Assembly: GCA_003963145.1 (NCBI GenBank) | Contig: RXJJ01000001.1 | Span: 217,358 to 281,357 of the forward strand | Length of the DNA stretch: 64,000 nt | Direction of reading: 5' to 3' | Origin: Bradyrhizobiaceae bacterium | GTDB lineage: Bacteria > Pseudomonadota > Alphaproteobacteria > Rhizobiales > Xanthobacteraceae | Shown here: piece by piece, positions 1-64,000 of the stretch | Position numbering within the stretch: position 1 is the first letter of the stretch | Layout of the letters: each line of letters begins with the position of its first letter | Position numbers and translations under genes: made by a program | The notes under the pieces: model-generated | Told to the model about the DNA's origin: nothing | The model's input: only the letters and a program-made list of their open reading frames with translations | Database searches by the model: none

Positions 1-344
1 TGACCCGCCTTGACTTTCGCAGTGAAAGCCTCCTCGGTCACGGTCAGGGGATTGGTGTTCGGCATTTCAAAGACGGCGGTGACACCGCCCATCACCGCGC
101 TGCGCGAGCCGGTTTCGAGATCTTCCTTGTGGGTCAAGCCCGGCTCGCGGAAATGAACCTGGGTGTCGATCACGCCGGGTAAAATGTGGAGTCCCTTGCA
201 GTCGATCACCTCGCCCGCGCTGGCGCCGCCGAGCGGGCCGAGGGCCGCGATGCGGCCGCCGGAAATGGCAATGTCGCGTTGGCCTTCGCCGTCCTGATTG
301 ACGACGGTGGCTCCTTTTAGAATTGTGTCAAATGTCAGCGCCAT
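1..344 (-). CDS. pyrC: Dihydroorotase (N-terminal part; runs off the window edge)
   Basis: Manual translation from ATG at 344: [15 protein letters not shown]...[15 protein letters not shown]...[12 protein letters not shown], the amidohydrolase/dihydroorotase metal-binding region. Confidence 0.85.
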
Positions 345-484
345 AGCTCTCAAAGCACCGTTTCAGCAAGGGACAAGGCCCTCGCGGGCCTTGTTGCAAG
401 CACTCTACAGCCTTACCTTGACGAGGGGTACCCGCGAGGCGTGTTTCCCCAAGAACCTGAAGTATTTTCCCGTCTGGCCCTCCG

Positions 485-1369
485 ATGAAAGCAGCCCTTC
501 TTCCTGAACGCGGCGTAGTAAAAGTCAGCGGCGAAGCTGCGCGGAGCTTCATCAACAATCTCGTCACGACGGACCTCGACAGGCTGATTTCCGGCGAGGC
601 GCGATTCGGCGCGCTGCTGACGCCGCAGGGCAAGATCATCGCCGATTTCCTGGTGACAGAAACCGCCAACGGCGAACTGCTCTTCGATTGCCCGCGGGAA
701 CTGGCACAGTCCTTCGCCGACCGTCTCGCCTTCTACAAACTGCGCGCCAAAGTCAGCATTGCAAATGTCTCGGAGGACTATGCGATATTTGCGGTCTGGG
801 ATGGCGAGCCTGCCGGACAACATGCCCTCGTGTTTGCCGATCCCCGCGATCCCGCGCTGGGCTGGCGGGTTCTCGCGCCGGCGGACTCGGCGCCGTCTCT
901 GGCCACAACCCTTGGCGCCCAGATATCAGATGAACCCGGCTACGAAGCGCATCGGATCGCCTGCGGCGTACCGCGCGGCGGCGCAGACTTCAGCTACGGC
1001 GATGCCTTTCCGCACGAAACCAATATGGACCGTCTGCACGGAGTCGATTTCGACAAGGGCTGCTATATCGGCCAGGAGGTCGTCTCCCGCATGCAGCACC
1101 GCGGCACGGCGCGCACGCGCATCCTGCGCGTCACTCTTGACGCCGAGCCGCCGGCACCCGGCACACCGATCATGGCCGGCGACAAGTCCATTGGCACGAT
1201 GGGCTCATCCACGAAAGATTCAACCGGACAAGTCATCGGCCTCGCCCTGATCCGGACGGATCGCGCCAGCGATGCAATCGATGCCGGATGGCTATTGTCC
1301 GCAGGCAGCGCCCAGGTTTCATTTGTCTCGCCGGACGAGGTTCGCGCGCCTGCGAAAGCATCCGCATGA
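485..1369 (+). CDS. ygfZ: Folate-binding Fe-S cluster repair protein YgfZ
   Basis: Signature KGCYIGQEVVSR; GcvT-like N-terminus. Confidence 0.92.
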   Translation: MKAALLPERGVVKVSGEAARSFINNLVTTDLDRLISGEARFGALLTPQGKIIADFLVTETANGELLFDCPRELAQSFADRLAFYKLRAKVSIANVSEDYAIFAVWDGEPAGQHALVFADPRDPALGWRVLAPADSAPSLATTLGAQISDEPGYEAHRIACGVPRGGADFSYGDAFPHETNMDRLHGVDFDKGCYIGQEVVSRMQHRGTARTRILRVTLDAEPPAPGTPIMAGDKSIGTMGSSTKDSTGQVIGLALIRTDRASDAIDAGWLLSAGSAQVSFVSPDEVRAPAKASA

Positions 1370-2040
1370 GCGGTGCCAAACGTCACGCCGATGGGCTGCA
1401 TCGCTGCCCGTGGCCGGGCGAAGACCCGCTTTATGTCGCCTACCACGACACCGAGTGGGGCGTGCCTGAATATGACGACCGTGCGCTGTTCGAAAAACTG
1501 ATCCTCGACGGGTTTCAGGCCGGCCTGTCCTGGATCACGATCCTGCGCAAACGCGAAAATTTCCGCAAAGCCTTCGACAATTTCGATCCCGTGAAAATCG
1601 CGCGCTACGACAGCAGGAAAATCGCGGCGCTGATGAACGATGCCGGCATCGTGCGCAACCGAGCCAAGATCGAAGGGACGGTGAACAGCGCCAAGGCCTA
1701 TCTCAAGATCATGGACGAAGGGCCGGGCTTCTCCAAACTGCTGTGGAGCTTCGTCGGCGGCAAGCCGATGGTCAACGCCCGCAAGACGATCGCCAGCGTT
1801 CCCGCCTCAACGCCTGAATCGGTGGCGATGTCCAAGGAACTGCTCAAGCACGGTTTCAAGTTTGTCGGCCCGACCATTGTCTATGCCTTCATGCAGGCGA
1901 CCGGCATGGTCGACGATCATCTCGTGTCGTGCCATTGCCACGGCACGACCGGCAAGGCAAAGCGGAGGTCTCGCAATCGCGCGGCAAAAAAGCCGGCAGG
2001 CGCAAAGAAGAAACCGGCGAAAAACGCAAAAGCTAGATGA
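1366..2040 (+). CDS. tag: DNA-3-methyladenine glycosylase I with Lys-rich C-terminal tail
   Basis: RCPW...YHDTEWG, LFEKLILDGFQAGLSW, FKFVGPTIVYAFMQATG; ATGA overlap with ygfZ stop. Confidence 0.92.
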   Translation: MSGAKRHADGLHRCPWPGEDPLYVAYHDTEWGVPEYDDRALFEKLILDGFQAGLSWITILRKRENFRKAFDNFDPVKIARYDSRKIAALMNDAGIVRNRAKIEGTVNSAKAYLKIMDEGPGFSKLLWSFVGGKPMVNARKTIASVPASTPESVAMSKELLKHGFKFVGPTIVYAFMQATGMVDDHLVSCHCHGTTGKAKRRSRNRAAKKPAGAKKKPAKNAKAR

Positions 2041-2654
2041 CGGTGGCAAAAAAAACCGCGACCAAAACCGGCGCACGCGCCTGGCAGCGCATGCTGTCCG
2101 GCCGGCGGCTCGATCTGCTTGATCCTTCTCCGCTCGATATCGAAGTGGAAGACATCGCCCATGGACTTGCCCGCGTCGCACGCTGGAACGGGCAAACCCA
2201 GGGCGCGCACATCTTTTCGGTTGCGCAGCACACATTGCTGGTCGAAGCCGTTCTGCGCGCGCAGACCCCGCGCGTGGATCACCGCATCCGTCTCGCAGCG
2301 ATGCTGCACGACGCACCGGAATATGTGATCGGCGACATGATTTCGCCCTTCAAGGCCGTGATCGGCGGCTCCTACAAGCAGGTGGAAAAACGCCTGCTCT
2401 CCGCGATCCATGTGCGTTTCGGCCTGCCTGCTGTATTGCCCGGCGAGATCGAACAGCAGATCAAGGCCGCAGACATGGGTGCGGCCTATCTTGAAGCGAC
2501 GCGCCTTGCCGGTTTCGGCGAGGCGGAAGCACGACGGTTGTTCGGGCGCGATCCGAAACTGCCGGCGCCGATCGAACACGACTATGTCGCGCCGTGGCCA
2601 GCGATCAAGGCGGAGAAGCGATTTCTGGCGCGCTTCAAGAGTGTGCTCGGCTAG
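2037..2654 (+). CDS. HD-domain hydrolase (YfbR-like)
   Basis: SVAQH and LHDAPEY...D motifs; ATGA overlap with tag. Confidence 0.85.
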   Translation: MTVAKKTATKTGARAWQRMLSGRRLDLLDPSPLDIEVEDIAHGLARVARWNGQTQGAHIFSVAQHTLLVEAVLRAQTPRVDHRIRLAAMLHDAPEYVIGDMISPFKAVIGGSYKQVEKRLLSAIHVRFGLPAVLPGEIEQQIKAADMGAAYLEATRLAGFGEAEARRLFGRDPKLPAPIEHDYVAPWPAIKAEKRFLARFKSVLG

Positions 2655-2738
2655 CGATCATATGGGCTGAACCCATATGTTCCGGCCTTTCACGCGGCCG
2701 TGGCCTGCCGTATATACGGCGTCAACAACAGGAAAAAC

Positions 2739-3245
2739 ATGATCTACGTCTGCTCGCTCGCCGATCTTCACGCCACGGTCAAGGCCTCCGGCGCCTCGCA
2801 TATCCTCACCGTCATGGGCAAGGTCGAGAAGGCCGCACGCCCGGCTTCGGTGCATGAGGCCAACCATATGCTGATTTCCATGGACGACATCACCGAGCCA
2901 GCGGACGGTTTCACCGCGCCTTCATTGTCGCATGTCGAGCGGGCGCTCACGTTCGTGCGCGGCTGGGACCGTGCAGCTCCACTGGTCATCCATTGTTTCG
3001 CAGGCATCAGCCGTTCCACCGCAAGCGCTTTCATGGCCGCCTGCGCTCTCAATCCCGATCGTGACGAAACCGATATCGCCAGACAGATCCGCTCCGCCTC
3101 GCCGAGCGCGAGCCCGAACCGCCTGATCGTCACATTGGCGGATCAGGCGCTCGGCCGCGACGGGCGGATGGTCCGTGCCCTCGACGAAATGGGTCCGGGT
3201 GCGATGACCATCGAAAGCCGCCCGTTCCGCATCGACATTCACTGA
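2739..3245 (+). CDS. Protein tyrosine phosphatase-like protein
   Basis: P-loop HCFAGISRS (CX5R); start placed at MIYVCS behind AGGA. Confidence 0.85.
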   Translation: MIYVCSLADLHATVKASGASHILTVMGKVEKAARPASVHEANHMLISMDDITEPADGFTAPSLSHVERALTFVRGWDRAAPLVIHCFAGISRSTASAFMAACALNPDRDETDIARQIRSASPSASPNRLIVTLADQALGRDGRMVRALDEMGPGAMTIESRPFRIDIH

Positions 3246-3251
3246 CGCCGC

Positions 3252-4232
3252 ATGAGCGACAAACGCCCCACCCCTCTTGAGATTGGACTGACGGCGGCGA
3301 TCGTATCCATCGACGGCAATGAGCCTCTGATCCTCACCGCTCCGGGCAGCGGCGACGAACTCGGCGGCCTTCCGTTCGGACCGTTTAATCCGGTCGCGCA
3401 CCGCACGTTCGAAATCGGGCTGCGGTCCTGGGTGGAGGAACAGACCGGCCTGCAACTCGGTTATGTCGAACAGCTCTACACCTTCGGCGACCGGGGGCGG
3501 CACGCCCTTGTTGGCAGCACCGACGTACATGTGGCCTCCATCGGCTATCTCGCACTGACCCGCGCCGCCGACAACACGTCGAAGCCGCAAGTCGCCGGCG
3601 CGAGCTTCGAGCCGTGGTATCGTTACTTTCCATGGGAGGACTGGCGCAGCAGCAAGCCCGCAGTCATCGATAAAGATATTCTGCCTGTGCTGACCGAATG
3701 GGCCGCCCGGTCGGAAACGCCGAACACCTCACGCGCACTGAGCCGCAAGGATCGAGTCCGGCTCTATTTCGGTTTCGAGGGGGCGCACTGGGATGAGGAG
3801 CGCGTGCTCGACCGCTACGAGCTTCTCTATGAAGCGGGCCTGATCGAGGAAGCGCGGCGTGACGGACGTCCTGCCGCTCTGGAGCGCAAATCGTTACCGG
3901 TGCTTGGGATGCCGATGCGCTTCGATCATCGCCGCATCCTCGCCACAGCCATCGCGCGGCTGCGGGCGAAACTCAAATATCGCCCGGTCGTGTTCGAATT
4001 GCTGCCGCCTGAATTCACACTGACCGATCTGCAGCGAACGGTGGAGGCGATTTCAGGACGCCACCTGCACAAGCAGAACTTCCGCCGCCTTGTCGAATCC
4101 GGCGCGCTGGTCGAATCCACTGGCGAGATGTCGACGCTGACCGGCGGACGGCCCGCAGCTCTCTATCGATTCAGACGAGAGGTTTTGCAGGAGCGCCCGG
4201 CTCCCGGCCTGCGGGTGCGCGGACGGCGCTGA
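3252..4232 (+). CDS. nadQ: Nudix-like transcriptional regulator of NAD synthesis (NadQ/NrtR type)
   Basis: Nudix-like N-terminus (EQLYTFGD), wHTH C-terminus (FTLTDLQ...KQNFRR...GGRPAALYRF); matching palindromes upstream of nadA. Confidence 0.8.
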   Translation: MSDKRPTPLEIGLTAAIVSIDGNEPLILTAPGSGDELGGLPFGPFNPVAHRTFEIGLRSWVEEQTGLQLGYVEQLYTFGDRGRHALVGSTDVHVASIGYLALTRAADNTSKPQVAGASFEPWYRYFPWEDWRSSKPAVIDKDILPVLTEWAARSETPNTSRALSRKDRVRLYFGFEGAHWDEERVLDRYELLYEAGLIEEARRDGRPAALERKSLPVLGMPMRFDHRRILATAIARLRAKLKYRPVVFELLPPEFTLTDLQRTVEAISGRHLHKQNFRRLVESGALVESTGEMSTLTGGRPAALYRFRREVLQERPAPGLRVRGRR

Positions 4233-4247
4233 AATCCCGGCTGCGAT

Positions 4248-4799
4248 CTATTCAGCCGTCGACTTGCGAAGTTCGACCACCGGCTCTGAACGGGTAGCCG
4301 GCTCGGTCTTGGCCGGAGCAGCCTCCGCCCGCGAGGCATCCGCCGATTGAGTCGGCTCGCTGGCGCGGGACGCGTGGGGGCGTGACATCGCTCGGGTTAG
4401 CAAGGTGCGGACATTGCCCTGCCGGCGGAAATCGCAATAAGCGAACCCGAGGCCGGAGAGCGAACCGCGGAAGCTGATTTCATCGACCTTGTTGAGGTTG
4501 AAGCACGGATCGAAAGGCATGCCGCGGATCGATGCGCAGACCGATCCGGAGCGGACCTGCAGCGTATTGCTGGGCAAGCGCATATGGCGGACCTGAGGCG
4601 AACCGCCAAACTGCACCGAGCCGACGGCCGAACCGTCGTCGAAGATACGGCCGACGCCACGCGTGCCGTCGAAGCAGTTGAAGGAGAACAATTTGTTGGC
4701 GACGAATTTGCGCGCCTGATCGGCATTCATCCAGTCGGCAGACGCCGAAGAGACCGCCGTCACCGCGAGCAAAATTCCAAATCCGAAACGCGCGAACAT
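4248..4799 (-). CDS. Secreted hypothetical protein
   Basis: Signal peptide MFARFGFGILLAVTAVSSASA; four Cys; start chosen at 4799 inside the longer track ORF. Confidence 0.7.
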   Translation of the reverse strand: MFARFGFGILLAVTAVSSASADWMNADQARKFVANKLFSFNCFDGTRGVGRIFDDGSAVGSVQFGGSPQVRHMRLPSNTLQVRSGSVCASIRGMPFDPCFNLNKVDEISFRGSLSGLGFAYCDFRRQGNVRTLLTRAMSRPHASRASEPTQSADASRAEAAPAKTEPATRSEPVVELRKSTAE

Positions 4800-4925
4800 G
4801 CGGAAACTCCAACTCGACTGACCTGATGGCTTGCGATAACCGCCGGGCGGCCTCGTCTTAACCCGTTGAATACCATACCAACCGTGGCAACAATGGAGCA
4901 GCATGGTTTGCAAAGTCTGAACGCC

Positions 4926-5915
4926 TCAGGAGATTTTCACAACCAGGCGTCCGCGAATCTGGCCCGCGAGAATTTTGGGGCCGGTTTCGATAACCTGGTC
5001 CAGACCGATTTCATGAGTGATTTCAGCCATTTTTGACTGGTCGAGATCGGTGGTCAAGCGCTGCCAGGCCAGTTTCCGGATCGGCAGCGGACACATCACA
5101 GAGTCGATACCCAAAAGGCACACCCCGCGCAAAATGAATGGCGCGACCGAGGTCGGCAGGTCCATGCCACCGGCGAGCCCGCACGCGGCGATGGCGCCGT
5201 GATATTTCGTCATCGACAGAAGGTTGGCGAGCGTCGTGGAACCGACGCTGTCGACGCCGCCTGCCCAGCGCTCCTTGGCGAGCGGCTTGGCGGGGCCGGA
5301 CAACTCGTTGCGGTCGATCACCTCGGCAGCCCCGAGCCCACGCAGATAGTCAGCTTCGCTGGTACGGCCGGTCGAGGCAATGACATGGTAGCCGAGCTTC
5401 GACAACAACGCGACCGCGACCGAGCCGACACCGCCGGCAGCGCCGGTGACGATCATCGGGCCATCCTTCGGCACAAGACCCTGTCTTTCCAGCGCCAGCA
5501 CCGACAGCATCGCCGTGAGTCCTGCGGTGCCGATGGCCATCGCGTCGCGTCCGCTCATCCCTTCAGGCAGTCTGACCAGCCAGTCGCCTTTCACGCGCGC
5601 ACGTTCGGCGAAGGCACCGAGATGCGTTTCACCAAGACCCCATCCGGTGCAGATCACCTTGTCGCCCGGCTGCCAGTCGGGATGCGCGGACTGAATGACG
5701 CTTCCGGCAAAATCGACACCGGCGATCATCGGAAACCGCCGCACCACGGGCGCCTTGCCGGTGACGGCGAGACCGTCCTTGTAATTGACCGTGGACCATT
5801 CGACAGCAACAGTGACATCGCCATCCATCAGTTCGGCTTCGTCAAACTGAGTCAGCGTTGCAGTCGTACCCTTGTCGGCCTTGTCGATCCTGATCGCTTT
5901 GAAGCTGGACACCAC
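4926..5915 (-). CDS. acuI: MDR-family NADPH oxidoreductase (acrylyl-CoA reductase AcuI/YhdH type)
   Basis: [26 protein letters not shown] motifs. Confidence 0.85.
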
Positions 5916-6066
5916 GTTCTCCCCTATTGATGTGGCGGGACACTAATCAGATGCCGCGGCGCGTCAATTTCGATCTCCATCAAAACTGCATTGCAGGTCC
6001 TATCGCCGGCTGACGATTTTATTTGCGTACGCATCTGGCGAGGAGACAGAAGACCTGTTATATTAC

Positions 6067-6087
6067 TTATGCTCGTTTTGAGAATAA
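6067..6087. promoter_or_regulatory. NadQ-type operator, site 1
   Basis: TTATGCTCGTTTTGAGAATAA, an imperfect palindrome matching ttATRCTC-N5-GAGYATaa. Confidence 0.7.
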
Positions 6088-6185
6088 GAAACTCGGACGG
6101 CGCTGAAACCTTCGCAAGGGTGCGGAGTCGTTTCAAAGCAGGATCGAGACGTGCCGGCCCTTGGGCCGGATTTCTCAGACCCTAT

Positions 6186-6206
6186 ATATGCTCAAATTGA
6201 GTATAT
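6186..6206. promoter_or_regulatory. NadQ-type operator, site 2
   Basis: ATATGCTCAAATTGAGTATAT, a near-perfect palindrome ending 18 nt before the nadA ATG. Confidence 0.8.
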
Positions 6207-6224
6207 ATAGCCAGGGAGGCCATC

Positions 6225-7367
6225 ATGGCTGTTGAAACATCGACGTTTGAAAAGACGGCGCTTGCCGGCCTTTACGGACCGGAAGATTTCGGTGGTCTCG
6301 CGCATAAGAATGCCAACGCAGCCGTTCGCGGTCGTATCACTGCGGAGGATCGCGCTCGCGCGCTGCCAATGCCATCGCTGGAATGGACGCCGGAAGTCGA
6401 ACGCGCGACCGCTCACCTCTATGAGAGGGTCAAAGCCGTCATTCCGCCGGTCGAATGGCCGTTCATGGCGCCTTACGTCAAGGCTATCAACGAACTGAAA
6501 CGCGAGCGCAACGCCGTGATCCTGGCCCACAACTATCAGACGCCGGAGATTTTCAACTGCGTGTCCGACATTGTCGGCGACTCGCTCAAGCTCGCCATCG
6601 AAGCCACCAAGGTGAAAGCCGACGTGATCGTTCAGTGCGGCGTGCACTTCATGGCCGAGACGTCAAAAATTCTGAACCCGTCGAAGACGGTGCTGATCCC
6701 CGATTCGCGCGCGGGCTGCTCGCTCGCCTCCTCCATCACGGGCGAGGACGTGCGCCTGCTGCGTGAGCGCTTCCCCGGCGTGCCGGTGGTCGCCTATGTC
6801 AACACGTCTGCCGACGTGAAGGCGGAGGTCGATATCTGCTGCACCTCCTCCAACGCAGTGCAGGTAGTGGAAAGCCTCGGCTCCGATACCGTGATCATGG
6901 TGCCGGACCAGTATCTTGCGAAATACGTCGCCTCGAAAACGAAGGTGAAGATCATCGCCTGGAAAGGCGCGTGCGAGGTGCACGAACGCTTCACAGGGGA
7001 TGAGTTGCGCAGCTATCGCGAAGCCGATCCCAGCGTGCAGATCATCGCGCATCCCGAATGCCCGCCGGACGTGATCGCGGAGGCCGACTTCACCGGCTCG
7101 ACCGCTCACATGATCGACTGGGTTCGCAAGAACCATCCCCAGCGCGTCGTGATGGTCACCGAGTGTTCGATGGCCGACAATGTGCAGGCGGAACTGCCCC
7201 AGATCGAGTTCGTCAAGCCGTGCAATCTGTGCCCGCATATGAAGCGCATCACGCTGCCGAAGATCTTGGACAGCCTGATCTACATGCGCGAGGAAGTGAC
7301 CGTCGATCCGATGATCGCTGAAAAAGCGCGCCGTTCGGTCGAACGGATGATCAATCTGAAAAACTGA
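6225..7367 (+). CDS. nadA: Quinolinate synthase
   Basis: [34 protein letters not shown] motifs. Confidence 0.95.
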
Positions 7368-7447
7368 TTGATCCCAAAACTCCTGTGGCCGGTGCCGGCC
7401 ACAGCCGCCTTCCCGGGCGTTCTTTCCAGAAGCATTGGGGCGAGCCG

Positions 7448-9043
7448 ATGAGCAACATTTCCGATACGCGGCAGATCGACGACATCGTCATTGTCGGAGG
7501 CGGACTCGCCGGCCTGTTCTGCGCGCTGAAGCTTGCGCCGCGTCCCGTCACAGTGATCTCGGCGGCGCCACTCGGTCAGGGTGCATCCACGGCATGGGCG
7601 CAGGGCGGCATCGCCGCGGCGGTTGCGGAAGGCGACAGCGCCGAATCTCACGCGGCGGACACCATCGCTGTCGGCGGCGGTATCGTCGATGAAACCGTCG
7701 CGCTCGGCCTCGCGCGCGAAGCCGGTGCACGTATTCATGATCTCTTGCAGTACGGCGTACCGTTCGACCGCGATCTTGAAGGACGGCTTGCCGTCAGCCG
7801 CGAGGCGGCCCATTCCGCGCGGCGCATCGTCCATGTGGAGGGCGACCGCGCCGGCCATGCGATTATCGCGGCGCTGATCGAGACCGTGAGGAAAACGCCG
7901 TCGATCCGGGTCATCGAAGGTTATTCCGCCGAGGCACTGCTCACACAGGATAACGCCGTGACCGGTCTGCAACTGCGCAAGGCCGGCGACGACATCGCAA
8001 AACCGCTGACCGTGCCCGCGCGCGCCGTGGTGCTTGCCACCGGCGGCATCGGACATCTTTATGCTGTCACCACCAACCCCGCTGAAGCAAGCGGCATCGG
8101 CCTTGCGATCGCGGCCCGCGCCGGAGCGGTGATCGCCGATCCGGAGTTCGTGCAGTTTCATCCGACCGCCATCATGATCGGCCGCGATCCCGCGCCACTC
8201 GCCACTGAAGCGCTCCGCGGCGAAGGCGCGACGCTGATCAATGGTGACGGCGAACGTTTCATGGTGGCGCTGCATCCGCTCGCCGAGCTCGCGCCGCGCG
8301 ACATCGTCGCGCGCGGCGTATTTGCGGAAATTGCTGCCGGACACGGCGCATTTCTCGATGCCACCAAGGCGCTCGGCGAAAAATTCCAGCACGAGTTTCC
8401 CACGGTTTACGCAAGCTGCATCGCGGGCGGTGTCGATCCCGTTACCCAGCCGATTCCCATCGCGCCCGCCGCGCACTACCACATGGGCGGCATCGCGGTG
8501 GATGAACACGGCCGCACATCCATCGCCAACCTCTGGGCCGGCGGCGAGGTCTCGAGCACCGGCGCGCATGGTGCCAATCGGCTGGCCTCGAATTCGCTGC
8601 TCGAGGCCGTGGTCTTCGCCGCGCGCATTGCCGAAGACATCGGCGGCCGCAGTTTCGAAACCGCCGGTCCGCTTGAACAGATTGCAGCGCCGCGCAACTG
8701 CGCCATGCCGCCTCTGGTCGAAAGCAACCTTCGCGCGATGATGAGCGCCAATGTCGGCGTCATCCGCAATGGCAAGGGTCTGGCGGAGGCGGTGCGGGCT
8801 TTCGCCGCGATTGAAAAAGACACCGGCAATATCGCCCTTCGCAACATGGCGACCACGGCGCTGATCGTGTCGGCGTCGGCGTGGGCCCGGCGCGAGAGCC
8901 GCGGCGCGCATTATCGCTCGGACTATCCCGTCGAGAAGCCCGCGCTCGCCAAGCGTACCATGACCACGCTGGCGGCGGCGCGCGAGATCGCCGCGCGTCT
9001 TTCGGAAGAAACGGACACAACGGCTTTGCCGCTGAGCGCGTGA
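7448..9043 (+). CDS. nadB: L-aspartate oxidase
   Basis: GGGLAG FAD motif, [30 protein letters not shown]. Confidence 0.95.
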
Positions 9044-9045
9044 CG

Positions 9046-9933
9046 ATGAGCGATATCGCCGACCCCGCCTCGCTTCAATATCCCGACGCGTTCCTGTCGC
9101 CGCTTGTGATCGGCGAGGCCGTGACGCGCGCGCTCGACGAGGATCTCGGACACGCGGGTGACGTGACCTCGATCGCCACGATTCCCACCAAGGCCTCCGC
9201 GCACGCCGTGATGGTGGCGCGGCAGGCCGGCGTGATTGCTGGCTTGCCGCTGGCGGTGGCGGCGTTTCAAAAACTCTCGCATGACATTCGCATCCAGGCG
9301 CACGCCCGCGACGGCAAGGCCGTCGCGAAAGGCACCACACTGCTGACCGTCTCGGGTCCGGCGCGGGCGGTTCTTGCAGGCGAGCGGACGGCGCTGAATT
9401 TCGTCGGGCGGCTGTCCGGAATCGCCACATTAACTGCGGATTACGTCGCCGTTACCTGTAATTCGAAGCTGCGGATCTGCTGCACCCGCAAGACCACGCC
9501 CGGTCTGCGCGCGCTGGAAAAATATGCCGTGCGCTGCGGCGGCGGATTCAACCATCGTTTCGGGCTCGACGATGCGATCCTGATCAAGGACAACCACATC
9601 GCGGTCGCCGGCGGCATCACGGCCGTTCTGAAACGCGCACGCGCCCATGCCGGACACCTCGTCAAGATCGAGATCGAAGTCGATACGCTCGACCAGTTGC
9701 GCGAGGTTCTGGACACCGGCCTGGCCGATGTCGTGATGCTGGACAATATGAACATCGCGACATTGCACGAGGCGGTGAAGATCGCGGCCGGACGGGTGGT
9801 GCTGGAAGTCTCCGGCGGCGTCACGCTGTCCTCGATTCCGGAAATCGCGAAAACCGGAGTCGACTACGCCTCCTCCGGCGCCCTCACCCACTCCGCGCCG
9901 AATTTCGACGTCGCGCTCGATATCGATGTCTGA
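9046..9933 (+). CDS. nadC: Nicotinate-nucleotide pyrophosphorylase (carboxylating)
   Basis: [35 protein letters not shown]. Confidence 0.95.
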
Positions 9934-9936
9934 CGA

Positions 9937-11388
9937 TCAACGGCGGGGAGTCGATTCCGACTGCTCTGCCGTGCTTTTGGCTTCGGCCAAAAGCTGCGCC
10001 GAAATCGCCGCTGTGTCGGCGGCGTCGCCCCAGCTCGGCGCTTCATGGCCGTCCCCCCACGCACGCGGCCTGTAGAATGTGTGGACGCCGTATTTCCACA
10101 TCTTCTTCATTTCGCCGACCCATGACGGGCGGACCCAGTACGCATGATAGTGCGTGGACTTGCCGACTTCAGGCAGCCAGATCAGGCCGTCGAGCATCGC
10201 CTTGGAGATTTTCTTGGCGCGTTCCCACATCTCCGGCTCGTCCACGACTTCCTTCACGTTGTCGCAGGCGAAGGTGAACTGACACGCGAGATGACGGTGC
10301 TTGTTCTGATAGACCACGCCGCACACCGTGGTCGGGTAGAAACCGGAGAACGCGCGGTTGAGCACGACCTGCGCCACCGCCATCTGTCCGCGCACCGCTT
10401 CGCCGCGCGCCTCGTAATAAATGGCCTCGGTCAGGCACTTTTCAGATTTCGCGCGCGACTCCGCGTCAAGCTTAAGCCGCTCGGCCGGCGTCTTCGGGCG
10501 CTGGTTCTCGCCGGTCACCTCGCCCTTGCTGGCGATGGTTTCGCCGCCGGATGAAATTTCCGGCGGGGCGGAGGGCAGCGATGCAAGCTGCTTCATGTCC
10601 GGATCGGCTGCGGGAGGCGTCACAATGGTCGGCTCCTCGCCCGGGTCCCATCGTTCCAGCGATCCGCCGGAGGAGCCAAGCGACGCATTTCCGAAAAACA
10701 GGCTGGAGGTCTTTACGGCGAACGGATCGACCGGAACGGTTTCGACCGGCGCCACGCTTCCATCCGGCGCGGCATGCAGCGCGGCCAGCGCGCTGTCGTT
10801 CAGCGTGCCATCCTCATCGGGCTTGGCCGGATCGTATTGCGGCAGTTGCGGCGCGCGCAGCGCGGCCTGCAATTCCTCGTCGAGCGCCGGCCCTGCTTCA
10901 GTACCTTGTTCGGCGGTTTTGGCACCTTTCACCGAAGCATTGTCGGTCGGCGAGGCTTCATTGTGATCGGGCGCAGCTGCAGGCTGCTCGATAGCAGGCG
11001 GCACGAACACGGGAAGCCGGTCGCCCTTGTTGGTGCGCACGACCTGCGGAAAATCGGCGGCCTTCAGCGGTTTCGTCGACTGTCCGAGCGGATTGCGGTC
11101 GATCGAACCGGTAATATCGACACCCTGGCTGTCGAGGCTGGCGAGCCGATAGGACGCCGTCTCCGGGACGCTGGTGCCGATCGGGCGAACGAAATTGAAG
11201 GAAGCGACCTGCATCGTGCGCCGCGAGGACGCGAAAATATACTGCTGCCAGCGCTGAGCGACGCCGGGTTGCTGTGCGAGCAAGGCGGCGATGTCCTGGT
11301 AACCGATCTGTGTCGGGCAAAGAAGAGCCAGACCGAGAACAAAGCTGAAGGGCGCGAACCGCGCGCCCTTCAACCTGTTACGCAACAT
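9937..11388 (-). CDS. Cell wall hydrolase, SleB family
   Basis: CLTEAIYYEARGE, VAQVVLNR, CQFTFACD, STHYHAYWVRPSW in the C-terminal domain; start approximate. Confidence 0.85.
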   Translation of the reverse strand: MLRNRLKGARFAPFSFVLGLALLCPTQIGYQDIAALLAQQPGVAQRWQQYIFASSRRTMQVASFNFVRPIGTSVPETASYRLASLDSQGVDITGSIDRNPLGQSTKPLKAADFPQVVRTNKGDRLPVFVPPAIEQPAAAPDHNEASPTDNASVKGAKTAEQGTEAGPALDEELQAALRAPQLPQYDPAKPDEDGTLNDSALAALHAAPDGSVAPVETVPVDPFAVKTSSLFFGNASLGSSGGSLERWDPGEEPTIVTPPAADPDMKQLASLPSAPPEISSGGETIASKGEVTGENQRPKTPAERLKLDAESRAKSEKCLTEAIYYEARGEAVRGQMAVAQVVLNRAFSGFYPTTVCGVVYQNKHRHLACQFTFACDNVKEVVDEPEMWERAKKISKAMLDGLIWLPEVGKSTHYHAYWVRPSWVGEMKKMWKYGVHTFYRPRAWGDGHEAPSWGDAADTAAISAQLLAEAKSTAEQSESTPRR

Positions 11389-11668
11389 AAGCATTATACG
11401 CTCACGCAACATACGCTTTACACACACGCGGTCTCCTCGCACGTTCGGTGCAATTCAACCATTTTTGGTAATATCGAATTAAAGTTGCCGGGGCGTTAAT
11501 CGCGCGTGGCGCGCATGTCGCACGCAATCGCCGTGCGGTTTTCAAGGGAGCACGCAAAAGCCTTGGTAAATGGGCGCTTCCGAAGAGTGGTAAACAGCGC
11601 GTCAATAAAGATGATGAATCGCGCGGCACGGTGACGCTGCAGGAATTGCAGCGCGTAATCGATTTCAA

Positions 11669-11777
11669 TGTCGTCCCCGCGCAGGCGGGGACCATTTGCA
11701 AAAAACAAAAGAAAAGCCCGCATCGAGAATGATGCGGGCGTTGACGGGTCTGGGTTCCCGCCTGCGCGGAGACGACA
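11669..11777. repeat. REP-like dimer (TGTCGTCCCCGCGCAGGCGGGGACCA family) enclosing a terminator hairpin
   Basis: Left arm 11669-11695 and inverted right arm 11751-11777; same family as 35620-35719. Confidence 0.8.
11696..11742 (-). terminator. Intrinsic terminator downstream of ppdK
   Basis: Stem GCCCGCATC/GATGCGGGC followed on the minus strand by TTTTCTTTTGTTTTT. Confidence 0.7.
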
Positions 11778-11808
11778 GGCCTTATTTTTCTTTCTTGCGT
11801 TGGTCTGC

Positions 11809-14667
<2,859 letters not shown>

Positions 14668-14798
14668 GACTTCCGATTGCTGCAGGTGGGGGGGTGGAAA
14701 GCTGGCGGTTTACACCACGGTTCAAAGCCCTCGCGCAAGGGCGCGAGGGCAGTATCAGCCGGGATAGCTATGAACTTTTGGCTAGGCGAACAGAGGGC

Positions 14799-14942
14799 CT
14801 ACTTGATCAGGCCAAGGCCCATCACGCCGACCAGGATCAGATAGATCGCAACGATGAAATTCAACAGGCGCGGGATCAGCAGAATCAGGATGCCGGCGAT
14901 CAGCGCGACGATCGGCTGAAGGTGGGCGACAGTGAGGGTCAT
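14799..14942 (-). CDS. Small membrane protein (DUF3096-like)
   Basis: MTLTVAHLQPIVALIAGILILLIPRLLNFIVAIYLILVGVMGLGLIK, two hydrophobic helices; GGAG RBS. Confidence 0.75.
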   Translation of the reverse strand: MTLTVAHLQPIVALIAGILILLIPRLLNFIVAIYLILVGVMGLGLIK

Positions 14943-15177
14943 CGAATATCTCCGGAAAGGTGAAAACAAAAACGGCGACAGGATTATCACGGCAAACCGC
15001 CGCGCCCGCCGCAGGACGGGACGATAAGAGACGATTGTGAAGGCGGTTTTGTTCCCGCGCGGCATGAAAATGCCGCAATGAAGCCCCGCTTGGCGCAGGA
15101 ACGATGATTTCCGGCATGGATTGTCAACGCGATTGTCCGGCGTGAGCGCGTCGGGCGTAGTCATGCAGGAGAACGCT

Positions 15178-15546
15178 ATGAATTATTCTATGCGTAAATC
15201 AGCCTTTGCATTCATTTTACTGGCTGGCGCCGCCTTGCCGACCGTGGCCAGCGCACAGGCCGTGATCGTGGAGGATCGTGGCGTCACGACAGGGCTGGCG
15301 CCGGATGACATCGGCATCGCCGACGATCTGCGTCCGCGCTTCCGTGAATATGTGGTTCAGGAAAATGTGCCCGACTACGATATTCCGGGCCGCATCGTGG
15401 TGGGCACCACGCTGCCGGAGACCGGCGTGACCTATTACGATGTGCCTCAGCGTTTCGGTGCGAATCGCTATCGCTACAGCCGGGTCAACGGCCAGTACAT
15501 TCTGGTCGAACCGCGCACCCGGCGGGTGGTCCAGGTGATCGAGTAG
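15178..15546 (+). CDS. Secreted protein (DUF1236-like)
   Basis: Signal peptide, then VGTTLPETGVTYYDVP...YRY...ILVEPRTRRVVQVIE; CAGGAG RBS. Confidence 0.75.
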   Translation: MNYSMRKSAFAFILLAGAALPTVASAQAVIVEDRGVTTGLAPDDIGIADDLRPRFREYVVQENVPDYDIPGRIVVGTTLPETGVTYYDVPQRFGANRYRYSRVNGQYILVEPRTRRVVQVIE

Positions 15547-15582
15547 TCTGGATTCAAGAGGCCATCGAGGCCCCCAAAAGGC

Positions 15583-15612
15583 AAAGCCCCGCTCGTAAAA
15601 GCGGGGCTTTTA
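15583..15612. terminator. Bidirectional intrinsic terminator
   Basis: AAAGCCCCGCT-cgtaaa-AGCGGGGCTTT between convergent genes. Confidence 0.8.
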
Positions 15613-15679
15613 TATCCACGCCCCTGTGGCTATCAGAACGGCGCAGATAAGCCGCTTAGACCCGAAGCCGAAACAAAGA

Positions 15680-18073
15680 TCAATCCTGAATTTTGGAGAA
15701 ATCGGCAACTAAACGGGTAGCGTTGCGGATTTCACTCAGTAGGCAAAGGCGGTTTTCCCTCACCTTCGGGTCGTCATCGTTGACCTTCACCTTGTCGAAA
15801 AAGGCGTCCACGGCGGGGCGCAGCTTCGCCATCGCGCTCATGGCGGCGGCGAAGTCCTCCTTGGCCACGGCGGCGCCCGCTTCGGCCTTCGCCTGATCGA
15901 TGGCGACGGCGAGCTTTTTCTCTTCATCGAGTTTGTAGAGCTTGGCGTCCGGCGCGCCGCCATAGCTGCGCTTGTCCTTCTTCTCCTCGATGGAGAGGAT
16001 GTTGGACGCGCGCTTGGTGCCCGCCAGAAGGTTCTTGCCGTCATCGGTATCGAGGAATTTGCCGAGCGCGTCGACCCGGCGGACAACCATCAGAAGGTCG
16101 TCCTGCCCCTCAAGAGCAAACACCGCGTCCACCAGATCGTGCCGCGCGCCCTGATCGCGGAGCTGGACTTTGAGGCGGTCGGCGAAGAAGGGCAGCAAAT
16201 CTCTTACCACTTCATAGCGTTTCGCAAAGGGCGTCATCGTTAGCTCGCCGGGTGCCATTGCCCACGCTTTGCCACTTGTCCAAGCCTTCGTAATAACTCT
16301 GTATTTGCGCTCAGGGTCCGATTCCGTTTCATCCGTGATCCGAGGACTTGCCTCAGACTTAAAGCCGGCATCACCAAGCCGTTCAGTTTTTTCTGCACCA
16401 AATCTCAGGGTGCCGACCCAAATCTCGATGTAATTTTCATAAGCAAACTCAACTATGCGTCGCAGCTTGAACTCCATGCTGTTATCAAGAATGATCCTAA
16501 TCACACCCAGCGCCGCACGCCTCAGCGCAAACGGGTCCTTCGATCCTGTCGGCTTCTCGTTGATCGCCCAGAATCCTACCAGCGTGTCGATCTTGTCCGC
16601 GAGCGCGACCGCAATCGCGACCGGATCGGTCGGCACGCGGTCGTTCGGACCCTGCGGCTTGTAGTGATCCTCGATCGCCTGCGCGACGCTGGCATCCTCG
16701 CCCTGCGCCAGCGCGTAGTATTTGCCCATCAGGCCCTGCACCTCGGGAAATTCGCCGACCACTTCGGTGAGCAGATCGGCCTTGGCGAGCTTCGCCGCAC
16801 GCTTCGTCTTTTCAACGTCGGCGCCCACAAGCGGCGCGATCTCGGCGGCGAGCCGCTCGATGCGCGCGATCCGCTCGGCCTGCGTGCCGAGCTTTTCGTG
16901 GAACACGATGTTCTCGAATTTCGGCAGCCGGTCTTCGAGCCTTGTCTTGAGGTCCGTCTCGTAGAAGAACTTCGCGTCGCTCAGTCGCGCGCGGATCACC
17001 CGCTCGTTGCCCGCGATAATCGCCTTCCCGCCGTCGCTCGCCTCGATGTTCGAGGTGAGGATGAAGCGATTGGCGAGCTGATCTCCGCTCCCCCCGCCTG
17101 CGGCGGGGAGGGGTCGGGGGTGGGGGGAAGCCGCGGCGAGCGAGGAAGCGCCCCCCACCCTTGATCCCTCCCCACCACTATCGTGGGGGGAGGGAAACTT
17201 CACCACGAAGCATTTCTGGTTGTTGCGGATGGTGGCGCGGATCACCTCGCCCGGGATTTTCAGAAAGCTCTCGTCGAACGAGCCCATCAGCACCACCGGC
17301 CATTCGACAAGGCCCGCAACCTCGTCGAGCAGCCCTTCGTCCTCGACCAGTTCATAGCCCTGCGCGAAGGCGAGGTTTCTCGCCTCGGTGAGGATGATGT
17401 CCTTGCGGCGCTGTGGATCGAGCACGACCTTCGCCGCTTCCAGCTTCGAGACATAATCGTCGAACCGGCGCACCGAGAACTCGCCGGGCGACATGAAACG
17501 ATGCCCGCGCGTGGTCTGGCCGACTGCGACGCCCGGCATCTCGAATTTGACGATGTCGGGGTCTTCGGTCTCAAGCCCGAAGGTCGCGATGATCGAATGC
17601 AGCGGCCGCACCCAGGTCAGCGCGCCGTGACGCGCCGAGAGTTCGCCCCAGCGCATCTGCTTCGGCCACGGAAAGGTGCGCACGACAAGCGGCAGGATGT
17701 CCGCGATGACGTCGATGGCGGGACGGCCCGGCTTTTCGATCAGCGCGATGTAGAAATCGCCTTTCGGGTCCTTCTGGATTTTCGCTTCGTCCAGAGACTT
17801 CAGCCCGGCGGCTTTCAGGAATCCTTGAATGGCCGCGTCCGCGCCGCCAACCTTCGGACCCTTGCGTTCCTGCTTGAGATCGGGCTGGCGCGCGGGAATG
17901 CCGTGCACCGTCAGCGCAAGGCGGCGCGGCGTCACGAACGCCTTCGCGCCTTCATAGACGAGGCCCTCGGCGACGAGCTTGTCGGTGACCATCTTGCGCA
18001 GATCGTCCGCCGCCTTCGCCTGCATGCGCGCGGGAATTTCCTCGGAGAACAGTTCGAGCAGAAGATCTGGCAT
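15680..18073 (-). CDS. glyS: Glycine--tRNA ligase beta subunit carrying two in-frame inserts
   Basis: [64 protein letters not shown]; uninterrupted frame. Confidence 0.95.
17088..17195. repeat. Palindromic repeat element inserted in frame in glyS
   Basis: Two inverted arms around a 23-bp spacer; 17103-17127 is identical to 18162-18186 of the DUF559 unit. Confidence 0.85.
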
Positions 18074-18078
18074 TGGTT

Positions 18079-18516
18079 TTACTCCCCTCCCCGCACGGCG
18101 TCACCCTCCCCTTGAGGGGGAGGGTCGCCTGCCGAAGGCAGGCGCGCTTCCCCTCCCCCTTGCGGGGAGGGGTCGGGGGTGGGGGGCAACGCAGATTGAA
18201 TAGCTGCCAGCACGCCGTCGATATTGCTCAGCACATCATGATTCCAGAAACGCAAAACCCGGTATCCTCTTTCTTCGATGCGCCGGGTCCGATCCAAATC
18301 CGCCGCGTTGTCCGAATGCTGGCCGCCATCCAGTTCGATGACGAGTCCGGCGCGCAGGCTGGCAAAATCGACGACGAAAGCACCGATCACGGCCTGACGC
18401 CGGAAGTGCGAACCGCTCAGAACGATGTCGTGTCGAAGCCGATGCCACAACGTCCGCTCGGCATCGGTCGGCTGTGCACGCATCCGGCGGGCAAAATCTT
18501 GCAGATGATCGTCCAT
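18079..18516 (-). CDS. DUF559 / Vsr-like endonuclease domain protein
   Basis: [56 protein letters not shown]; the C-terminus is read through the repeat. Confidence 0.88.
18103..18144. repeat. Two extra hairpins next to the DUF559 unit
   Basis: ACCCTCCCC-TTGAG-GGGGAGGGT (18103-18125) and CGCCTGCC-GAA-GGCAGGCG (18126-18144). Confidence 0.7.
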
Positions 18517-18590
18517 GGCTGACGATTGAAACACACAGTCTATCGGCTGTGGACCCCCACCCCCGACCCCTCCCCGCAAGGGGGAGGGGA
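18149..18590. mobile_element. Putative mobile unit: DUF559 nuclease gene within perfect 37-bp terminal inverted repeats
   Basis: 18149-18185 TCCCCTCCCCCTTGCGGGGAGGGGTCGGGGGTGGGGG is the exact reverse complement of 18554-18590; mobility itself is inferred. Confidence 0.7.
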
Positions 18591-18629
18591 GATGCGGCTG
18601 ATTTTCCAAAATCATCGGACGCAAAGTCC

Positions 18630-19577
18630 TTACTCCGCCCGTCCCGCTTCGGTGTGCACCCATGCCTCGCCGCAGGCTTTCGCCAGTTCGCGCACGCGCA
18701 GGATATAGCTCTGCCGCTCGGTGACGGAGACCACGCCGCGCGCGTCGAGCAGGTTGAACACGTGGCTGGCCTTGATGCACTGGTCGTAGGCCGGCAGCGC
18801 CATCAGATGGCGCTCCTTCTTGCCGGGTTCTTTTTCGTTTTTTTGCCATCCCGCGGCGAGATAGTCGTTGCACGCCTTCTCGGCCATCCTGAACTGCTCG
18901 AACAGCATCGCGGTGTCGGAATATTCGAAATTGTGCCGCGAATATTCCTGCTCGGCCTGCAGGAACACGTCGCCATAGGTCACCTTCTCGGCGCCCTCGC
19001 GGCCGTTGAAATTGAGATCGTAAACACGGTCGACGCCCTGCACGTACATCGCGAGACGCTCGAGACCGTAAGTCAGTTCGCCCGACACCGGCGCGCATTC
19101 GACGCCCGCGACCTGCTGGAAGTAGGTGAACTGCGACACTTCCATGCCGTCGCACCAGCACTCCCATCCCAGACCCCACGCGCCGAGCGTCGGGCTTTCC
19201 CAGTCGTCCTCGACAAAGCGCACGTCATGCAGCGCGAGGTCGACGCCGATGGCTTTCAGCGAATTCAGATAAAGGTCCTGGATGTCGGGCGGCGAGGGTT
19301 TGAGGATCACCTGAAACTGATAGTAATGCTGCAGGCGGTTCGGATTCTCGCCATAGCGGCCATCCTTGGGACGGCGCGAGGGCTGCACGTAAGCCGCATT
19401 CCAGCGTTTCGGCCCCAGCGCGCGCAGCGTCGTCGCCGGATGGAATGTGCCCGCCCCCACTTCCATGTCGTAGGGCTGCAGGATCACGCAGCCATAATCG
19501 GCCCAGTAACGCTGCAGCGTCAGGATAAGGCCCTGAAACGATTTTTCGGGCCGCATGTGGCTGGGCAGGGAATCCAT
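18630..19577 (-). CDS. glyQ: Glycine--tRNA ligase alpha subunit
   Basis: [56 protein letters not shown]. Confidence 0.96.
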
Positions 19578-19847
19578 GATGTTTTTCGATGTGCCGGGGT
19601 CGGATTTGCCGGGACCGTATCGGTGCGGTCCCTCAATATCAAGACACGTCAACCATCGCGAGCCGCGTAAACCATCAATTCCAACGCCCTGTTAACCGCA
19701 GTTTCATCGCCGATCAAATGCAACCGATTCCGTTAGGAACTGCGCTGCTATGCCGGACTGATCGAACGAGAAGACCGGCATCAAGCCGGCCCGCCCTTTT
19801 CGTCCGCTGCGCGTGGGGCGCCGGACACGGATCAGAAAGGCCGGACC

Positions 19848-19934
19848 ATGTACATGTTTGAAATCATCGGCGCGGGCTTTGTCGCGTTGTCGCTCCTCGC
19901 GCTGGTGCGCAACGACGTCAAGATTTCGCGCTGA
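19848..19934 (+). CDS. Putative 28-aa single-pass membrane peptide
   Basis: MYMFEIIGAGFVALSLLALVRNDVKISR; AGAAAGG 7 nt upstream; shorter than any ORF in the track. Confidence 0.45.
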   Translation: MYMFEIIGAGFVALSLLALVRNDVKISR

Positions 19935-19994
19935 GCGCATCGCCTCTTTTGCAAACGACCGCCGGCTCGTGACGAAAACCGTCCCGGGCCGGTT

Positions 19995-20180
19995 TCAATT
20001 CGGCCGGTAGGTGCCGGTTTGCGGATCGCGGTGCAGCCTTTGCATCCCGTCCTTATCGAAGTCGCGGCTCTTGCGCGTTTCGTCCAGTTCACGGTTGATC
20101 CGCCGCGCTTCCCTTGCCGCCAGCCGCAGCAACGCGGCGCCGCCGACGATCCCCGCCACGATCAGAACGAATGGAGGCAT
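19995..20180 (-). CDS. Small hypothetical membrane-anchored protein
   Basis: Hydrophobic N-terminus, C-terminal RDPQTGTYRP; follows the S49 peptidase. Confidence 0.65.
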   Translation of the reverse strand: MPPFVLIVAGIVGGAALLRLAAREARRINRELDETRKSRDFDKDGMQRLHRDPQTGTYRPN

Positions 20181-20220
20181 GGCCGTGTTCTCCGCTTGCC
20201 TGTTTGCGCGCTGTCCATCA

Positions 20221-21108
20221 TCAAAGTCCGTAACGCGCCCATATCGCGCGTGTTTCGAGCGCCGAGATCAGATCGTCGGCGAATCCGGCGCTGCCGATCA
20301 TCGCGCCGGCCCCGGGCTTGCGGCCCGCGAGATTGGACAGCAGGCCGGCTGCCGGGGCAATCACGGGCATGCGGACCTTTTCGCCATAGCGCGCGCGCAG
20401 GATTGTACGCAGATCGCCGAGGGCGTCGGCGAGGCCGAGCTTCACCGCCCGCTCACCGGCCCAGTATTCACCCGTGAACAGATAATCCTCCTCGCCCTTG
20501 AGGCGCGTCCCGCGGCTTTTTTTCACCAATGCGATGAAGCCGTCATGGATGGCACGCTGGATCGCCTTCAGCCGCGCGACGTCATCGGGATTTTCGGGCA
20601 GGAACGGATCGAGCTGCGACTTGTTCTCGCCCGAAGTATAGACCCGCCGCTCGATGCCGACCTTCTTGATGAGTTCGGTGAAGCCGAAGGTGCCGCCGAC
20701 GACGCCGATCGAGCCGACGATGGAGGACGGATCGCAAAAAATCTCGTCGCCCGCGCAGGCGATCATGTAGCCGCCGGACGCCGCGACATCCTCCACGAAC
20801 ACCAGAACCGGAATCTTCTTTTCCGCCGCGAGCTGGCGGATGCGCGAATAAATCTGGTGCGATTGCACGGGCGAGCCGCCCGGCGAATTGATCACCAGCG
20901 CCACCGCCTTCGCGCTCCTGGTGGCGAAGGCGCGCTCAAGGGTTTTGGAGACCCCCGCCAAGGACAGTCCGGGCCGCAGCGGAGTCACCGCGCCGATCGT
21001 GCCCGACAGCCGCACCACCGGCACCACCGCCCCGCCGCGCCAGCGCGGCGGCAAAAGGCTCCTCAGCCGCCCGATCAAGCCCTTGTTATCGCCGTCGTCA
21101 TCCGTCAT
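20221..21108 (-). CDS. S49 family peptidase (SppA-like)
   Basis: INSPGGSPVQS, DVAASGGYMIA, SIVGSIGV. Confidence 0.9.
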   Translation of the reverse strand: MTDDDGDNKGLIGRLRSLLPPRWRGGAVVPVVRLSGTIGAVTPLRPGLSLAGVSKTLERAFATRSAKAVALVINSPGGSPVQSHQIYSRIRQLAAEKKIPVLVFVEDVAASGGYMIACAGDEIFCDPSSIVGSIGVVGGTFGFTELIKKVGIERRVYTSGENKSQLDPFLPENPDDVARLKAIQRAIHDGFIALVKKSRGTRLKGEEDYLFTGEYWAGERAVKLGLADALGDLRTILRARYGEKVRMPVIAPAAGLLSNLAGRKPGAGAMIGSAGFADDLISALETRAIWARYGL

Positions 21109-21223
21109 CGGAACGTCCTTCACACTAACTCTTTATTAGCCAACGGGTGCCATCTCATTGGATGGTACGTGTCTTGCTTTGCAGCATGGTGAGGCTGCAA
21201 TGGCGCAGCCGGAAGGGTGGAAA

Positions 21224-21322
21224 ATGAAGATTTATCTCCTGATGCTGCTGATTGGAGCCCTTTTTACGGCCATCCGCTTTACCTCGGTCCCCGAAACGAA
21301 GCCGCAGCGGCTTCCTCAATAA
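21224..21322 (+). CDS. Putative 32-aa membrane peptide
   Basis: MKIYLLMLLIGALFTAIRFTSVPETKPQRLPQ; purine-rich leader; fills an intergenic gap. Confidence 0.5.
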   Translation: MKIYLLMLLIGALFTAIRFTSVPETKPQRLPQ

Positions 21323-21337
21323 GCACCTGATACCTTT

Positions 21338-22108
21338 TTAGGCCTCCGTTCCGGTCCTCACACCCGACCGGCCGGCCAGAATCAGCCCCGTCCGCGCCGT
21401 CGGTTGCCCGGTGTCATCGTTAAGCACCAAAGGCGGGAAAAGCTCCATTGGCGCGCGGCTTCCCTTGCTGGCGGTGACCAGCACCCGGATCGCGGCCGAA
21501 TCGGGCCCGGGATGCACCGGCACCACGCCCACGCCGCCGAATCCCTTCTCCAGCGCGGCCAGAACTTCGCCAAGCCCCTCGGCGCGCCAGATCAGGGTCA
21601 GACCACCGCCGGGCCTGAGAATACGCCGCGCGGCGTGAACCCACCGCGCGAGCGTCTCTCCCTGATCCACATGCGCCGCCGCCCGGCCCGCGTCGGGCGA
21701 GGTCTGATGACGGGACGCCGGGTTGAAGGGCGGGTTCATCAGCACCGCGTCCACGCTGTCCGGGGGCAGCCCAGCCTCCGCAAAAATCACGGCCTGAGCC
21801 GTGACATCGAGCACGACGGCATTCGCCGCAATTGCATTCAAAGCCGCATTGTCGCGCGCGAGCGCCGCCAGCGCCTCGTCGATCTCGACCAACACCAGAT
21901 CGAGACCGCGAATGCGCGTTGCAAGCGCCAGACCCGCGGCGCCGGCCCCCGCGCCGAACTCCACCACGCGTTCGCCCGCTCGCGCGCGCACCGCTGCGGC
22001 AAGCAGGATGGCGTCATGTCCCGCGCGATGGCCGCGTTTCGGCTGGCGCAGACGAAGCGCGCCGTCCAGAAAACCATCCTCGGTCAGGTCATGCGGCGAA
22101 AACGGCAT
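21338..22108 (-). CDS. SAM-dependent methyltransferase (tRNA1(Val) A37 N6-methyltransferase type)
   Basis: GHRAGHDAILLAAA, EFGAGAGAAG, VLMNPPF. Confidence 0.8.
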   Translation of the reverse strand: MPFSPHDLTEDGFLDGALRLRQPKRGHRAGHDAILLAAAVRARAGERVVEFGAGAGAAGLALATRIRGLDLVLVEIDEALAALARDNAALNAIAANAVVLDVTAQAVIFAEAGLPPDSVDAVLMNPPFNPASRHQTSPDAGRAAAHVDQGETLARWVHAARRILRPGGGLTLIWRAEGLGEVLAALEKGFGGVGVVPVHPGPDSAAIRVLVTASKGSRAPMELFPPLVLNDDTGQPTARTGLILAGRSGVRTGTEA

Positions 22109-22115
22109 CACGCTG

Positions 22116-22343
22116 CTATGTATCGTCACGCAACTCATGGCCGAGCCCGGCCTCGGTCAACAGACGCCGCGCGGCAAGATTGTCGTCGTCATGAACCAGA
22201 ATGCGGCGGGGAATGATGCCGAGCGAGCCTTCGACAATGCTCATATTGTTGTCGAGCAGGACATGCTCGATGTTCGCGCCGTCGAGCAGCGCGCCCACGG
22301 CCGAAACCAGAACCATGTCGTTGGTCCGCAGCAACTCGCGCAA
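22116..22343 (-). CDS. DUF2007-like small protein
   Basis: RELLRTNDMVLVS...SIVEGSLGIIPRRILV; TTG start behind GGAG. Confidence 0.75.
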   Translation of the reverse strand: MRELLRTNDMVLVSAVGALLDGANIEHVLLDNNMSIVEGSLGIIPRRILVHDDDNLAARRLLTEAGLGHELRDDT

Positions 22344-22538
22344 TGACCCGCTCCCTTTATGATTCACCACATTGCAGATCAGCAGATGGCGGCCAGCGCG
22401 GCCTGCGGCAAGACCGGGTCTTTGTGCCCGTGCCGCACTTGCCGTGCGCCGCCGCAGTTTCTATTGTCGATTATAGTTTCAATGTGCAGCCCAGTAAGCG
22501 CTGCGAGGCGTAACAAATGCCGGATACAGGACATTAGC

Positions 22539-23549
22539 GTGGCAGTCATTGTTCCCTTCGAGAGCCACCCGGCGCCGTCGATCGATCAGCTTGTCGGGCT
22601 CGTGGCAGAGGATATGGAGCGGGTCAACGCCACCATCCTGTCGCGAACCGGGTCGGAAGTCACCATGATCCCGGAGGTCGCCAACCACCTGATTTCCTCG
22701 GGCGGAAAGCGTTTGCGGCCGATACTCACCCTGGCGATGGCGCAGCTCTCCGGCTACACCGGCGAGGGGCATATCAAGCTCGCCGCCGCCGTCGAATTCA
22801 TGCACACCGCGACGCTGCTGCATGATGACGTGGTGGACGAGAGCGAACTTCGCCGCGGCAAATTGTCCGCCCGGATGCTGTGGGGCAACGAGGCCAGCGT
22901 GCTGGTCGGCGACTTCCTGCTCGGCCAGGCCTTCCGCATGATGGTCGAGGTCGGGTCGCTGCGCGCACTCGACATTCTTTCCGCCGCCGCTGCCACCATC
23001 GCCGAGGGCGAGGTGATGCAGCTGGCTGCCGCCAAGAACACCGCCACGACAGAAGACGAATATCTCGCCGTGATCCGCGGCAAGACCGCCGAGCTGTTCG
23101 CCGCCGCCAGCGAGGTCGGCCCCGTGATCGCCGGCCGCCCCAAGGCGGAGCAGACCGCCTCCCGCTCCTTCGGCATGAATCTCGGCATCGCGTTTCAGTT
23201 GATCGACGACGTGCTGGATTACGGCGGCAAGGCCGCCAAGCTCGGCAAGAACACCGGCGACGATTTCCGCGAAGGCAAGATCACGCTGCCCGTGGTGCTG
23301 GCCTTCCGGCGCGGCAACGATGTCGAGCGCGAATTCTGGGTCCGCACGCTTGAGCGCGGCGAGATCGAGGACGCCGACCTCGATCACGCCATCGGGCTGA
23401 TGACCAAGCACCGCACGCTGGAAGACGCCATGCACCGCGCCCAGCATTACGGCGCGATGGCGGTCGACGCGCTGGCGCTGTTTCCGTCCTCGCCGATGAA
23501 AAGCGCGCTGGAGCAGGTGGTCGCCTTCTGTCTGGCCAGATCGAATTAG
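22539..23549 (+). CDS. ispB: Polyprenyl (octa/decaprenyl) diphosphate synthase
   Basis: GGKRLRP, LLHDDVVDES..RRG, FQLIDDVLDY; GTG start. Confidence 0.9.
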   Translation: MAVIVPFESHPAPSIDQLVGLVAEDMERVNATILSRTGSEVTMIPEVANHLISSGGKRLRPILTLAMAQLSGYTGEGHIKLAAAVEFMHTATLLHDDVVDESELRRGKLSARMLWGNEASVLVGDFLLGQAFRMMVEVGSLRALDILSAAAATIAEGEVMQLAAAKNTATTEDEYLAVIRGKTAELFAAASEVGPVIAGRPKAEQTASRSFGMNLGIAFQLIDDVLDYGGKAAKLGKNTGDDFREGKITLPVVLAFRRGNDVEREFWVRTLERGEIEDADLDHAIGLMTKHRTLEDAMHRAQHYGAMAVDALALFPSSPMKSALEQVVAFCLARSN

Positions 23550-23558
23550 GACAGACGA

Positions 23559-24086
23559 ATGGCCGGATTCCTCCGCACCGCCATTCCCTTCCTGCTTTCG
23601 AATTTCACCCTGACATTCTTCATCATCGGCCTGATCTTTTCCGGCGTCGCCCTGATGCGGTTGCACGCACCGGTCACCTCCGCGTGGATCGCCGAGAAAC
23701 TTATCGCCTGGTTCGTGTTCTTCAGCGTGGGCGTCTGCAATCTCTATAATTTCGTGATGCATGTGTTCTTCGGCGAAATGGCCGCGCGGTTTATCGGCTG
23801 GGCCGACAGTCCCTTCCAGTTCGAAGTCGGCATGGCGAGTCTCGGCTTTGCCGCCGTCGGCTTTCTCGCCGCGTTCCGCAGTTTCGATCTGCGGCTGGCG
23901 GCCATTCTGGGGCCCAGCATTTTCCTGCTGGGCGCGGCGGGCGGTCATATCTACCAGATGATCACGGCGCATAATTTCGCGCCCGGCAATGCGGGCATCA
24001 TCTTCTGGACCGATATTCTGATTCCGCTTTTCGGTTTCGCGTTGCTGTGGCTGCAGCATCGCTACGGCAAGCCCGCGGCGCGATAA
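23559..24086 (+). CDS. Multi-pass membrane protein of unknown function
   Basis: Five or so hydrophobic segments; GWADSPFQFEVG and NFAPGNAG motifs. Confidence 0.75.
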   Translation: MAGFLRTAIPFLLSNFTLTFFIIGLIFSGVALMRLHAPVTSAWIAEKLIAWFVFFSVGVCNLYNFVMHVFFGEMAARFIGWADSPFQFEVGMASLGFAAVGFLAAFRSFDLRLAAILGPSIFLLGAAGGHIYQMITAHNFAPGNAGIIFWTDILIPLFGFALLWLQHRYGKPAAR

Positions 24087-24092
24087 TCGCGA

Positions 24093-24977
24093 TCAGCTCA
24101 GCGTTCCCGCATGCACCCACCAGCCGGGCTGAAGGCGAGCGATTGAGTCGCCGGCGGCCTTGGCCTGCGCAGGCGTATCATAGATCGCAAAGCAGGTCGC
24201 GCCCGAACCGGACATGCGCGCAAGCCGCACGCCCTCGGTATCGCGCAGCGTGGCGAGCACCTCACCGATCACCGGCTGGATTTTGAGTGCGGGAGCCTCG
24301 AGATCGTTGGTGCCGCCGATCAGTTGCAGAACCCATTCCTCCTGTGAGGCGCCGGGTTTGGGCAGCGTGATCGCCTCCAGCACCTCGGCGACACCGACGC
24401 GCAATTCGCCGGCGAGCAGGTGCAGCCCCGCAAACACGTCCTTGGTCGGCACCGCGACGCGCGGGTTGACCATCACGCAGGGCAATACAGGAATCGACAG
24501 CGGCGTCAGATCCTCTCCAACGCCTCCCATGACGCAGGCATGCGAAGCGATGCACACCGGAATATCCGAGCCGGTCGCCTTGGCGGCGTCCATCAGCCGC
24601 GCATCGTCGGCGGCCATGCCGTTGGCCCTGGCGAGAAGCCGCAGCGCCGCCGCAGCATCCGCCGAGCCGCCGCCAATTCCCGCCGCGACCGGCAGATGCT
24701 TGTCGAGGATGAAGCGCCCGGTGCCCAGCCCTTCGACGCGCGCGCCGAGCGCCCGCGTCACGCGAATCACGAGATTGTCCTCGCCCTCGCCGCATTCGCC
24801 CGCGCGCGGCCCCGTGGTGACAAGGCTGAGTTCCGCGCCCGGCTCCAGCGTCAGGCGGTCCGCGCAATCGGCGAACGCCACGATGCTGTCGAGGTCGTGA
24901 TAACCGTCGGGACGGCGGCCTAGCACGCGCAGCGTGAGGTTGACCTTGGCGCGCGCGGTTTCAGTCAAAAGTGTCAT
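24093..24977 (-). CDS. ispE: 4-diphosphocytidyl-2-C-methyl-D-erythritol kinase
   Basis: AKVNLTL, GYHDLDS, PVAAGIGGGSADAAA, RMSGSGATCF. Confidence 0.95.
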   Translation of the reverse strand: MTLLTETARAKVNLTLRVLGRRPDGYHDLDSIVAFADCADRLTLEPGAELSLVTTGPRAGECGEGEDNLVIRVTRALGARVEGLGTGRFILDKHLPVAAGIGGGSADAAAALRLLARANGMAADDARLMDAAKATGSDIPVCIASHACVMGGVGEDLTPLSIPVLPCVMVNPRVAVPTKDVFAGLHLLAGELRVGVAEVLEAITLPKPGASQEEWVLQLIGGTNDLEAPALKIQPVIGEVLATLRDTEGVRLARMSGSGATCFAIYDTPAQAKAAGDSIARLQPGWWVHAGTLS

Positions 24978-25041
24978 GCGAACAACGGCTCACTCGTCAA
25001 CAGGCCGCCTGGCAGCCTTCTGACGCCAACTTATAAAGACG

Positions 25042-25067
25042 AAAATGCCCGCGACAAGCGCGGGCAT
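25042..25067 (-). terminator. Probable terminator after the TPR gene
   Basis: ATGCCCGCG-acaag-CGCGGGCAT with a short U tract on the minus strand. Confidence 0.5.
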
Positions 25068-25093
25068 GATGATTTGCGGCGGGCGTGACGACA

Positions 25094-26920
25094 CTAGCCG
25101 CCGTTACCGTTGCCGACGCCCTTTTTCTTCTCCGCCGATGCCGCGGCGGCGGGCGTCTCATCCGGCAGGCCGTCCTTCAGCTTGGCCTCGATCTTCGGCA
25201 GATCTTCCGGCTCGGGCTTGAGGTCCTTGGCATGCTGCCACTGGAACTTGGCTTCGAGCGTCCGGCCGACACGCCAGTAGGCGTCGCCGAGATGGTCGTT
25301 GATGGTCGGATCTTCCGGTTTCAGGTCGATCGCGCGCTCCAGCGTCTTCACCGCGTTGTCGTAATCGGCAATCCGGTAATAGGCCCAGCCCAGCGAATCG
25401 ACGATGAAGCCGTCGTCCGGACGCTGATCGACCGCGCGGCGGATCATGCCCATCGCCTCGTCGAGATTGATGCCCTGATCGATCCATGAATAGCCGAGAT
25501 AATTGAGCACATGCGGCTGCTCGGGCTGAAGCTCAAGCGCCTTTTTCAGATCGACCTCCGCCTTCGGCCACTGCTTGGAGCGCTCCTCGCAGATGCCGCG
25601 GAAATAATACAGCACCCAGTTCGGCTTCTCGGTGCCGATCGCGTCGATGCCCTGCCCGTAGGTTTTCGAGCAATCCTCGAACTTCTTGCGGGCGCGCTCG
25701 ATATTGCCAAGCGCGGTGATCGCCTCGACATCCTTCGGGTCCTCGGACGTCACCGTCTTGAGAATTTTCAGCGCCTCGTCGGTGCGGTCCACCGTATCGA
25801 GATCGGTGGCGAGCTGAATCTGCGCGTTGCGCTTGAGCGGCGAGTTCGACGGCACGCGCTCATAGACCTTGATCGCCATCTGCGGCTTCTTCACCGACTC
25901 GTAAAGGTCGCCGAGCGAAAGCAGCGCGAGCGCATGGTTCGGATTGAGGTAGAGCGCCAGCTGCAGATAGACCAGCGCGAGATCTTCGCCGCCGCGCCGG
26001 GTCAGCGATGCGCCGATGCCGTAGAGCGCCTCGGCCGCGCCCGTCTGCGGCGAATCGACCAGCGGGCCGAGCTTCTTGCCGGCCTTGATCTCGCGCAGCG
26101 CGTCCTGCACCAGAGGATGGCGGGCGAGCTTCTTGTCGAACTTCTCGTAGACCTCGATCGCCTGGTCCTTCTCCTTGTTGCGCGACAGCCAGCGGCCGTA
26201 GGAATCCACCACGCGCAGCGCGCCGTCGTCCAGCGTGTAGGCGCGCTCGAACCGGACGCCGGCATCCTTCTGCCGGTCGGCAAGCTCGTCGATCATGCCG
26301 GCATGCAAATCCTTGAACAGCGGATACCATTCCGGCCCGGCCAGCTTGTCGATGCTGGCAAGCGCACCATTGACGTTGCCGGCGCCGTAAGCGGCCCAGC
26401 CCGACAACAGCGCGGCGACGAGATCGGTGATCGGCCCGCGCACCGACTGATTGATGTTCTGCTGCGCCAGCGCATATTGCTTCTGCTTGAGCGCCTTGAC
26501 GCCCACCACAAGCCGCGCGACGCGATTATTCTTGTCGGTGGCGAGAATGCGGTCGGCGAATTTCACCGCTTCGTCGATGTCGCCATCCGCAAGCGTCGAG
26601 ATGAAGGCGCGGTCGAGCAGATCGGCATTCTTCGGATCGGTGCGCAGCGCCGAGCGATAGAAGGCGGCGGCGGAGCCCGCGTCGCGGTCGACGCTGGCGT
26701 GACGCGCAGCGAGGTAACTGCCGGCGGTGGTCAGTTCCTGAAGGTCGCGCGCGGTCGGATAAGGCGCCGATTTCGAATCGGCCTTGGCGTCGGAATCATC
26801 CTGCGCCCGGGCGATAGGTGCGAGAGAGACGACCGCCATCGCGGTGACGACAAGGGTGGCAATCGCCTTGCGATTAAATCCGCGCACGGCCTGCGCGGAA
26901 GAAAAACGGACTGAAGACAT
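25094..26920 (-). CDS. Exported tetratricopeptide-repeat protein
   Basis: Signal peptide; multiple TPRs (VLNYLGYSWID, DSLGWAYY, INDHLGDAYW); start approximate. Confidence 0.85.
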   Translation of the reverse strand: MSSVRFSSAQAVRGFNRKAIATLVVTAMAVVSLAPIARAQDDSDAKADSKSAPYPTARDLQELTTAGSYLAARHASVDRDAGSAAAFYRSALRTDPKNADLLDRAFISTLADGDIDEAVKFADRILATDKNNRVARLVVGVKALKQKQYALAQQNINQSVRGPITDLVAALLSGWAAYGAGNVNGALASIDKLAGPEWYPLFKDLHAGMIDELADRQKDAGVRFERAYTLDDGALRVVDSYGRWLSRNKEKDQAIEVYEKFDKKLARHPLVQDALREIKAGKKLGPLVDSPQTGAAEALYGIGASLTRRGGEDLALVYLQLALYLNPNHALALLSLGDLYESVKKPQMAIKVYERVPSNSPLKRNAQIQLATDLDTVDRTDEALKILKTVTSEDPKDVEAITALGNIERARKKFEDCSKTYGQGIDAIGTEKPNWVLYYFRGICEERSKQWPKAEVDLKKALELQPEQPHVLNYLGYSWIDQGINLDEAMGMIRRAVDQRPDDGFIVDSLGWAYYRIADYDNAVKTLERAIDLKPEDPTINDHLGDAYWRVGRTLEAKFQWQHAKDLKPEPEDLPKIEAKLKDGLPDETPAAAASAEKKKGVGNGNGG

Positions 26921-27108
26921 CACGCGCGCCGGCTCCATGATCTTGAATTCGCGGACCGCAAAGCGGGTCCTGCGAGGACGCGACAATGACCCTTTTGGCC
27001 CTTGTCCGCAAGGATGGGGATACACCGGAGCCTTCCCGACACTATGGCCTTATCGTGGCGGGGCGCTCCGCTCGCGCAAACGTGCTTATTTCGGGGTCAC
27101 AAAGCGGG

Positions 27109-28770
27109 TTACATGCCCTGATAGTTCGGACCGCCGCCGCCCTCCGGCGGAACCCATGTAATGTTGCCGTTCGGATCCTTCACGTCGCAGGTTTTGCAGT
27201 GAACGCAGTTCTGCGCGTTGATCTGGTAACGCGGCCCCGAGGATTCCTCGATCCATTCATAAACCCCGGCGGGGCAATAGCGGTTCGAGGGGCCTGCGAA
27301 CACGTCGTGCTCGGAGGTTTTCTGCAATTCCATGTCGGCGACCTTGAGATGGATCGGCTGATCCTCCTCGTGATTGGTGTTGGACAGAAACACCGAGGAC
27401 AGCCGGTCGAAGGTCAGTTTGCCATCCGGCTTCGGCGCTGCGACCGGCGCATGATCCTTCGCCGGATCGAGCGTCCTGCGGTCGGGCTCAGCGTGCGGCA
27501 GCGTGCCGAACAGCGACACGCCCAGCAGCGACTGCGTCCACATGTCGAGGCCGCCGAGCACGACGCCGACAACCGTGCCGAATTTCGACCACAGCGGCTT
27601 GACGTTACGCACACGGAACAGGTCCCGGCCGACCGATGAACTGCGCCACGCCTGCTCATAGGCCACGACCTCATCGTTGGCGCGCGCCTCCTCGATGGCG
27701 TCAGCGACATGACGCGCGGCCAGCATGCCCGAACTCAGCGCGTTGTGAACGCCCTTGATGCGCGGCACGTTGACGAAACCCGCCGCGCAGCCGATCAGCG
27801 CCCCGCCGGGGAAGGTAAGGCGCGGCACCGATTGGAAGCCGCCTTCGGTGATCGCGCGCGCGCCATAGGAAATGCGCTTGCCGCCCTCGAACACGCCGCG
27901 AATGGCGGGATGCGTCTTCAGGCGCTGGAATTCCTCGAATGGCGACAGATAGGGATCGGCGTAATTGAGATGCGTCACGAAGCCGACGGCGATGAGGCTG
28001 TCGCCATAGTGATAGAGAAACGATCCGCCGCCGGTCGAATTGTCGAGCGGCCAGCCGAACGAATGCTGGATCAATCCCGGTTTGTGTTTCGCCGGATCGA
28101 TCTGCCAGATTTCCTTCAGCCCGATGCCGAATTTCGGCGGCGCGCTGGTCTTGTCGAGCGAAAATTTTGCGATGAGCTGCTTGCTCAGACTGCCGCGCGC
28201 GCCTTCGGCGAACAGCGTGTATTTGCCGAGCAGCTCCATGCCGCGCGTGAACGAGGGTTTGTGCGAGCCGTCGCGCGCCACGCCCATGTCGCCGGTGGCG
28301 ATGCCGCGCACCTCGCCATTCTCGCCATAGATGATCTCGGTCGCGGCAAAGCCTGGATAGATTTCGACGCCCAGGGCTTCAGCCTGCGGCGCGAGCCAGC
28401 GGCACAGATCGCCCAGCGATCCGATGTAGCAATGATGGTTGTTCATCAGCGGCGGCATCAGGAACGAGGGGAGCCGAAACGCCGCATTCGCCGTCAGCCA
28501 GTAAAAGCGATCGTCGGTGACCTGCGTTTTCAGCGGACAGTCCGCGTCATCGCGCCACTCCGGCAGCAGCTTGTCGAGCGCGACGGGATCGATCACCGCG
28601 CCGGACATGATGTGCGCGCCGACCTCGGAGCCTTTCTCGACAATCACGATGGACAGATCGGAATTGGTCTGCTTCAGCCGGATCGCTGCGGCAAGACCGG
28701 CCGGTCCGGCACCCACGATCACGACATCGAACTCCATGGAATCGCGCGGTGCGAGCGTATCGTCGGTCAT
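27109..28770 (-). CDS. Electron transfer flavoprotein-ubiquinone oxidoreductase
   Basis: VGAGPAGL, EKGSEVGAH, CPAGVYE, NAQNCVHCKTCDVKDP. Confidence 0.93.
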   Translation of the reverse strand: MTDDTLAPRDSMEFDVVIVGAGPAGLAAAIRLKQTNSDLSIVIVEKGSEVGAHIMSGAVIDPVALDKLLPEWRDDADCPLKTQVTDDRFYWLTANAAFRLPSFLMPPLMNNHHCYIGSLGDLCRWLAPQAEALGVEIYPGFAATEIIYGENGEVRGIATGDMGVARDGSHKPSFTRGMELLGKYTLFAEGARGSLSKQLIAKFSLDKTSAPPKFGIGLKEIWQIDPAKHKPGLIQHSFGWPLDNSTGGGSFLYHYGDSLIAVGFVTHLNYADPYLSPFEEFQRLKTHPAIRGVFEGGKRISYGARAITEGGFQSVPRLTFPGGALIGCAAGFVNVPRIKGVHNALSSGMLAARHVADAIEEARANDEVVAYEQAWRSSSVGRDLFRVRNVKPLWSKFGTVVGVVLGGLDMWTQSLLGVSLFGTLPHAEPDRRTLDPAKDHAPVAAPKPDGKLTFDRLSSVFLSNTNHEEDQPIHLKVADMELQKTSEHDVFAGPSNRYCPAGVYEWIEESSGPRYQINAQNCVHCKTCDVKDPNGNITWVPPEGGGGPNYQGM

Positions 28771-28973
28771 TGCTCTTCCATATTTGAACGTTTCCAGTTC
28801 CGTTCTTGACGATTTTCCCGGACAGGACAACCCCTTGACGGCTTCGCGTGAAGCAGTCCTTGCCAAAGCAGGAAATTTCTTTCCTTATTTTCGCGGCCTC
28901 GGGGCATGCAGCGCGAATGCCGTACGGCGACATTCGGATATACGAGCCGGTTCATCGCGATGTAGAATGGCGC

Positions 28974-29813
28974 ATGCCTCTTCCCGAACCGATGCCTTCC
29001 GCGCGCGATCTGCTGGCCTTCTATCTTGAAGCCGGCGTCGACTGTGCGTTGGCCGAAGCGCCGGTGAACCGGCTGTCGGAAATCGCCACCGAGGAACGTC
29101 CGGCCGAGCGGGCCGCACCGCGCGTGCCTGTTCCGAGGCCGGCCCCCGCGCCGATCCGGGCCGACATGACTGGAACGATGGCTGCAACGATGGCCGCAGC
29201 GCCCGACGCGGCGATCGAGTCGGCCCGCGCGCTCGCGCCCAAGGCGGCGACTCTCGAAGATCTGCGTTCTCTGCTGGAGGCCTTCGACGGCTGCGCGCTG
29301 AAAACCACCGCCACGCAACTGGTGTTTGCCGACGGCAATCCGAAAGCTCGGATCATGTTCGTCGGTGAAGCGCCCGGACGCGACGAGGACATTCAGGGCC
29401 TGCCCTTCGTCGGGCGCTCGGGCAAGCTGCTCGATCTGATGCTCGCCGCCATCGGTCTCGATCGCACCAGCGTCTATATCGCCAACATCATCCCATGGCG
29501 TCCGCCGGGCAACCGCGATCCCTCGCCGCACGAAACGCAGATGTGCCTGCCCTTCATCCGGCGACAGATCGAACTGGTCGATCCCGACATTCTGGTCTGT
29601 CTCGGCAAGCCGTCATCGCAGGCCGTGCTGGAGCTGAAGGACGGCATCATGAAAACGCGTGGCCGGTGGTACGACTACAACACCGGCACCCGGAAAATCC
29701 GCGCGATGGCGACATTCCATCCCGCCTATCTGCTGCGCTCGCCAATCTACAAGCGCCTGACCTGGCAGGATTTGCGTGCCGCCAGGAAGGCGCTGGATCA
29801 GGCCTCCGCGTAG
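28974..29813 (+). CDS. Uracil-DNA glycosylase family 4
   Basis: GEAPGRDED, PFVGRSG, WRPPGNRDP, TFHPAYLLR. Confidence 0.9.
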   Translation: MPLPEPMPSARDLLAFYLEAGVDCALAEAPVNRLSEIATEERPAERAAPRVPVPRPAPAPIRADMTGTMAATMAAAPDAAIESARALAPKAATLEDLRSLLEAFDGCALKTTATQLVFADGNPKARIMFVGEAPGRDEDIQGLPFVGRSGKLLDLMLAAIGLDRTSVYIANIIPWRPPGNRDPSPHETQMCLPFIRRQIELVDPDILVCLGKPSSQAVLELKDGIMKTRGRWYDYNTGTRKIRAMATFHPAYLLRSPIYKRLTWQDLRAARKALDQASA

Positions 29814-29857
29814 GCGCAGACCCGTCCGCCTCGGCGCGCATGTTCACATGCAACGTT

Positions 29858-30283
29858 TCAGCGCACGTGCACCGTGATCTTTACGTCCACATTACCCCTG
29901 ATCGCGTTTGAGTAGGGGCAAAGCTCGTGACCGCGTTTCACATAGGTCTCGCCCGTCGCCTGATCGACGCCCGCCAGCGTCACGTCGAGCGCAGCGGAAA
30001 GCACGAACACCTGAGCCTCGTTGCGGCTGATGCCGATTTCGGCGGTGACCGAAACATCCTCGTCGGCGAATTTGTGGCCGGCTTCCCGCGCCGCGCGCAG
30101 CACCGCGTTTTCGAAGCAGGCCGAGTAACCGCCGGCAAACAACTGCTCGGGATTGGTGGCGCCGCCGGGACCGCCGAGACTCTTTGGCATCGCCAGGTTC
30201 AGGTCGAGCAGTCCGTCGTCGCTGCGGATATGGCCGTGCCGGCCGCCCGTTGCCGTTGCGCGGGCGACATAGAGAGGTGCCAT
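29858..30283 (-). CDS. ohr: Organic hydroperoxide resistance protein
   Basis: TNPEQLFAGGYSACF and CPYSNAIRGN, both catalytic Cys present. Confidence 0.92.
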   Translation of the reverse strand: MAPLYVARATATGGRHGHIRSDDGLLDLNLAMPKSLGGPGGATNPEQLFAGGYSACFENAVLRAAREAGHKFADEDVSVTAEIGISRNEAQVFVLSAALDVTLAGVDQATGETYVKRGHELCPYSNAIRGNVDVKITVHVR

Positions 30284-30392
30284 GACTTAAGTCTCCTCAA
30301 AAGCAGTAAACACCGGCGAGGAACATTTAATAGCCTCAGGCTGAAATTGCCAAGCCGCGCAGACTTTCAACATCGCGGCGCGGCGGTGCGGG

Positions 30393-30497
30393 GGCGCGCC
30401 GGACGATATCGGCCCGATGATCGCTTCGCTGCTGTCGGAGGCCAATCGCTGGATCACCGGCCAGCGCATTGAGGTCTCGGGCGGCATGATGCTTTAA
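30393..30497 (+). pseudogene. C-terminal remnant of an SDR oxidoreductase gene
   Basis: GAPDDIGPMIASLLSEANRWITGQRIEVSGGMML-stop; no SDR-like sequence upstream in frame. Confidence 0.7.
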
Positions 30498-30529
30498 GCC
30501 GCCTCAAGGCGGCCGTAATCGAACAACTC

Positions 30530-30555
30530 CGCCGCCGGATGTCCGGCGGCGTTTT
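30530..30555 (+). terminator. Intrinsic terminator after the SDR remnant
   Basis: CGCCGCCGGA-tg-TCCGGCGGCG-TTTT. Confidence 0.6.
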
Positions 30556-30564
30556 ATTTGAGAA

Positions 30565-32076
30565 TTATTTTGCTGAAGCAGGACGCAGGATGGCCCAGCC
30601 GATGCGGAATGGTTCCTGGCGTCCGGCAATCGGACGGTCGAAGGTGCGCGGCACTTCGGGCATGAGACCGGGAAAGCGTTGCGCGATGCCGGGCGGCGGC
30701 GCGCCGACGGTATCTGTCGCGCGCCAGACCACGAGTGCGCCATTGCGGTTCACCGCGTCGAAGGTCACCCAGGGCGTCTGTCGCGGGGCGAAATCGTAGA
30801 ACACCTGCGGGCGGCCCATCGAGCCGTATCCCAGCAAGGCCGCAAGCTGCGGATCTCCCGCCACGATCTGCAGGGGGCGGCCGGTGCGCGCCCGATAAAT
30901 GACGTCGAAGAATTTGGCCATGTCGGCGGCCGGAAGCAATGTCCTGACCTCGCCGCCGCCGGTCCACGGCAGAACGAACACACCGGCGAGCGCGATGGCG
31001 ACCGGAGCCATCACCACCAATAGCCACACCATGCGCAGCACTTCCTGCCGGCGCAGGAAAATCAGATCACCCGCCGCGACGACCACGGCAAGCCCCGCCA
31101 GCAACAGCACCGCCCCCTGCCCGGCCACCACATCGTCGAGATCGTAAAGGGCCGCAAGCAGGCTCAGCAGCAAGGGCGGCGCCAGCGCCAGCGTGTAAAC
31201 GAAACTGCGCGCGAATGGGGTGAGCGGCGGGCGGTAGATCACCGGCGCCTGTTCGGGATTGCGGTTGAAACGCCGCAGATTGACGATCACGAGCAGCGCG
31301 ATGCCGGAAACCGGCAGCGCCAGCCAGCCGAGCAGGTTTCCCCAATGCCTGAGCTTGTCCAGTGCCGCGCCTTGCATCGGCGGACGGGGCAGCGTGGCAC
31401 CCGTGCGCAGCAGCCACAGATAATAAGGCAGCGCGATGACCAGCACGACCAGCGCGCAGAACAATGGATCGAGCGAGGCCAGCGCCTTGCGGCCCTGCGA
31501 TGTCGCCAGCGCGAATGCAATCAGGATCGCGACCAGAAGCGGCGCCGATTGCAGAGTAAGAAACAACAGGCCGATCTCGAACGACAACAGGAACCATGCG
31601 GTGCGCCTGCCCTCGCCCATCACGCGCCAGCTGTGCAGCAGGGTCAGCGCCCAGAGCGGACGCGCCAGAATCAACGGGCCGAATTCGATGCCCTGATAGC
31701 TGAGCGCGGTGATGGTGAGGGTGAGCAGCGCCGCGATAATCGCCTGCTGCTTGCCGACGATGGCCCGCGCCAGCGTGAACACAGCCCACGCCGTGACGAT
31801 GAAACAGATCTGCGACAGGAAATAGACGCCGAACATGTGGCCGCCGGCGAGGCGGAAGGCGATGTCCGCAAGCCAGAATGACAGCGGCGGCCCCATCACG
31901 GTGCCGACCTGATATTCGCGTCCGAAGGCCAGTTCGGCCGCCAGATTTCCCGGCGGGCTGGTGTAGAGCAGGGTCGGCAGCAGAAACCAGATCGCGGCCA
32001 GACACAGCGACGCCACCCAGAAGATCAGCCGCGGCCGGGCGCGCAGCAATTCGACGATCAGTGACGTAAAACGCAT
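30565..32076 (-). CDS. Membrane glycosyltransferase (ArnT/GT39-like)
   Basis: Many TM helices; GREYQVGTVMGPPLSFWLA luminal loop. Confidence 0.7.
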   Translation of the reverse strand: MRFTSLIVELLRARPRLIFWVASLCLAAIWFLLPTLLYTSPPGNLAAELAFGREYQVGTVMGPPLSFWLADIAFRLAGGHMFGVYFLSQICFIVTAWAVFTLARAIVGKQQAIIAALLTLTITALSYQGIEFGPLILARPLWALTLLHSWRVMGEGRRTAWFLLSFEIGLLFLTLQSAPLLVAILIAFALATSQGRKALASLDPLFCALVVLVIALPYYLWLLRTGATLPRPPMQGAALDKLRHWGNLLGWLALPVSGIALLVIVNLRRFNRNPEQAPVIYRPPLTPFARSFVYTLALAPPLLLSLLAALYDLDDVVAGQGAVLLLAGLAVVVAAGDLIFLRRQEVLRMVWLLVVMAPVAIALAGVFVLPWTGGGEVRTLLPAADMAKFFDVIYRARTGRPLQIVAGDPQLAALLGYGSMGRPQVFYDFAPRQTPWVTFDAVNRNGALVVWRATDTVGAPPPGIAQRFPGLMPEVPRTFDRPIAGRQEPFRIGWAILRPASAK

Positions 32077-32145
32077 GTCGCTGCGAAACCGGCTGGCGCG
32101 GGGCGCGGAAAAAACGGGTGCTGTTTGATAAAGGGCGAAAGGCGA

Positions 32146-33006
32146 TCAGGCAACTCGCGCGGATACCCCTGCCGCTTCCCCCGTCACGGTTTCGGCTATT
32201 GCGTCCGCCGGGCTACACTCGCCGTGCCCCAAATCGCTCAACTCCAGTTCATTGAGCCCCATCACAAGCTGCTCCGCCCGGCCGACATCGACGCCGGTGT
32301 TGTGCTTGATATGGGCGGCCGCCACCGGCGCGAAGAACTTGCGGTGATGCACGGTGGGTCCGAGACGGTCGAGCGCCTCCAGATGCACCGGCACCGAATA
32401 GCCCATGTGGGATTCGAAGCCATAGCCCGGATGGTCCTGCGCCAGCCTGCACATCAGGCGGTCGCGCGACACTTTTGCGACGATCGACGCGGCCGCGATC
32501 GACAGCACGAGCCCGTCGCCGCCGATCACCGCTTCGCAGCCGCAGGTGACGTCGATTTTATCGCGGCCGTCGACGAACACATGTTTGGGCGCCTCGGGCA
32601 AGGCGCGGACCGCACGCGCCAGCGCCCACAGCGAGGCGCGCAGGATGTTGTCGCGGTCGATCCGCCAGGGCGGCGCAGCCGCAACGGCGACAAGCGACGT
32701 CGCGCAAATCTCGTCGAACAATTCCTCGCGGCGCTCGCGCGTCAGCTTCTTGGAATCGTCCATGCCTTTTGGAATTCGCGCAGGATCGAGGATCACGGCG
32801 GCGGCGACCACGGGACCGGCGAGCGGCCCCCGCCCCGCCTCGTCACAGCCCGCGACCGGCCACACGCCGCGCTTCATCATCGCGCGCTCGCGCCGGAAAC
32901 TCGGCGGGGCGACCGCGATCACCCGGCCGCGTGGCGCGGCGGGTTCTTCCTTTTTCGACCTCGCGGAAGCCTTATTGTTCTTCGCTGGAGCTTCGGCTCG
33001 ACTCAT
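32146..33006 (-). CDS. rnhB: Ribonuclease HII
   Basis: [39 protein letters not shown]. Confidence 0.95.
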
Positions 33007-33095
33007 GCGGCCACAGTGCGGCGATATGGAATGCCGGGCAAGGCGGAACTTCTGCGATTCCCGTAATCAACATAATAGATGATCATCGGGTGCGT

Positions 33096-33250
33096 TCTTC
33101 CCCCTCTCCCCTTGTGGGAGAGGGTGCTGAGCCGCGAAGTGGCGAAGCGGGTGAGGGGTTGTCTCAGCACACGATGGGAATCCCCCTCACCCGGCTCGAT
33201 CTCGTTCCACTCGATCTCGCCACCCTCTCCCACAAGGGGAGAGGGGAAGA
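33096..33250. repeat. Gene-less palindromic element (CCCCTCTCCCCTTGTGGGAGAGGGTG arms), copy 1
   Basis: 33101-33126 is the exact reverse complement of 33221-33246; inner GGGTGAGGGG/CCCCTCACCC pair. Confidence 0.85.
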
Positions 33251-33255
33251 GGAAT

Positions 33256-34446
33256 CTAAAACAGATCGAGCTGCGCGCCGCTGCGTTTGGGCCGATCGAA
33301 ATGCGCCGTGGTCAGTTTATAGCGGCGCTTGTTCAATCCCAGCCGTTCGCAGGCGATCTCGAACCTGCGGCCGATCATCCAGGCCATCGGTCCGGTTCCT
33401 TTCATCCGCGTGCCCCATTGCGAATCGTAATCCTTGCCGCCGCGCATGTCGCGGATCAGCGTGAACACGTGACGATAGCGGTCGGGATAATTCGCCATCA
33501 GCCATTCGCGGAAAAGATCGCGCACCTCGAGCGGCAGCCGCAGCAGGGTGTAGCCGGCCTCCTTCGCGCCGGCATGAGCGGCGGCGTCGAGGATACGCTC
33601 CATTTCCATGTCGTTGAGCGCCGGGATCATCGGTGCCGACATGACCGTGGCCGGAATACCCGCCTCGCTCAGAAGGCGAATGGCTTCGAGACGTTTCGAC
33701 GGCGTCGAGGCGCGCGGCTCCATGGTGCGCGCCAGTTTCGGATCGAGCGTGGTGATCGAGAGGGCGACCTTAGCGAGATTGCGCTTCGCCATCCGCGAGA
33801 GAATGTCGATGTCGCGCACGACCAGCGCCGACTTGGTGACGATGCCGACCGGATGTCCGGTTTTCTCCAGCACCTCCAGAATGCCGCGCATGATTTTATG
33901 CTCGCGCTCGATCGGCTGGTAGGGATCGGTGTTGGTGCCGATCGCGATCAGGCGCGGCTCATAGCCCGGCGCGGACAATTCCTTTTCTAGAAGCTGCGGC
34001 GCGTCGGGTTTGATGTAGAGATGGCTCTCGAAATCCAGCCCCGGCGACAGGCCGAGATAGGCGTGGGTCGGCCGCGCGAAACAATAGATGCAGCCGTGCT
34101 CGCAGCCGCGATAGGGATTGATCGAGCGGTCGAAGCCGATATCCGGCGAGTCGTTGCGGGTGATGACCTTGCGGGCGGTGTCGATCGCTACTTGGGTCTT
34201 GAACGGCGGCAGTTCATCCAGACTCTGCCAGCCGTCGTCGAAGGCAACGCGCGCCTCGGCCTCGAAACGGCCGCTGGCGTTGGACTGCGCGCCGCGCCCG
34301 CGCCGCCGCTCGCAGTCGATGGCGACCCCGAGTTCATCGAAATTGTTTTCAGCCGAGTGGGCAGAATCGCCCGCCGGTGAGGAGGGCGAAGACACCGGCG
34401 GGCGTTTGAGGGCCGGACCCTTGAAAGCTTGGGATGCTCGACTCAT
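33256..34446 (-). CDS. Radical SAM protein (PA0069/Rv2578c, SPL-like family)
   Basis: NPYRGCEHGCIYCFAR, IGTNTDPYQP. Confidence 0.88.
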   Translation of the reverse strand: MSRASQAFKGPALKRPPVSSPSSPAGDSAHSAENNFDELGVAIDCERRRGRGAQSNASGRFEAEARVAFDDGWQSLDELPPFKTQVAIDTARKVITRNDSPDIGFDRSINPYRGCEHGCIYCFARPTHAYLGLSPGLDFESHLYIKPDAPQLLEKELSAPGYEPRLIAIGTNTDPYQPIEREHKIMRGILEVLEKTGHPVGIVTKSALVVRDIDILSRMAKRNLAKVALSITTLDPKLARTMEPRASTPSKRLEAIRLLSEAGIPATVMSAPMIPALNDMEMERILDAAAHAGAKEAGYTLLRLPLEVRDLFREWLMANYPDRYRHVFTLIRDMRGGKDYDSQWGTRMKGTGPMAWMIGRRFEIACERLGLNKRRYKLTTAHFDRPKRSGAQLDLF

Positions 34447-34470
34447 GGCCACAACATAGGCGCGCCACAA

Positions 34471-34485
34471 GAACAAAACAAGAAC
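34471..34485. promoter_or_regulatory. Alphaproteobacterial LexA (SOS) box
   Basis: GAAC-AAAACAA-GAAC (GTTC-N7-GTTC on the minus strand), 24 nt upstream of the radical SAM start. Confidence 0.7.
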
Positions 34486-34561
34486 AATAAATTTGCCGCA
34501 AGCCGGAGCTATTCTGATGCTGCTACGTTCCGGTGATTGCGATTTTTGACTGGAGGATCAG

Positions 34562-34876
34562 ATGACCAAATTCTTGATGACGGCGGCGGCCGCAATCCTT
34601 GTGGCCACCGTGCTGGCTCCGAAGGGCGCGCAAGCCGGTCCGGTCTGCATGAGCGACATCACCCCGCCCGGCATGTACCGGAGCTGCGAATATCTCAGTG
34701 TCAGGGAATGCCGCAGGAACGCGCTTCACGCCGGCGGCGTGTGCGCCCGGCATCGCTATGTCAATGACGGCGGCTATCTGGATACGCCGAGCTTCGGGCC
34801 GATGGTGCTTTTCGACCAGAGCTATTTTTATGCTCCGCCGGTCTATTCAGGTGTCACCGTCCGCGCACGCTACTAA
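34562..34876 (+). CDS. Small secreted Cys-containing protein
   Basis: GGAGG RBS, signal peptide, CMS...SCEYLSVRECRRNA...GVCA. Confidence 0.7.
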   Translation: MTKFLMTAAAAILVATVLAPKGAQAGPVCMSDITPPGMYRSCEYLSVRECRRNALHAGGVCARHRYVNDGGYLDTPSFGPMVLFDQSYFYAPPVYSGVTVRARY

Positions 34877-35038
34877 GGCGCCGGTCACGTCGTTCTGAAC
34901 CGGACCGGCGCCTCGTGACCAGTCCCAGCCCGCCGCCCGTTCATTAAGCTTGCCTCGAAAACCTGCAAATCCGGGCTTTTCTCAATATGACAAAGTGATA
35001 ACCATTCTCCTGCGGAATATCTGTATGATGCGTGGTGA

Positions 35039-35611
35039 ATGATTAGCATCGTTATCCCTACCGAAGGCCAGGAACAGCCCGTTGTCGCCACCCTTGCCGC
35101 GCTCGTCCCGGGCGCGGCGGCGGGTATGGTGCGCGAGGTTGTGCTGGTGGATCGCTCCGACAACGACACCATCGCCCGGGTCGCCGATGTCGCCGGCTGC
35201 GACTTTCTGAAATTCGACGGCTCACGCGCAGCCGCGCTGGCGGCCGGCGCGAAACAGACGCGCTCCTCCTGGCTGATGTTTCTTCATGCCGGGGCGGTGC
35301 TGGATTCGAGCTGGATCGACGAATCAGCGCAGTTCATCCAGAGCGTGGCGATGAGCGGGCGCGAGCGCGCCGGCATCTTCCGCTACGCTCGCTCTCCTTA
35401 CGCTGATCTGCGCGTCAGTCACGGCGTGAGGCTGCTGTCCAATTTCATCGCCCGTCCCGGTGCGGATCAGGGCCTTCTGATCGCACGCAATCATTACGAA
35501 CGGCTCGGCGGTTATGTGCCGACGTCGCGGCGCGCCGAGGCCAAGCTGCTCTCGAAGATGGGCCGCACCGGCCGCGCCATGCTACGGACACGGATTTTCG
35601 TCGCGGCGTGA
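35039..35611 (+). CDS. Short glycosyltransferase family 2-like protein
   Basis: MISIVIPT, EVVLVD, WLMFLHAG (degenerate DXD region). Confidence 0.7.
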   Translation: MISIVIPTEGQEQPVVATLAALVPGAAAGMVREVVLVDRSDNDTIARVADVAGCDFLKFDGSRAAALAAGAKQTRSSWLMFLHAGAVLDSSWIDESAQFIQSVAMSGRERAGIFRYARSPYADLRVSHGVRLLSNFIARPGADQGLLIARNHYERLGGYVPTSRRAEAKLLSKMGRTGRAMLRTRIFVAA

Positions 35612-35619
35612 ATCCCTTT

Positions 35620-35719
35620 TGTCGTTCCCGCGCAGGCGGGAACCCAGACTCTTCGACCCCAGACTCATCCTTGAGATTTGGATTTGTCGTTCTGGGTCCC
35701 CGCTTTCGCGGGGATGACG
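35620..35719. repeat. REP-like dimer (GTCGTTCCCGCGCAGGCGGGAACCCA family)
   Basis: Arms 35620-35648 and 35691-35719 between convergent genes. Confidence 0.8.
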
Positions 35720-35723
35720 GCGA

Positions 35724-36278
35724 CTATCCCCGCGCCTTGCCCCGCTTCAGATGCTCGTCGAGGCGCGGCATGATCTCGACGAAATTACACGGCGTGGTGC
35801 GGTAATCGAGCTGATGGGCGAGAATGCCGTCCCAGCCATCCTTGCAGGCGCCGGGCGAGCCCGGCAGGCAGAAGATGAAGGTCGCCCCGGCGACGCCCGC
35901 AGTCGCCCGGCTCTGGATCGTGGACATGCCGATCTTGCCATGGCTGAGCATGTGAAACGCGATCGAAAATCCGTCCATGCGTTTCTCGAACAGCGGCTCG
36001 ACCGCCTCCGGCGTCACATCGCGCCCGGTGAAGCCGGTGCCGCCGGTCGTGATGATGACATCGACGCCCTGATCGGCAATCCACGACCTGAGCTTGCCAC
36101 GGATCGCCTCGACATCGTCGGGCACGATGTCACGCGCGGCGAGACGATGCCCGGCCGCCGCCAGCCGCTCGGCCAGCACGTTGCCGGACTTGTCGTCGGC
36201 AAGCGCGCGCGAATCCGAAATCGTCAGCACCGCGATATTGAGCGGTATGAAGGATTTTGATCGATCCGATGACGTCAT
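35724..36278 (-). CDS. moaB: Molybdenum cofactor biosynthesis protein B
   Basis: [39 protein letters not shown]. Confidence 0.93.
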
Positions 36279-36304
36279 GGCTCAATTCCGGCCGCAATAA
36301 TTGC

Positions 36305-36387
36305 CGTCATTGCGAGGAGCGGCCGCGACGAAGCAATCCATTTCTTTCACGTGCCTTCTGGATTGCTTCGCTACGCTCGCAATGACG
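36305..36387. repeat. REP-like dimer (CGTCATTGCGAG...GAAGCAATCC family), copy 1
   Basis: CGTCATTGCGAG/CTCGCAATGACG termini and inner GAAGCAATCC/GGATTGCTTC. Confidence 0.82.
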
Positions 36388-36399
36388 CCTGAGGCTTCC

Positions 36400-37332
36400 T
36401 TACAGATTATCCGTCGCGAAGGTGTTGCAGGCGGACGGCGTGCCCTGCTGATAGCCGATCATGAACCAGCGCTTGCGCTGTTCGGCGGAGCCGTGGGTGA
36501 AGGAATCCGGCACCACGCGGCCCTGCATTCGTCTCTGCAAGGTATCGTCGCCGATCGCGGCCGCGGTCCGCAACGCACCCTCGATATCGCCCGGTTCGAT
36601 GAAACCCGGCCGCTTCTTCGCCTCGCGGTTGACCCACACGCCCGACAGACAATCGGCCTGCAGCTCGACCTTGACCTGGATCGCATTGGCCTCGGCCTGG
36701 CTGCCGGCCCGCTGCTGCGCCGCCGTCGCCTTCGGCAGAATGCCGAGCAGGTTCTGGATGTGATGGCCCGCTTCATGCGCGATGATATAGGCAGCGGTGA
36801 ATTTGCAGGCGCTGCCCTGACACCCGCCGAACTTCGTCTCGATCTCGCGGAAGAAATTGGTATCGAGGAAAATCTGCTGGTCGGGCGGGCAATAGAACGG
36901 ACCCATGGCCGACTGCGCCATGCCGCAACGTCCGCCATTGGTGGCGTTCCTGAACAGCACGATGCGCGGGCCTTTGTAGGTGCGGCCGGTCTCGGAGAAA
37001 ATCTCGCTCCAGCGATCGTCAATTTCGCCAAGGATACCGGCGATCATGCTGCCCATGTCGTCGGTCGGCGCGCCGCGCTTGGCCTGCGATTGCCTGTCGG
37101 TCTGATAGGTCGGCGCCTGCTGGCCGCCGCCGGTGAGAATTTCAGCGCCGCCGATCAGAATGCGCGGATCGATGCCGACGGCCCAGCCGATCAGGCCGAG
37201 GATGATGACGGTGCCGATGCCAAGACCGCCACCGCCGCCCATCGGAAACCCGAAACCGCCGCCACCGCCCATGCCGCCCTGATCGCGGCGGTCGTCGATA
37301 TCGTCGCTGCGGCGGAAATCATCGTAACGCAT
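36400..37332 (-). CDS. Neutral zinc metallopeptidase (YpfJ family)
   Basis: MGPFYCPPD, AHEAGHHIQ (HEXXH), VELQADC, SFTHGSAEQR. Confidence 0.88.
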   Translation of the reverse strand: MRYDDFRRSDDIDDRRDQGGMGGGGGFGFPMGGGGGLGIGTVIILGLIGWAVGIDPRILIGGAEILTGGGQQAPTYQTDRQSQAKRGAPTDDMGSMIAGILGEIDDRWSEIFSETGRTYKGPRIVLFRNATNGGRCGMAQSAMGPFYCPPDQQIFLDTNFFREIETKFGGCQGSACKFTAAYIIAHEAGHHIQNLLGILPKATAAQQRAGSQAEANAIQVKVELQADCLSGVWVNREAKKRPGFIEPGDIEGALRTAAAIGDDTLQRRMQGRVVPDSFTHGSAEQRKRWFMIGYQQGTPSACNTFATDNL

Positions 37333-37609
37333 TGGCAGTCTCCTGAACCCGGCGCGGCTTCATGCGTCGGCACACGACATTAGAAGCACAAGCTCATTTC
37401 GAGCAGTTTCTTAGCGTGCCGGGCAAATTTTGCCTAGTGCCGCCAGCACGCGCGGCCGGTGCGACTTTCAATTCCGGCATGGAACGTTTCGGCGAATTCG
37501 CGCGCGAAATCAGACGAAAAGCGCACCGCGTCACATCTCCGAGTCAAGACAAGCGCGCCGGCTCGTCGATCCGCATCACGATACGCGTGCGCGCAAAACA
37601 TGCGCGCGA

Positions 37610-38839
<1,230 letters not shown>

Positions 38840-38864
38840 GCCCGCAGCCATCGCACCCAAAACC

Positions 38865-39485
38865 TCACGCCTTTTCCCTCTCCAGCACCTTCTGGACCGC
38901 CGGGCGCTGTTTCATGCGTTCGCGCTGTGCTGCGATTTTCGGAAATTCAGCAAGATCGACGCCATCACCCTGCGCCCAGCTTGAGACGACGAAAAGATAC
39001 GGATCGCAGACCGAGTAGGCCTCGCCCATCACCCACGGGCCCTTGATCATCCTGCTTTCGATCATGGCCATGCATGCGCGCATGTTGTCCGGCACCTTGC
39101 GCTTCATGTCCTCGATCGAGCTTTCCTCGCTCGCCCAGCGCAGCCCGCGCCCCTTATGCGAATGGAAGACATGCACGGTCGAGCAAAGGTAACTGTTGAA
39201 GGCCTGCACCTCGGCGAATGCGAAGGGATCGCTCAGGGGAGCGAGATTCGCGCCGGGAAAACTCTGCGCGACGTAAGCGAGAATGGCAGGTGTCTCGGTC
39301 AGGATGCCCCGGTCGGTCACAAGCGCAGGCACGCGGCCCTTGGGATTGATGGCAAGATATTCAGGCGAATTCTGCTGGTTCGCTTTCATATCGACACGAT
39401 CCGTCACGTAGTCCGCGCCGGACTCTTCGAGAGCGATGTGCGAGGCGAGCGCGCATGTCCCGACCCCGTAGTAAAGCTTAAGCAT
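38865..39485 (-). CDS. Glutathione S-transferase
   Basis: INPKGRVPAL, LTETPAILAY, YSVCDPYLF. Confidence 0.9.
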   Translation of the reverse strand: MLKLYYGVGTCALASHIALEESGADYVTDRVDMKANQQNSPEYLAINPKGRVPALVTDRGILTETPAILAYVAQSFPGANLAPLSDPFAFAEVQAFNSYLCSTVHVFHSHKGRGLRWASEESSIEDMKRKVPDNMRACMAMIESRMIKGPWVMGEAYSVCDPYLFVVSSWAQGDGVDLAEFPKIAAQRERMKQRPAVQKVLEREKA

Positions 39486-39487
39486 TC

Positions 39488-40603
39488 TTATTGTCCTCCC
39501 AGACCGTGCGCGATGACCTTGCGCATCACATTCGGCAGCGCCTCATCCTTTAACGCCGCGATTTTCACCCATCGCATGCCCTCTGGCGCGCGGGTGCGCA
39601 AGGCCACGTTCGCGGTATAGACGGCAAGCTCAAGCGGAAAATGCGTGAACACGTGCGTCACCACGCCCGCCTTGCGGTGCCAGCGCGCGACGCCGCTCAG
39701 AACCGGCGCCTGCATCAGCGCGGCCTTGTCCGTCTGCTCCGCGAGCCAGTCGCTGCCCGGCACCTCGAGCATGCCGCCGAGCAGGCCCTTTTCCGGGCGG
39801 GTGCGGACGAGCAATTCATCGCCCCGCGTCACCACGAAAGCCGCGCCGCGCCGGAGCAGGCCCGTCTTTTTTGGCGCCTTGCGCGGAAACGTCTCCTGAT
39901 CGCCGCGGACGCGCGCCGCGCAATTGTCGTTCAGCGGGCAGAGCGCGCAGGCGGGTTTCTTCGGCGTGCAGATCGTTGCGCCGAGATCCATCAGCGCCTG
40001 CGCCGAATCGCCGGCGCGGCTCGGGCCGAGCAGGGTCGCGGCGAGCCTCTGAATCTCGGGCTTCGTCTTCGGCAGCGGGTCCTCGACCGCAAACAGGCGC
40101 GACACCACACGCTCGATATTGCCGTCCACTGGCATGGTGCGGCGATCGAATGCGATCGCAGCGATGGCGGCTGCCGTGTAAGGCCCGATCCCGGGCAAAG
40201 CGCGCAGACCCTCTTCGGTATCGGGAAACATTCCGCCATATTCACGCAGCACGACGACGGCACAGGCATGCAGATTGCGCGCGCGCGAATAGTAACCGAG
40301 CCCGGCCCACATCCGCAAAACATCGTCGAGCGACGCCGCGCCGAGTTCGGCCACCGTCGGCCAGCGCGCGAGAAATTTTTCAAAATAAGGCCCGACCGCC
40401 TTTACGGTCGTCTGCTGCAGCATGATTTCCGACAGCCACACCCGATAGGGGTCGGCAGCCACGCCGGGCAGCGCGCGCCAGGGCAGCACGCGGCGATGCC
40501 GGTCGTACCAGGCGAGCAGCAACGCGGCGCGGTTATCCGCCGGTTCCTCGCTCCGAAATGCGGAGACTTTGTTTCGCCGCGCCAATGCGCCTGATAAAGT
40601 CAT
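39488..40603 (-). CDS. mutY: A/G-specific adenine glycosylase
   Basis: WLSEIMLQQT, WAGLGYYSRARNL, LPGIGPYTA, DGNIERV, CTPKKPACALCP; start approximate. Confidence 0.94.
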   Translation of the reverse strand: MTLSGALARRNKVSAFRSEEPADNRAALLLAWYDRHRRVLPWRALPGVAADPYRVWLSEIMLQQTTVKAVGPYFEKFLARWPTVAELGAASLDDVLRMWAGLGYYSRARNLHACAVVVLREYGGMFPDTEEGLRALPGIGPYTAAAIAAIAFDRRTMPVDGNIERVVSRLFAVEDPLPKTKPEIQRLAATLLGPSRAGDSAQALMDLGATICTPKKPACALCPLNDNCAARVRGDQETFPRKAPKKTGLLRRGAAFVVTRGDELLVRTRPEKGLLGGMLEVPGSDWLAEQTDKAALMQAPVLSGVARWHRKAGVVTHVFTHFPLELAVYTANVALRTRAPEGMRWVKIAALKDEALPNVMRKVIAHGLGGQ

Positions 40604-40629
40604 GTCCGAGTTATGCAACACAGGCGCGT

Positions 40630-41109
40630 ATGAGCAAGCCCGGTCCTCTCTTCGCCAAGCCGTTATCCGCGCTTTTGGCCGGCGTGTTCAGCGATGCCTT
40701 CGCCAAACAGGGCTTCGCCTCGCGCGAACTCGTGACGCGCTGGGCCGAGATTGCCGGCGAGGACATCGCCGCCTATGCCGAACCGCTGAAAATCCAGTGG
40801 CCGCGCCCGGTGGAGGGCCAGCCGCAGGAGCCGGCAACATTGATCCTGCGGGTGGAAGGTCCCCGCGCGCTGGAAATCCAGCATTCCTCGACCGTCATTC
40901 TCGAGCGGGTCAACCGCTTCTTCGGCTGGAGCGCGATCGGCAAAATCGCCCTGCGGCAGGCGCCATTGTCCCGCCGCGCCGAACGCAAGGCCATCAGGAC
41001 ACCCGACGCTGCGGCGCTGGCGAAAGAAACCGAAAAGCTCGGCGCCGTCGACGACAGCGGCCTGCGCGCGGCGCTGGCGCGGCTCGGGGCCACGATCAAG
41101 CGAAATTGA
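40630..41109 (+). CDS. DUF721/DciA family protein
   Basis: RWAEIAG, ALEIQH..VILERVNRFFG; divergent from mutY. Confidence 0.8.
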   Translation: MSKPGPLFAKPLSALLAGVFSDAFAKQGFASRELVTRWAEIAGEDIAAYAEPLKIQWPRPVEGQPQEPATLILRVEGPRALEIQHSSTVILERVNRFFGWSAIGKIALRQAPLSRRAERKAIRTPDAAALAKETEKLGAVDDSGLRAALARLGATIKRN

Positions 41110-41230
41110 CATTTTTCAGTCCGGGAAGCCGAATGTCCCGCAGCAACGCGCCATTGCCACATTTGCAGTTTCAAGCTAGCAGAGCGCCAAAATCGTATCG
41201 TTCTTTATTATCTCTGTCGTGGAGCCTCCC

Positions 41231-41887
41231 GTGATCGTCACGCGCCGCACCTTCTCAACCGCCGTCGCTCTGGCCGCTGCCGCCGCAGCCCTCGGCGTCT
41301 CGCCATGGACGTTTCTGACACAGGCCCACGCGCAGTCCCCGGAGGCCATCGCCAAGCCGAGCACGCTCGGCGACATGGCGCTCGGCTCCAAGGACGCCCC
41401 GGTGACCATCGTCGAGTACGCCTCGATGACCTGCCCGCATTGTGCGGCCTTCACGCGCGACGTGTTTCCGAAGCTGAAGGAAGCCTATATCGATACCGGC
41501 AAGGTGCGCTTCATCTTCCGCGAATTCCCGCTCGATCAGGCGGCGCTGGCCGCCTCGGCCGCCGCGCGCTGCATCGCCAAGGATGACGTCAACAAGTACT
41601 ACGCCCTCGTCGACATCTTCTTCAAACAGCAGGCCGATCTGGCGACCGATCCGTTCGCGACCATCGTGCGCGTCGCCAAGCAGGCCGGCTTAAGCGAGCA
41701 GATGATCAAGTCCTGCATCCAGGAAGACCCGAAGGTGCAGCGGGGCATTCTCGACGACCGCCAGTATGCCAACGACACCCTGAAGGTGAACTCGACGCCG
41801 AGCTTCTTCATCAACGGCACGCTGGTGAAGGGCGAGACCTCGTTCGACAGCTTCGAGAAGATCATCAAGCCCCTGCTCAAGAGCTGA
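41231..41887 (+). CDS. DsbA family thiol-disulfide oxidoreductase
   Basis: EYASMTCPHCAAF, VNSTPSFFING; GTG start. Confidence 0.88.
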   Translation: MIVTRRTFSTAVALAAAAAALGVSPWTFLTQAHAQSPEAIAKPSTLGDMALGSKDAPVTIVEYASMTCPHCAAFTRDVFPKLKEAYIDTGKVRFIFREFPLDQAALAASAAARCIAKDDVNKYYALVDIFFKQQADLATDPFATIVRVAKQAGLSEQMIKSCIQEDPKVQRGILDDRQYANDTLKVNSTPSFFINGTLVKGETSFDSFEKIIKPLLKS

Positions 41888-42186
41888 TCGGGCTATCGCC
41901 GGACCGGCATCGGGTTCCGGAAATGAAACCGGAGCGTGCAAGGCGGCGATAACACGTGGCGCGGGACTGGGAAAACACCTGCGAACCGCGTAGAAAACGC
42001 TCGGAAAATCCCTTTCGGCCTGTTCCCAAATCTCTTGGGAAAACCTTCTCCGGGCGTTGCCCTTGCTTTGGTCACTGGCCATTGTCGATCAAATGAGGCG
42101 TGTTACGCGACTCAGGCCGCGCTGATAAATTCAGCAGCGGCGTTGTTCCGGCGCAGCTTGAAAAGCGCCAAGCGAGACCCGATTGC

Positions 42187-45100
42187 ATGAAACTGACCCG
42201 CCTTCGCCTGCATGGATTCAAGTCTTTTGTTGAAGCCACCGACTTTCTGATCGAACCCGGCCTGACCGGCGTGGTCGGGCCCAATGGCTGCGGCAAATCG
42301 AATCTGGTTGAGGCGCTCCGCTGGGCGATGGGTGAAACATCCCACAAATCGCTGCGCGCCGCCGACATGGATGCGGTGATTTTCGCCGGTTCGGGCAACC
42401 GCCCCGCGCGCAACCACGCCGAAGTGGTGATGACCATCGACAATACCGACCGCTCCGCGCCGGCGGCGATCAACGATCATGAGACGCTCGAAGTTTCCCG
42501 GCGCATCGAGCGTCAGGCCGGCTCCGCCTATCGCATCAATGGCAAGGATGTGCGCGCGCGTGACGTGCAGATCCTGTTTGCCGACGCGGCGACCGGCGCG
42601 CGCTCTCCCGCCCTCGTCCATCAGGGCAAGATCGGCGAAATCATTCAGGCCCGTCCCGACCAGCGCCGCCGCGTGCTGGAAGACGCCGCCGGCGTGGCCG
42701 GCCTGCATGCGCGCCGCCATGAAGCCGAACTGCGCCTGAAGGCCGCCGAGAGCAACCTCACCCGCGTCGAGGACGTCATCGGCCAGTTGGCCAGCCAGAT
42801 CGAGGGCCTGAAGAAGCAGGCGCGGCAGGCGATCCGCTACCGCGAACTTCAGGCCAAGGTCCGCAAGGCCGAGGCGCTGCTGTTTCATCTGCGCTGGGTG
42901 CAGGCGAACACCGACGTCACCGAGGCCGGAAAGACCCACGATCTCACCGTGCGCGATCTTGCCGAGCGCACCCGCGAGCAGGCAGAGGCCGCGCGCATTC
43001 AGGCGATCCGCGCCGCCGATCTTCCCGGCCTGCGCGAAAACGAGGCGCGCGCCGCCGCCGGCCTGCAGCGCCTGACAAATGCCCGCGAAACGCTGGACCG
43101 CGAGGAAGAGCGCGCCAAGGAGCGCGTGATCGAACTCGACCGCCGCCTGACCCAGCTTGCGGGCGATATCGAGCGCGAGCAGCGCCAGATGTCCGACGCC
43201 GACGTGGCGCTGCAGCGTCTCGACGCCGAAGATGCGACCCTGAAGGACGAAATCGCGTCGCGCGTCGAAAAGCGCAGCGGTGCGGATCAGCGCTCCGCCG
43301 AGGCGCAGGCGACGCTGGCCGATGCCGAACGCACCTTTTCCGAACTGACCACCGCGCTCGCCGACCTGACCGCGCGGCGCAATCAGTTCGAAGCCAATGT
43401 CCGCACCCATCAGGGCCGTCTCGCGCGCATTGATCAGGAGATCGCCGGCGTCCAGCGCGACGTCGAAAAGCTCGACGCCGAAACCGGCAGCCTCGGTGAC
43501 CTCGCAGCGCTCGCACAGACGATGGAGGCCGCGCAGCAGGCGCTGACGCAGGCCGATACCGCCGCCCAGACCAGCGAGGCCGCCCATGTCGCGGCCCGCG
43601 CCAAACTGGAATCGTCGCGTGCGCCCGTGGTCGAGGCCGACAAGCGCGTGCAGCGCCTCGAGACCGAGGCCAAGACCATCGCCAAGCTCGTCACCAGCGA
43701 GACCAAGAATCTGTGGCCGCCGATCATCGACGGCGTCAGCGTCACCAAGGGCTATGAGAAGGCGCTCGGCGCCGCGCTCGGTGACGATCTCGACGCGCCG
43801 GTCGATGCATCCGCGCCGATGCGCTGGTCCAATCTCGGCGTTCAGTCCGGCGATCCCTCGCTGCCTGCGGGAGTCGAGTCGCTGGCGAGCCACGTCAACG
43901 CCCCGCCCGAACTGGCGCGCCGTCTGGCGCAGATCGGCGTGGTCAGCCGCGATCAGGGCGGGCAACTGGCTTCGCAGCTCAGGACCGGACAGCGGCTGGT
44001 GTCGGTCGAGGGCGACCTGTGGCGCTGGGATGGCTTTGTTGCCGCGGCTCACGCTCCAACCGGCGCGGCGCGGCGGCTCGCCGAGCGCGCCCGGCTGATC
44101 GATATCGAGGCTGAACTGGTTCAGGCCCGCAACGACGCCGCCGCCAAGCGTCAGGCGCTGGAAACCGCCGAAGCCGATCTGAAAGTGGCAGCGGCAAGCG
44201 AAACATCGGCGCGCGAAGCCGCCCGCAATGCGCGGCGCGAGGCCGACGCCGCACGCGAGCGCCATGCCGCCGCAGAGCGCGAGATCAACCGGCACGCCGC
44301 GCGCCGTTCCGCGCTCACCGAAGCCCATGCCCGCCTCACCGCCGACCGCAGCGAGGCGCATGGCGCGCATGAAGCCGCAACGCAGGCCGTCGCCGAATTG
44401 CCGGCGAGCCATGAGACGGAGGAGCAGCTCGCGGGCGCACGCGCGGCGATGGAAGAGCGCCGCAGCTTTGCGGCCCAGGTCCGCGCCGAAGCGCAGGCGC
44501 TGGCGCGCGAGGCCGAACTCGCCGACCGCAGGGTTCAGGCGATTCTCGCCGAACGCAACGAATGGCAGAGCCGCAAGGAAAACGGCGCGGCGCAGATCGC
44601 CACCATTGAGGAGCGCATCAGCGACGTGAAGACCGAGCGCGCCTCGCTCGACGACGCGCCCGCGCAGTTCGCCGAGAAACGCCGCGCGCTCATCAGCGAA
44701 ATCGAGACAGCGGAGGCCGCGCGCCGCACCGCCGCCGACGCGCTCGCCGAAGCCGAAAGGCTGATGGCGGAGACCGACCGCGAAGCCCGCGCCTCGCTGG
44801 AAGCCTTGTCCTCCGCCCGCGAGGCCACCGCCCGCGCCGAGGAGCGCATGGAAGGCGCAAAGCGCCGGGTCGAGGATATCGAACGCGAAATCCGCGACAT
44901 GCTCGAGGTCGAGCCGCATGGCGTCGCGGCGCTTGCCGAGCTCACGCCGGAATCCGAGCCCGCTCCCGTCGCGCAGGTCGAGGAGGAGCTTGAAAAGCTG
45001 CGCCGCGACCGCGACCGCCTCGGCTCGGTCAATCTGCGCGCGGAGGAAGAGCTGCGCGAGGTCGAGACCCAGCACACCTCGCTCACCACCGAACGCGATG

Positions 45101-45651
45101 ACCTCGTGGAAGCGATCAAGAAGCTGCGTACCGGCATCCAGAGCCTGAACAAGGAAGCGCGCGAGCGTCTTCTGACCTCGTTCGAGGTCGTCAACACCCA
45201 CTTCAAGCGGCTGTTCACCGAACTCTTCGGCGGCGGTCAGGCCGAGCTGCAGCTGATCGAAAGCGACGATCCTTTGGAAGCGGGCCTCGAGATCATCGCC
45301 AAGCCGCCGGGCAAGAAGCCGCAGACGCTGTCGCTGCTTTCGGGCGGCGAGCAGGCGCTGACCGCGCTGGCTTTGATCTTCGCGGTGTTCCTCACCAATC
45401 CCTCTCCGATCTGCGTGCTGGACGAGGTCGACGCGCCGCTGGACGACCACAACGTGGAGCGCTTCTGCAATCTGCTGCACGAAATGACATCGACCACCGA
45501 AACGCGCTTCATCATCATCACGCATAATCCCATCACCATGGCGCGGATGAACCGTCTGTTCGGCGTCACCATGGCCGAGCGCGGCGTTTCCCAGCTCGTC
45601 TCGGTCGATCTCGACGGCGCGATGAAGGTGCTGGACCAGAACGTGGCGTGA
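42187..45651 (+). CDS. smc: Chromosome segregation protein SMC
   Basis: GPNGCGKSN Walker A, long coiled coils, LLSGGE signature, LDEVDAPLD. Confidence 0.96.
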   Translation: MKLTRLRLHGFKSFVEATDFLIEPGLTGVVGPNGCGKSNLVEALRWAMGETSHKSLRAADMDAVIFAGSGNRPARNHAEVVMTIDNTDRSAPAAINDHETLEVSRRIERQAGSAYRINGKDVRARDVQILFADAATGARSPALVHQGKIGEIIQARPDQRRRVLEDAAGVAGLHARRHEAELRLKAAESNLTRVEDVIGQLASQIEGLKKQARQAIRYRELQAKVRKAEALLFHLRWVQANTDVTEAGKTHDLTVRDLAERTREQAEAARIQAIRAADLPGLRENEARAAAGLQRLTNARETLDREEERAKERVIELDRRLTQLAGDIEREQRQMSDADVALQRLDAEDATLKDEIASRVEKRSGADQRSAEAQATLADAERTFSELTTALADLTARRNQFEANVRTHQGRLARIDQEIAGVQRDVEKLDAETGSLGDLAALAQTMEAAQQALTQADTAAQTSEAAHVAARAKLESSRAPVVEADKRVQRLETEAKTIAKLVTSETKNLWPPIIDGVSVTKGYEKALGAALGDDLDAPVDASAPMRWSNLGVQSGDPSLPAGVESLASHVNAPPELARRLAQIGVVSRDQGGQLASQLRTGQRLVSVEGDLWRWDGFVAAAHAPTGAARRLAERARLIDIEAELVQARNDAAAKRQALETAEADLKVAAASETSAREAARNARREADAARERHAAAEREINRHAARRSALTEAHARLTADRSEAHGAHEAATQAVAELPASHETEEQLAGARAAMEERRSFAAQVRAEAQALAREAELADRRVQAILAERNEWQSRKENGAAQIATIEERISDVKTERASLDDAPAQFAEKRRALISEIETAEAARRTAADALAEAERLMAETDREARASLEALSSAREATARAEERMEGAKRRVEDIEREIRDMLEVEPHGVAALAELTPESEPAPVAQVEEELEKLRRDRDRLGSVNLRAEEELREVETQHTSLTTERDDLVEAIKKLRTGIQSLNKEARERLLTSFEVVNTHFKRLFTELFGGGQAELQLIESDDPLEAGLEIIAKPPGKKPQTLSLLSGGEQALTALALIFAVFLTNPSPICVLDEVDAPLDDHNVERFCNLLHEMTSTTETRFIIITHNPITMARMNRLFGVTMAERGVSQLVSVDLDGAMKVLDQNVA

Positions 45652-45655
45652 TTTT

Positions 45656-45804
45656 CTTTTCCCCTCTCCCCTTGTGGGAGAGGGTGGCGAGATCGAGTGA
45701 AACGAGAACGAGCCGGGTGAGGGGTAGGTTGAGCGACTAGTCAGCACCCCTCACCCGCCTTCGCTTCGCTCAGGCACCCTCTCCCACAAGGGGAGAGGGG
45801 AAAG
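45656..45804. repeat. Gene-less palindromic element (CCCCTCTCCCCTTGTGGGAGAGGGTG arms), copy 2
   Basis: 45661-45686 and inverted 45775-45800; near-identical to 33096-33250 in the opposite orientation. Confidence 0.85.
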
Positions 45805-45810
45805 AGCACA

Positions 45811-46788
45811 ATGACTCCCGTTCTTCCCGCCGAACTCAAAGCCGCGCTGGCGCGCAAGTCCGAAGGCCTGTCGCAAGGCGACGCCGCGAGGCGCGCGGCG
45901 GCGATCTCTGAAAACTACCGCAGCGGCGGGACTTCAAAACCGATCGCGAGCGAAACCGATGCGCTGGCCTATGCGCTGGCGCGAATGCCGGCAACCTACG
46001 CCGCGGTCACCGCAAGCCTGAATGCGCTGCGCGATCTATTCCCGGATTTCTGCCCGCGCAGCCTGCTCGATATCGGCGCGGGCCCCGGCACGGCGTCATG
46101 GGCCGCGGCGCAAACCTTCGACACGCTCGAAAAATTCTCGGCGATCGACGCCAACGTTGCGCTGCGCGCGCTGGCGCTCGATCTTGCGTCCGGGACATCC
46201 CTGTCATCGCTCGATTACGAGCGCGGCGATGCCCTGACGGCGCTTGCGAAGGCACCGCCATCCGACCTCGTGATCGCAAGCTATGTCATCAACGAACTCG
46301 ACGACGCGCGGCGCGAAAAGCTCGTCGGACTGATGTGGGAAAAAGCCGGACAGGTTCTTGTTGTCGTCGAGCCCGGCACGCCCGACGGCTATCAAAGGAT
46401 CGTCGCCGCCCGCGCGCAGCTCATCGCGTCGGGTGCGTACATCATAGCGCCCTGCCCGCACGACAAACCGTGTCCGCTGACGCCGCCGGACTGGTGCCAT
46501 TTTTCCCGGCGCCTGCCGCGCTCGCGCGCGCATAAACACCTCAAGGACGCGGACCTTCCCTTCGAGGATGAGAGATACATTTATGTCGCAGCCTCCCGCT
46601 CGCCGCGCCGCGAGCATGTCGCGCGCATCCTGTCGCAACCCAGCGTCACCAAGATCGCGGTCAGCGCGAAACTCTGCACGGATGCCGGCATAAGGGCCGT
46701 GGCGATTCCGCGCCGCGACAAAATATCCTACGCAAAGTCCAGAAAATGGAATTGGGGCGACGCAATCGGAGAGCTTGCAGGGGAATAA
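45811..46788 (+). CDS. Rsm22-like SAM-dependent methyltransferase
   Basis: YALARMPATYAA, LDIGAGPGT, VEPGTPDG, APCPH..CP...WCHF. Confidence 0.82.
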   Translation: MTPVLPAELKAALARKSEGLSQGDAARRAAAISENYRSGGTSKPIASETDALAYALARMPATYAAVTASLNALRDLFPDFCPRSLLDIGAGPGTASWAAAQTFDTLEKFSAIDANVALRALALDLASGTSLSSLDYERGDALTALAKAPPSDLVIASYVINELDDARREKLVGLMWEKAGQVLVVVEPGTPDGYQRIVAARAQLIASGAYIIAPCPHDKPCPLTPPDWCHFSRRLPRSRAHKHLKDADLPFEDERYIYVAASRSPRREHVARILSQPSVTKIAVSAKLCTDAGIRAVAIPRRDKISYAKSRKWNWGDAIGELAGE

Positions 46789-46854
46789 TTCTGCTGAACC
46801 GGAGTTCTCCAGTATGACGCGACCGCGTCTCGAATTTCATCAGGAGTAATCTGC

Positions 46855-47247
46855 ATGTTTAAACCAAACGGTTTGGCCGCCGCTGCGGCGCTGACGTTGA
46901 TCTTCGCCTCGGCGGCCGCATTCGCCGACATGGCGCCCGCCAAGATCGCCGAGACCTCCAAGGGCAAGGCGTTCGTCGATGGCAAGGGCATGACGCTCTA
47001 CACATTCGACAAGGACAGTGACGGCAAGTCGGCCTGCAACGGCCCCTGCGCCGGTAACTGGCCGCCGCTGGCCGCCCCTGCCGATGCAAAGGCCTCGGGC
47101 GACTGGAGCGTGGTGACTCGTGACGACGGCAGCAAGATGTGGGCCCTCAAGGGCAAGCCGGTCTACACCTTCGTCAAGGACACCAAAGCCGGCGACACCA
47201 ATGGCGACGGCTTCCTGAACGGTGCCTGGCACATCGCCAAGCCTTAA
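46855..47247 (+). CDS. Secreted protein with duplicated LYTF..D repeat (COG4315-like)
   Basis: GMTLYTFDKD...CNGPCAGNWPP...KGKPVYTFVKD; signal peptide. Confidence 0.8.
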   Translation: MFKPNGLAAAAALTLIFASAAAFADMAPAKIAETSKGKAFVDGKGMTLYTFDKDSDGKSACNGPCAGNWPPLAAPADAKASGDWSVVTRDDGSKMWALKGKPVYTFVKDTKAGDTNGDGFLNGAWHIAKP

Positions 47248-47302
47248 GCCGAACCGTAAAATACCTCCAAGGGCCCAAGGCCCGCGATGCACCCGCCAAC
47301 TT

Positions 47303-47331
47303 TCCCGCCTTCTCCGGAAGGCGGGATTTTT
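47303..47331 (+). terminator. Intrinsic terminator
   Basis: TCCCGCCTTC-tccg-GAAGGCGGGA-TTTTT. Confidence 0.7.
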
Positions 47332-47554
47332 ACCAAGCACCTCTCACCTGCCCATTATGGGCACAGTTCCATGCGGAAAATCGCGATTAAAGCGATTTTC
47401 CGCGAACGGCCGTTAACAACGCTCCCATGATTAGCCCGCAAAGGGAGTGTAGAGAATTGAATTATCCTCTTTTTCTGCCATGTTCCGACGCAAGGACAGG
47501 CTGGTCCGTGCGGGCGCGTCCGCACGCCACCGGCACGCGTATTAAGGGAAGATC

Positions 47555-48316
47555 ATGGCGAAGCCGGCAGTCATCGTGGTTGGCGCGGACAAAGGCGGGG
47601 TGGGCAAGACCACCGTGTCGCGCACCGTTCTGGATTATTTCAGCGCGAACAATATTCCCGCGCGTGCCTTCGACACCGAAGCGCCGCGCGGCACTCTGAA
47701 GCGCTTTCATCCCGGCATCACGGAAATCGTCGATATGACGACGACCGCCGATCAGATGAAAATCTTCGACACACTCAACACCGCAGGCGCCAATGTCACG
47801 GTGATCGATGTGCGCGCGGGACTGCTGTCCCCGACGCTGGCCTCGCTGCGCGATATCGGCTTTCTCGACGCCGCGCGTTCCGGCCAGATTACCTTCGCGG
47901 TGTTCCACATCCTCGGCCCCTCGATCGCCTCGTTGAACGAGATCGCTGAAACCGCCAATTTCATGGAAGGCGCCCGCTATTTCCTGGTGAAGAATTTCAT
48001 CAACACGTCGAGCTTCTTCGAGTGGGATCAGGCGACCTACAACTCGTATTTCAAGCGCATCAAGAACGCGACCGAGATCACGATCCCGAAGCTCGACGAG
48101 ATGGCCTATGAGCAGGTCGAGGTCTCGTCCGTGCCGTTCCTCAAATTCGTGGCCAACAAGGGCACGCGTGACGAGTCGGCGAATTATTCGTTCGTGCTGC
48201 GCGGCTATGTCCGCCACTGGCTGAGCAATGTGTGGGGCGAATACGACCGCATCAAGCTGACCGATATCGTCGGCGCCACGGACAAGGTGACCGCCCGCGC
48301 TACCGAGGGCGAATAG
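47555..48316 (+). CDS. ParA/MinD-like P-loop NTPase of unknown function
   Basis: Deviant Walker A ADKGGVGKTT; AFDTE; TVIDVRAG. Confidence 0.75.
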   Translation: MAKPAVIVVGADKGGVGKTTVSRTVLDYFSANNIPARAFDTEAPRGTLKRFHPGITEIVDMTTTADQMKIFDTLNTAGANVTVIDVRAGLLSPTLASLRDIGFLDAARSGQITFAVFHILGPSIASLNEIAETANFMEGARYFLVKNFINTSSFFEWDQATYNSYFKRIKNATEITIPKLDEMAYEQVEVSSVPFLKFVANKGTRDESANYSFVLRGYVRHWLSNVWGEYDRIKLTDIVGATDKVTARATEGE

Positions 48317-48339
48317 CCCCGCCAAATTTATTTTTCTCC

Positions 48340-48412
48340 TGTCGTTGCCGGGCTTGACCAAGCAATCCATCCGTTTTGTAGATGGATGCCCGGATCAAGT
48401 CCGGGCGTGACG
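48340..48412. repeat. REP-like dimer (GTCGTTGCCGGGCTTGACC family)
   Basis: GTCGTTGCCGGGCTTGACC...ATCCATC/GATGGAT...GGATCAAGTCCGGGCGTGACG. Confidence 0.75.
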
Positions 48413-48461
48413 AATATGATACCGCTACAAACGCTTTTTCCCGGGCCTGTTTCCGAAATCC

Positions 48462-49142
48462 ATGAGCCGCACGCCCGTCCATATCGTCTGCTCGCCCCGC
48501 CCCGGAGTCGGCAAGACGCTGGTCTCACGGCTGCTCGCGGAATTTCTGCTGCTCAGGCGCGGATCCATCGCCGCCTTCGACATCAGTATCCGCGAACCGT
48601 CGCTGGTCGATTATCTGCCGGAATTCACCGAAACCGCGGCGATCAGCGACACCCACGGCCAGATGGCGCTGATGGACCGGCTGATCGTCAATGACGGCGC
48701 ACCCAAGGTCGTCGATCTCGGCTTTCATGTCTTCGACGAATTTTTCGAGATAATCGAGCATATCGGTTTCGCCAAGGAGGCCATCCGGCGCGGCGTCGAT
48801 CCCGTGATCATGTTCATTCCAGATAGATCACGGAACGCCATGATGGGGTGGCGAATGCTGAATTCGAGGTTTCCGGAGGCGAGACTGGTTGCGATCGATA
48901 ACGATCAGGTCTTGCAGGGTGTGCTGCCGACGGGATTTGAAAAGGCGACGTTTCTCAAAATTCCGGCGCTGCCACCATTTCTCAAGTCCATCATTGCGCG
49001 AACGAATTTGTCGTTCACGGAGTATCTGCGGACCAATCAGGACAGCTCATCCGAACTTCATCAATGGATCCGCGGAAACTATATCCAGTTCCGGGACATG
49101 GACGAGCTGTTTCAGCCGACGCAGAGAGGTCCGCGTCGCTGA
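48462..49142 (+). CDS. Second, divergent ParA-like P-loop protein
   Basis: CSPRPGVGKTLVSR, AAFD, KVVDLG; same layout as the upstream paralog. Confidence 0.7.
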   Translation: MSRTPVHIVCSPRPGVGKTLVSRLLAEFLLLRRGSIAAFDISIREPSLVDYLPEFTETAAISDTHGQMALMDRLIVNDGAPKVVDLGFHVFDEFFEIIEHIGFAKEAIRRGVDPVIMFIPDRSRNAMMGWRMLNSRFPEARLVAIDNDQVLQGVLPTGFEKATFLKIPALPPFLKSIIARTNLSFTEYLRTNQDSSSELHQWIRGNYIQFRDMDELFQPTQRGPRR

Positions 49143-49157
49143 TCGGGGCTCCTTTTA

Positions 49158-49739
49158 TTGGCGAAGCCGCGCCGTCAGATTGGCCCTCACCGCCGGCCAT
49201 TCGCTGGCGATGATGCTGTAGACGACCGTGTCGCGAAGCGTGCCATTCTGCAGTATTTGATGATTGCGCAAAATGCCATCATATTTGGCTCCGAGCCGTT
49301 CGATGGCGCGGCGGCTCTGATGGTTCAAAAAATGAGTGCGGAATTCCACCGCGATGCAATCGAGCGCGTCGAAAGCATGCATCAGCAACAACAGCTTGCA
49401 TTGCGTGTTGAGCGGCGTGCGCTGAACGCGTCTGGCGTACCATGTCGATCCGATCTCGACCCGGCGGTTGGGCGCATCCACATTCATGTAGGTCGTCATG
49501 CCGGCAACCACGCCTGCGGAATCCTTTACAACAAACGGTAGCATCGAGCCCTTGGCCTGAAGGCCGAGGCGGCGCTCGATTTCGCCGTTCATGTTTTCAG
49601 GCGAAGGAATGTTCGTGTACCAGAGCTTCCAAAGCTCTCCGTCCTTCACCGCTTCCACAAGCCCGTCATGATGAGACTGTGACAAAGGCTCAAGACGGCC
49701 GTGCGGTCCTTCGAGCGTAACGGGCGCGAGCCAGGTCAT
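49158..49739 (-). CDS. GNAT family N-acetyltransferase (RimJ-like)
   Basis: RVEIGSTWY, NTQCKLLLL, SRRAIERLGAKYDG, RDTVVYSII. Confidence 0.88.
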
Positions 49740-49762
49740 CAATCCTCCCCGCGCCAGCCGAG

Positions 49763-50302
49763 CTAGTGACCTTCGAAGGTCATGAGAGTCCGCACCGGCA
49801 CATTCATCGCCCGCAGCTTCGCCGCTCCGCCAAGGTCGGGCAGATCGACAACGAAACAGGCCGCGACGACCTCGGCGCCGATCTGGCGCAGCAACTTCAC
49901 AGCGCCCTCCGCCGTGCCGCCGGTCGCGATCAAATCGTCGACGAGAATCACCTTCTCGCCGGGCTGTACTGCGTCGGCATGCATTTCCATTTCGTCGATG
50001 CCATATTCCAGTGAGTAAGCGATCCGCACCGTGGTGTGCGGCAGCTTGCCCTTCTTGCGGATCGGCACGAAGCCGGCGGAGACCTGATGGGCGACCGCAC
50101 CGCCCAGAATGAAGCCGCGTGCCTCCATGCCGGCGACCTTGTCGATCTTCGATCCGGCCCATGGCTGCACCAGCTCATCGACCGCGCGGCGGAACGCGCG
50201 CGCATTGCCGAGCAGCGTGGTGATGTCGCGGAACATGATTCCGGGCTTCGGATAATCCGGGATTGTACGGATCGAGGCTTTCAGGTCGGTTTCAAGGTTC
50301 AT
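49763..50302 (-). CDS. apt: Adenine phosphoribosyltransferase
   Basis: [37 protein letters not shown]. Confidence 0.95.
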
Positions 50303-50350
50303 CGAACGATCTTTCAAATATCCGCTTTGCGCATCATGCAAAAATTCTGC

Positions 50351-52509
50351 CTAATTCGGTTGTCCGAGGCGGAAGGCGTTCTCGACGATCTTCAGCCCCA
50401 CATCGCCTTCCAGCGACATCAGCGATTCGGGATGAAACTGCACACCGCCGACCGGCAGACTCTTGTGCTCGATGGTCATCGGGATGCCGTCTTCGGTGCT
50501 GGCGGTCACGACCAGAACATCAGGCATCTCGTTCGGAGCGACGAACAGCGAGTGATAGCGACCGATGGTAAGTTCGTTCGGCAGGTTGCGCATCAAGGTG
50601 CCGCCGCGATTTTGAATGCGCGATGGCCGCCCGTGCGCGGGGGTCGCCAGTTGTCCGAGTTCGCCGCCGAAATATTCGCCGATCGCCTGCACGCCCAGAC
50701 ATACGCCAAAGATCGGCATTTTCTTTTCCAGCGCCGCGCCGATGAAATTCGAGATGCCGAAATCCTCCGGCCGCCCCGGTCCCGGCGACAGCACGAGCAG
50801 ATCGAATTTTTCCTTCTTCAACCGCTCGAGCGCGTGGGTGTGACGCGTCACGCTGACGCTCGCACCCACCTGCCGGAAATAGTCCGCCAGCATGTGCACG
50901 AACGAATCCTCATGATCGATCAGCAGTACCTTCTTGCCTGAACCCGTGGCATCGGGCTGGAAGGTCGAGAGCGGCTTCGGCGGATCGCCGCGCAGCGCCT
51001 GAAACAGCGCCGCGGCCTTGGTCTGGCACTCTTTCTCTTCGGCGACGGGATCGGAATCGAACAGCAGCGTCGCGCCGACGCGCACTTCCGCAAGTCCGTC
51101 CTTCATGCGGATGGTACGGATGGTGAGGCCGGTGTTGATGCCGCCGTCGAAACCGAGAAAACCGAGCGCGCCAGCATACCAGCGGCGCGAGGAGCGCTCG
51201 TTATCCTCGACGAACTGCATCGCCCACAGCTTCGGCGCGCCGGTGACGGTGACCGCCCAGCAATGGGTGAGGAAACCGTCGATGGCGTCGAAGCCCGGCC
51301 GCAGCATGCCCTCGACATGATCGACGGTGTGAAACAATTTCGAATAGGTCTCGATCTGCCGCCGTGCCAGAACCTTGATCGAGCCCGGCACGCAAACGCG
51401 CGCCTTGTCGTTGCGGTCGACGTCGGTGCACATGTTGAGTTCGAATTCGTCCTTCTGCGAATTCAGAAGCTCCTGAATCTGCTTAGCGTCGCCGATGGCG
51501 TCCGCGCCGCGCGCGATGGTGCCCGAGATCGGGCAGGTCTCGATCCGCCTGCCGTCCGATCGGACGAACATTTCCGGAGAGGCCGCGACGAGGAATTCGC
51601 CGTCGCCGAGATTGATCAGCGCGCCGTAGGGCGAGGGATTGATCTTGCAAAGCCGCTGGAACACTTCCGCAGGCGTTCGCTCGCAGGGTTCGGCGAACAG
51701 CTGTCCGGGCACCGCCTCGAACAGGTCGCCGCGCGCGAACGCCTCTCGCGCCCTCTCCACCGTCGCCTGATAGACGCCCGGAGGATGGTCGGCGAATCCT
51801 TCGCGTTTCGTCTTTTTGTAAATGCTGTCCGGCGTCTTGCGCGCAAGCCCCTGCGTGGAGCGGCCGTCATGCCAGAATTCATATTCGACGCTGACGCCGC
51901 GCCCGGTGGCGCGGTCATAGGCGAGAATGCGATCCGGGATGTAAAGCACGATGTCGCGCTGGTCGGCCTCGCGTGCGCGCTTCTGCTCCAGATCCTCGAT
52001 CTGGAAACGAGATCGTAGGCGAACGCGCCGTAAAGTCCGAGCAGCGGATCCTCGGGCGAGGCCATCGCCGCGATGATCTCGCGCACCAGCGACATGATCG
52101 AGGCGCGCCGCGTACGCTGGTCTTCATCGACCGGCGCCTCGCCCCGCTCGATGAATCCCGCAAGCAGCTCCGGCGTCGCCTCGGTGATGGTGACGCAGGG
52201 CTCGCTCAGCGTCGCGCCGAGAAATCCGACCAGCACCCGGCCGCGCTCGTTCAACGCCTCGATGAAGAATTTGACGCCGTTCGATTCCAGCCGCAGCGGC
52301 GGATCGGCAAAACCCAGATCGAAACTCTCATAGCGTCCCGGCACGTTGGTGCCGGAAGACAGCACCACGCCGCGGCGGCTGTCGAGCAACTCGATCAGTT
52401 CATCCAGTGCCGCGCCGCCGGTGAATTCACTGACCTGACGCGCGACGTCGAGGCCGCGCGCGGTGCGATATTCGATGCTCGGGGGAAGCGAAAAGACCGT
52501 CCTGTTCAT
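50351..52509 (-). pseudogene. trpE: Fused anthranilate synthase TrpE(G), frameshifted in this sequence (pseudogene or sequencing error)
   Basis: The N-terminal frame (GAFAYDLV) switches to the C-terminal frame (FQIEDLEQKRAR...PSPYG...GVCLG...QFHPES) at about 52005-52008, one base short. Confidence 0.85.
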
Positions 52510-52552
52510 CTGATCCTCTTAAGCAACCTTGATGAGGAACGCCACACAGGAC

Positions 52553-52582
52553 AAACAAAAGGCCGCCCCTGCATGGCGGCCT
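52553..52582 (-). terminator. trp attenuator terminator hairpin
   Basis: Minus strand AGGCCGCC-atgcagg-GGCGGCCT-TTTGTTT between the leader peptide and trpE(G). Confidence 0.8.
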
Positions 52583-52619
52583 CACGATTCATTTCACGCA
52601 AAATCGTTCCGACCACCTG

Positions 52620-52667
52620 TTAACAGGTGCGCCACCACAGACGGCTCGGACGGAACGGCTTGCTCAT
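52620..52667 (-). CDS. trpL: trp attenuator leader peptide MSKPFRPSRLWWRTC
   Basis: Tandem Trp codons in a 15-aa ORF upstream of a terminator and trpE(G). Confidence 0.85.
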   Translation of the reverse strand: MSKPFRPSRLWWRTC

Positions 52668-52809
52668 GGCGGGCAAATCATCACCCGGCGCGAGACATGT
52701 CAAGGGAAGATGCACGGTGGCTTGCCCGTCCGGTAAACACTCTGCATCCCTTGCCCCGTCATTAATCCGGGCTACATTCCGCGCGGCCCACCCTCTGGAG
52801 ACGAGAAAT

Positions 52810-53310
52810 ATGACATTTGCGGTCGTCAGCGACAGTTTCAAGGACGGCGATTATCTGGCGCAGGATCATGTGCTGTCGGCCGAATTCGGCTTCGGCTGCG
52901 CGGGCGGCAACCGCTCGCCGCACCTCAAATGGACCGGCGCGCCGGACGGCACCAAAAGCTTCGCCGTGACCTGCTACGATCCCGATGCGCCGACCGGCAG
53001 CGGCTTCTGGCACTGGGTGCTGGTCAACATTCCGCCCAACGTCACGGAGCTTGCACTCGATGCCGGCAATCCGAAAGGCGGCAAGCTGCCCACAGGAGCC
53101 CTGCTGACGCGCACCGACTATGGCGCGGCGGCTTACGGCGGCCCCTGCCCGCCCAAGGGCGATCATCCGCACCGCTACATCTTCACCGTGCATGCTGTCG
53201 GCGTGGACAAGCTCGATGCAAACGCCGACACCTCGGCGGCGGTGATCGGCTTCCAGCTCCATTTCAAGGCGCTGGCGAAAGCGGCGATCATGGGCCTCTA
53301 CAAGCACTGA
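52810..53310 (+). CDS. YbhB/YbcL (PEBP) family protein
   Basis: GGNRSPHL, YDPDAPTGSGFWHW, YGGPCPP..HRYIFTV. Confidence 0.9.
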   Translation: MTFAVVSDSFKDGDYLAQDHVLSAEFGFGCAGGNRSPHLKWTGAPDGTKSFAVTCYDPDAPTGSGFWHWVLVNIPPNVTELALDAGNPKGGKLPTGALLTRTDYGAAAYGGPCPPKGDHPHRYIFTVHAVGVDKLDANADTSAAVIGFQLHFKALAKAAIMGLYKH

Positions 53311-53316
53311 AGACTC

Positions 53317-53391
53317 CGTCATTGCGAGCCAAGCGAAGCAATCCAGCGAAGCGAACCCGATTGCTTCGTCGCTAACGCTCCCCGCAATGAC
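53317..53391. repeat. REP-like dimer (CGTCATTGCGAG family), copy 2
   Basis: CGTCATTGCGAG...GAAGCAATC/GATTGCTTC...CGCAATGAC. Confidence 0.8.
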
Positions 53392-53394
53392 AAC

Positions 53395-53423
53395 AAAAAA
53401 GCCCCGCAAAACGCGGGGCTTTT
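53395..53423. terminator. Bidirectional intrinsic terminator
   Basis: AAAAAAGCCCCGC-aaaac-GCGGGGCTTTT between convergent genes. Confidence 0.8.
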
Positions 53424-53439
53424 CAATTACAATCTGGAG

Positions 53440-55515
53440 TCAGTGCGCGTCGGCCCAGACCTTCTTCTTGGTGAAGTAAAGCAGACCCGCCAGCACGATC
53501 AGGAACAGGAAGACCTGAAAGCCGAGGTGCTTGCGCGCTTCGAGCTTGGGCTCTGCCGTCCACATCAGGAAGGCGGAAACGTCGGTCGCGTACTGGTCGA
53601 CCGTCTGCGGCGAGCCATCGCTATAGGTCACCTGCCCGTCGCTGAGCGGCGGCGGCATCTTGATGGCGTGGCCGGGGAAATACTTGTTGTAGTGCGAGCC
53701 TTCCGGCAGCTGGAAGCCGGCGGGCGGCTTTTCCTCGAACCCCGTCAGGATGGCATGAATGTAGTTCGGCCCCTTCTCCTGAAACTGGGTGAAGGCATCG
53801 AAGATGAACTGCGGAAAGCCGCGCTCATAGCCGCGCGCCTTCGCCATCAGCGACAGGTCCGGAGGAGCCGCGCCACCGTTGGAGGCGCGCGCAGCCTGTT
53901 CGTTCGGGAACGGCGCGGGGAAATAATCCGCCGGGCGGCCGGAACGCTCGAACATTTCGCCCTTGTCGTTCGGGCCGTCCTGAATCTTGAAATCGGAGGC
54001 GAATGCCGCCGCCTGCGCCGGCGAATAACCCGGCCCGCCCGGATCGGCAAGGTTACGGAAGGCGACGAAATTCAGCGAATGGCAGGCCGCGCAGACTTCC
54101 TTGTAGACCTGCAGGCCGCGCTGCAACTGGCCGCGATTGTACATGCCGAAAGGGCCGGCGAACGACCATTTCAGCGACGGCGGAACAGAGCCGTGGCTAT
54201 CCTCCGCCCTCGACTGGCTGACGCCACCGATCAGCAGCGAGGCGCCCACGACCAGCGCGATCATGCTGGAGACCATCGGCGGCTTGAGCGAGCCGGTCTT
54301 GGCCAGCACGTCGGCCGCGATCGAGCTTGGCAGCGGACGCGGCTTCTCGATGAAGCTGAGAACCGGCAGCACGATCAGGAAGAAGGCGAAATACATCACC
54401 GTGAGGATGCGGCCGGCGATGACATAGATGCCCTCCGGCGGCTGCGCGCCGAGATAGCCGAGACCGATGCAGGTCGCGACGAAAATCCAGAAGAACTGCT
54501 TGCCGAGCGGCCGGTACTTCATCGAGCGGGTCTTGGCGCTGTCGAGCCAGGGCAGGAAAGCCAGCACGATAATCGCCGAGAACATCGCAACCACGCCCAT
54601 CAGCTTGTTCGGGATCGAGCGCAGGATGGCGTAAAACGGCAGGTAGTACCATTCCGGCACGATATGCGCGGGCGTCACGCCCGGATTCGCCGGAATGTAG
54701 TTGTCCGGATCGCCGAGATAGTTCGGGATGTAGAAAATGAACCAGGAGAAGAACAGCAGGAAGCAGACCATGCCGAACGCATCCTTGACGGTCGCGTAAG
54801 GCGTGAACGGCACGGTGTCCTTCTCGGTCTGCGGCTCGACGCCGGCGGGATTGTTCTGGCCCGCGACGTGCAGCGCCCAGATGTGCAGGACGACGACGCC
54901 CGCGATCACGAAGGGCAGCAGATAATGCAGCGAGAAGAAGCGGTTCAGCGTCGGATTGCCAACCGAATAGCCGCCCCACAGCCAGGTCACGATGCTGTCG
55001 CCGACCAGCGGGATAGCGCCGAACAGATTGGTGATGACGGTGGCGCCCCAGAAGCTCATCTGGCCCCAAGGCAGCACGTAACCCATGAAGCCGGTGGCCA
55101 TCATCAAGAGGTAGATGATGACGCCGAGAATCCACAGAACCTCGCGCGGCTCCTTGTATGAGCCGTAATAGAGACCGCGGAACATGTGAATGTAGACGGC
55201 GATGAAGAACATCGACGCGCCGTTGGAGTGCATGTAGCGCAGCAACCAGCCGAAATTGACGTCGCGCATGATGCCTTCGACCGACTTGAAGGCGAAATCG
55301 ACATGCGGCGTGTAGTGCATCGCCAGGATGACGCCGGTGAGGATCTGCACGCCCAGCATCATCGAAAGGATGGCGCCGAACGTCCACCAGTAGTTGAGGT
55401 TGCGCGGGGTCGGGTAAGCGACGAAGGACGAGTGGATCAGGCCTCCCAGGGGGAGACGCCGCTCGACCCACTTCAGAACTGGGTTTTGCGGGTTATAGGT
55501 CGATGGTCCGCTCAT
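53440..55515 (-). CDS. fbcH: Fused cytochrome b / cytochrome c1
   Basis: Cyt b motifs ([13 protein letters not shown]) followed in frame by a signal-like segment and the c1 motif CAACH. Confidence 0.94.
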
Positions 55516-55577
55516 GTGGTGCGATCCTGCAAAGTCAAAGTCTGGGCCTGGGGCGACGCAATCGATTTAACGAGAGT

Positions 55578-56105
55578 TCAGCCGATTCTGATCTTGGTGT
55601 CGGAAACGAAGGCGTAAGGCGGGACGGCGAGGTTCAGCGGCGCCGGCCCCTGGCGGATACGGCCCGAGGAGTCGTATTGCGAACCATGGCAGGGGCAGAA
55701 GAAGCCGTCGTAATTGCCTTCATAGGCGATCGGAATACAGCCGAGATGCGTGCAGATGCCGATCACGACGAGCCACTGGTCGTGGCCTTCCTTGACGCGG
55801 GCCTGGTCGGTCTGCGGATCGGGCAGACTTGCGACATTGACCGAACGCGCTTCCTCGATCTGTTTGGGCGTGCGGTTCATGATGTAGATCGGCTTGCCGC
55901 GCCAGAACACCTTGATGTCCTGTCCGACGGCGATCGGCGATAGGTCCACATCGATCGGCGCGCCGGCGGCAATCGTCGAGGCGTCCGGATTCATCTGGGA
56001 GATCAGCGGCCAGGCAACGGCAGCGGCGCCGACGGCGGCAAAGGCTCCTGTGGCCACATAGAGAAAATCACGGCGTGTCGGTTCAGCCGAGGAGGAGGAC
56101 GTCAC
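55578..56105 (-). CDS. fbcF: Rieske iron-sulfur subunit of the bc1 complex
   Basis: Tat-like TRRDFL, CTHLGC, CPCHGS; GTG start. Confidence 0.93.
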
Positions 56106-56371
56106 GATTGCAAACCCTTTCCCAACTTCCACCGGCTGAGCCGTCCTCCAACACGCCGTCAAGCGCGGAGGAAAAAACGCCGGTGCCACGAGCCCCGAGT
56201 AGACAAAATGACCACTTGCCCCGCTTAAAACCGGGCAAACCACGCGATCTAGAATCGATCTATTGGCACCCTTGCCGATTGAGCGCAAGCCCGCTATCGG
56301 CTCCTGTTAGTGCGATGCGTAAAAACTCCGCACAGTGCAGTTTTTTCTACACAATTTTGGGCCGTCCCCCG

Positions 56372-56836
56372 ATGCAGGTTGCCCTTTATCAGCCCGATAT
56401 TCCGCAGAACACCGGCACGATTCTGCGGCTGTGCGCCTGTCTGGACGTGGCCGCCCATATCATCGAGCCTGCCGGATTTCCCGTTAGCGACCGGCATTTC
56501 CGCCGCGCGGGGATGGATTATCTTGATCGGGTCACTATTTCCCGACATGCCTCCTGGCACCGGTTTACCGAATGGCGTGAAACATCGGGCAGCCGCCTGG
56601 TGTTATTTTCGACCAAGGCGGCAACACCATATCTGGATTTCAGCTATCGTGACGCCGACATCCTGATGTTCGGACGGGAAAGCGCCGGAGTACCGGACGA
56701 GGTCATGGCCGCCGCCGACGAGCGGGTGGTCATCCCGGTCGCTCCGGGCATGCGGTCGCTGAATGTGGCCGTGAGCGCGGCGATGGCGCTTGGCGAGGCG
56801 CTGCGGCAGACCCGGCACGCATCGAATAAACCGTAA
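56372..56836 (+). CDS. trmL: tRNA (cytidine/uridine-34 2'-O)-methyltransferase
   Basis: PDIPQNTG, RRAGMDY, FGRESAG, RSLNVA. Confidence 0.9.
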   Translation: MQVALYQPDIPQNTGTILRLCACLDVAAHIIEPAGFPVSDRHFRRAGMDYLDRVTISRHASWHRFTEWRETSGSRLVLFSTKAATPYLDFSYRDADILMFGRESAGVPDEVMAAADERVVIPVAPGMRSLNVAVSAAMALGEALRQTRHASNKP

Positions 56837-56870
56837 CGTATCGAATAAACTGTAACGTAAAGGCAGACCC

Positions 56871-57503
56871 GTGAGCTACGCGGTGAAGGAAATCTTCATG
56901 ACATTGCAGGGCGAAGGCGCACATGCCGGGCGCGCGGCGGTGTTTTGCCGGTTTTCGGGCTGCAATTTATGGAGCGGGCGGGAGCAGGATCGCGCCAGCG
57001 CCGTCTGCAAGTTCTGCGATACCGATTTCGTCGGCACCGACGGCACCGACGGCGGGCGCTATGCAAACGCCGATGCGCTGGCGGACAGGATTGCCGCGGC
57101 ATGGTCAGGCAATGGCAGCGGGCGCTATGTGGTGTTGACCGGCGGCGAGCCGATGCTGCAAATCGACAGTGAACTGATCGACGCCCTGCATGCACGCGCC
57201 TTTGCCGTGGCGGTGGAGACCAACGGGACCATAACGCCCCCGCCCGGCCTCGACTGGATCTGCGTCAGTCCCAAGGCCGGCAGCGAGCTTGTGGTGCGCG
57301 GCGGCCATGAATTGAAACTGGTTTATCCGCAGGCAGGCATCGCGCCCGAGGATTTCGCCGATCTGGCATTCGAACGCTTCTCGTTGCAGCCGATGGACGG
57401 ACCTGACATAGCGCAAAGCACAAAAGCGGCGATCGCGTATTGTCTGCGCCATCCGCAATGGCGCCTGAGCGTACAAACACACAAAACTCTTGGTATCAGG
57501 TAG
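56871..57503 (+). CDS. queE: 7-carboxy-7-deazaguanine synthase (CX14CX2C type)
   Basis: TLQGEG..AGR, CNLWSGREQDRASAVCKFCDTDF, TGGEP, SVQTHK. Confidence 0.92.
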   Translation: MSYAVKEIFMTLQGEGAHAGRAAVFCRFSGCNLWSGREQDRASAVCKFCDTDFVGTDGTDGGRYANADALADRIAAAWSGNGSGRYVVLTGGEPMLQIDSELIDALHARAFAVAVETNGTITPPPGLDWICVSPKAGSELVVRGGHELKLVYPQAGIAPEDFADLAFERFSLQPMDGPDIAQSTKAAIAYCLRHPQWRLSVQTHKTLGIR

Positions 57504-57516
57504 TCTGGATAAACTG

Positions 57517-57888
57517 ATGTGGGAATTGACTAAATCGTTCCGTTTCGAGGCCGCGCATGCGCTGTCGCATACGAGTCTCGGCGAAGCGAGCCAGGAAATA
57601 CACGGCCATTCGTTCCGCGCCGAAGTGACGATCCGGGGCACGCCCGACCCGGTGACCGGCATGGTGATGGACCTTGGCCTTCTGGAACGCGCGATGTCCG
57701 ATGTGCAGAAAACCCTCGATCACAAGCTACTCAACAAGATCGAGGGGCTTTCAATTCCCACGCTGGAAAACCTGTCGCGCTTCATCTGGGAGCGTGTCCA
57801 GAAGACCGGACACGTGGTGCGCGTCAGTGTTCACCGCGACAGTTGCGGCGAGAGCTGCACTTATTTCGGGCCTGAAAGGAAAGCGTGA
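57517..57888 (+). CDS. queD: 6-carboxytetrahydropterin synthase-like protein
   Basis: FEAAH, IHGHSF, LDHKLLN, PTLEN; next to queE. Confidence 0.8.
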
Positions 57889-58775
57889 TGGACGCATCGA
57901 CCGTCGGTCAGAGAAAGACCGTTACACCTCCGTGGTTTGAAAAACTGCGTGACGATATCTGTGCCTCGCTTGAAAAGCTCGAGGACGACGCTTCGCCGGA
58001 CCTCTATCCGGGCCCAGCGGGACGCTTTGTCCGCACGCCGTGGCAGCGAACCGATCACACCGGCGCACCGGGCGGCGGCGGTGTGATGTCGATCTTGCGC
58101 GGCCGCCTGTTCGAGAAAGCCGGCGTGCATTGTTCGACCGTTCATGGCGAATTCGCGCCTGAATTCCGCAATCAGATTCCGGGCGCGGAAGACGATCCGC
58201 GTTTCTGGGCGTCCGGCATCTCGCTCATCATCCACCCGCGCAATCCCAACGTGCCCGCGGTTCATATGAATACGCGCTTTGTCGTCACCACCAGATCGTG
58301 GTTCGGCGGCGGCATGGACCTGACGCCCGTGCTCGCCCGCCGCCGCACCCAGGACGACGCCGATACCGCTGATTTTCATGCCGCGTGCAAGGCTGCCTGC
58401 GACGCTCATCCCGCTGTCGCGCCGTATGAGAAATTCCGCAACTGGTGCGACGAGTATTTCTATCTGAAGCATCGCGAGGAGCCGCGCGGCGTCGGCGGCA
58501 TTTTCTACGACTGGCTCGACACCGGCGACTGGGACGCCGAATTCGCATTCACCCAGGACGTCGGACGGGCCTTCGCCAGGATCTATCCGGTCCTGGTGCG
58601 CAGGAATTTTGCCACGCCATGGCACCCCCAAGACCGCGAAGAACAATTGGTCCGGCGGGGAAGGTATGTGGAATTCAATCTGCTTTATGACCGCGGCACC
58701 ATCTTCGGCCTGAAGACCGGAGGGAATGTCGAATCGATCCTGTCCTCGATGCCGCCAGAGGTAAAATGGCCCTAA
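57885..58775 (+). CDS. hemF: Oxygen-dependent coproporphyrinogen III oxidase
   Basis: [47 protein letters not shown]. Confidence 0.95.
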
Positions 58776-58983
58776 TTTGAGACCGATCGGGTGCGGCGCA
58801 TTAAGCCACGGAAAAAATTCGGTTTTACGGTTCCACCCTGTCACCCAATCATCACAGTCGCCCAAGAACGGCCGCTGTCCAGCGGTTTCGGTCCGGGTTC
58901 CGATTGAGCATTAACGCGCGGCCACGTATCTCTAGGTCCAGACATGCGGCGAGAATCGCCGCTATACGTTTTCAGGGGCCGAA

Positions 58984-59688
58984 ATGCGAAAAGCCGCAAT
59001 TCTTGTGACCGCCGTGTTTGGCGTGGGGTTGTCCCATGCCGCTTTCGCAGCCGACCTGCCTGCCAAGGTTTACACCAAGGCTCCGCCGCCGCCGGTGACC
59101 TATGGCTGGACCGGTTCCTACGTCGGCGGCTATATCGGCGGCGCCTTCAATGACGGGAATGTCACGACCACCGCGCCGGGCGATGTGGCGACCTACAGCC
59201 CCGGCTCGAGCTTCATCGGCGGTCTGACCAGCGGCTACAACTATCAGTTCGCGCCGAACTGGCTGATCGGTTACGAAAGCGAAACGGGTTATTTGCAGTA
59301 CAAGGCCCACGGCAATTTCGCCGGCAGCGGCGGCGCGGTCTATACCCATTCCGATAGCTGGTACAGCTCATGGGCAGGCCGTTTCGGTTATGTCTCCGGC
59401 CCCTCGCTGTTCTACGCCAAGGGCGGCGTAACCCTGAGCCGGTTCGACTCGACCGCAACTCCGGCTGGCATCACCTACGACCATCAGCGCTATGAAATCG
59501 GATATGCCGTCGGCGGCGGCTGGGAATATATGCTCAACAACATGTGGAGCGTGAAGGCCGAGTACCTTTATCTCGGCTTCGGCGACAAACTTTCCGCCGG
59601 TCCGACCAACACCGATCTTGCCGGTGTCCACACCGTGAAGGTCGGCATGAACTACAAGTGGGACCCGCTCTCGCTGCTGTTCCACTGA
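58984..59688 (+). CDS. Outer membrane beta-barrel protein (Omp25/RopB-like)
   Basis: AADLPAKVYTKAPP, WTGSYVGG, GGGWEY, SVKAEYLYLGFG. Confidence 0.85.
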   Translation: MRKAAILVTAVFGVGLSHAAFAADLPAKVYTKAPPPPVTYGWTGSYVGGYIGGAFNDGNVTTTAPGDVATYSPGSSFIGGLTSGYNYQFAPNWLIGYESETGYLQYKAHGNFAGSGGAVYTHSDSWYSSWAGRFGYVSGPSLFYAKGGVTLSRFDSTATPAGITYDHQRYEIGYAVGGGWEYMLNNMWSVKAEYLYLGFGDKLSAGPTNTDLAGVHTVKVGMNYKWDPLSLLFH

Positions 59689-59706
59689 GCTGCGCAAACA
59701 GATTTG

Positions 59707-59743
59707 AAAAACCCCGGATCGTTCGATCCGGGGTTTTTGTTTT
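59707..59743 (+). terminator. Intrinsic terminator
   Basis: AAAAACCCCGGATC-gttc-GATCCGGGGTTTTTGTTTT. Confidence 0.82.
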
Positions 59744-59850
59744 CAGTACCTTTTTATGCGCGGCGGTCGCCGTCTGTCCGCTGCGGATTTGTCAGCGTGT
59801 CATGACGCGCCGCTAGAGTGGCTCCATTCGATCACACGAAGGAGCGGATC

Positions 59851-60072
59851 ATGGCACTGAAAGCAGGCGACGTTGTTGTTCTCAAATCCGGCGGCCAGGC
59901 GCTGACCGTCGCCTCGGTCGAAGGCGATACCGTCGAATGCGTCTGGATCGGCGAAGAAGGAGAGCTGTTCCGCGAGGAGCTTCCCTCGGTCGTTCTGGAA
60001 TCGGCAGAAATCGACCTGTCGGATGACGATGAAGCACACGAGGACGAAGAAGAGCACGACGAGGTCGCCTGA
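59851..60072 (+). CDS. DUF2158/YodC-like small protein
   Basis: KAGDVVVLKSGGQALTV...VECVW; acidic tail; AAGGAG RBS. Confidence 0.8.
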   Translation: MALKAGDVVVLKSGGQALTVASVEGDTVECVWIGEEGELFREELPSVVLESAEIDLSDDDEAHEDEEEHDEVA

Positions 60073-60088
60073 TCCCCGTGACCGGCGG

Positions 60089-61348
60089 CTAAAGCCGGTG
60101 ATCGTGACGAAACCGTGCGATCGCCTGATCGGCGATCGCATCCAGCGCCGCGGCATCGCAAGGAAAATTCGCCGCGAGCCACGCATCCTCCGCCAGTGTC
60201 AGGACATGGCCGAGCGCCGGCCCCTCCTTCAATCCCCTTTTCAGAAAATCGGCGGCTTTCAGCGGAAATTCCGGCGCGCTCCAGCGCCGTGGCAAGGTCG
60301 CAAGCTCGCGCCAGCGCTTCGAATCGAAATCGCGCCCGGCCCGGGCCCACGCAAGCATGATACGGTCGAGATAGCAGTCCGCTCCCAGGCGATAGATCCG
60401 CCGCCGCGCGACCTCTTCATCCATAGCGGACAGCCGCCACCAGCGATGGCCCATCGAATCCAGACGCCTGGTCTCGGCATTCGACAGCCGCAGGCGCTGC
60501 GACAGCCGCTTCGCATCCTCGGTGGAGGCAACCGCCAGCGCACCGAGACGGCGCACCGCGTCGGCCTGAAGGCCAAGCGCATGCTCGGCCTCGATCATTT
60601 TCGCGAATGGGCCGTGATAGGCGACGCCGCCTGTAATCCGCATCAGCAAACCGCCATCGTCCATCGCGGTCAATGCCGGCGCCGCGCGGCGCGCCACCAC
60701 CAGCTTGAGCATTTCCATCCGCATCCGCTCGGCCGAAAGCGACCGCAGGCCCTCGCGCGCCTCGATACAGGCCAGCAGCGCATCGCGGTCCGGCTCTCCC
60801 TCGCCATAGGCTGCGTGAATGCGGAAGAAACGCAGGACGCGCAGGTAATCCTCTGTGATGCGGCGCAACGGCTCGCCGATGAAGCGAACGCGGCGCGCGG
60901 CAATGTCATCGAGGCCGCCGACATGATCGTGAATGACGCCGTCAGATGAAAGCGACAGGCCGTTCATGGTGAAATCGCGCCGCTGCGCATCGCGGACCCA
61001 ATCGCGGCCGAACGCCACCTTCGCCTTTCGGCCGAAGGTCTCGACGTCCTCACGCAGGGTCGTCACCTCGAATGGCTTGCCGTCGATCACGAGAGTCACT
61101 GTGCCGTGCTCGATACCGGTCGGCACACATTTGATATGGGCCGCCCGCGCGCGGCGGACCACCTCCTTGGGCAGCGCCGTGGTTGCGATATCGATTTCGC
61201 CGACCGGCAATTCGAGCAAGGCGTTACGCACCGCGCCGCCGACGACCCGCGCTTCCTCCCCGTTCGCGTTCAAGAGCCCGAGGATGCGCGCGGCCGGGCC
61301 GGAGGTCAGCCACGGGGCCCTGATGCTGGCATGAGGCACGGCGCTCAT
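60089..61348 (-). CDS. CCA-adding enzyme / tRNA nucleotidyltransferase
   Basis: VGGAVRNALL, EIDIAT, RRDFTMN, EDYLRVLRFFR. Confidence 0.9.
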   Translation of the reverse strand: MSAVPHASIRAPWLTSGPAARILGLLNANGEEARVVGGAVRNALLELPVGEIDIATTALPKEVVRRARAAHIKCVPTGIEHGTVTLVIDGKPFEVTTLREDVETFGRKAKVAFGRDWVRDAQRRDFTMNGLSLSSDGVIHDHVGGLDDIAARRVRFIGEPLRRITEDYLRVLRFFRIHAAYGEGEPDRDALLACIEAREGLRSLSAERMRMEMLKLVVARRAAPALTAMDDGGLLMRITGGVAYHGPFAKMIEAEHALGLQADAVRRLGALAVASTEDAKRLSQRLRLSNAETRRLDSMGHRWWRLSAMDEEVARRRIYRLGADCYLDRIMLAWARAGRDFDSKRWRELATLPRRWSAPEFPLKAADFLKRGLKEGPALGHVLTLAEDAWLAANFPCDAAALDAIADQAIARFRHDHRL

Positions 61349-61608
61349 TTCTCGCTTCCCGGAACGAGCTTGCCGTTTTCGATATGCGCCGGCGTGTATG
61401 TCGAGCCCGGCGGCGCTCCGGAAAATTGCGCCACCGAAACGAGACTGAGGATCACCAGCAGCAATGCGACGACCGCCAGCTTGCCGATGACGTGCAGCGG
61501 CCATGTTGACGTATGCAGCACGTTGGAGCGGGTCAGGATCACGAACAGCGCATAGGCGGCAAATGGAATAAGAAAAATCCCGATCTCGGTCAGGACAGGC
61601 CGGATCAT
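61345..61608 (-). CDS. Small membrane protein (DUF6111-like)
   Basis: Two TM helices, C-terminal YTPAHIENGKLVPG; overlaps neighbouring genes by 4 nt. Confidence 0.75.
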   Translation of the reverse strand: MIRPVLTEIGIFLIPFAAYALFVILTRSNVLHTSTWPLHVIGKLAVVALLLVILSLVSVAQFSGAPPGSTYTPAHIENGKLVPGSEK

Positions 61609-62312
61609 GACGCGTAGATCCGCTCGTAAAGCACGCGCAGCATGCCCGCCGTCGCGCCCCAGATATAACGCTGCTCGTAGGGCATCTCGTAAAAATAGCG
61701 CTGGATGCCGCGGAATTCCTTGGTGGCGCGCTTGTGGTTGAGCGGATCCATCAAAAAGGCCAGCGGCACCTCGAATGCGTCCTCGACCTCGTTGGTGTCG
61801 ATCGTCAAATGAAAGCCGGGGCGCACCTTCGCCAGCGTCGGCAGCACGCGAAATCCGAAACTGGTGGCGTAAACATCGAGATAGCCAATCGGTTCGATGA
61901 AATCGCGCTTCAGGCCGACCTCCTCGTCCGCCTCGCGCAAGGCTGCATCGAGCGGCGTGGCGTCGGCCGGATCGATCTTGCCTCCCGGAAACGAAACCTG
62001 TCCCGGATGTTCGGCCAGATGCGAAGCACGGGTGGTCAAGAGCACTGTCGGCAAATCACGCTCGACGATGCCGATCAGCACAGCTGCCTGCCGGATCGGC
62101 TTTTCCCGGGCGATGATTTGCAGCATCTGATCGGTCCCGAAATCGCCGGTCGGCGCGATGATCGACGCATCGCCAAGACCGGGCGGGATTTCGAAATTCA
62201 GCCGCGCCCGCGCCCGCGCGAAAAATTCATCCGGGCCGAGCAGCTTTGGGGACTGCGCGGTGTCGTCTCGGACATCCGGCGCGCCGCCGATCTTCAATAT
62301 GCTTTCAGTCAA
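61605..62312 (-). CDS. Nudix CoA pyrophosphatase (NudL type)
   Basis: HPGQVSFPGGKID, ALREADEEVGL, IWGATAGML. Confidence 0.9.
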   Translation of the reverse strand: MTESILKIGGAPDVRDDTAQSPKLLGPDEFFARARARLNFEIPPGLGDASIIAPTGDFGTDQMLQIIAREKPIRQAAVLIGIVERDLPTVLLTTRASHLAEHPGQVSFPGGKIDPADATPLDAALREADEEVGLKRDFIEPIGYLDVYATSFGFRVLPTLAKVRPGFHLTIDTNEVEDAFEVPLAFLMDPLNHKRATKEFRGIQRYFYEMPYEQRYIWGATAGMLRVLYERIYAS

Positions 62313-62372
62313 GCGTCATTCCCGATCAAACCGTGCCGCTGCGGCGAATGGATCAAATTCAAGCGCCACCCC

Positions 62373-62978
62373 CTAAATCCTCGCCTGCTCCGCATCCGCC
62401 ATGGGGAAGAAGGTGCTGCCGGAAGCAACGCCGAACTTCGCACGGCCGTCGACAACACGCTCTTCGCCGAGCGCCACCAGATCATAATATACCGCGCGCG
62501 TGACCTTTGCCCACAGGTTCGCGCGCACATGCAGATAGGGCGCAAGCCCGCCGCCGTTGGCCGGCTCGAACCGAAGCGGACAATTCGAATCGCAACGCAC
62601 CCAGTCATCGACATTGGTGCGGAATGACAGGAGGCGAGCGCCGCCCTCCTCAAGCTGGCGCATTTCCACCGCCGCGAACGGCGCGTCATCGACACGGATG
62701 CCGACTTTCTCGACCGGCGTGACAAGAAAATATCGTTCGCCCTCACGTTTAAGGATGGTGGAGAACAGCCGCACCAGCGGCGGACGGCCGATCGGCGTGT
62801 TAAGATAGAACCAGGTGCCGTCGGCTGCGATTCGGATGTCGAGATCGCCGCAAAAGGGCGGGTTCCACAGATGCACCGGAGGCAGGCTTCGGGCGCCGCT
62901 CTGGCTTGCGGCCCGCGCCAGCCCTTCCAGCCGCGACGCGGTGTCTCCCGATGGTGTCACCTGCCCTTGCTTCGCCAT
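62373..62978 (-). CDS. DUF1285 family protein
   Basis: LPPVHLWNPPFCGDLDIRI..DGTWFY, LVTPVEKVGI.VDDAPF. Confidence 0.82.
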   Translation of the reverse strand: MAKQGQVTPSGDTASRLEGLARAASQSGARSLPPVHLWNPPFCGDLDIRIAADGTWFYLNTPIGRPPLVRLFSTILKREGERYFLVTPVEKVGIRVDDAPFAAVEMRQLEEGGARLLSFRTNVDDWVRCDSNCPLRFEPANGGGLAPYLHVRANLWAKVTRAVYYDLVALGEERVVDGRAKFGVASGSTFFPMADAEQARI

Positions 62979-63198
62979 GGTTTGCCCTGACTTTGCATCC
63001 TGTTTGGCACGATTTAAGCAAGAATTTCCACACATCTTGTGACGAGAAGGCCTCGCTACAAGTTGATGAAGCGGCGATTTCGGACCCGGTAAAGTGGGGA
63101 CATCCGATTTAACCGCAGATATGGCCGCATACATGGCCCTGACCGAACGGTAGCATGGACACGCGATTTGCAGGTCCGGCGAGTTGAAGGAGATAACG

Positions 63199-64000
63199 AT
63201 GACGGCAGACAGTGTCGAGAAGCTCGAGGACGTGATCGTCCGTTCGGCCGAGCAGCTTGCGGGCAATATCCGCTCCGCGCGGCAGGCCATCTCGAGCATC
63301 ATTTTCGGCCAGGAGAAGGTCGTCGACAACGCGCTGGTCACGATCCTGTCGGGCGGCCACGCGCTCCTGATCGGCGTGCCCGGCCTCGCCAAGACCAAGC
63401 TTGTCGAAACCCTCGGCGTCACGCTCGGGCTCGACGCCAAGCGCGTGCAGTTCACGCCCGATTTGATGCCCTCCGATATTCTCGGCGCGGAGGTACTGGA
63501 CGAGAGCACCAGCGGAAAGCGCTCGTTCCGCTTTATCGCGGGCCCGGTGTTCGCGCAGCTTCTGATGGCGGACGAGATCAACCGCGCTTCGCCGCGCACG
63601 CAATCGGCGCTGCTGCAGGCGATGCAGGAGCAGCACATCACGGTCGCGGGCGCGCGGCACGATCTGCCGAAGCCCTTCCACGTGCTCGCCACGCAGAATC
63701 CGCTGGAGCAGGAAGGCACCTATCCCCTGCCCGAAGCCCAGCTCGACCGCTTCCTGATGGAGATTGACGTCGAATATCCGGATCGCGACGCCGAACGCAA
63801 AATCCTGTTCGACACCACCGGCGCGGAACAGGCCGTGGCCAAGGCGGCGATGAATGCGGACACGCTGCTGAGCGCGCAGCGGCTGGTGCGCCGCCTTCCC
63901 GTCGGCGACTCGGTGGTGGAGGCGATCCTCACGCTCGTCAGGTCCGCGCGTCCGGGCGAAGCCGGCGCGAACGAGGCGACAAAAGCGATCGCATGGGGCC
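63199..64000 (+). CDS. MoxR family AAA+ ATPase (runs off the window edge)
   Basis: GVPGLAKT, QFTPDLMPSDI, DEINRASPRTQSALL, ATQNPLEQEGTYPLPEAQLDRF. Confidence 0.92.
   Translation, partial: MTADSVEKLEDVIVRSAEQLAGNIRSARQAISSIIFGQEKVVDNALVTILSGGHALLIGVPGLAKTKLVETLGVTLGLDAKRVQFTPDLMPSDILGAEVLDESTSGKRSFRFIAGPVFAQLLMADEINRASPRTQSALLQAMQEQHITVAGARHDLPKPFHVLATQNPLEQEGTYPLPEAQLDRFLMEIDVEYPDRDAERKILFDTTGAEQAVAKAAMNADTLLSAQRLVRRLPVGDSVVEAILTLVRSARPGEAGANEATKAIAWG

Follow-up and report, generated by a model that had tools for sequence, protein, structure and literature searches.

Anatomy of the glyS Insert

The 64,000-nt window (the whole stretch of DNA analyzed here) carries both glycyl-tRNA synthetase (GlyRS) genes on its minus strand. 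The beta-subunit gene, glyS, is a single ORF of 797 codons at 15680..18073 (Pfam tRNA_synt_2f, 2.6e-182, plus DALR_1), and the alpha-subunit gene, glyQ, lies at 18630..19652 (Pfam tRNA-synt_2e, 7e-141). Wedged between them on the same strand is a 145-aa DUF559 ORF (18079..18516; Pfam DUF559, 1e-33) of the Vsr-like, PD-(D/E)XK fold (PDB 3HRL, "endonuclease-like protein," 1.9e-18).

Within glyS sits a GC-rich, two-armed palindromic element of 108 bp (window 17085–17195), in frame. The single ORF bears out the initial annotation, which had described the glyS frame as open through the element, and our translation reproduces its count of 41 residues between CFVV and LANRF. This Pro/Gly/Ser-rich loop (KFPS...SGDQ; codons 292–332; 17078..17200, minus strand) stands in place of the ancestral RDPKTGK in an alignment of 34 GlyS genes. 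The site has lost four or five ancestral codons (PKTG), which makes the event a replacement, with no simple addition.

Arm 1 (17085..17127, plus strand) consists of a hairpin, CTCCCCCCGCC-TGC-GGCGGGGAGGGG (17088–17113), a TC linker, and a G-rich third-strand segment, GGGGGTGGGGGG (17116–17127). Across a 23-nt spacer (17128..17150) lies the more decayed arm 2 (17151..17195, minus strand), which reads CCCCCCACCCTTGA followed by the hairpin TCCCTCCCCACCAC-TAT-CGTGGGGGGAGGGA and holds the arm core with three mismatches. Taken over 43 nt each (17085–17127 and 17151–17193), the arms are 74% complementary, in line with the earlier description of arms facing each other across a 23-bp spacer. Four of the six reading frames of the insert are stop-free. 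In ViennaRNA folding, where the hairpins are modeled structures, the stretch is more stable than its shuffles both as DNA (z = −4.9) and as mRNA (−85.7 kcal/mol, z = −5.8).

The 23-nt arm core, GGGGAGGGGTCGGGGGTGGGGGG, has four matches in the window at up to three mismatches, against 0.00 expected from shuffles, and these four copies are the only ones in the 3.86-Mb genome at up to four mismatches. The 25-nt identity noted at the outset (17103–17127 = 18162–18186) is real and forms the last 25 nt of a repeat pair, 17086–17127 and 18145–18186. Such an identical 25-mer, only 1 kb away in a 32-contig draft, could signal an assembly chimera of the glyS loop with the DUF559 arm at 18149–18186. The chance of this is negligible: The frame is intact, and many independent assemblies from three genera carry the insert with its own spacer and distinct second arm, including a Nitrobacter winogradskyi copy on a 1.9-Mb contig. 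The chimera is thus effectively refuted.

The Insert Maps to a Predicted Disordered Hairpin Tip of the Sole GlyRS

A short loop is the majority state at this position. Of the 26 GlyS sequences read from the genus (Afipia, to judge by database hits), 16 have loops of 6–7 residues (RDPKTGK or a close variant), as do all eight sequences from the order's other families, much as the initial annotation had it (about seven residues, DPKTGK-like); the 34-gene alignment therefore supplies the insert-free relatives. By homology, the site falls between residues 290 and 296 of Escherichia coli GlyS, whose B3 domain spans residues 216–340 (PMC8464048). The AlphaFold model gives residues 298–330 pLDDT values of ~31–36 (below 50), flanked by confident strands at 289–292 and 333–341. 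Homology and model together place the insert inside the B3 domain, at the tip of a predicted β-hairpin. The proposal that a copy in a tolerant loop adds a Pro/Gly-rich peptide thus holds as to the frame and the disordered hairpin tip, but the loss of the PKTG codons means that residues were removed as well as added.

The gene carrying the insert is the cell's only GlyRS beta gene (a single match in its genome), and no gene for a dimeric GlyRS reaches the family cut-off there. Since this genome is 99.83% complete, GlyRS function has presumably been retained despite the insert. No Rfam model matches the insert above its gathering score, the only hits being spurious miRNA-like hairpins, and Pfam finds GlyRS domains and no splicing domain in the protein; neither search indicates an intron or intein. 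Simple translation would suffice, because the length preserves the frame, most frames of the insert are free of stops, and the loop projects from the fold.

The Arms Have a Triplex-Motif Layout

Arm 1 has the layout CCCC..-TGC-..GGGGAGGGG-TC-GGGGGTGGGGGG, that is, the pyrimidine stem, loop, purine stem, linker, and G-rich mirror segment of a triplex motif. By eye, four arm variants obey the mirror rule, under which G stands opposite G and either T or A opposite A. Where asymmetry of the stem makes the comparison informative, the third strand fits solely as a mirror image in 12 cases and solely as a direct repeat in 3. Arms of the TCTCCC type in the same genome, CCCTCTCCCC-ttgt-GGGAGAGGG...GGGTGAGGGG, closely resemble the TMECO sequence that can be deduced from a mutated control oligonucleotide (PMC4666352) and share its layout; the arms in glyS are a single-A variant. 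These arms may form an intrastrand triplex.

The E. coli TMECO/BoxC/PIT repeats are "always located intergenically," with no mobility-related gene nearby (Holder et al. 2015, PMC4666352), and paired "palindromic" TMECO copies have been reported (PMC4666352). The present element has the same arm layout, including the mirror-symmetric G-rich third strand, but its doublet is part of an essential gene, and arms identical to its own flank a gene for a DUF559 nuclease. Repeats that had been characterized as confined to intergenic DNA and lacking a partner protein (PMC4666352) thus occur here in the coding sequence of an essential enzyme. Br-REP1 and Br-REP2 of Bradyrhizobium (PMC5082802) were considered as candidate relatives and set aside, their sequences being different from the insert.

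One GlyS Loop Has Received Several Repeat Subfamilies

The same B-type insert is present in GlyS of other species of the genus, of N. winogradskyi, and of Bradyrhizobium erythrophlei—three genera in all. Because of this spread, the sequence comparison indicates that the insert is not a recent local hop in the present genome. Among the 120 best GlyS clusters, eight peptide classes occupy the loop, with in-frame lengths of 18–58 residues. At least five repeat subfamilies at this position are verified at the DNA level, and they are read in different frames. In-frame deletion series are frequent (47 residues to 31, 22, and 18), and two genomes carry an element in a second GlyS loop. This one β-hairpin tip has therefore taken in no fewer than five repeat subfamilies in several genera, which amounts to a natural experiment on the positions at which an aminoacyl-tRNA synthetase tolerates 20–58 extra residues.

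Neither GlyS site shows a target-site duplication or a clean boundary, and the junctions vary between lineages; these sites therefore lend transposition no support. The subfamily is not an abundant repeat, an idea we rejected: The exact arm occurs four times in the present genome, and genomes across the genus hold 0–9 arm copies.

DUF559 Cassettes at the glyQ/glyS Junction

In relatives without a cassette, which make up most of the genus, glyQ and glyS are 1–6 nt apart. Here, the resident DUF559 gene is bracketed by arms of the insert's kind, namely the right terminal inverted repeat of a type A cassette (a hairpin with its third strand; 18147..18186, plus strand) and its left counterpart (18553..18590, minus strand). 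The DUF559 ORF includes the right-hand arm and ends at a stop codon 5 nt ahead of the glyS ATG. At 18082..18146 are apparent remnants of older cassette ends, recognized by visual comparison with the B and C cassette types of relatives: a C-type-like end made of one hairpin at 18104–18124 and a gcctgcc..ggcaggc hairpin at 18125–18146, and a short piece at 18082–18098 that may tentatively be assigned to a B-type-like end.

The insert matches subtype B. In the present genome, it aligns with scores of 82–89 to B cassette ends and 52–53 to the resident A cassette. B inserts as a set score 82–94 against B ends and 48–60 against A cassettes, whereas A inserts score 64–76 against A ends and 49–57 against B. 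In one relative (L002), arm 1 of the insert differs from the terminal 46 nt of a type B DUF559 cassette by one mismatch. B cassettes occupy the glyQ/glyS junction of relatives, and the present genome has a B insert beside an A cassette. The initial annotation had called the insert the DUF559 unit minus its gene; it is indeed a gene-less two-armed version of such a unit, but its closest match is subtype B, with a weaker one to the resident A cassette.

The present genome contains three DUF559-bearing units, each paralogue paired with its own arm variant, and ten gene-less doublets, with more doublets in congeners. A candidate fourth nuclease unit at C26:329406-329995 resolved into a doublet plus a solo hairpin. 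Outside the genus, 2 of 80 sampled arm loci adjoin a DUF559 gene (GTDB, single-query tblastn of low sensitivity). DUF559 is the only gene of the cassette, which contains no recognized transposase, and no transposition activity is known for DUF559. In the literature, we found no link between DUF559 and inverted repeats beyond a table entry in a programmed-inversions paper. Because the arms go with a DUF559 cassette at one fixed place in the operon, a question of long standing, what moves or maintains BoxC-type repeats, becomes testable.

Doublets and cassettes could be related by loss, the glyS doublet being what is left of a full in-frame DUF559 cassette whose nuclease ORF disappeared by internal deletion. 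Beside the better arm, the spacer looks like the final ~20 nt at the coding end of type B DUF559 (CATCGTCCACCGCCGCTT versus CATCGCCGAACG-CG-TT), and the frequent deletion series show that shortening in frame does happen at this loop. We nonetheless regard such a remnant as unlikely: No DUF559 domain is on record for any of the 120 best-matching GlyS clusters, and short-spacer gene-less doublets occur commonly between genes in the genus, which argues that they are independent units.

Insert and Cassette Co-occur

The insert is present in 9 of 11 genus genomes with a cassette and in 0 of 13 without one (Fisher P = 4e-5). On the tree, it tracks the cassette in four to five independent pairs and opposes it in none (sign test, ~0.06). 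Two lineages, L172 and L186, carry a doublet at the GlyS loop with no adjacent DUF559 cassette; the cassette is therefore not needed in cis. In trees of the 65-codon flanks, insert-bearing genes form no single clade (monophyly rejected for type A, P = 0.002; borderline for type B, P = 0.065), so that neither vertical inheritance nor long-tract cotransfer explains the distribution. In sliding windows along glyS, the nearest neighbor shifts, and two site-adjacent windows favor a genome with the same insert type. This hint of a co-conversion or homing tract is not claimed here, as the flank trees fail to unite the insert-bearing genes.

These patterns bear on an origin and upkeep by recombination instead of transposition, in which the insert was copied, by template switching or gene conversion, from cassette ends lying 1 kb upstream, and homologous recombination between species then spread the filled alleles. 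Such an origin would fit the cassette association and the agreeing tree pairs, the match of insert subtype to that of the adjacent cassette, arms that are homogenized while the spacer is free to vary, the shifting neighbors, and the missing target-site duplication. It fares poorly with the ungrouped flanks, with the doublets that sit at the loop away from any cassette, and with the present genome itself, whose insert and cassette differ in subtype; on balance, we consider it rather improbable.

The Arms Are More Constant than Their Surroundings

Across four genomes, the arms are variable at 5 of 31 third codon positions, against 31 of 69 for the flanks (P = 0.007); with every codon position counted, variation affects 7 of 93 arm sites and 49 of 207 flank sites (P = 0.0007). 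In the spacer, 5 of 22 positions vary among three species with the B insert, by hand count. These comparisons indicate that the nucleotide sequence is kept constant in the arms and free to change in the spacer. Structural constraint, recognition by a protein, or gene conversion with the cassette, 1 kb distant, as donor could each produce this constancy.

An insert useful to its host would also be conserved, either as an mRNA hairpin that tunes glyS against glyQ translation or as a peptide loop that modulates GlyRS. The very stable predicted mRNA hairpin, the conservation of the arms beyond synonymous expectation, and the persistence of the insert over three genera all point this way. Yet most congeners and all outgroups lack the insert; unrelated subfamilies read in different frames at the same loop imply that no particular peptide is needed; copies decay by in-frame deletion; and the loop is disordered in the model. 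We judge a useful insert very unlikely.

A Probable Tolerated Passenger, Possibly with a Nuclease Partner

The insert is most probably a gene-less two-armed repeat of the triplex-motif class that is translated and tolerated in GlyS, a selfish or neutral passenger and no adaptation. A repeat with arms like those of cassette subtype B would have replaced four or five codons of the B3 hairpin tip; it would be read as a disordered Pro/Gly/Ser loop of 41 residues, and the cell's only GlyRS would keep working. Triplex formation, translation and tolerance of the insert, and a role for DUF559 or recombination in its arrival or spread are steps that we infer. The conservation of the arms could mean some function, and the label "neutral" would then be weakened.

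A further proposal goes beyond this passenger reading, and we put it forward tentatively, as doubtful but possible: DUF559 nucleases and triplex-motif arms may form a mobile partnership akin to RAYT/REPIN on a Vsr fold, in which cassettes home to fixed sites, the glyQ/glyS junction among them, and ride the operon for their expression, doublets are moved or homogenized in trans, and the GlyS B3 loop is a preferred target beyond being a tolerant one. Such a partnership would account for arm conservation above that of synonymous sites, for the five or more subfamilies that share one loop, and for a 21-mer that recurs unchanged in distant phyla.

Known systems offer partial parallels. As in REPIN/RAYT, one protein gene lies between inverted hairpin repeats and gene-less inverted doublets accompany it; unlike there, the partner is Vsr-like PD-(D/E)XK with no known activity and no Y1 transposase, and copies number tens at most, not hundreds. 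A RAYT as partner gene was rejected, since no Y1_Tnp (PF01797) match occurs anywhere in the genome. Vsr-like homing endonuclease genes (I-Bth0305I) likewise place a small Vsr-fold nuclease gene at the same precise site in some lineages only, the counterpart here being the glyQ/glyS junction, but no intron, intein, or known cut site is present here, and the glyS element is without a nuclease gene. Like a MITE and its parent, the insert and the gene-bearing DUF559 cassette have terminal inverted repeats in common; they differ in the lack of a target-site duplication and of a recognized transposase in the parent element.

Palindromic Elements in Other Coding Sequences

Rickettsia palindromic elements (RPEs), reportedly introduced by Ogata and colleagues in 2000 as "Selfish DNA in protein-coding genes of Rickettsia," are the parallel named when the insert was first described. 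Both kinds of element are palindromes of ~100–150 bp in frame in housekeeping genes, are read (in glyS presumably) as extra surface peptides with function kept, and show presence/absence among relatives. The glyS arms, however, are GC-rich triplex motifs probably unrelated to RPEs in sequence and structure and come from free-living alphaproteobacteria; they also bracket a nuclease gene, and one loop has been hit by several subfamilies. From composition and host, we take homology to any RPE family to be very unlikely. As an in-frame palindrome in conserved genes, the parallel stands; it weakens at copy number, the present subfamily being low-copy (0–9 arms per genome).

A hunt for other coding insertions, as the initial annotation had proposed, returned several frames that were set aside. 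A 609-aa frame on contig C32 and a 718-aa frame on C1 of the present genome were read as spurious antisense frames, and the remaining candidates in relatives, apart from a uvrB frame of L042 that stays a candidate, lie upstream of the probable start or are without Pfam support. Two further in-frame copies were retained, in UvrD of the present genome and in HrpB of another genome of the genus. Palindromes of the RPE size class are thus found in frame in three conserved genes, glyS and these two, an RPE-like case outside obligate intracellular bacteria, in an Afipia-like host.

A gene-less form of the DUF559 cassette inside glyS

The glyS gene (15680-18073, minus strand) is a single open frame of 797 aa whose product matches the GlyRS beta family (2.6e-182) and the DALR anticodon-binding domain in Pfam. 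As the initial annotation proposed, this frame stays open through a two-armed element, encoding 41 residues between CFVV and LANRF. The arms (17085-17127 and 17151-17193, read on the plus strand) are 43 nt each, 74% complementary, and face each other 23 nt apart, and 17103-17127 is identical over 25 nt to 18162-18186; every detail of that description was confirmed. Four stretches of the window match the 23-nt arm core (0.00 expected), and the 3.86-Mb, 32-contig genome contains no others, even at up to four mismatches. Relative to shuffles, the element folds strongly both as DNA (z = -4.9) and as mRNA (-85.7 kcal/mol, z = -5.8). Four of its six frames lack stops, so an insertion that preserves the frame can probably be read through.

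The other two arm copies (18164-18186, plus; 18553-18575, minus) bracket a DUF559 ORF of 145 aa (18516-18079, minus; Pfam 1e-33), the nearest solved structure to which is 3HRL, an "endonuclease-like protein" (1.9e-18). Directly upstream lies glyQ (18630-19652). The DUF559 frame runs on through the right-hand arm and ends 5 nt ahead of the glyS ATG. In each resident arm the hairpin CCCCTCCCCC-ttgc-GGGGAGGGG precedes TC-GGGGGTGGGGG. Two arms of this layout, facing inward with the gene absent, make up the glyS element, which is, as first suggested, a DUF559 cassette minus its gene.

Insert and cassette occur together in related genomes

With GlyS as query, 40 related genomes were searched and additional loci retrieved; we take the genus to be Afipia, and close GlyS matches in databases include Afipia spp. 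Cassette-free relatives have 1-6 nt between the end of glyQ and glyS. In 11 genus genomes a DUF559 cassette of 500-575 nt (one interrupted by a contig end) sits exactly at this junction, always in the orientation of the operon. The hairpin and loop sequences of the ends separate the cassettes into three subtypes, A, B, and C. Apparent leftovers of C-type and B-type ends occupy 18082-18146, downstream of the A cassette in the window; if these are older cassette ends, cassettes would have been replaced serially at this junction. In the window (18073-18081) and at L002, L003, L008, L171, and L173, the DUF559 stop either precedes the start codon of glyS by a few nucleotides or overlaps with it (TAAATG, TGATG), and the DUF559 end occupies the place that glyQ's stop has in cassette-free genomes. 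This position beside the glyS start may allow translational coupling.

Alignment of GlyS bore out the short loop anticipated for relatives: RDPKTGK or a close variant occupies the site in 16 of 26 readable genus sequences and in each of the eight that represent other families of the order, and this short form is ancestral. Insert type follows cassette type. The window's insert aligns best with type B cassette ends, at scores of 82-89, whereas the type A cassette resident beside it reaches 52-53. Four other genus genomes carry a different insert (PSLPPPLRGRVGEGG..., in another reading frame) whose best alignment is to type A ends. At this loop (site 1), 9 of 11 cassette-bearing genomes have an insert versus 0 of 13 cassette-free genomes (Fisher p = 4e-5). 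Across the GlyS tree, cassette state changes at least seven times and insert state at least six; the insert accompanies the cassette in four to five independent pairs with no contrary pair, few enough that the sign test gives only ~0.06.

A second GlyS loop (site 2, FALEG|QDDLL, in the anticodon-binding domain, equivalent to about residue 655 of the window's GlyS) carries a type A doublet—a gene-less pair of inverted arms—in two genomes (L031 in G048; L032 in G047), in a frame identical to that of their site-1 copies; the window's GlyS has the short form here. Short arm-less inserts also occur, NRDAEGTPVLENA-like at site 2 (L003, L013, L020) and AASRTSLDDAAQAP at site 1 (L006), and may represent either elements that have decayed completely or insertions of unrelated origin. 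Separately, the glyS segment at 16208-16468 (residues ~536-622, corresponding to E. coli residues 511-519) differs in length and sequence in almost all genus genomes, from 0 to ~90 residues; the window's copy contains no repeat arms.

At least five repeat subfamilies occupy the same loop

We searched the loop region against 5.8 billion proteins and parsed loops in the 120 best clusters. In this list, which is ordered by similarity to the query and therefore biased to type B, 72 clusters carry a type B insert (18-55 residues, all in frame), 10 carry type A (40 residues), 25 fall into six further Pro/Gly-rich classes (43-58 residues), 3 retain the short ancestral loop (7 residues), and 10 were not parsed. 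We read the shorter type B loops as a deletion (decay) series. Among the named sources are Nitrobacter winogradskyi, Bradyrhizobium erythrophlei, and Methylocystis sp.

DNA was checked at five loci outside the genus. A B cassette between glyQ and glyS accompanies a B insert in N. winogradskyi (L171), a decayed B insert in B. erythrophlei (L173), and a C-like doublet in a metagenome assembly (L187). In a second metagenome assembly (L186) glyQ abuts glyS without a cassette and the loop holds a doublet of the TCTCCC type, a separate arm subfamily; in Methylocystis sp. (L172) neither glyQ nor a cassette adjoins glyS, and the loop holds a different TCTCCC-type doublet. One GlyS loop has therefore taken at least five DNA-checked repeat subfamilies.

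Genes with type A and type B inserts are dispersed over a GlyS tree built with variable parts masked. The 65 codons on each side of the site reject type A as a clade (p = 0.002) and are borderline for type B (p = 0.065). The PKTG codons are missing from filled alleles, so empty alleles are not derivable from filled ones by deletion. It follows that repeated acquisition, in-place subfamily replacement, or short-tract recombination took part in the history.

Among three genus species and Nitrobacter, the arms vary at 5/31 third codon positions and 7/93 positions overall, versus 31/69 and 49/207 in flanking glyS (Fisher p = 0.007 and 0.0007, respectively). Within the three genus species alone, 5/22 spacer positions vary (hand count). 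Constraint or homogenization thus acts on the arms as nucleotides, and not on the peptide as such.

The insert extends a predicted disordered hairpin tip

The genome, rated 99.83% complete, has a single glyS and no dimeric GlyRS reaching the family cut-off; on this genomic evidence, the insert-bearing GlyS must work. By homology, the insert site maps between residues 290 and 296 of E. coli GlyRS beta (7YSE), which lie within the B3 domain (residues 216-340; PMC8464048). In an AlphaFold2 model based on 55 homologues (mean pLDDT 72.9), residues 298-330 have pLDDT 31-36 and no secondary structure, flanked by confident strands at 289-292 and 333-341. The insert is thus predicted to prolong the tip of a beta-hairpin as a disordered stretch, in agreement with the tolerant loop initially envisaged.

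The arms resemble triplex-motif repeats

The G-rich tail is a mirror image of the purine strand in the hairpin that it follows (GGGGAGGGG/GGGGGTGGGG, GGGAGAGGG/GGGTGAGGG, and GGGGGAGGG/GGGAGGGGG); of the asymmetric stems, 12 agree only with a mirror image and 3 only with a direct repeat. This mirror rule is that of purine-motif triplexes, and we accordingly file the arms, by structure, with triplex-motif (TMECO/BoxC-like) repeats. Holder et al. (PMC4666352) report that TMECO in E. coli is intergenic without exception and that no mobility functions were seen next to it; the mutated control oligonucleotide of that study points to a motif near CCCTCTCCCCTTTGGGGAGAGGGTTAGGGTGAGGGG.

A subfamily that matches this motif is present here: by our count, the genome has nine gene-less TCTCCC-type doublets of 108-158 bp. 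Two intergenic ones lie in the window (33102-33245 and 45662-45799), each composed of hairpin, linker, GGGTGAGGGG, spacer, and inverted copy. Inverted TCTCCC-type arms also surround each of two further DUF559 paralogues (C14:147619-147972 and C1:329792-330103), which share 42-48% identity with the one in the window; a fourth DUF559-like domain, on contig C8, lacks arms.

Across GTDB, >120 stretches contain the exact 21-nt arm (hairpin half plus third strand). Most are alphaproteobacterial, and gene-less doublets account for many of the alphaproteobacterial copies. MAGs labeled Chloroflexi, Planctomycetes, Bacteroidales, Saprospiraceae, and Clostridia also contain it, usually as a single arm rather than a doublet (L055, L058, L059, L080, L087, L090, L109, L116).

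Two marks of a MITE are absent: no target-site duplication is visible at GlyS sites 1 and 2, and the DUF559 cassette has no recognized transposase. The architecture is like that of REPIN/RAYT systems, with a DUF559 nuclease where those have a RAYT; no RAYT gene is present in the genome. That nuclease and arms form a working partnership is a hypothesis that we consider less likely than not. The element is like a Rickettsia palindromic element, best read as a selfish or neutral palindrome that persists in coding sequence through translation, and the initial interpretation is in essence correct.

Further copies lie in coding sequence

Additional coding insertions, which the initial annotation had proposed to look for, were found in two helicase genes. 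In the same genome, a TCTCCC-type doublet (C14:9612-9741; L174) lies in frame in UvrD helicase between the DEYQD and VGDDDQSIYGWRGA motifs, interrupting the Pfam UvrD-helicase match; by count, 2 of the genome's 10 doublets would be translated. Among genus relatives with a match, this UvrD segment is continuous in 4 of 9 and split in 5 of 9, and it is split in all outgroups. In G015, taken as Afipia broomeae, a doublet (L038:1430-1590) lies in frame in HrpB at residues 470-523, between Helicase_C and the connector/HrpB_C domains.

Follow-up and report, generated by a model that had tools for sequence, protein, structure and literature searches.

A DUF559 nuclease gene enclosed by triplex-type inverted repeats at the glyQ/glyS junction of an Afipia genome

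A small unit located between glyQ and glyS in an Afipia genome (G000) consists of a DUF559 nuclease gene and two inverted arms, which fit a published class of intrastrand-triplex repeats. The unit occupies positions 18149-18590 of the window, the entire 64-kb stretch of DNA analysed here. Comparison with related genomes shows that the gene and its arms are one discrete heritable unit, which has been acquired, lost or exchanged for another cassette and in some cases has given rise to a copy at a new site. The arms and the nuclease co-diverge, both under strong constraint, and insertions of gene-less doublets from these arm families occur independently. On these sequence comparisons, we give about an even chance to the idea that the unit is a triplex-repeat-armed cassette in which nuclease and repeat work together, the enzyme acting on its own arms.

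Results

Organization of the cassette

The ends of the unit form a perfect inverted repeat. Positions 18149-18185 (TCCCCTCCCCCTTGCGGGGAGGGGTCGGGGGTGGGGG) are the exact reverse complement of 18554-18590 over 37 nt, as given in the preliminary description of this DNA, and the match extends neither way. The 22-nt core of the arm has four copies in the 64-kb window, compared to 0.01 expected. An intact DUF559 ORF on the minus strand is the sole gene in the 368 nt between the arms, in agreement with the earlier reading of this interior. Its ATG is at 18516, and glyQ, the DUF559 gene and glyS are all on the minus strand. The DUF559 domain is encoded by 18187-18516. The ORF runs on past the unit, crossing the 18149-18185 arm and then another arm remnant, and its 3' tail is the translation of these two segments. 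The stop codon (18079-18081) is 5 nt ahead of the glyS ATG. Conservation of the leader is 73-76% across the type-A copies located at glyQ/glyS in G015, OHSU and AGun1.

Table 1. Positions of the cassette, the neighboring host genes and the gene-less doublets in the window
Feature	Position	Strand	Basis or remark
glyS, downstream host gene	15680..18073	-	
Gene-less two-armed element, type-B-like arms, 23-nt spacer	17085..17193	.	In frame inside glyS
G-rich stretch ending GGAGTAA directly before glyS	18079..18099	-	By-eye inspection
DUF559 (Vsr-fold PD-(D/E)XK) nuclease ORF, 145 aa	18079..18516	-	Pfam PF04480, PDB 3HRL matches
Right-arm remnant of another cassette (type C)	18100..18143	.	Outer hairpin and linker hairpin, tail gone
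Downstream arm, type A, inverted copy of 18554-18590	18149..18185	.	Starts 2 nt past the end of the DUF559 domain
Leader, 37 nt, arm to ATG	18517..18553	-	Type-A copy comparison at glyQ/glyS
Upstream arm, gene-proximal, type A	18554..18590	.	Exact reverse complement of 18149-18185; intrastrand-triplex (TM/BoxC/PIT-type) motif
glyQ, upstream host gene	18630..19652	-	Stop codon 1-7 nt from the glyS ATG in empty alleles
Gene-less doublet, C1 arm type (CCCTCTCCCCTTGTGGGAGAGGGTG ... GGGTGAGGGG)	33096..33250	.	Matches the cassette at genome C1:329792
Second gene-less doublet, C1 arm type	45656..45804	.	

The remnant at 18100-18143 matches the right arm of the type-C cassettes at the same junction in G009 and G007, the latter from the host clade of G000. 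Judged by this match, it is the relic of an earlier occupant of the glyQ/glyS site. The stretch at 18079-18099 is likely the ribosome-binding region of glyS, and it may also derive from a now decayed duplication of the final ~20 nt of glyQ. GGAGTAA is present both there and at the 3' end of glyQ. Because the target is itself G-rich and resembles an arm end, a decayed target duplication at this junction is indistinguishable from arm sequence.

There is no transposase in the unit, where DUF559 is the only ORF with a family match. A profile search of the whole genome for the Y1/RAYT family (PF01797) gives no match, with matches in the controls. These results uphold the earlier account of a transposase-free, RAYT-independent unit. 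Intron or intein features are absent from the unit as well; the DUF559 gene lies between host genes, yet inside conserved repeats. The cassettes at glyQ/glyS are all co-directional with glyQS (11/11), as had been noted for the window copy, and no sigma-70-like promoter was found inside them. The DUF559 gene is probably expressed by read-through.

The DUF559 nuclease

To our knowledge, DUF559 is among the large nuclease families without an assigned role. The window protein matches the Pfam model (PF04480) at 118.4 bits (cut-off 20.6, E = 1.7e-34), with residues 5-110 covering profile positions 3-108 of 109, and PDB entry 3HRL with an E value of 1.6e-18. The near-invariant residues of the family, defined as columns at least 90% conserved among 112 proteins, are all present (18/18), including D50, E61, D63 and H67. 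The conserved PD-(D/E)XK-type residues tested (the D in VDF, E-x-D-G-x-x-H, and RRQ) are present too, and dN/dS for the ORF is 0.05-0.19 (about 0.1). The intact catalytic-type residues and the strong purifying selection point to a functional protein.

Vsr, DUF559 and 3R3P have been grouped in one structural clade (PMC3424549). The DUF559-domain protein VsrA of Caulobacter is tied to cytosine methylation and mismatch repair, and it damages DNA in vivo in a cytosine-methylation-dependent manner, which makes a nuclease activity of the DUF559 family credible; repeats are not discussed in that paper (PMC12907096). The window protein has the same fold as the Vsr nickase and VsrA. Unlike for these enzymes, however, there is no C-5 cytosine methyltransferase in G000 (no PF00145 match in a genome 99.8% complete, with matches in the control genomes). 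In addition, the protein has no Pfam match to the Vsr family model at E values up to 0.01, only to DUF559 and, below threshold, to MTES_1575, and its NCBIfam match falls below the cut-off. The classical Vsr/Dcm reading is rejected for G000 because of the missing methyltransferase. G001, G003, G004 and G007 also lack this enzyme, and all retain cassettes. A reading as a defence system was rejected as well, as no PADLOC family is matched and the only similarities are to parts of giant proteins (E ~0.004-0.009).

Triplex motif in the arms

Knowledge of BoxC/PIT/TM repeats goes back to the 1990s; hundreds of genomes contain them, and they have been connected with local rearrangement. We know of neither a function nor a partner protein for them. 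In a folding program with Watson-Crick pairs only, each window arm forms a 9-bp pyrimidine/purine hairpin followed by an unpaired G-rich tail, the fold expected from the preliminary description. The upstream arm, read on the minus strand, is the hairpin CCCCTCCCC-CTTGC-GGGGAGGGG, then a 3-nt loop and the tail GGGGTGGGG. These three blocks (CCCCTCCCC / GGGGAGGGG / GGGGTGGGG) follow the plan of the triplex motif, with the G-rich tail mirroring the purine stem. Across loci, mirror third strands outnumber direct ones 46 to 1 for asymmetric stems. The third strand has G opposite G at 718/722 positions, and A or T opposite A. The motif is multi-copy and often in inverted pairs, with about 14 doublets as well as solo arms in G000, and arms of one type number 0-45 per Afipia genome. 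By these features the arms fit the BoxC/PIT/TM-type intrastrand-triplex motifs, a published repeat class, and not a new kind of repeat.

The likeness includes the pyrimidine stem, purine stem and mirrored G-rich third strand, the short loops, the many copies, the frequent inverted pairs and the link to local rearrangement. Several arm types (CCCTCTCCCC..GGGGAGAGGGT.GGGGTGAGGGG) are nearly the E. coli consensus CCCTCGCCCCTCTGGGGAGAGGGTTAGGGTGAGGGG, whereas the type-A stem of the window, GGGGAGGGG, differs from the E. coli stem. There is one further difference from BoxC/PIT/TM repeats. The arms here stand on both sides of a nuclease gene, diverge in step with it and travel together with it. The published account gives no protein partner for the repeats and states that no association with mobile elements was found (Holder et al. 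2015, PMC4666352). A link between DUF559 and triplex repeats is apparently absent from the literature.

Even where the cassettes of two species are separated by dS values of 0.6 to above 2, their type-A arms keep 92-100% identity, which suggests that the arms are constrained functional sequence. As they are equally near-perfect where synonymous sites are saturated, the perfect 37-bp repeat is no sign of a recent insertion. A function of the arms as terminator or promoter was considered and rejected, with no consensus matches at the arms; published work on PIT elements likewise found no terminator or promoter consensus.

Association of DUF559 genes with arms

Three of the 14 arm doublets in G000 enclose a gene, and it is DUF559 in 3/3, in a genome with some 3,700 genes. 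Among 19 Afipia and 5 related genomes, 30/36 stand-alone DUF559 genes are arm-flanked at a score of at least 14. The best flanking inverted repeat reaches a score of at least 16 at 51/79 DUF559 loci from many phyla vs 0/151 shifted controls, an excess that had been proposed as a check with the preliminary description. The same layout is also found in Dehalococcoidia and Chloroflexi.

Arm sequence follows nuclease phylogeny (Mantel r = 0.41, 0/2000 permutations), so that the predicted co-variation of arm and nuclease is present, and clades on the cassette tree have arm types in common. Raw tests for co-occurrence of arms and cassettes give p = 0.03 and 0.001. This significance is lost in phylogeny-aware pair tests, which are underpowered, with few independent pairs, and in which the direction is never wrong.

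The glyQ/glyS junction among relatives

The junction is cleanly empty in 12 and occupied in 7 of the 19 Afipia genomes, and the 12 empty congeners have no repeat whatever at this position. Empty-site alleles, which had been named as a check, are thus common in the genus. At least 7 changes are needed on the local host tree to explain the occupancy. The occupied junctions contain three old cassette lineages (types A, B and C) with nested arm remnants. The three types differ by a dN of about 0.4 with saturated dS, compared to a dS of 0.4-0.7 for host glyS. Since the divergence of the cassettes exceeds that of host glyS, the types predate the genus and must have displaced one another. New cassettes sit within the remnants of the resident arms. 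In three independent cases the break-points fall at a tail or within it, and the nesting order C -> B -> A agrees with the host tree.

Divergence between cassettes of the same type roughly equals that between their hosts. In the cassette tree, each site forms a monophyletic group, with 18 changes for 19 sites, and the related types A, B and C together with the G028 copy stay at the glyQ/glyS junction across genera and families. The host-like divergence and the site monophyly would look the same if rare old insertions had been followed by vertical descent and loss. The cassette appears to move rarely and to be inherited mostly vertically.

There are also signs of exchange and of new insertions. 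The cassettes of A. broomeae and OHSU_II-C1 have 1 mismatch in about 400 nt vs about 6% divergence in the flanks. Type A is present at a second site as well, with a target duplication of 64-94 nt of host DNA in occupied alleles only, and duplications of 40 and 34 nt are found at further sites. The earlier remark that no target-site duplication could be seen does not hold for this cassette type in general. Long direct repeats are also present in L093, L143 and L120. The long direct repeat in L089 was rejected as a target duplication, since it is two cassettes in tandem.

Gene-less doublets

Gene-less two-armed relatives vary in presence and absence between related genomes. The element at 17085-17193 (fold z = -4.0) replaces the loop DPKTGK of GlyS and is missing from all 12 genomes with an empty glyQ/glyS junction. 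There is no target duplication at this loop; 13-18 nt of the target are replaced instead. GlyS-loop inserts are found in 8/10 junction-occupied genomes vs 0/12 empty ones, and their arms match the type of the neighboring cassette: B with B in G002 and G017, and A with A in G015, OHSU and AGun1.

The doublet at 33096-33250 does not match the cassette of the window. At its orthologous site, the doublet is absent in about 19 relatives; in G031 the site is occupied by another doublet and in G005 by a solo arm. Gene-less related arms had been described at three places in the window. They do exist there (Table 1), but they belong to other arm sub-families than the cassette. G000 has no type-A arms beyond the cassette's own two. 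With other arm types at the listed places and zero extra copies of type A, the cassette is not visible as the master copy from which these arms were earlier thought to have spread.

C1-type arms without a matching cassette number 9-19 in G012, G017 and G018. Type-A arms are present in 12 genomes, and 5/12 show no type-A cassette pair. The spacers of the doublets contain no gene relics and show no similarity to the cassette ends, which speaks neither for an origin of the doublets as deletion derivatives nor for a role as insertion targets.

Discussion

The layout and life-style of the cassette are like those of a REPIN/RAYT pair, but with an unrelated enzyme and a triplex-forming repeat. In both systems, a single-copy enzyme gene lies between inverted copies of a repeat that belongs to the genome itself, and inverted doublets lacking the gene are dispersed at the ends of genes. 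Both systems are also passed on largely by vertical descent, with purifying selection on the enzyme (PMC3116915, PMC3337134). In comparison, the enzyme here is a Vsr-fold PD-(D/E)XK nuclease and not an HUH Y1 transposase, of which the genome has none. The repeat is a triplex motif rather than a plain hairpin, the copy number is low (2-45 arms per genome), and the gene-plus-arms unit is itself polymorphic between species. The cassettes also resemble MITEs and their parent insertion sequences in the terminal inverted repeats, the short gene-less derivatives and the insertion at gene ends. Unlike MITEs, however, they are associated with no transposase of any known class and no short fixed-length target duplication, with none at the GlyS loop and 34-94 nt elsewhere.

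If the cassette works as a nuclease-plus-repeat unit, as its sequence features suggest, the nuclease would recognize arms of its own type, probably upon folding of the G-strand in replication or transcription, and would nick in or beside the arm tail. Breaks would arise from opposite-strand nicks, made either in both inverted arms or in one arm and a site close to it. Repair of these breaks by copying from another copy would account for the cassette-limited replacement and for the nesting inside resident arms. Alternatively, the breaks may be filled in, which would account for the long target duplications. The same nuclease activity could occasionally seed gene-less doublets. As gene and arms come and go together among relatives, DUF559 is so far the strongest candidate for the partner that the long-known BoxC/PIT/TM-type repeats have lacked.

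Three other explanations were considered. A chance juxtaposition, with a short gene placed between two copies of a common intergenic palindrome, might be expected from the frequent G+C-rich palindromes at alphaproteobacterial gene ends and the intergenic location of the unit. It is refuted by the shifted controls, none of which (0/151) reaches the scores of the 51/79 loci, by the presence of DUF559 in 3/3 gene-bearing doublets among some 3,700 genes, and by the repeat-free junction in 12 congeners, and we regard it as exceedingly improbable. In another explanation, DUF559 is a free-standing homing-type endonuclease, which cuts the empty glyQ/glyS target; after DNA transfer, break repair would then copy in the gene with an occupied allele as template. 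The arms would be accessory (ribosome-binding purine runs, target disruption or crossover points) and not the substrate. I-Bth0305I is a known Vsr-fold homing endonuclease (PMC3239194), and the EDxHD family to which it belongs is in the same structural clade and likewise has site-faithful lineages in or beside conserved genes, with presence and absence against clean empty alleles (PMC3239194, PMC2677866). The monophyly of each site (18 changes for 19 sites), the loyalty of the A, B, C and G028 group to glyQ/glyS across genera and families, the patchy occupancy (12 clean empty and 7 occupied sites in the genus) and the cassette-limited identity tract between two species are all consistent with homing. 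However, the cassette has no intron, intein or N-terminal DNA-binding domain, and the additional DNA-binding domain of I-Bth0305I has no counterpart in the 110-aa protein. The DUF559 motif is E-x-D-G-x-x-H and not EDxHD. Moreover, the terminal repeats are conserved far past neutral, obey the triplex rule and belong to families that also spread gene-less, none of which is needed by pure homing. New cassettes lie inside the remnants of resident arms, which is not clean allele replacement, and the 34-94-nt target duplications at some sites are not expected from gene conversion. The strong long-term purifying selection is also unlike the usual decay cycle of homing genes. Overall, homing is quite unlikely.

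The DUF559 protein could instead be a host-serving nuclease that happens to be located amid triplex repeats, with a role in Vsr-like mismatch repair or in the removal of triplexes or hairpins at forks. The unstable TM repeats would be created, moved and rearranged by host replication and recombination without DUF559, and the arms may regulate or insulate the gene. This fits the strong purifying selection, the mostly vertical descent and the persistence of doublet families where the genome contains no matching cassette. In E. coli, TM repeats have been described as causing instability, and no enzyme was called upon to explain it (PMC4666352). The methylation-dependent DNA damage by Caulobacter VsrA in vivo (PMC12907096) agrees with such a role. 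On the other hand, a host-serving role leaves unexplained that only DUF559 genes are enclosed by doublets, that arm type and nuclease co-diverge, and that gene and arms behave as one block in exchange, replacement and duplication. The retention of cassettes in G000, G001, G003, G004 and G007, none with a C-5 methyltransferase, and the Pfam assignment to DUF559 and not to the Vsr family (E up to 0.01) also argue against it. We consider this explanation rather unlikely, though less so than homing.

A specific pairing of DUF559 with triplex repeats, if true, would explain a repeat family and a nuclease family at once. It would be a second case, mechanistically unrelated to REPIN/RAYT, in which an enzyme coexists with a repeat population of its own, and it would point to transposase-free DNA movement that starts from nicks at folded DNA. 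A broader and more doubtful extension, which we put forward only tentatively, is that DUF559 nucleases are the dedicated enzymes of BoxC/PIT/TM repeats throughout bacteria. They would then represent an unrecognised class of nuclease-driven, transposase-free element, in which the arms are nicked when folded and the unit and its doublets are copied by nick-initiated, replication-coupled repair. Such elements would leave long target duplications and could land in frame in essential genes, and the published 'genomic instability' of BoxC/PIT/TM repeats would be the doing of a DUF559 enzyme.

The glyQ/glyS junction, flanked on both sides by an essential gene, is an unusually good natural experiment, with empty, occupied, replaced and recently exchanged states in one genus. 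These four states make the idea directly testable with defined substrates.

Rickettsia palindromic elements are palindromic repeats located in frame within an essential gene and translated, and we know of no enzyme gene associated with them. The glyS doublet at 17085-17193 belongs to a different repeat family and resembles these elements in being in frame and translated.

Layout of the cassette

The window cassette consists of a DUF559 (Vsr-fold) nuclease gene between two inverted arms. The inverted repeat of the preliminary description was reproduced exactly: nucleotides 18149-18185 are the reverse complement of 18554-18590, over 37 nt and with no extension on either side. The ORF matches Pfam DUF559 (E=1.7e-34, profile search) and the solved DUF559 structure 3HRL (E=1.6e-18), and it has 18 of the 18 near-invariant residues of the family. 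Its stop codon is located outside the unit, 5 nt ahead of the glyS ATG, the downstream arm being translated along with another arm remnant. No match to defence families was found for the unit, and no promoter or terminator signal was found at the arms.

An in-frame ATG lies 33 codons 5′ of the DUF559 start, ahead of the upstream arm, and is also present (by eye) in G015 (A. broomeae ATCC 49717), Afipia sp. OHSU_II-C1 and the MAG AGun1. The protein may start here, with a translated arm (13 residues) at its N-terminus. The glyS translation contains an unusual 22-residue stretch within 16201-16500, an in-frame segment flagged as low-GC.

Locations of features and distribution of cassettes and doublets (G, genomes, with G000 that of the window; L, individual loci)
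Feature	Location	Strand	Basis or genomes
glyS	15680-18073	minus	gene call
glyQ	18630-19652	minus	gene call
DUF559 ORF	ATG at 18516	minus	Pfam DUF559 match
Upstream in-frame ATG	18613-18615	minus
Type-C right arm, outer part	18100-18143		G000
Gene-less doublet in glyS	17085-17193		G000
Second gene-less doublet	33096-33250		G000
Methyltransferase-DUF559 fusion ORF	L022:634-1821; C8:267508-267807		second location, window's genome
Decayed type-A cassette (L172)	C2, ~1251557-1252303		G015
glyQ-glyS cassette, type A			G000, G015; also Afipia sp. OHSU_II-C1, MAG AGun1, a Nitrobacter
glyQ-glyS cassette, type B			G002, G017, G008
glyQ-glyS cassette, type C			G009, G007
GlyS-loop doublet, type-B-armed			G000, G002, G017
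GlyS-loop doublet, type-A-armed			G015, OHSU_II-C1, AGun1

Pairing rule of the arms

In the fold prediction, each window arm forms a 9-bp pyrimidine/purine hairpin and leaves a G-rich tail unpaired. The purine stem GGGGAGGGG is mirrored by the tail GGGGTGGGG, and in the other cassettes of the same genome the stem GGGAGAGGG is mirrored by the tail GGGTGAGGG. This mirror rule was tested on 333 hairpin instances adjoining DUF559 genes. Asymmetric stems favor the mirror over the direct reading by 46 to 1, G faces G at 718 of 722 positions, and the base opposite A is T (88 times) or A (82 times). The rule is that of the purine-motif intrastrand triplex. BoxC/PIT/TM repeats have the same plan, and their E. 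coli consensus, CCCTCGCCCCTCTGGGGAGAGGGTTAGGGTGAGGGG, is almost the same as several arm types of the DUF559 cassettes (PMC4666352). For those repeats, neither a partner protein nor a link to mobile elements is reported (PMC4666352).

Association of DUF559 genes with arms

The window's genome (Afipia, 3.86 Mb) has four DUF559 matches, including three stand-alone genes, each flanked by inverted arms of common layout and differing sequence. About 14 convergent doublets (pairs of inverted arms) are found in this genome; 11 are gene-less, and the three gene-bearing ones all carry DUF559. A search of the genome for RAYT, the REPIN transposase, found none. The preliminary description had proposed the nuclease as the driver of a RAYT-independent repeat system, and the flanking arms that it pointed to are present at 30 of the 36 stand-alone genes (score ≥14) in 19 Afipia and five related genomes. 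The six genes below this score comprise two cut by contig ends, two with diverged hairpin loops and two of other families. In a sample of many phyla, a score ≥16 was reached at 51/79 DUF559 loci versus 0/151 shifted controls. The association is real and general.

Several variants were observed. Every Afipia genome has one ORF (~400 aa) for a SpoU/TrmH-type RNA methyltransferase fused to a degenerate C-terminal DUF559 domain (IEIVHNDE in place of the family IE.DGG.H). No arms flank this ORF, and from its sequence the domain looks like an old, fixed, in-frame one. A Tardiphaga MAG (L089) has two tandem cassettes with the same doublet after each; the direct repeat (~118 nt) takes in the 3′ end of the DUF559 gene. 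In five Chloroflexota loci (L119, L126, L140, L145, L146), arm polarity is reversed relative to Afipia (tail outward, hairpin toward the gene); an alternative layout is whole doublets on both sides of the gene.

Constraint and inheritance

Within type-A DUF559, dN/dS is 0.05-0.19. The 36-nt type-A arms are 92-100% identical between copies at dS values of 0.6 to >2, and the perfect repeat therefore reflects constraint rather than youth. Arm distance tracks protein distance (Mantel r=0.41, 0/2000 permutations), in agreement with the expected co-variation of arm and nuclease. Cassettes of the same type show about the same divergence as their hosts and all 19 of 19 sites are monophyletic in the cassette tree, which indicates that movement is rare.

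Turnover at the glyQ-glyS junction

Empty sites, also anticipated earlier, are found at 12 of the 19 Afipia junctions, where 1-7 nt separate the glyQ stop from the glyS ATG and there is no repeat. The other seven hold a DUF559 cassette, always co-directional. A DUF559 gene is also located here in G028, a MAG (L075) and a Rhizomicrobium MAG. In other families of the order (L060, L064, L066, L068, L069), the gap is 100-840 nt, and tblastn found no DUF559. At least seven changes between occupied and empty states are required on the tree of adjacent glyS DNA.

The arms of the three junction types differ. Between types, dN is ~0.4 and dS is saturated, compared to 0.4-0.7 for host glyS; the types thus predate the genus and must have displaced one another. 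Nested arm relics confirm this replacement. In the window, a type-C right arm survives in its outer part beside the type-A cassette; a type-C left arm adjoins type B in G002 and G017, and a type-B right arm adjoins type A in A. broomeae and OHSU_II-C1. All three break-points are at or in the tail. A succession from C to B to A is consistent with the host clades. The cassettes of A. broomeae and OHSU_II-C1 differ by one base in ~400, with flanks ~6% diverged, and their exchange is recent.

Target duplications at a second site

Type-A cassettes are also located 3′ of a CorC/HlyC-type gene in G002, G018 and A. broomeae (decayed). All three occupied alleles show a direct duplication of the 3′ end of this gene (64 nt, 100% identity in G002; 94 nt, 94% in G018), with an identical left boundary immediately past the far arm, and the target is single-copy in ~26 alleles that lack the cassette. 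The same layout recurs in Dehalococcoidia (one locus, 40 nt) and in Chloroflexi (one locus, 34 nt). Duplications this long (34-94 nt) are compatible with widely staggered nicks or with copying coupled to replication, and not with a classical transposase.

The A. broomeae copy has lost its left arm and two-thirds of the gene from the 5′ end; its host duplication is extended, with an extra solo arm after it. In G036, the site has only a degenerate solo arm, which could be a recombination product between duplicates.

Gene-less doublets

The doublet in glyS is translated in frame and takes the place of the loop DPKTGK. This loop is intact in 12/12 empty-junction genomes and has an insert in 8/10 occupied-junction genomes (raw Fisher p=1.4e-4; phylogeny-aware, 4-5 pairs agree and none oppose, p 0.06-0.125). 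At least two independent doublet insertions occurred here, and the arm type equals that of the cassette 0.9 kb away in 5/6 genomes. Yet another kind of event, the third, is seen at this loop in G009 (L045) and the Nitrobacter (L074), where the insert is 45 nt long and not a repeat (SGAASRTSL.DAAQ..G).

The second doublet is missing from the orthologous spot in ~19 relatives; this spot carries a different doublet in G031 and a solo arm in G005. Co-occurrence of arms and cassettes, with the direction predicted in advance, follows the prediction for C1-type (p=0.03) and type A (p=0.001), the phylogeny-aware versions being underpowered. G012, G017 and G018 have many C1-type arms and lack the matching cassette.

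Role of the nuclease

The nuclease and its triplex arms form a discrete, constrained unit that is gained, lost, replaced and copied, and its gene-less relatives insert independently. A literature search found no published description of this pairing. In print, DUF559 takes up a single row among tabulated predicted inversion targets (PMC9881135) and is grouped with Vsr and I-Bth0305I (PMC3424549). To the pairing, this locus contributes a series of empty, replaced and exchanged states along with the long target duplication.

The chances that the nuclease has its own arms as substrate appear about even. A homing enzyme with empty host sites as its cleavage target seems improbable. A host repair or structure-processing nickase, with the repeats moved by host processes, is somewhat less doubtful than homing. 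A Dcm-linked role of this kind is disfavored here by the absence of a C-5 methyltransferase from the window's genome, whereas work on Caulobacter VsrA keeps the host nickase alive (PMC12907096).
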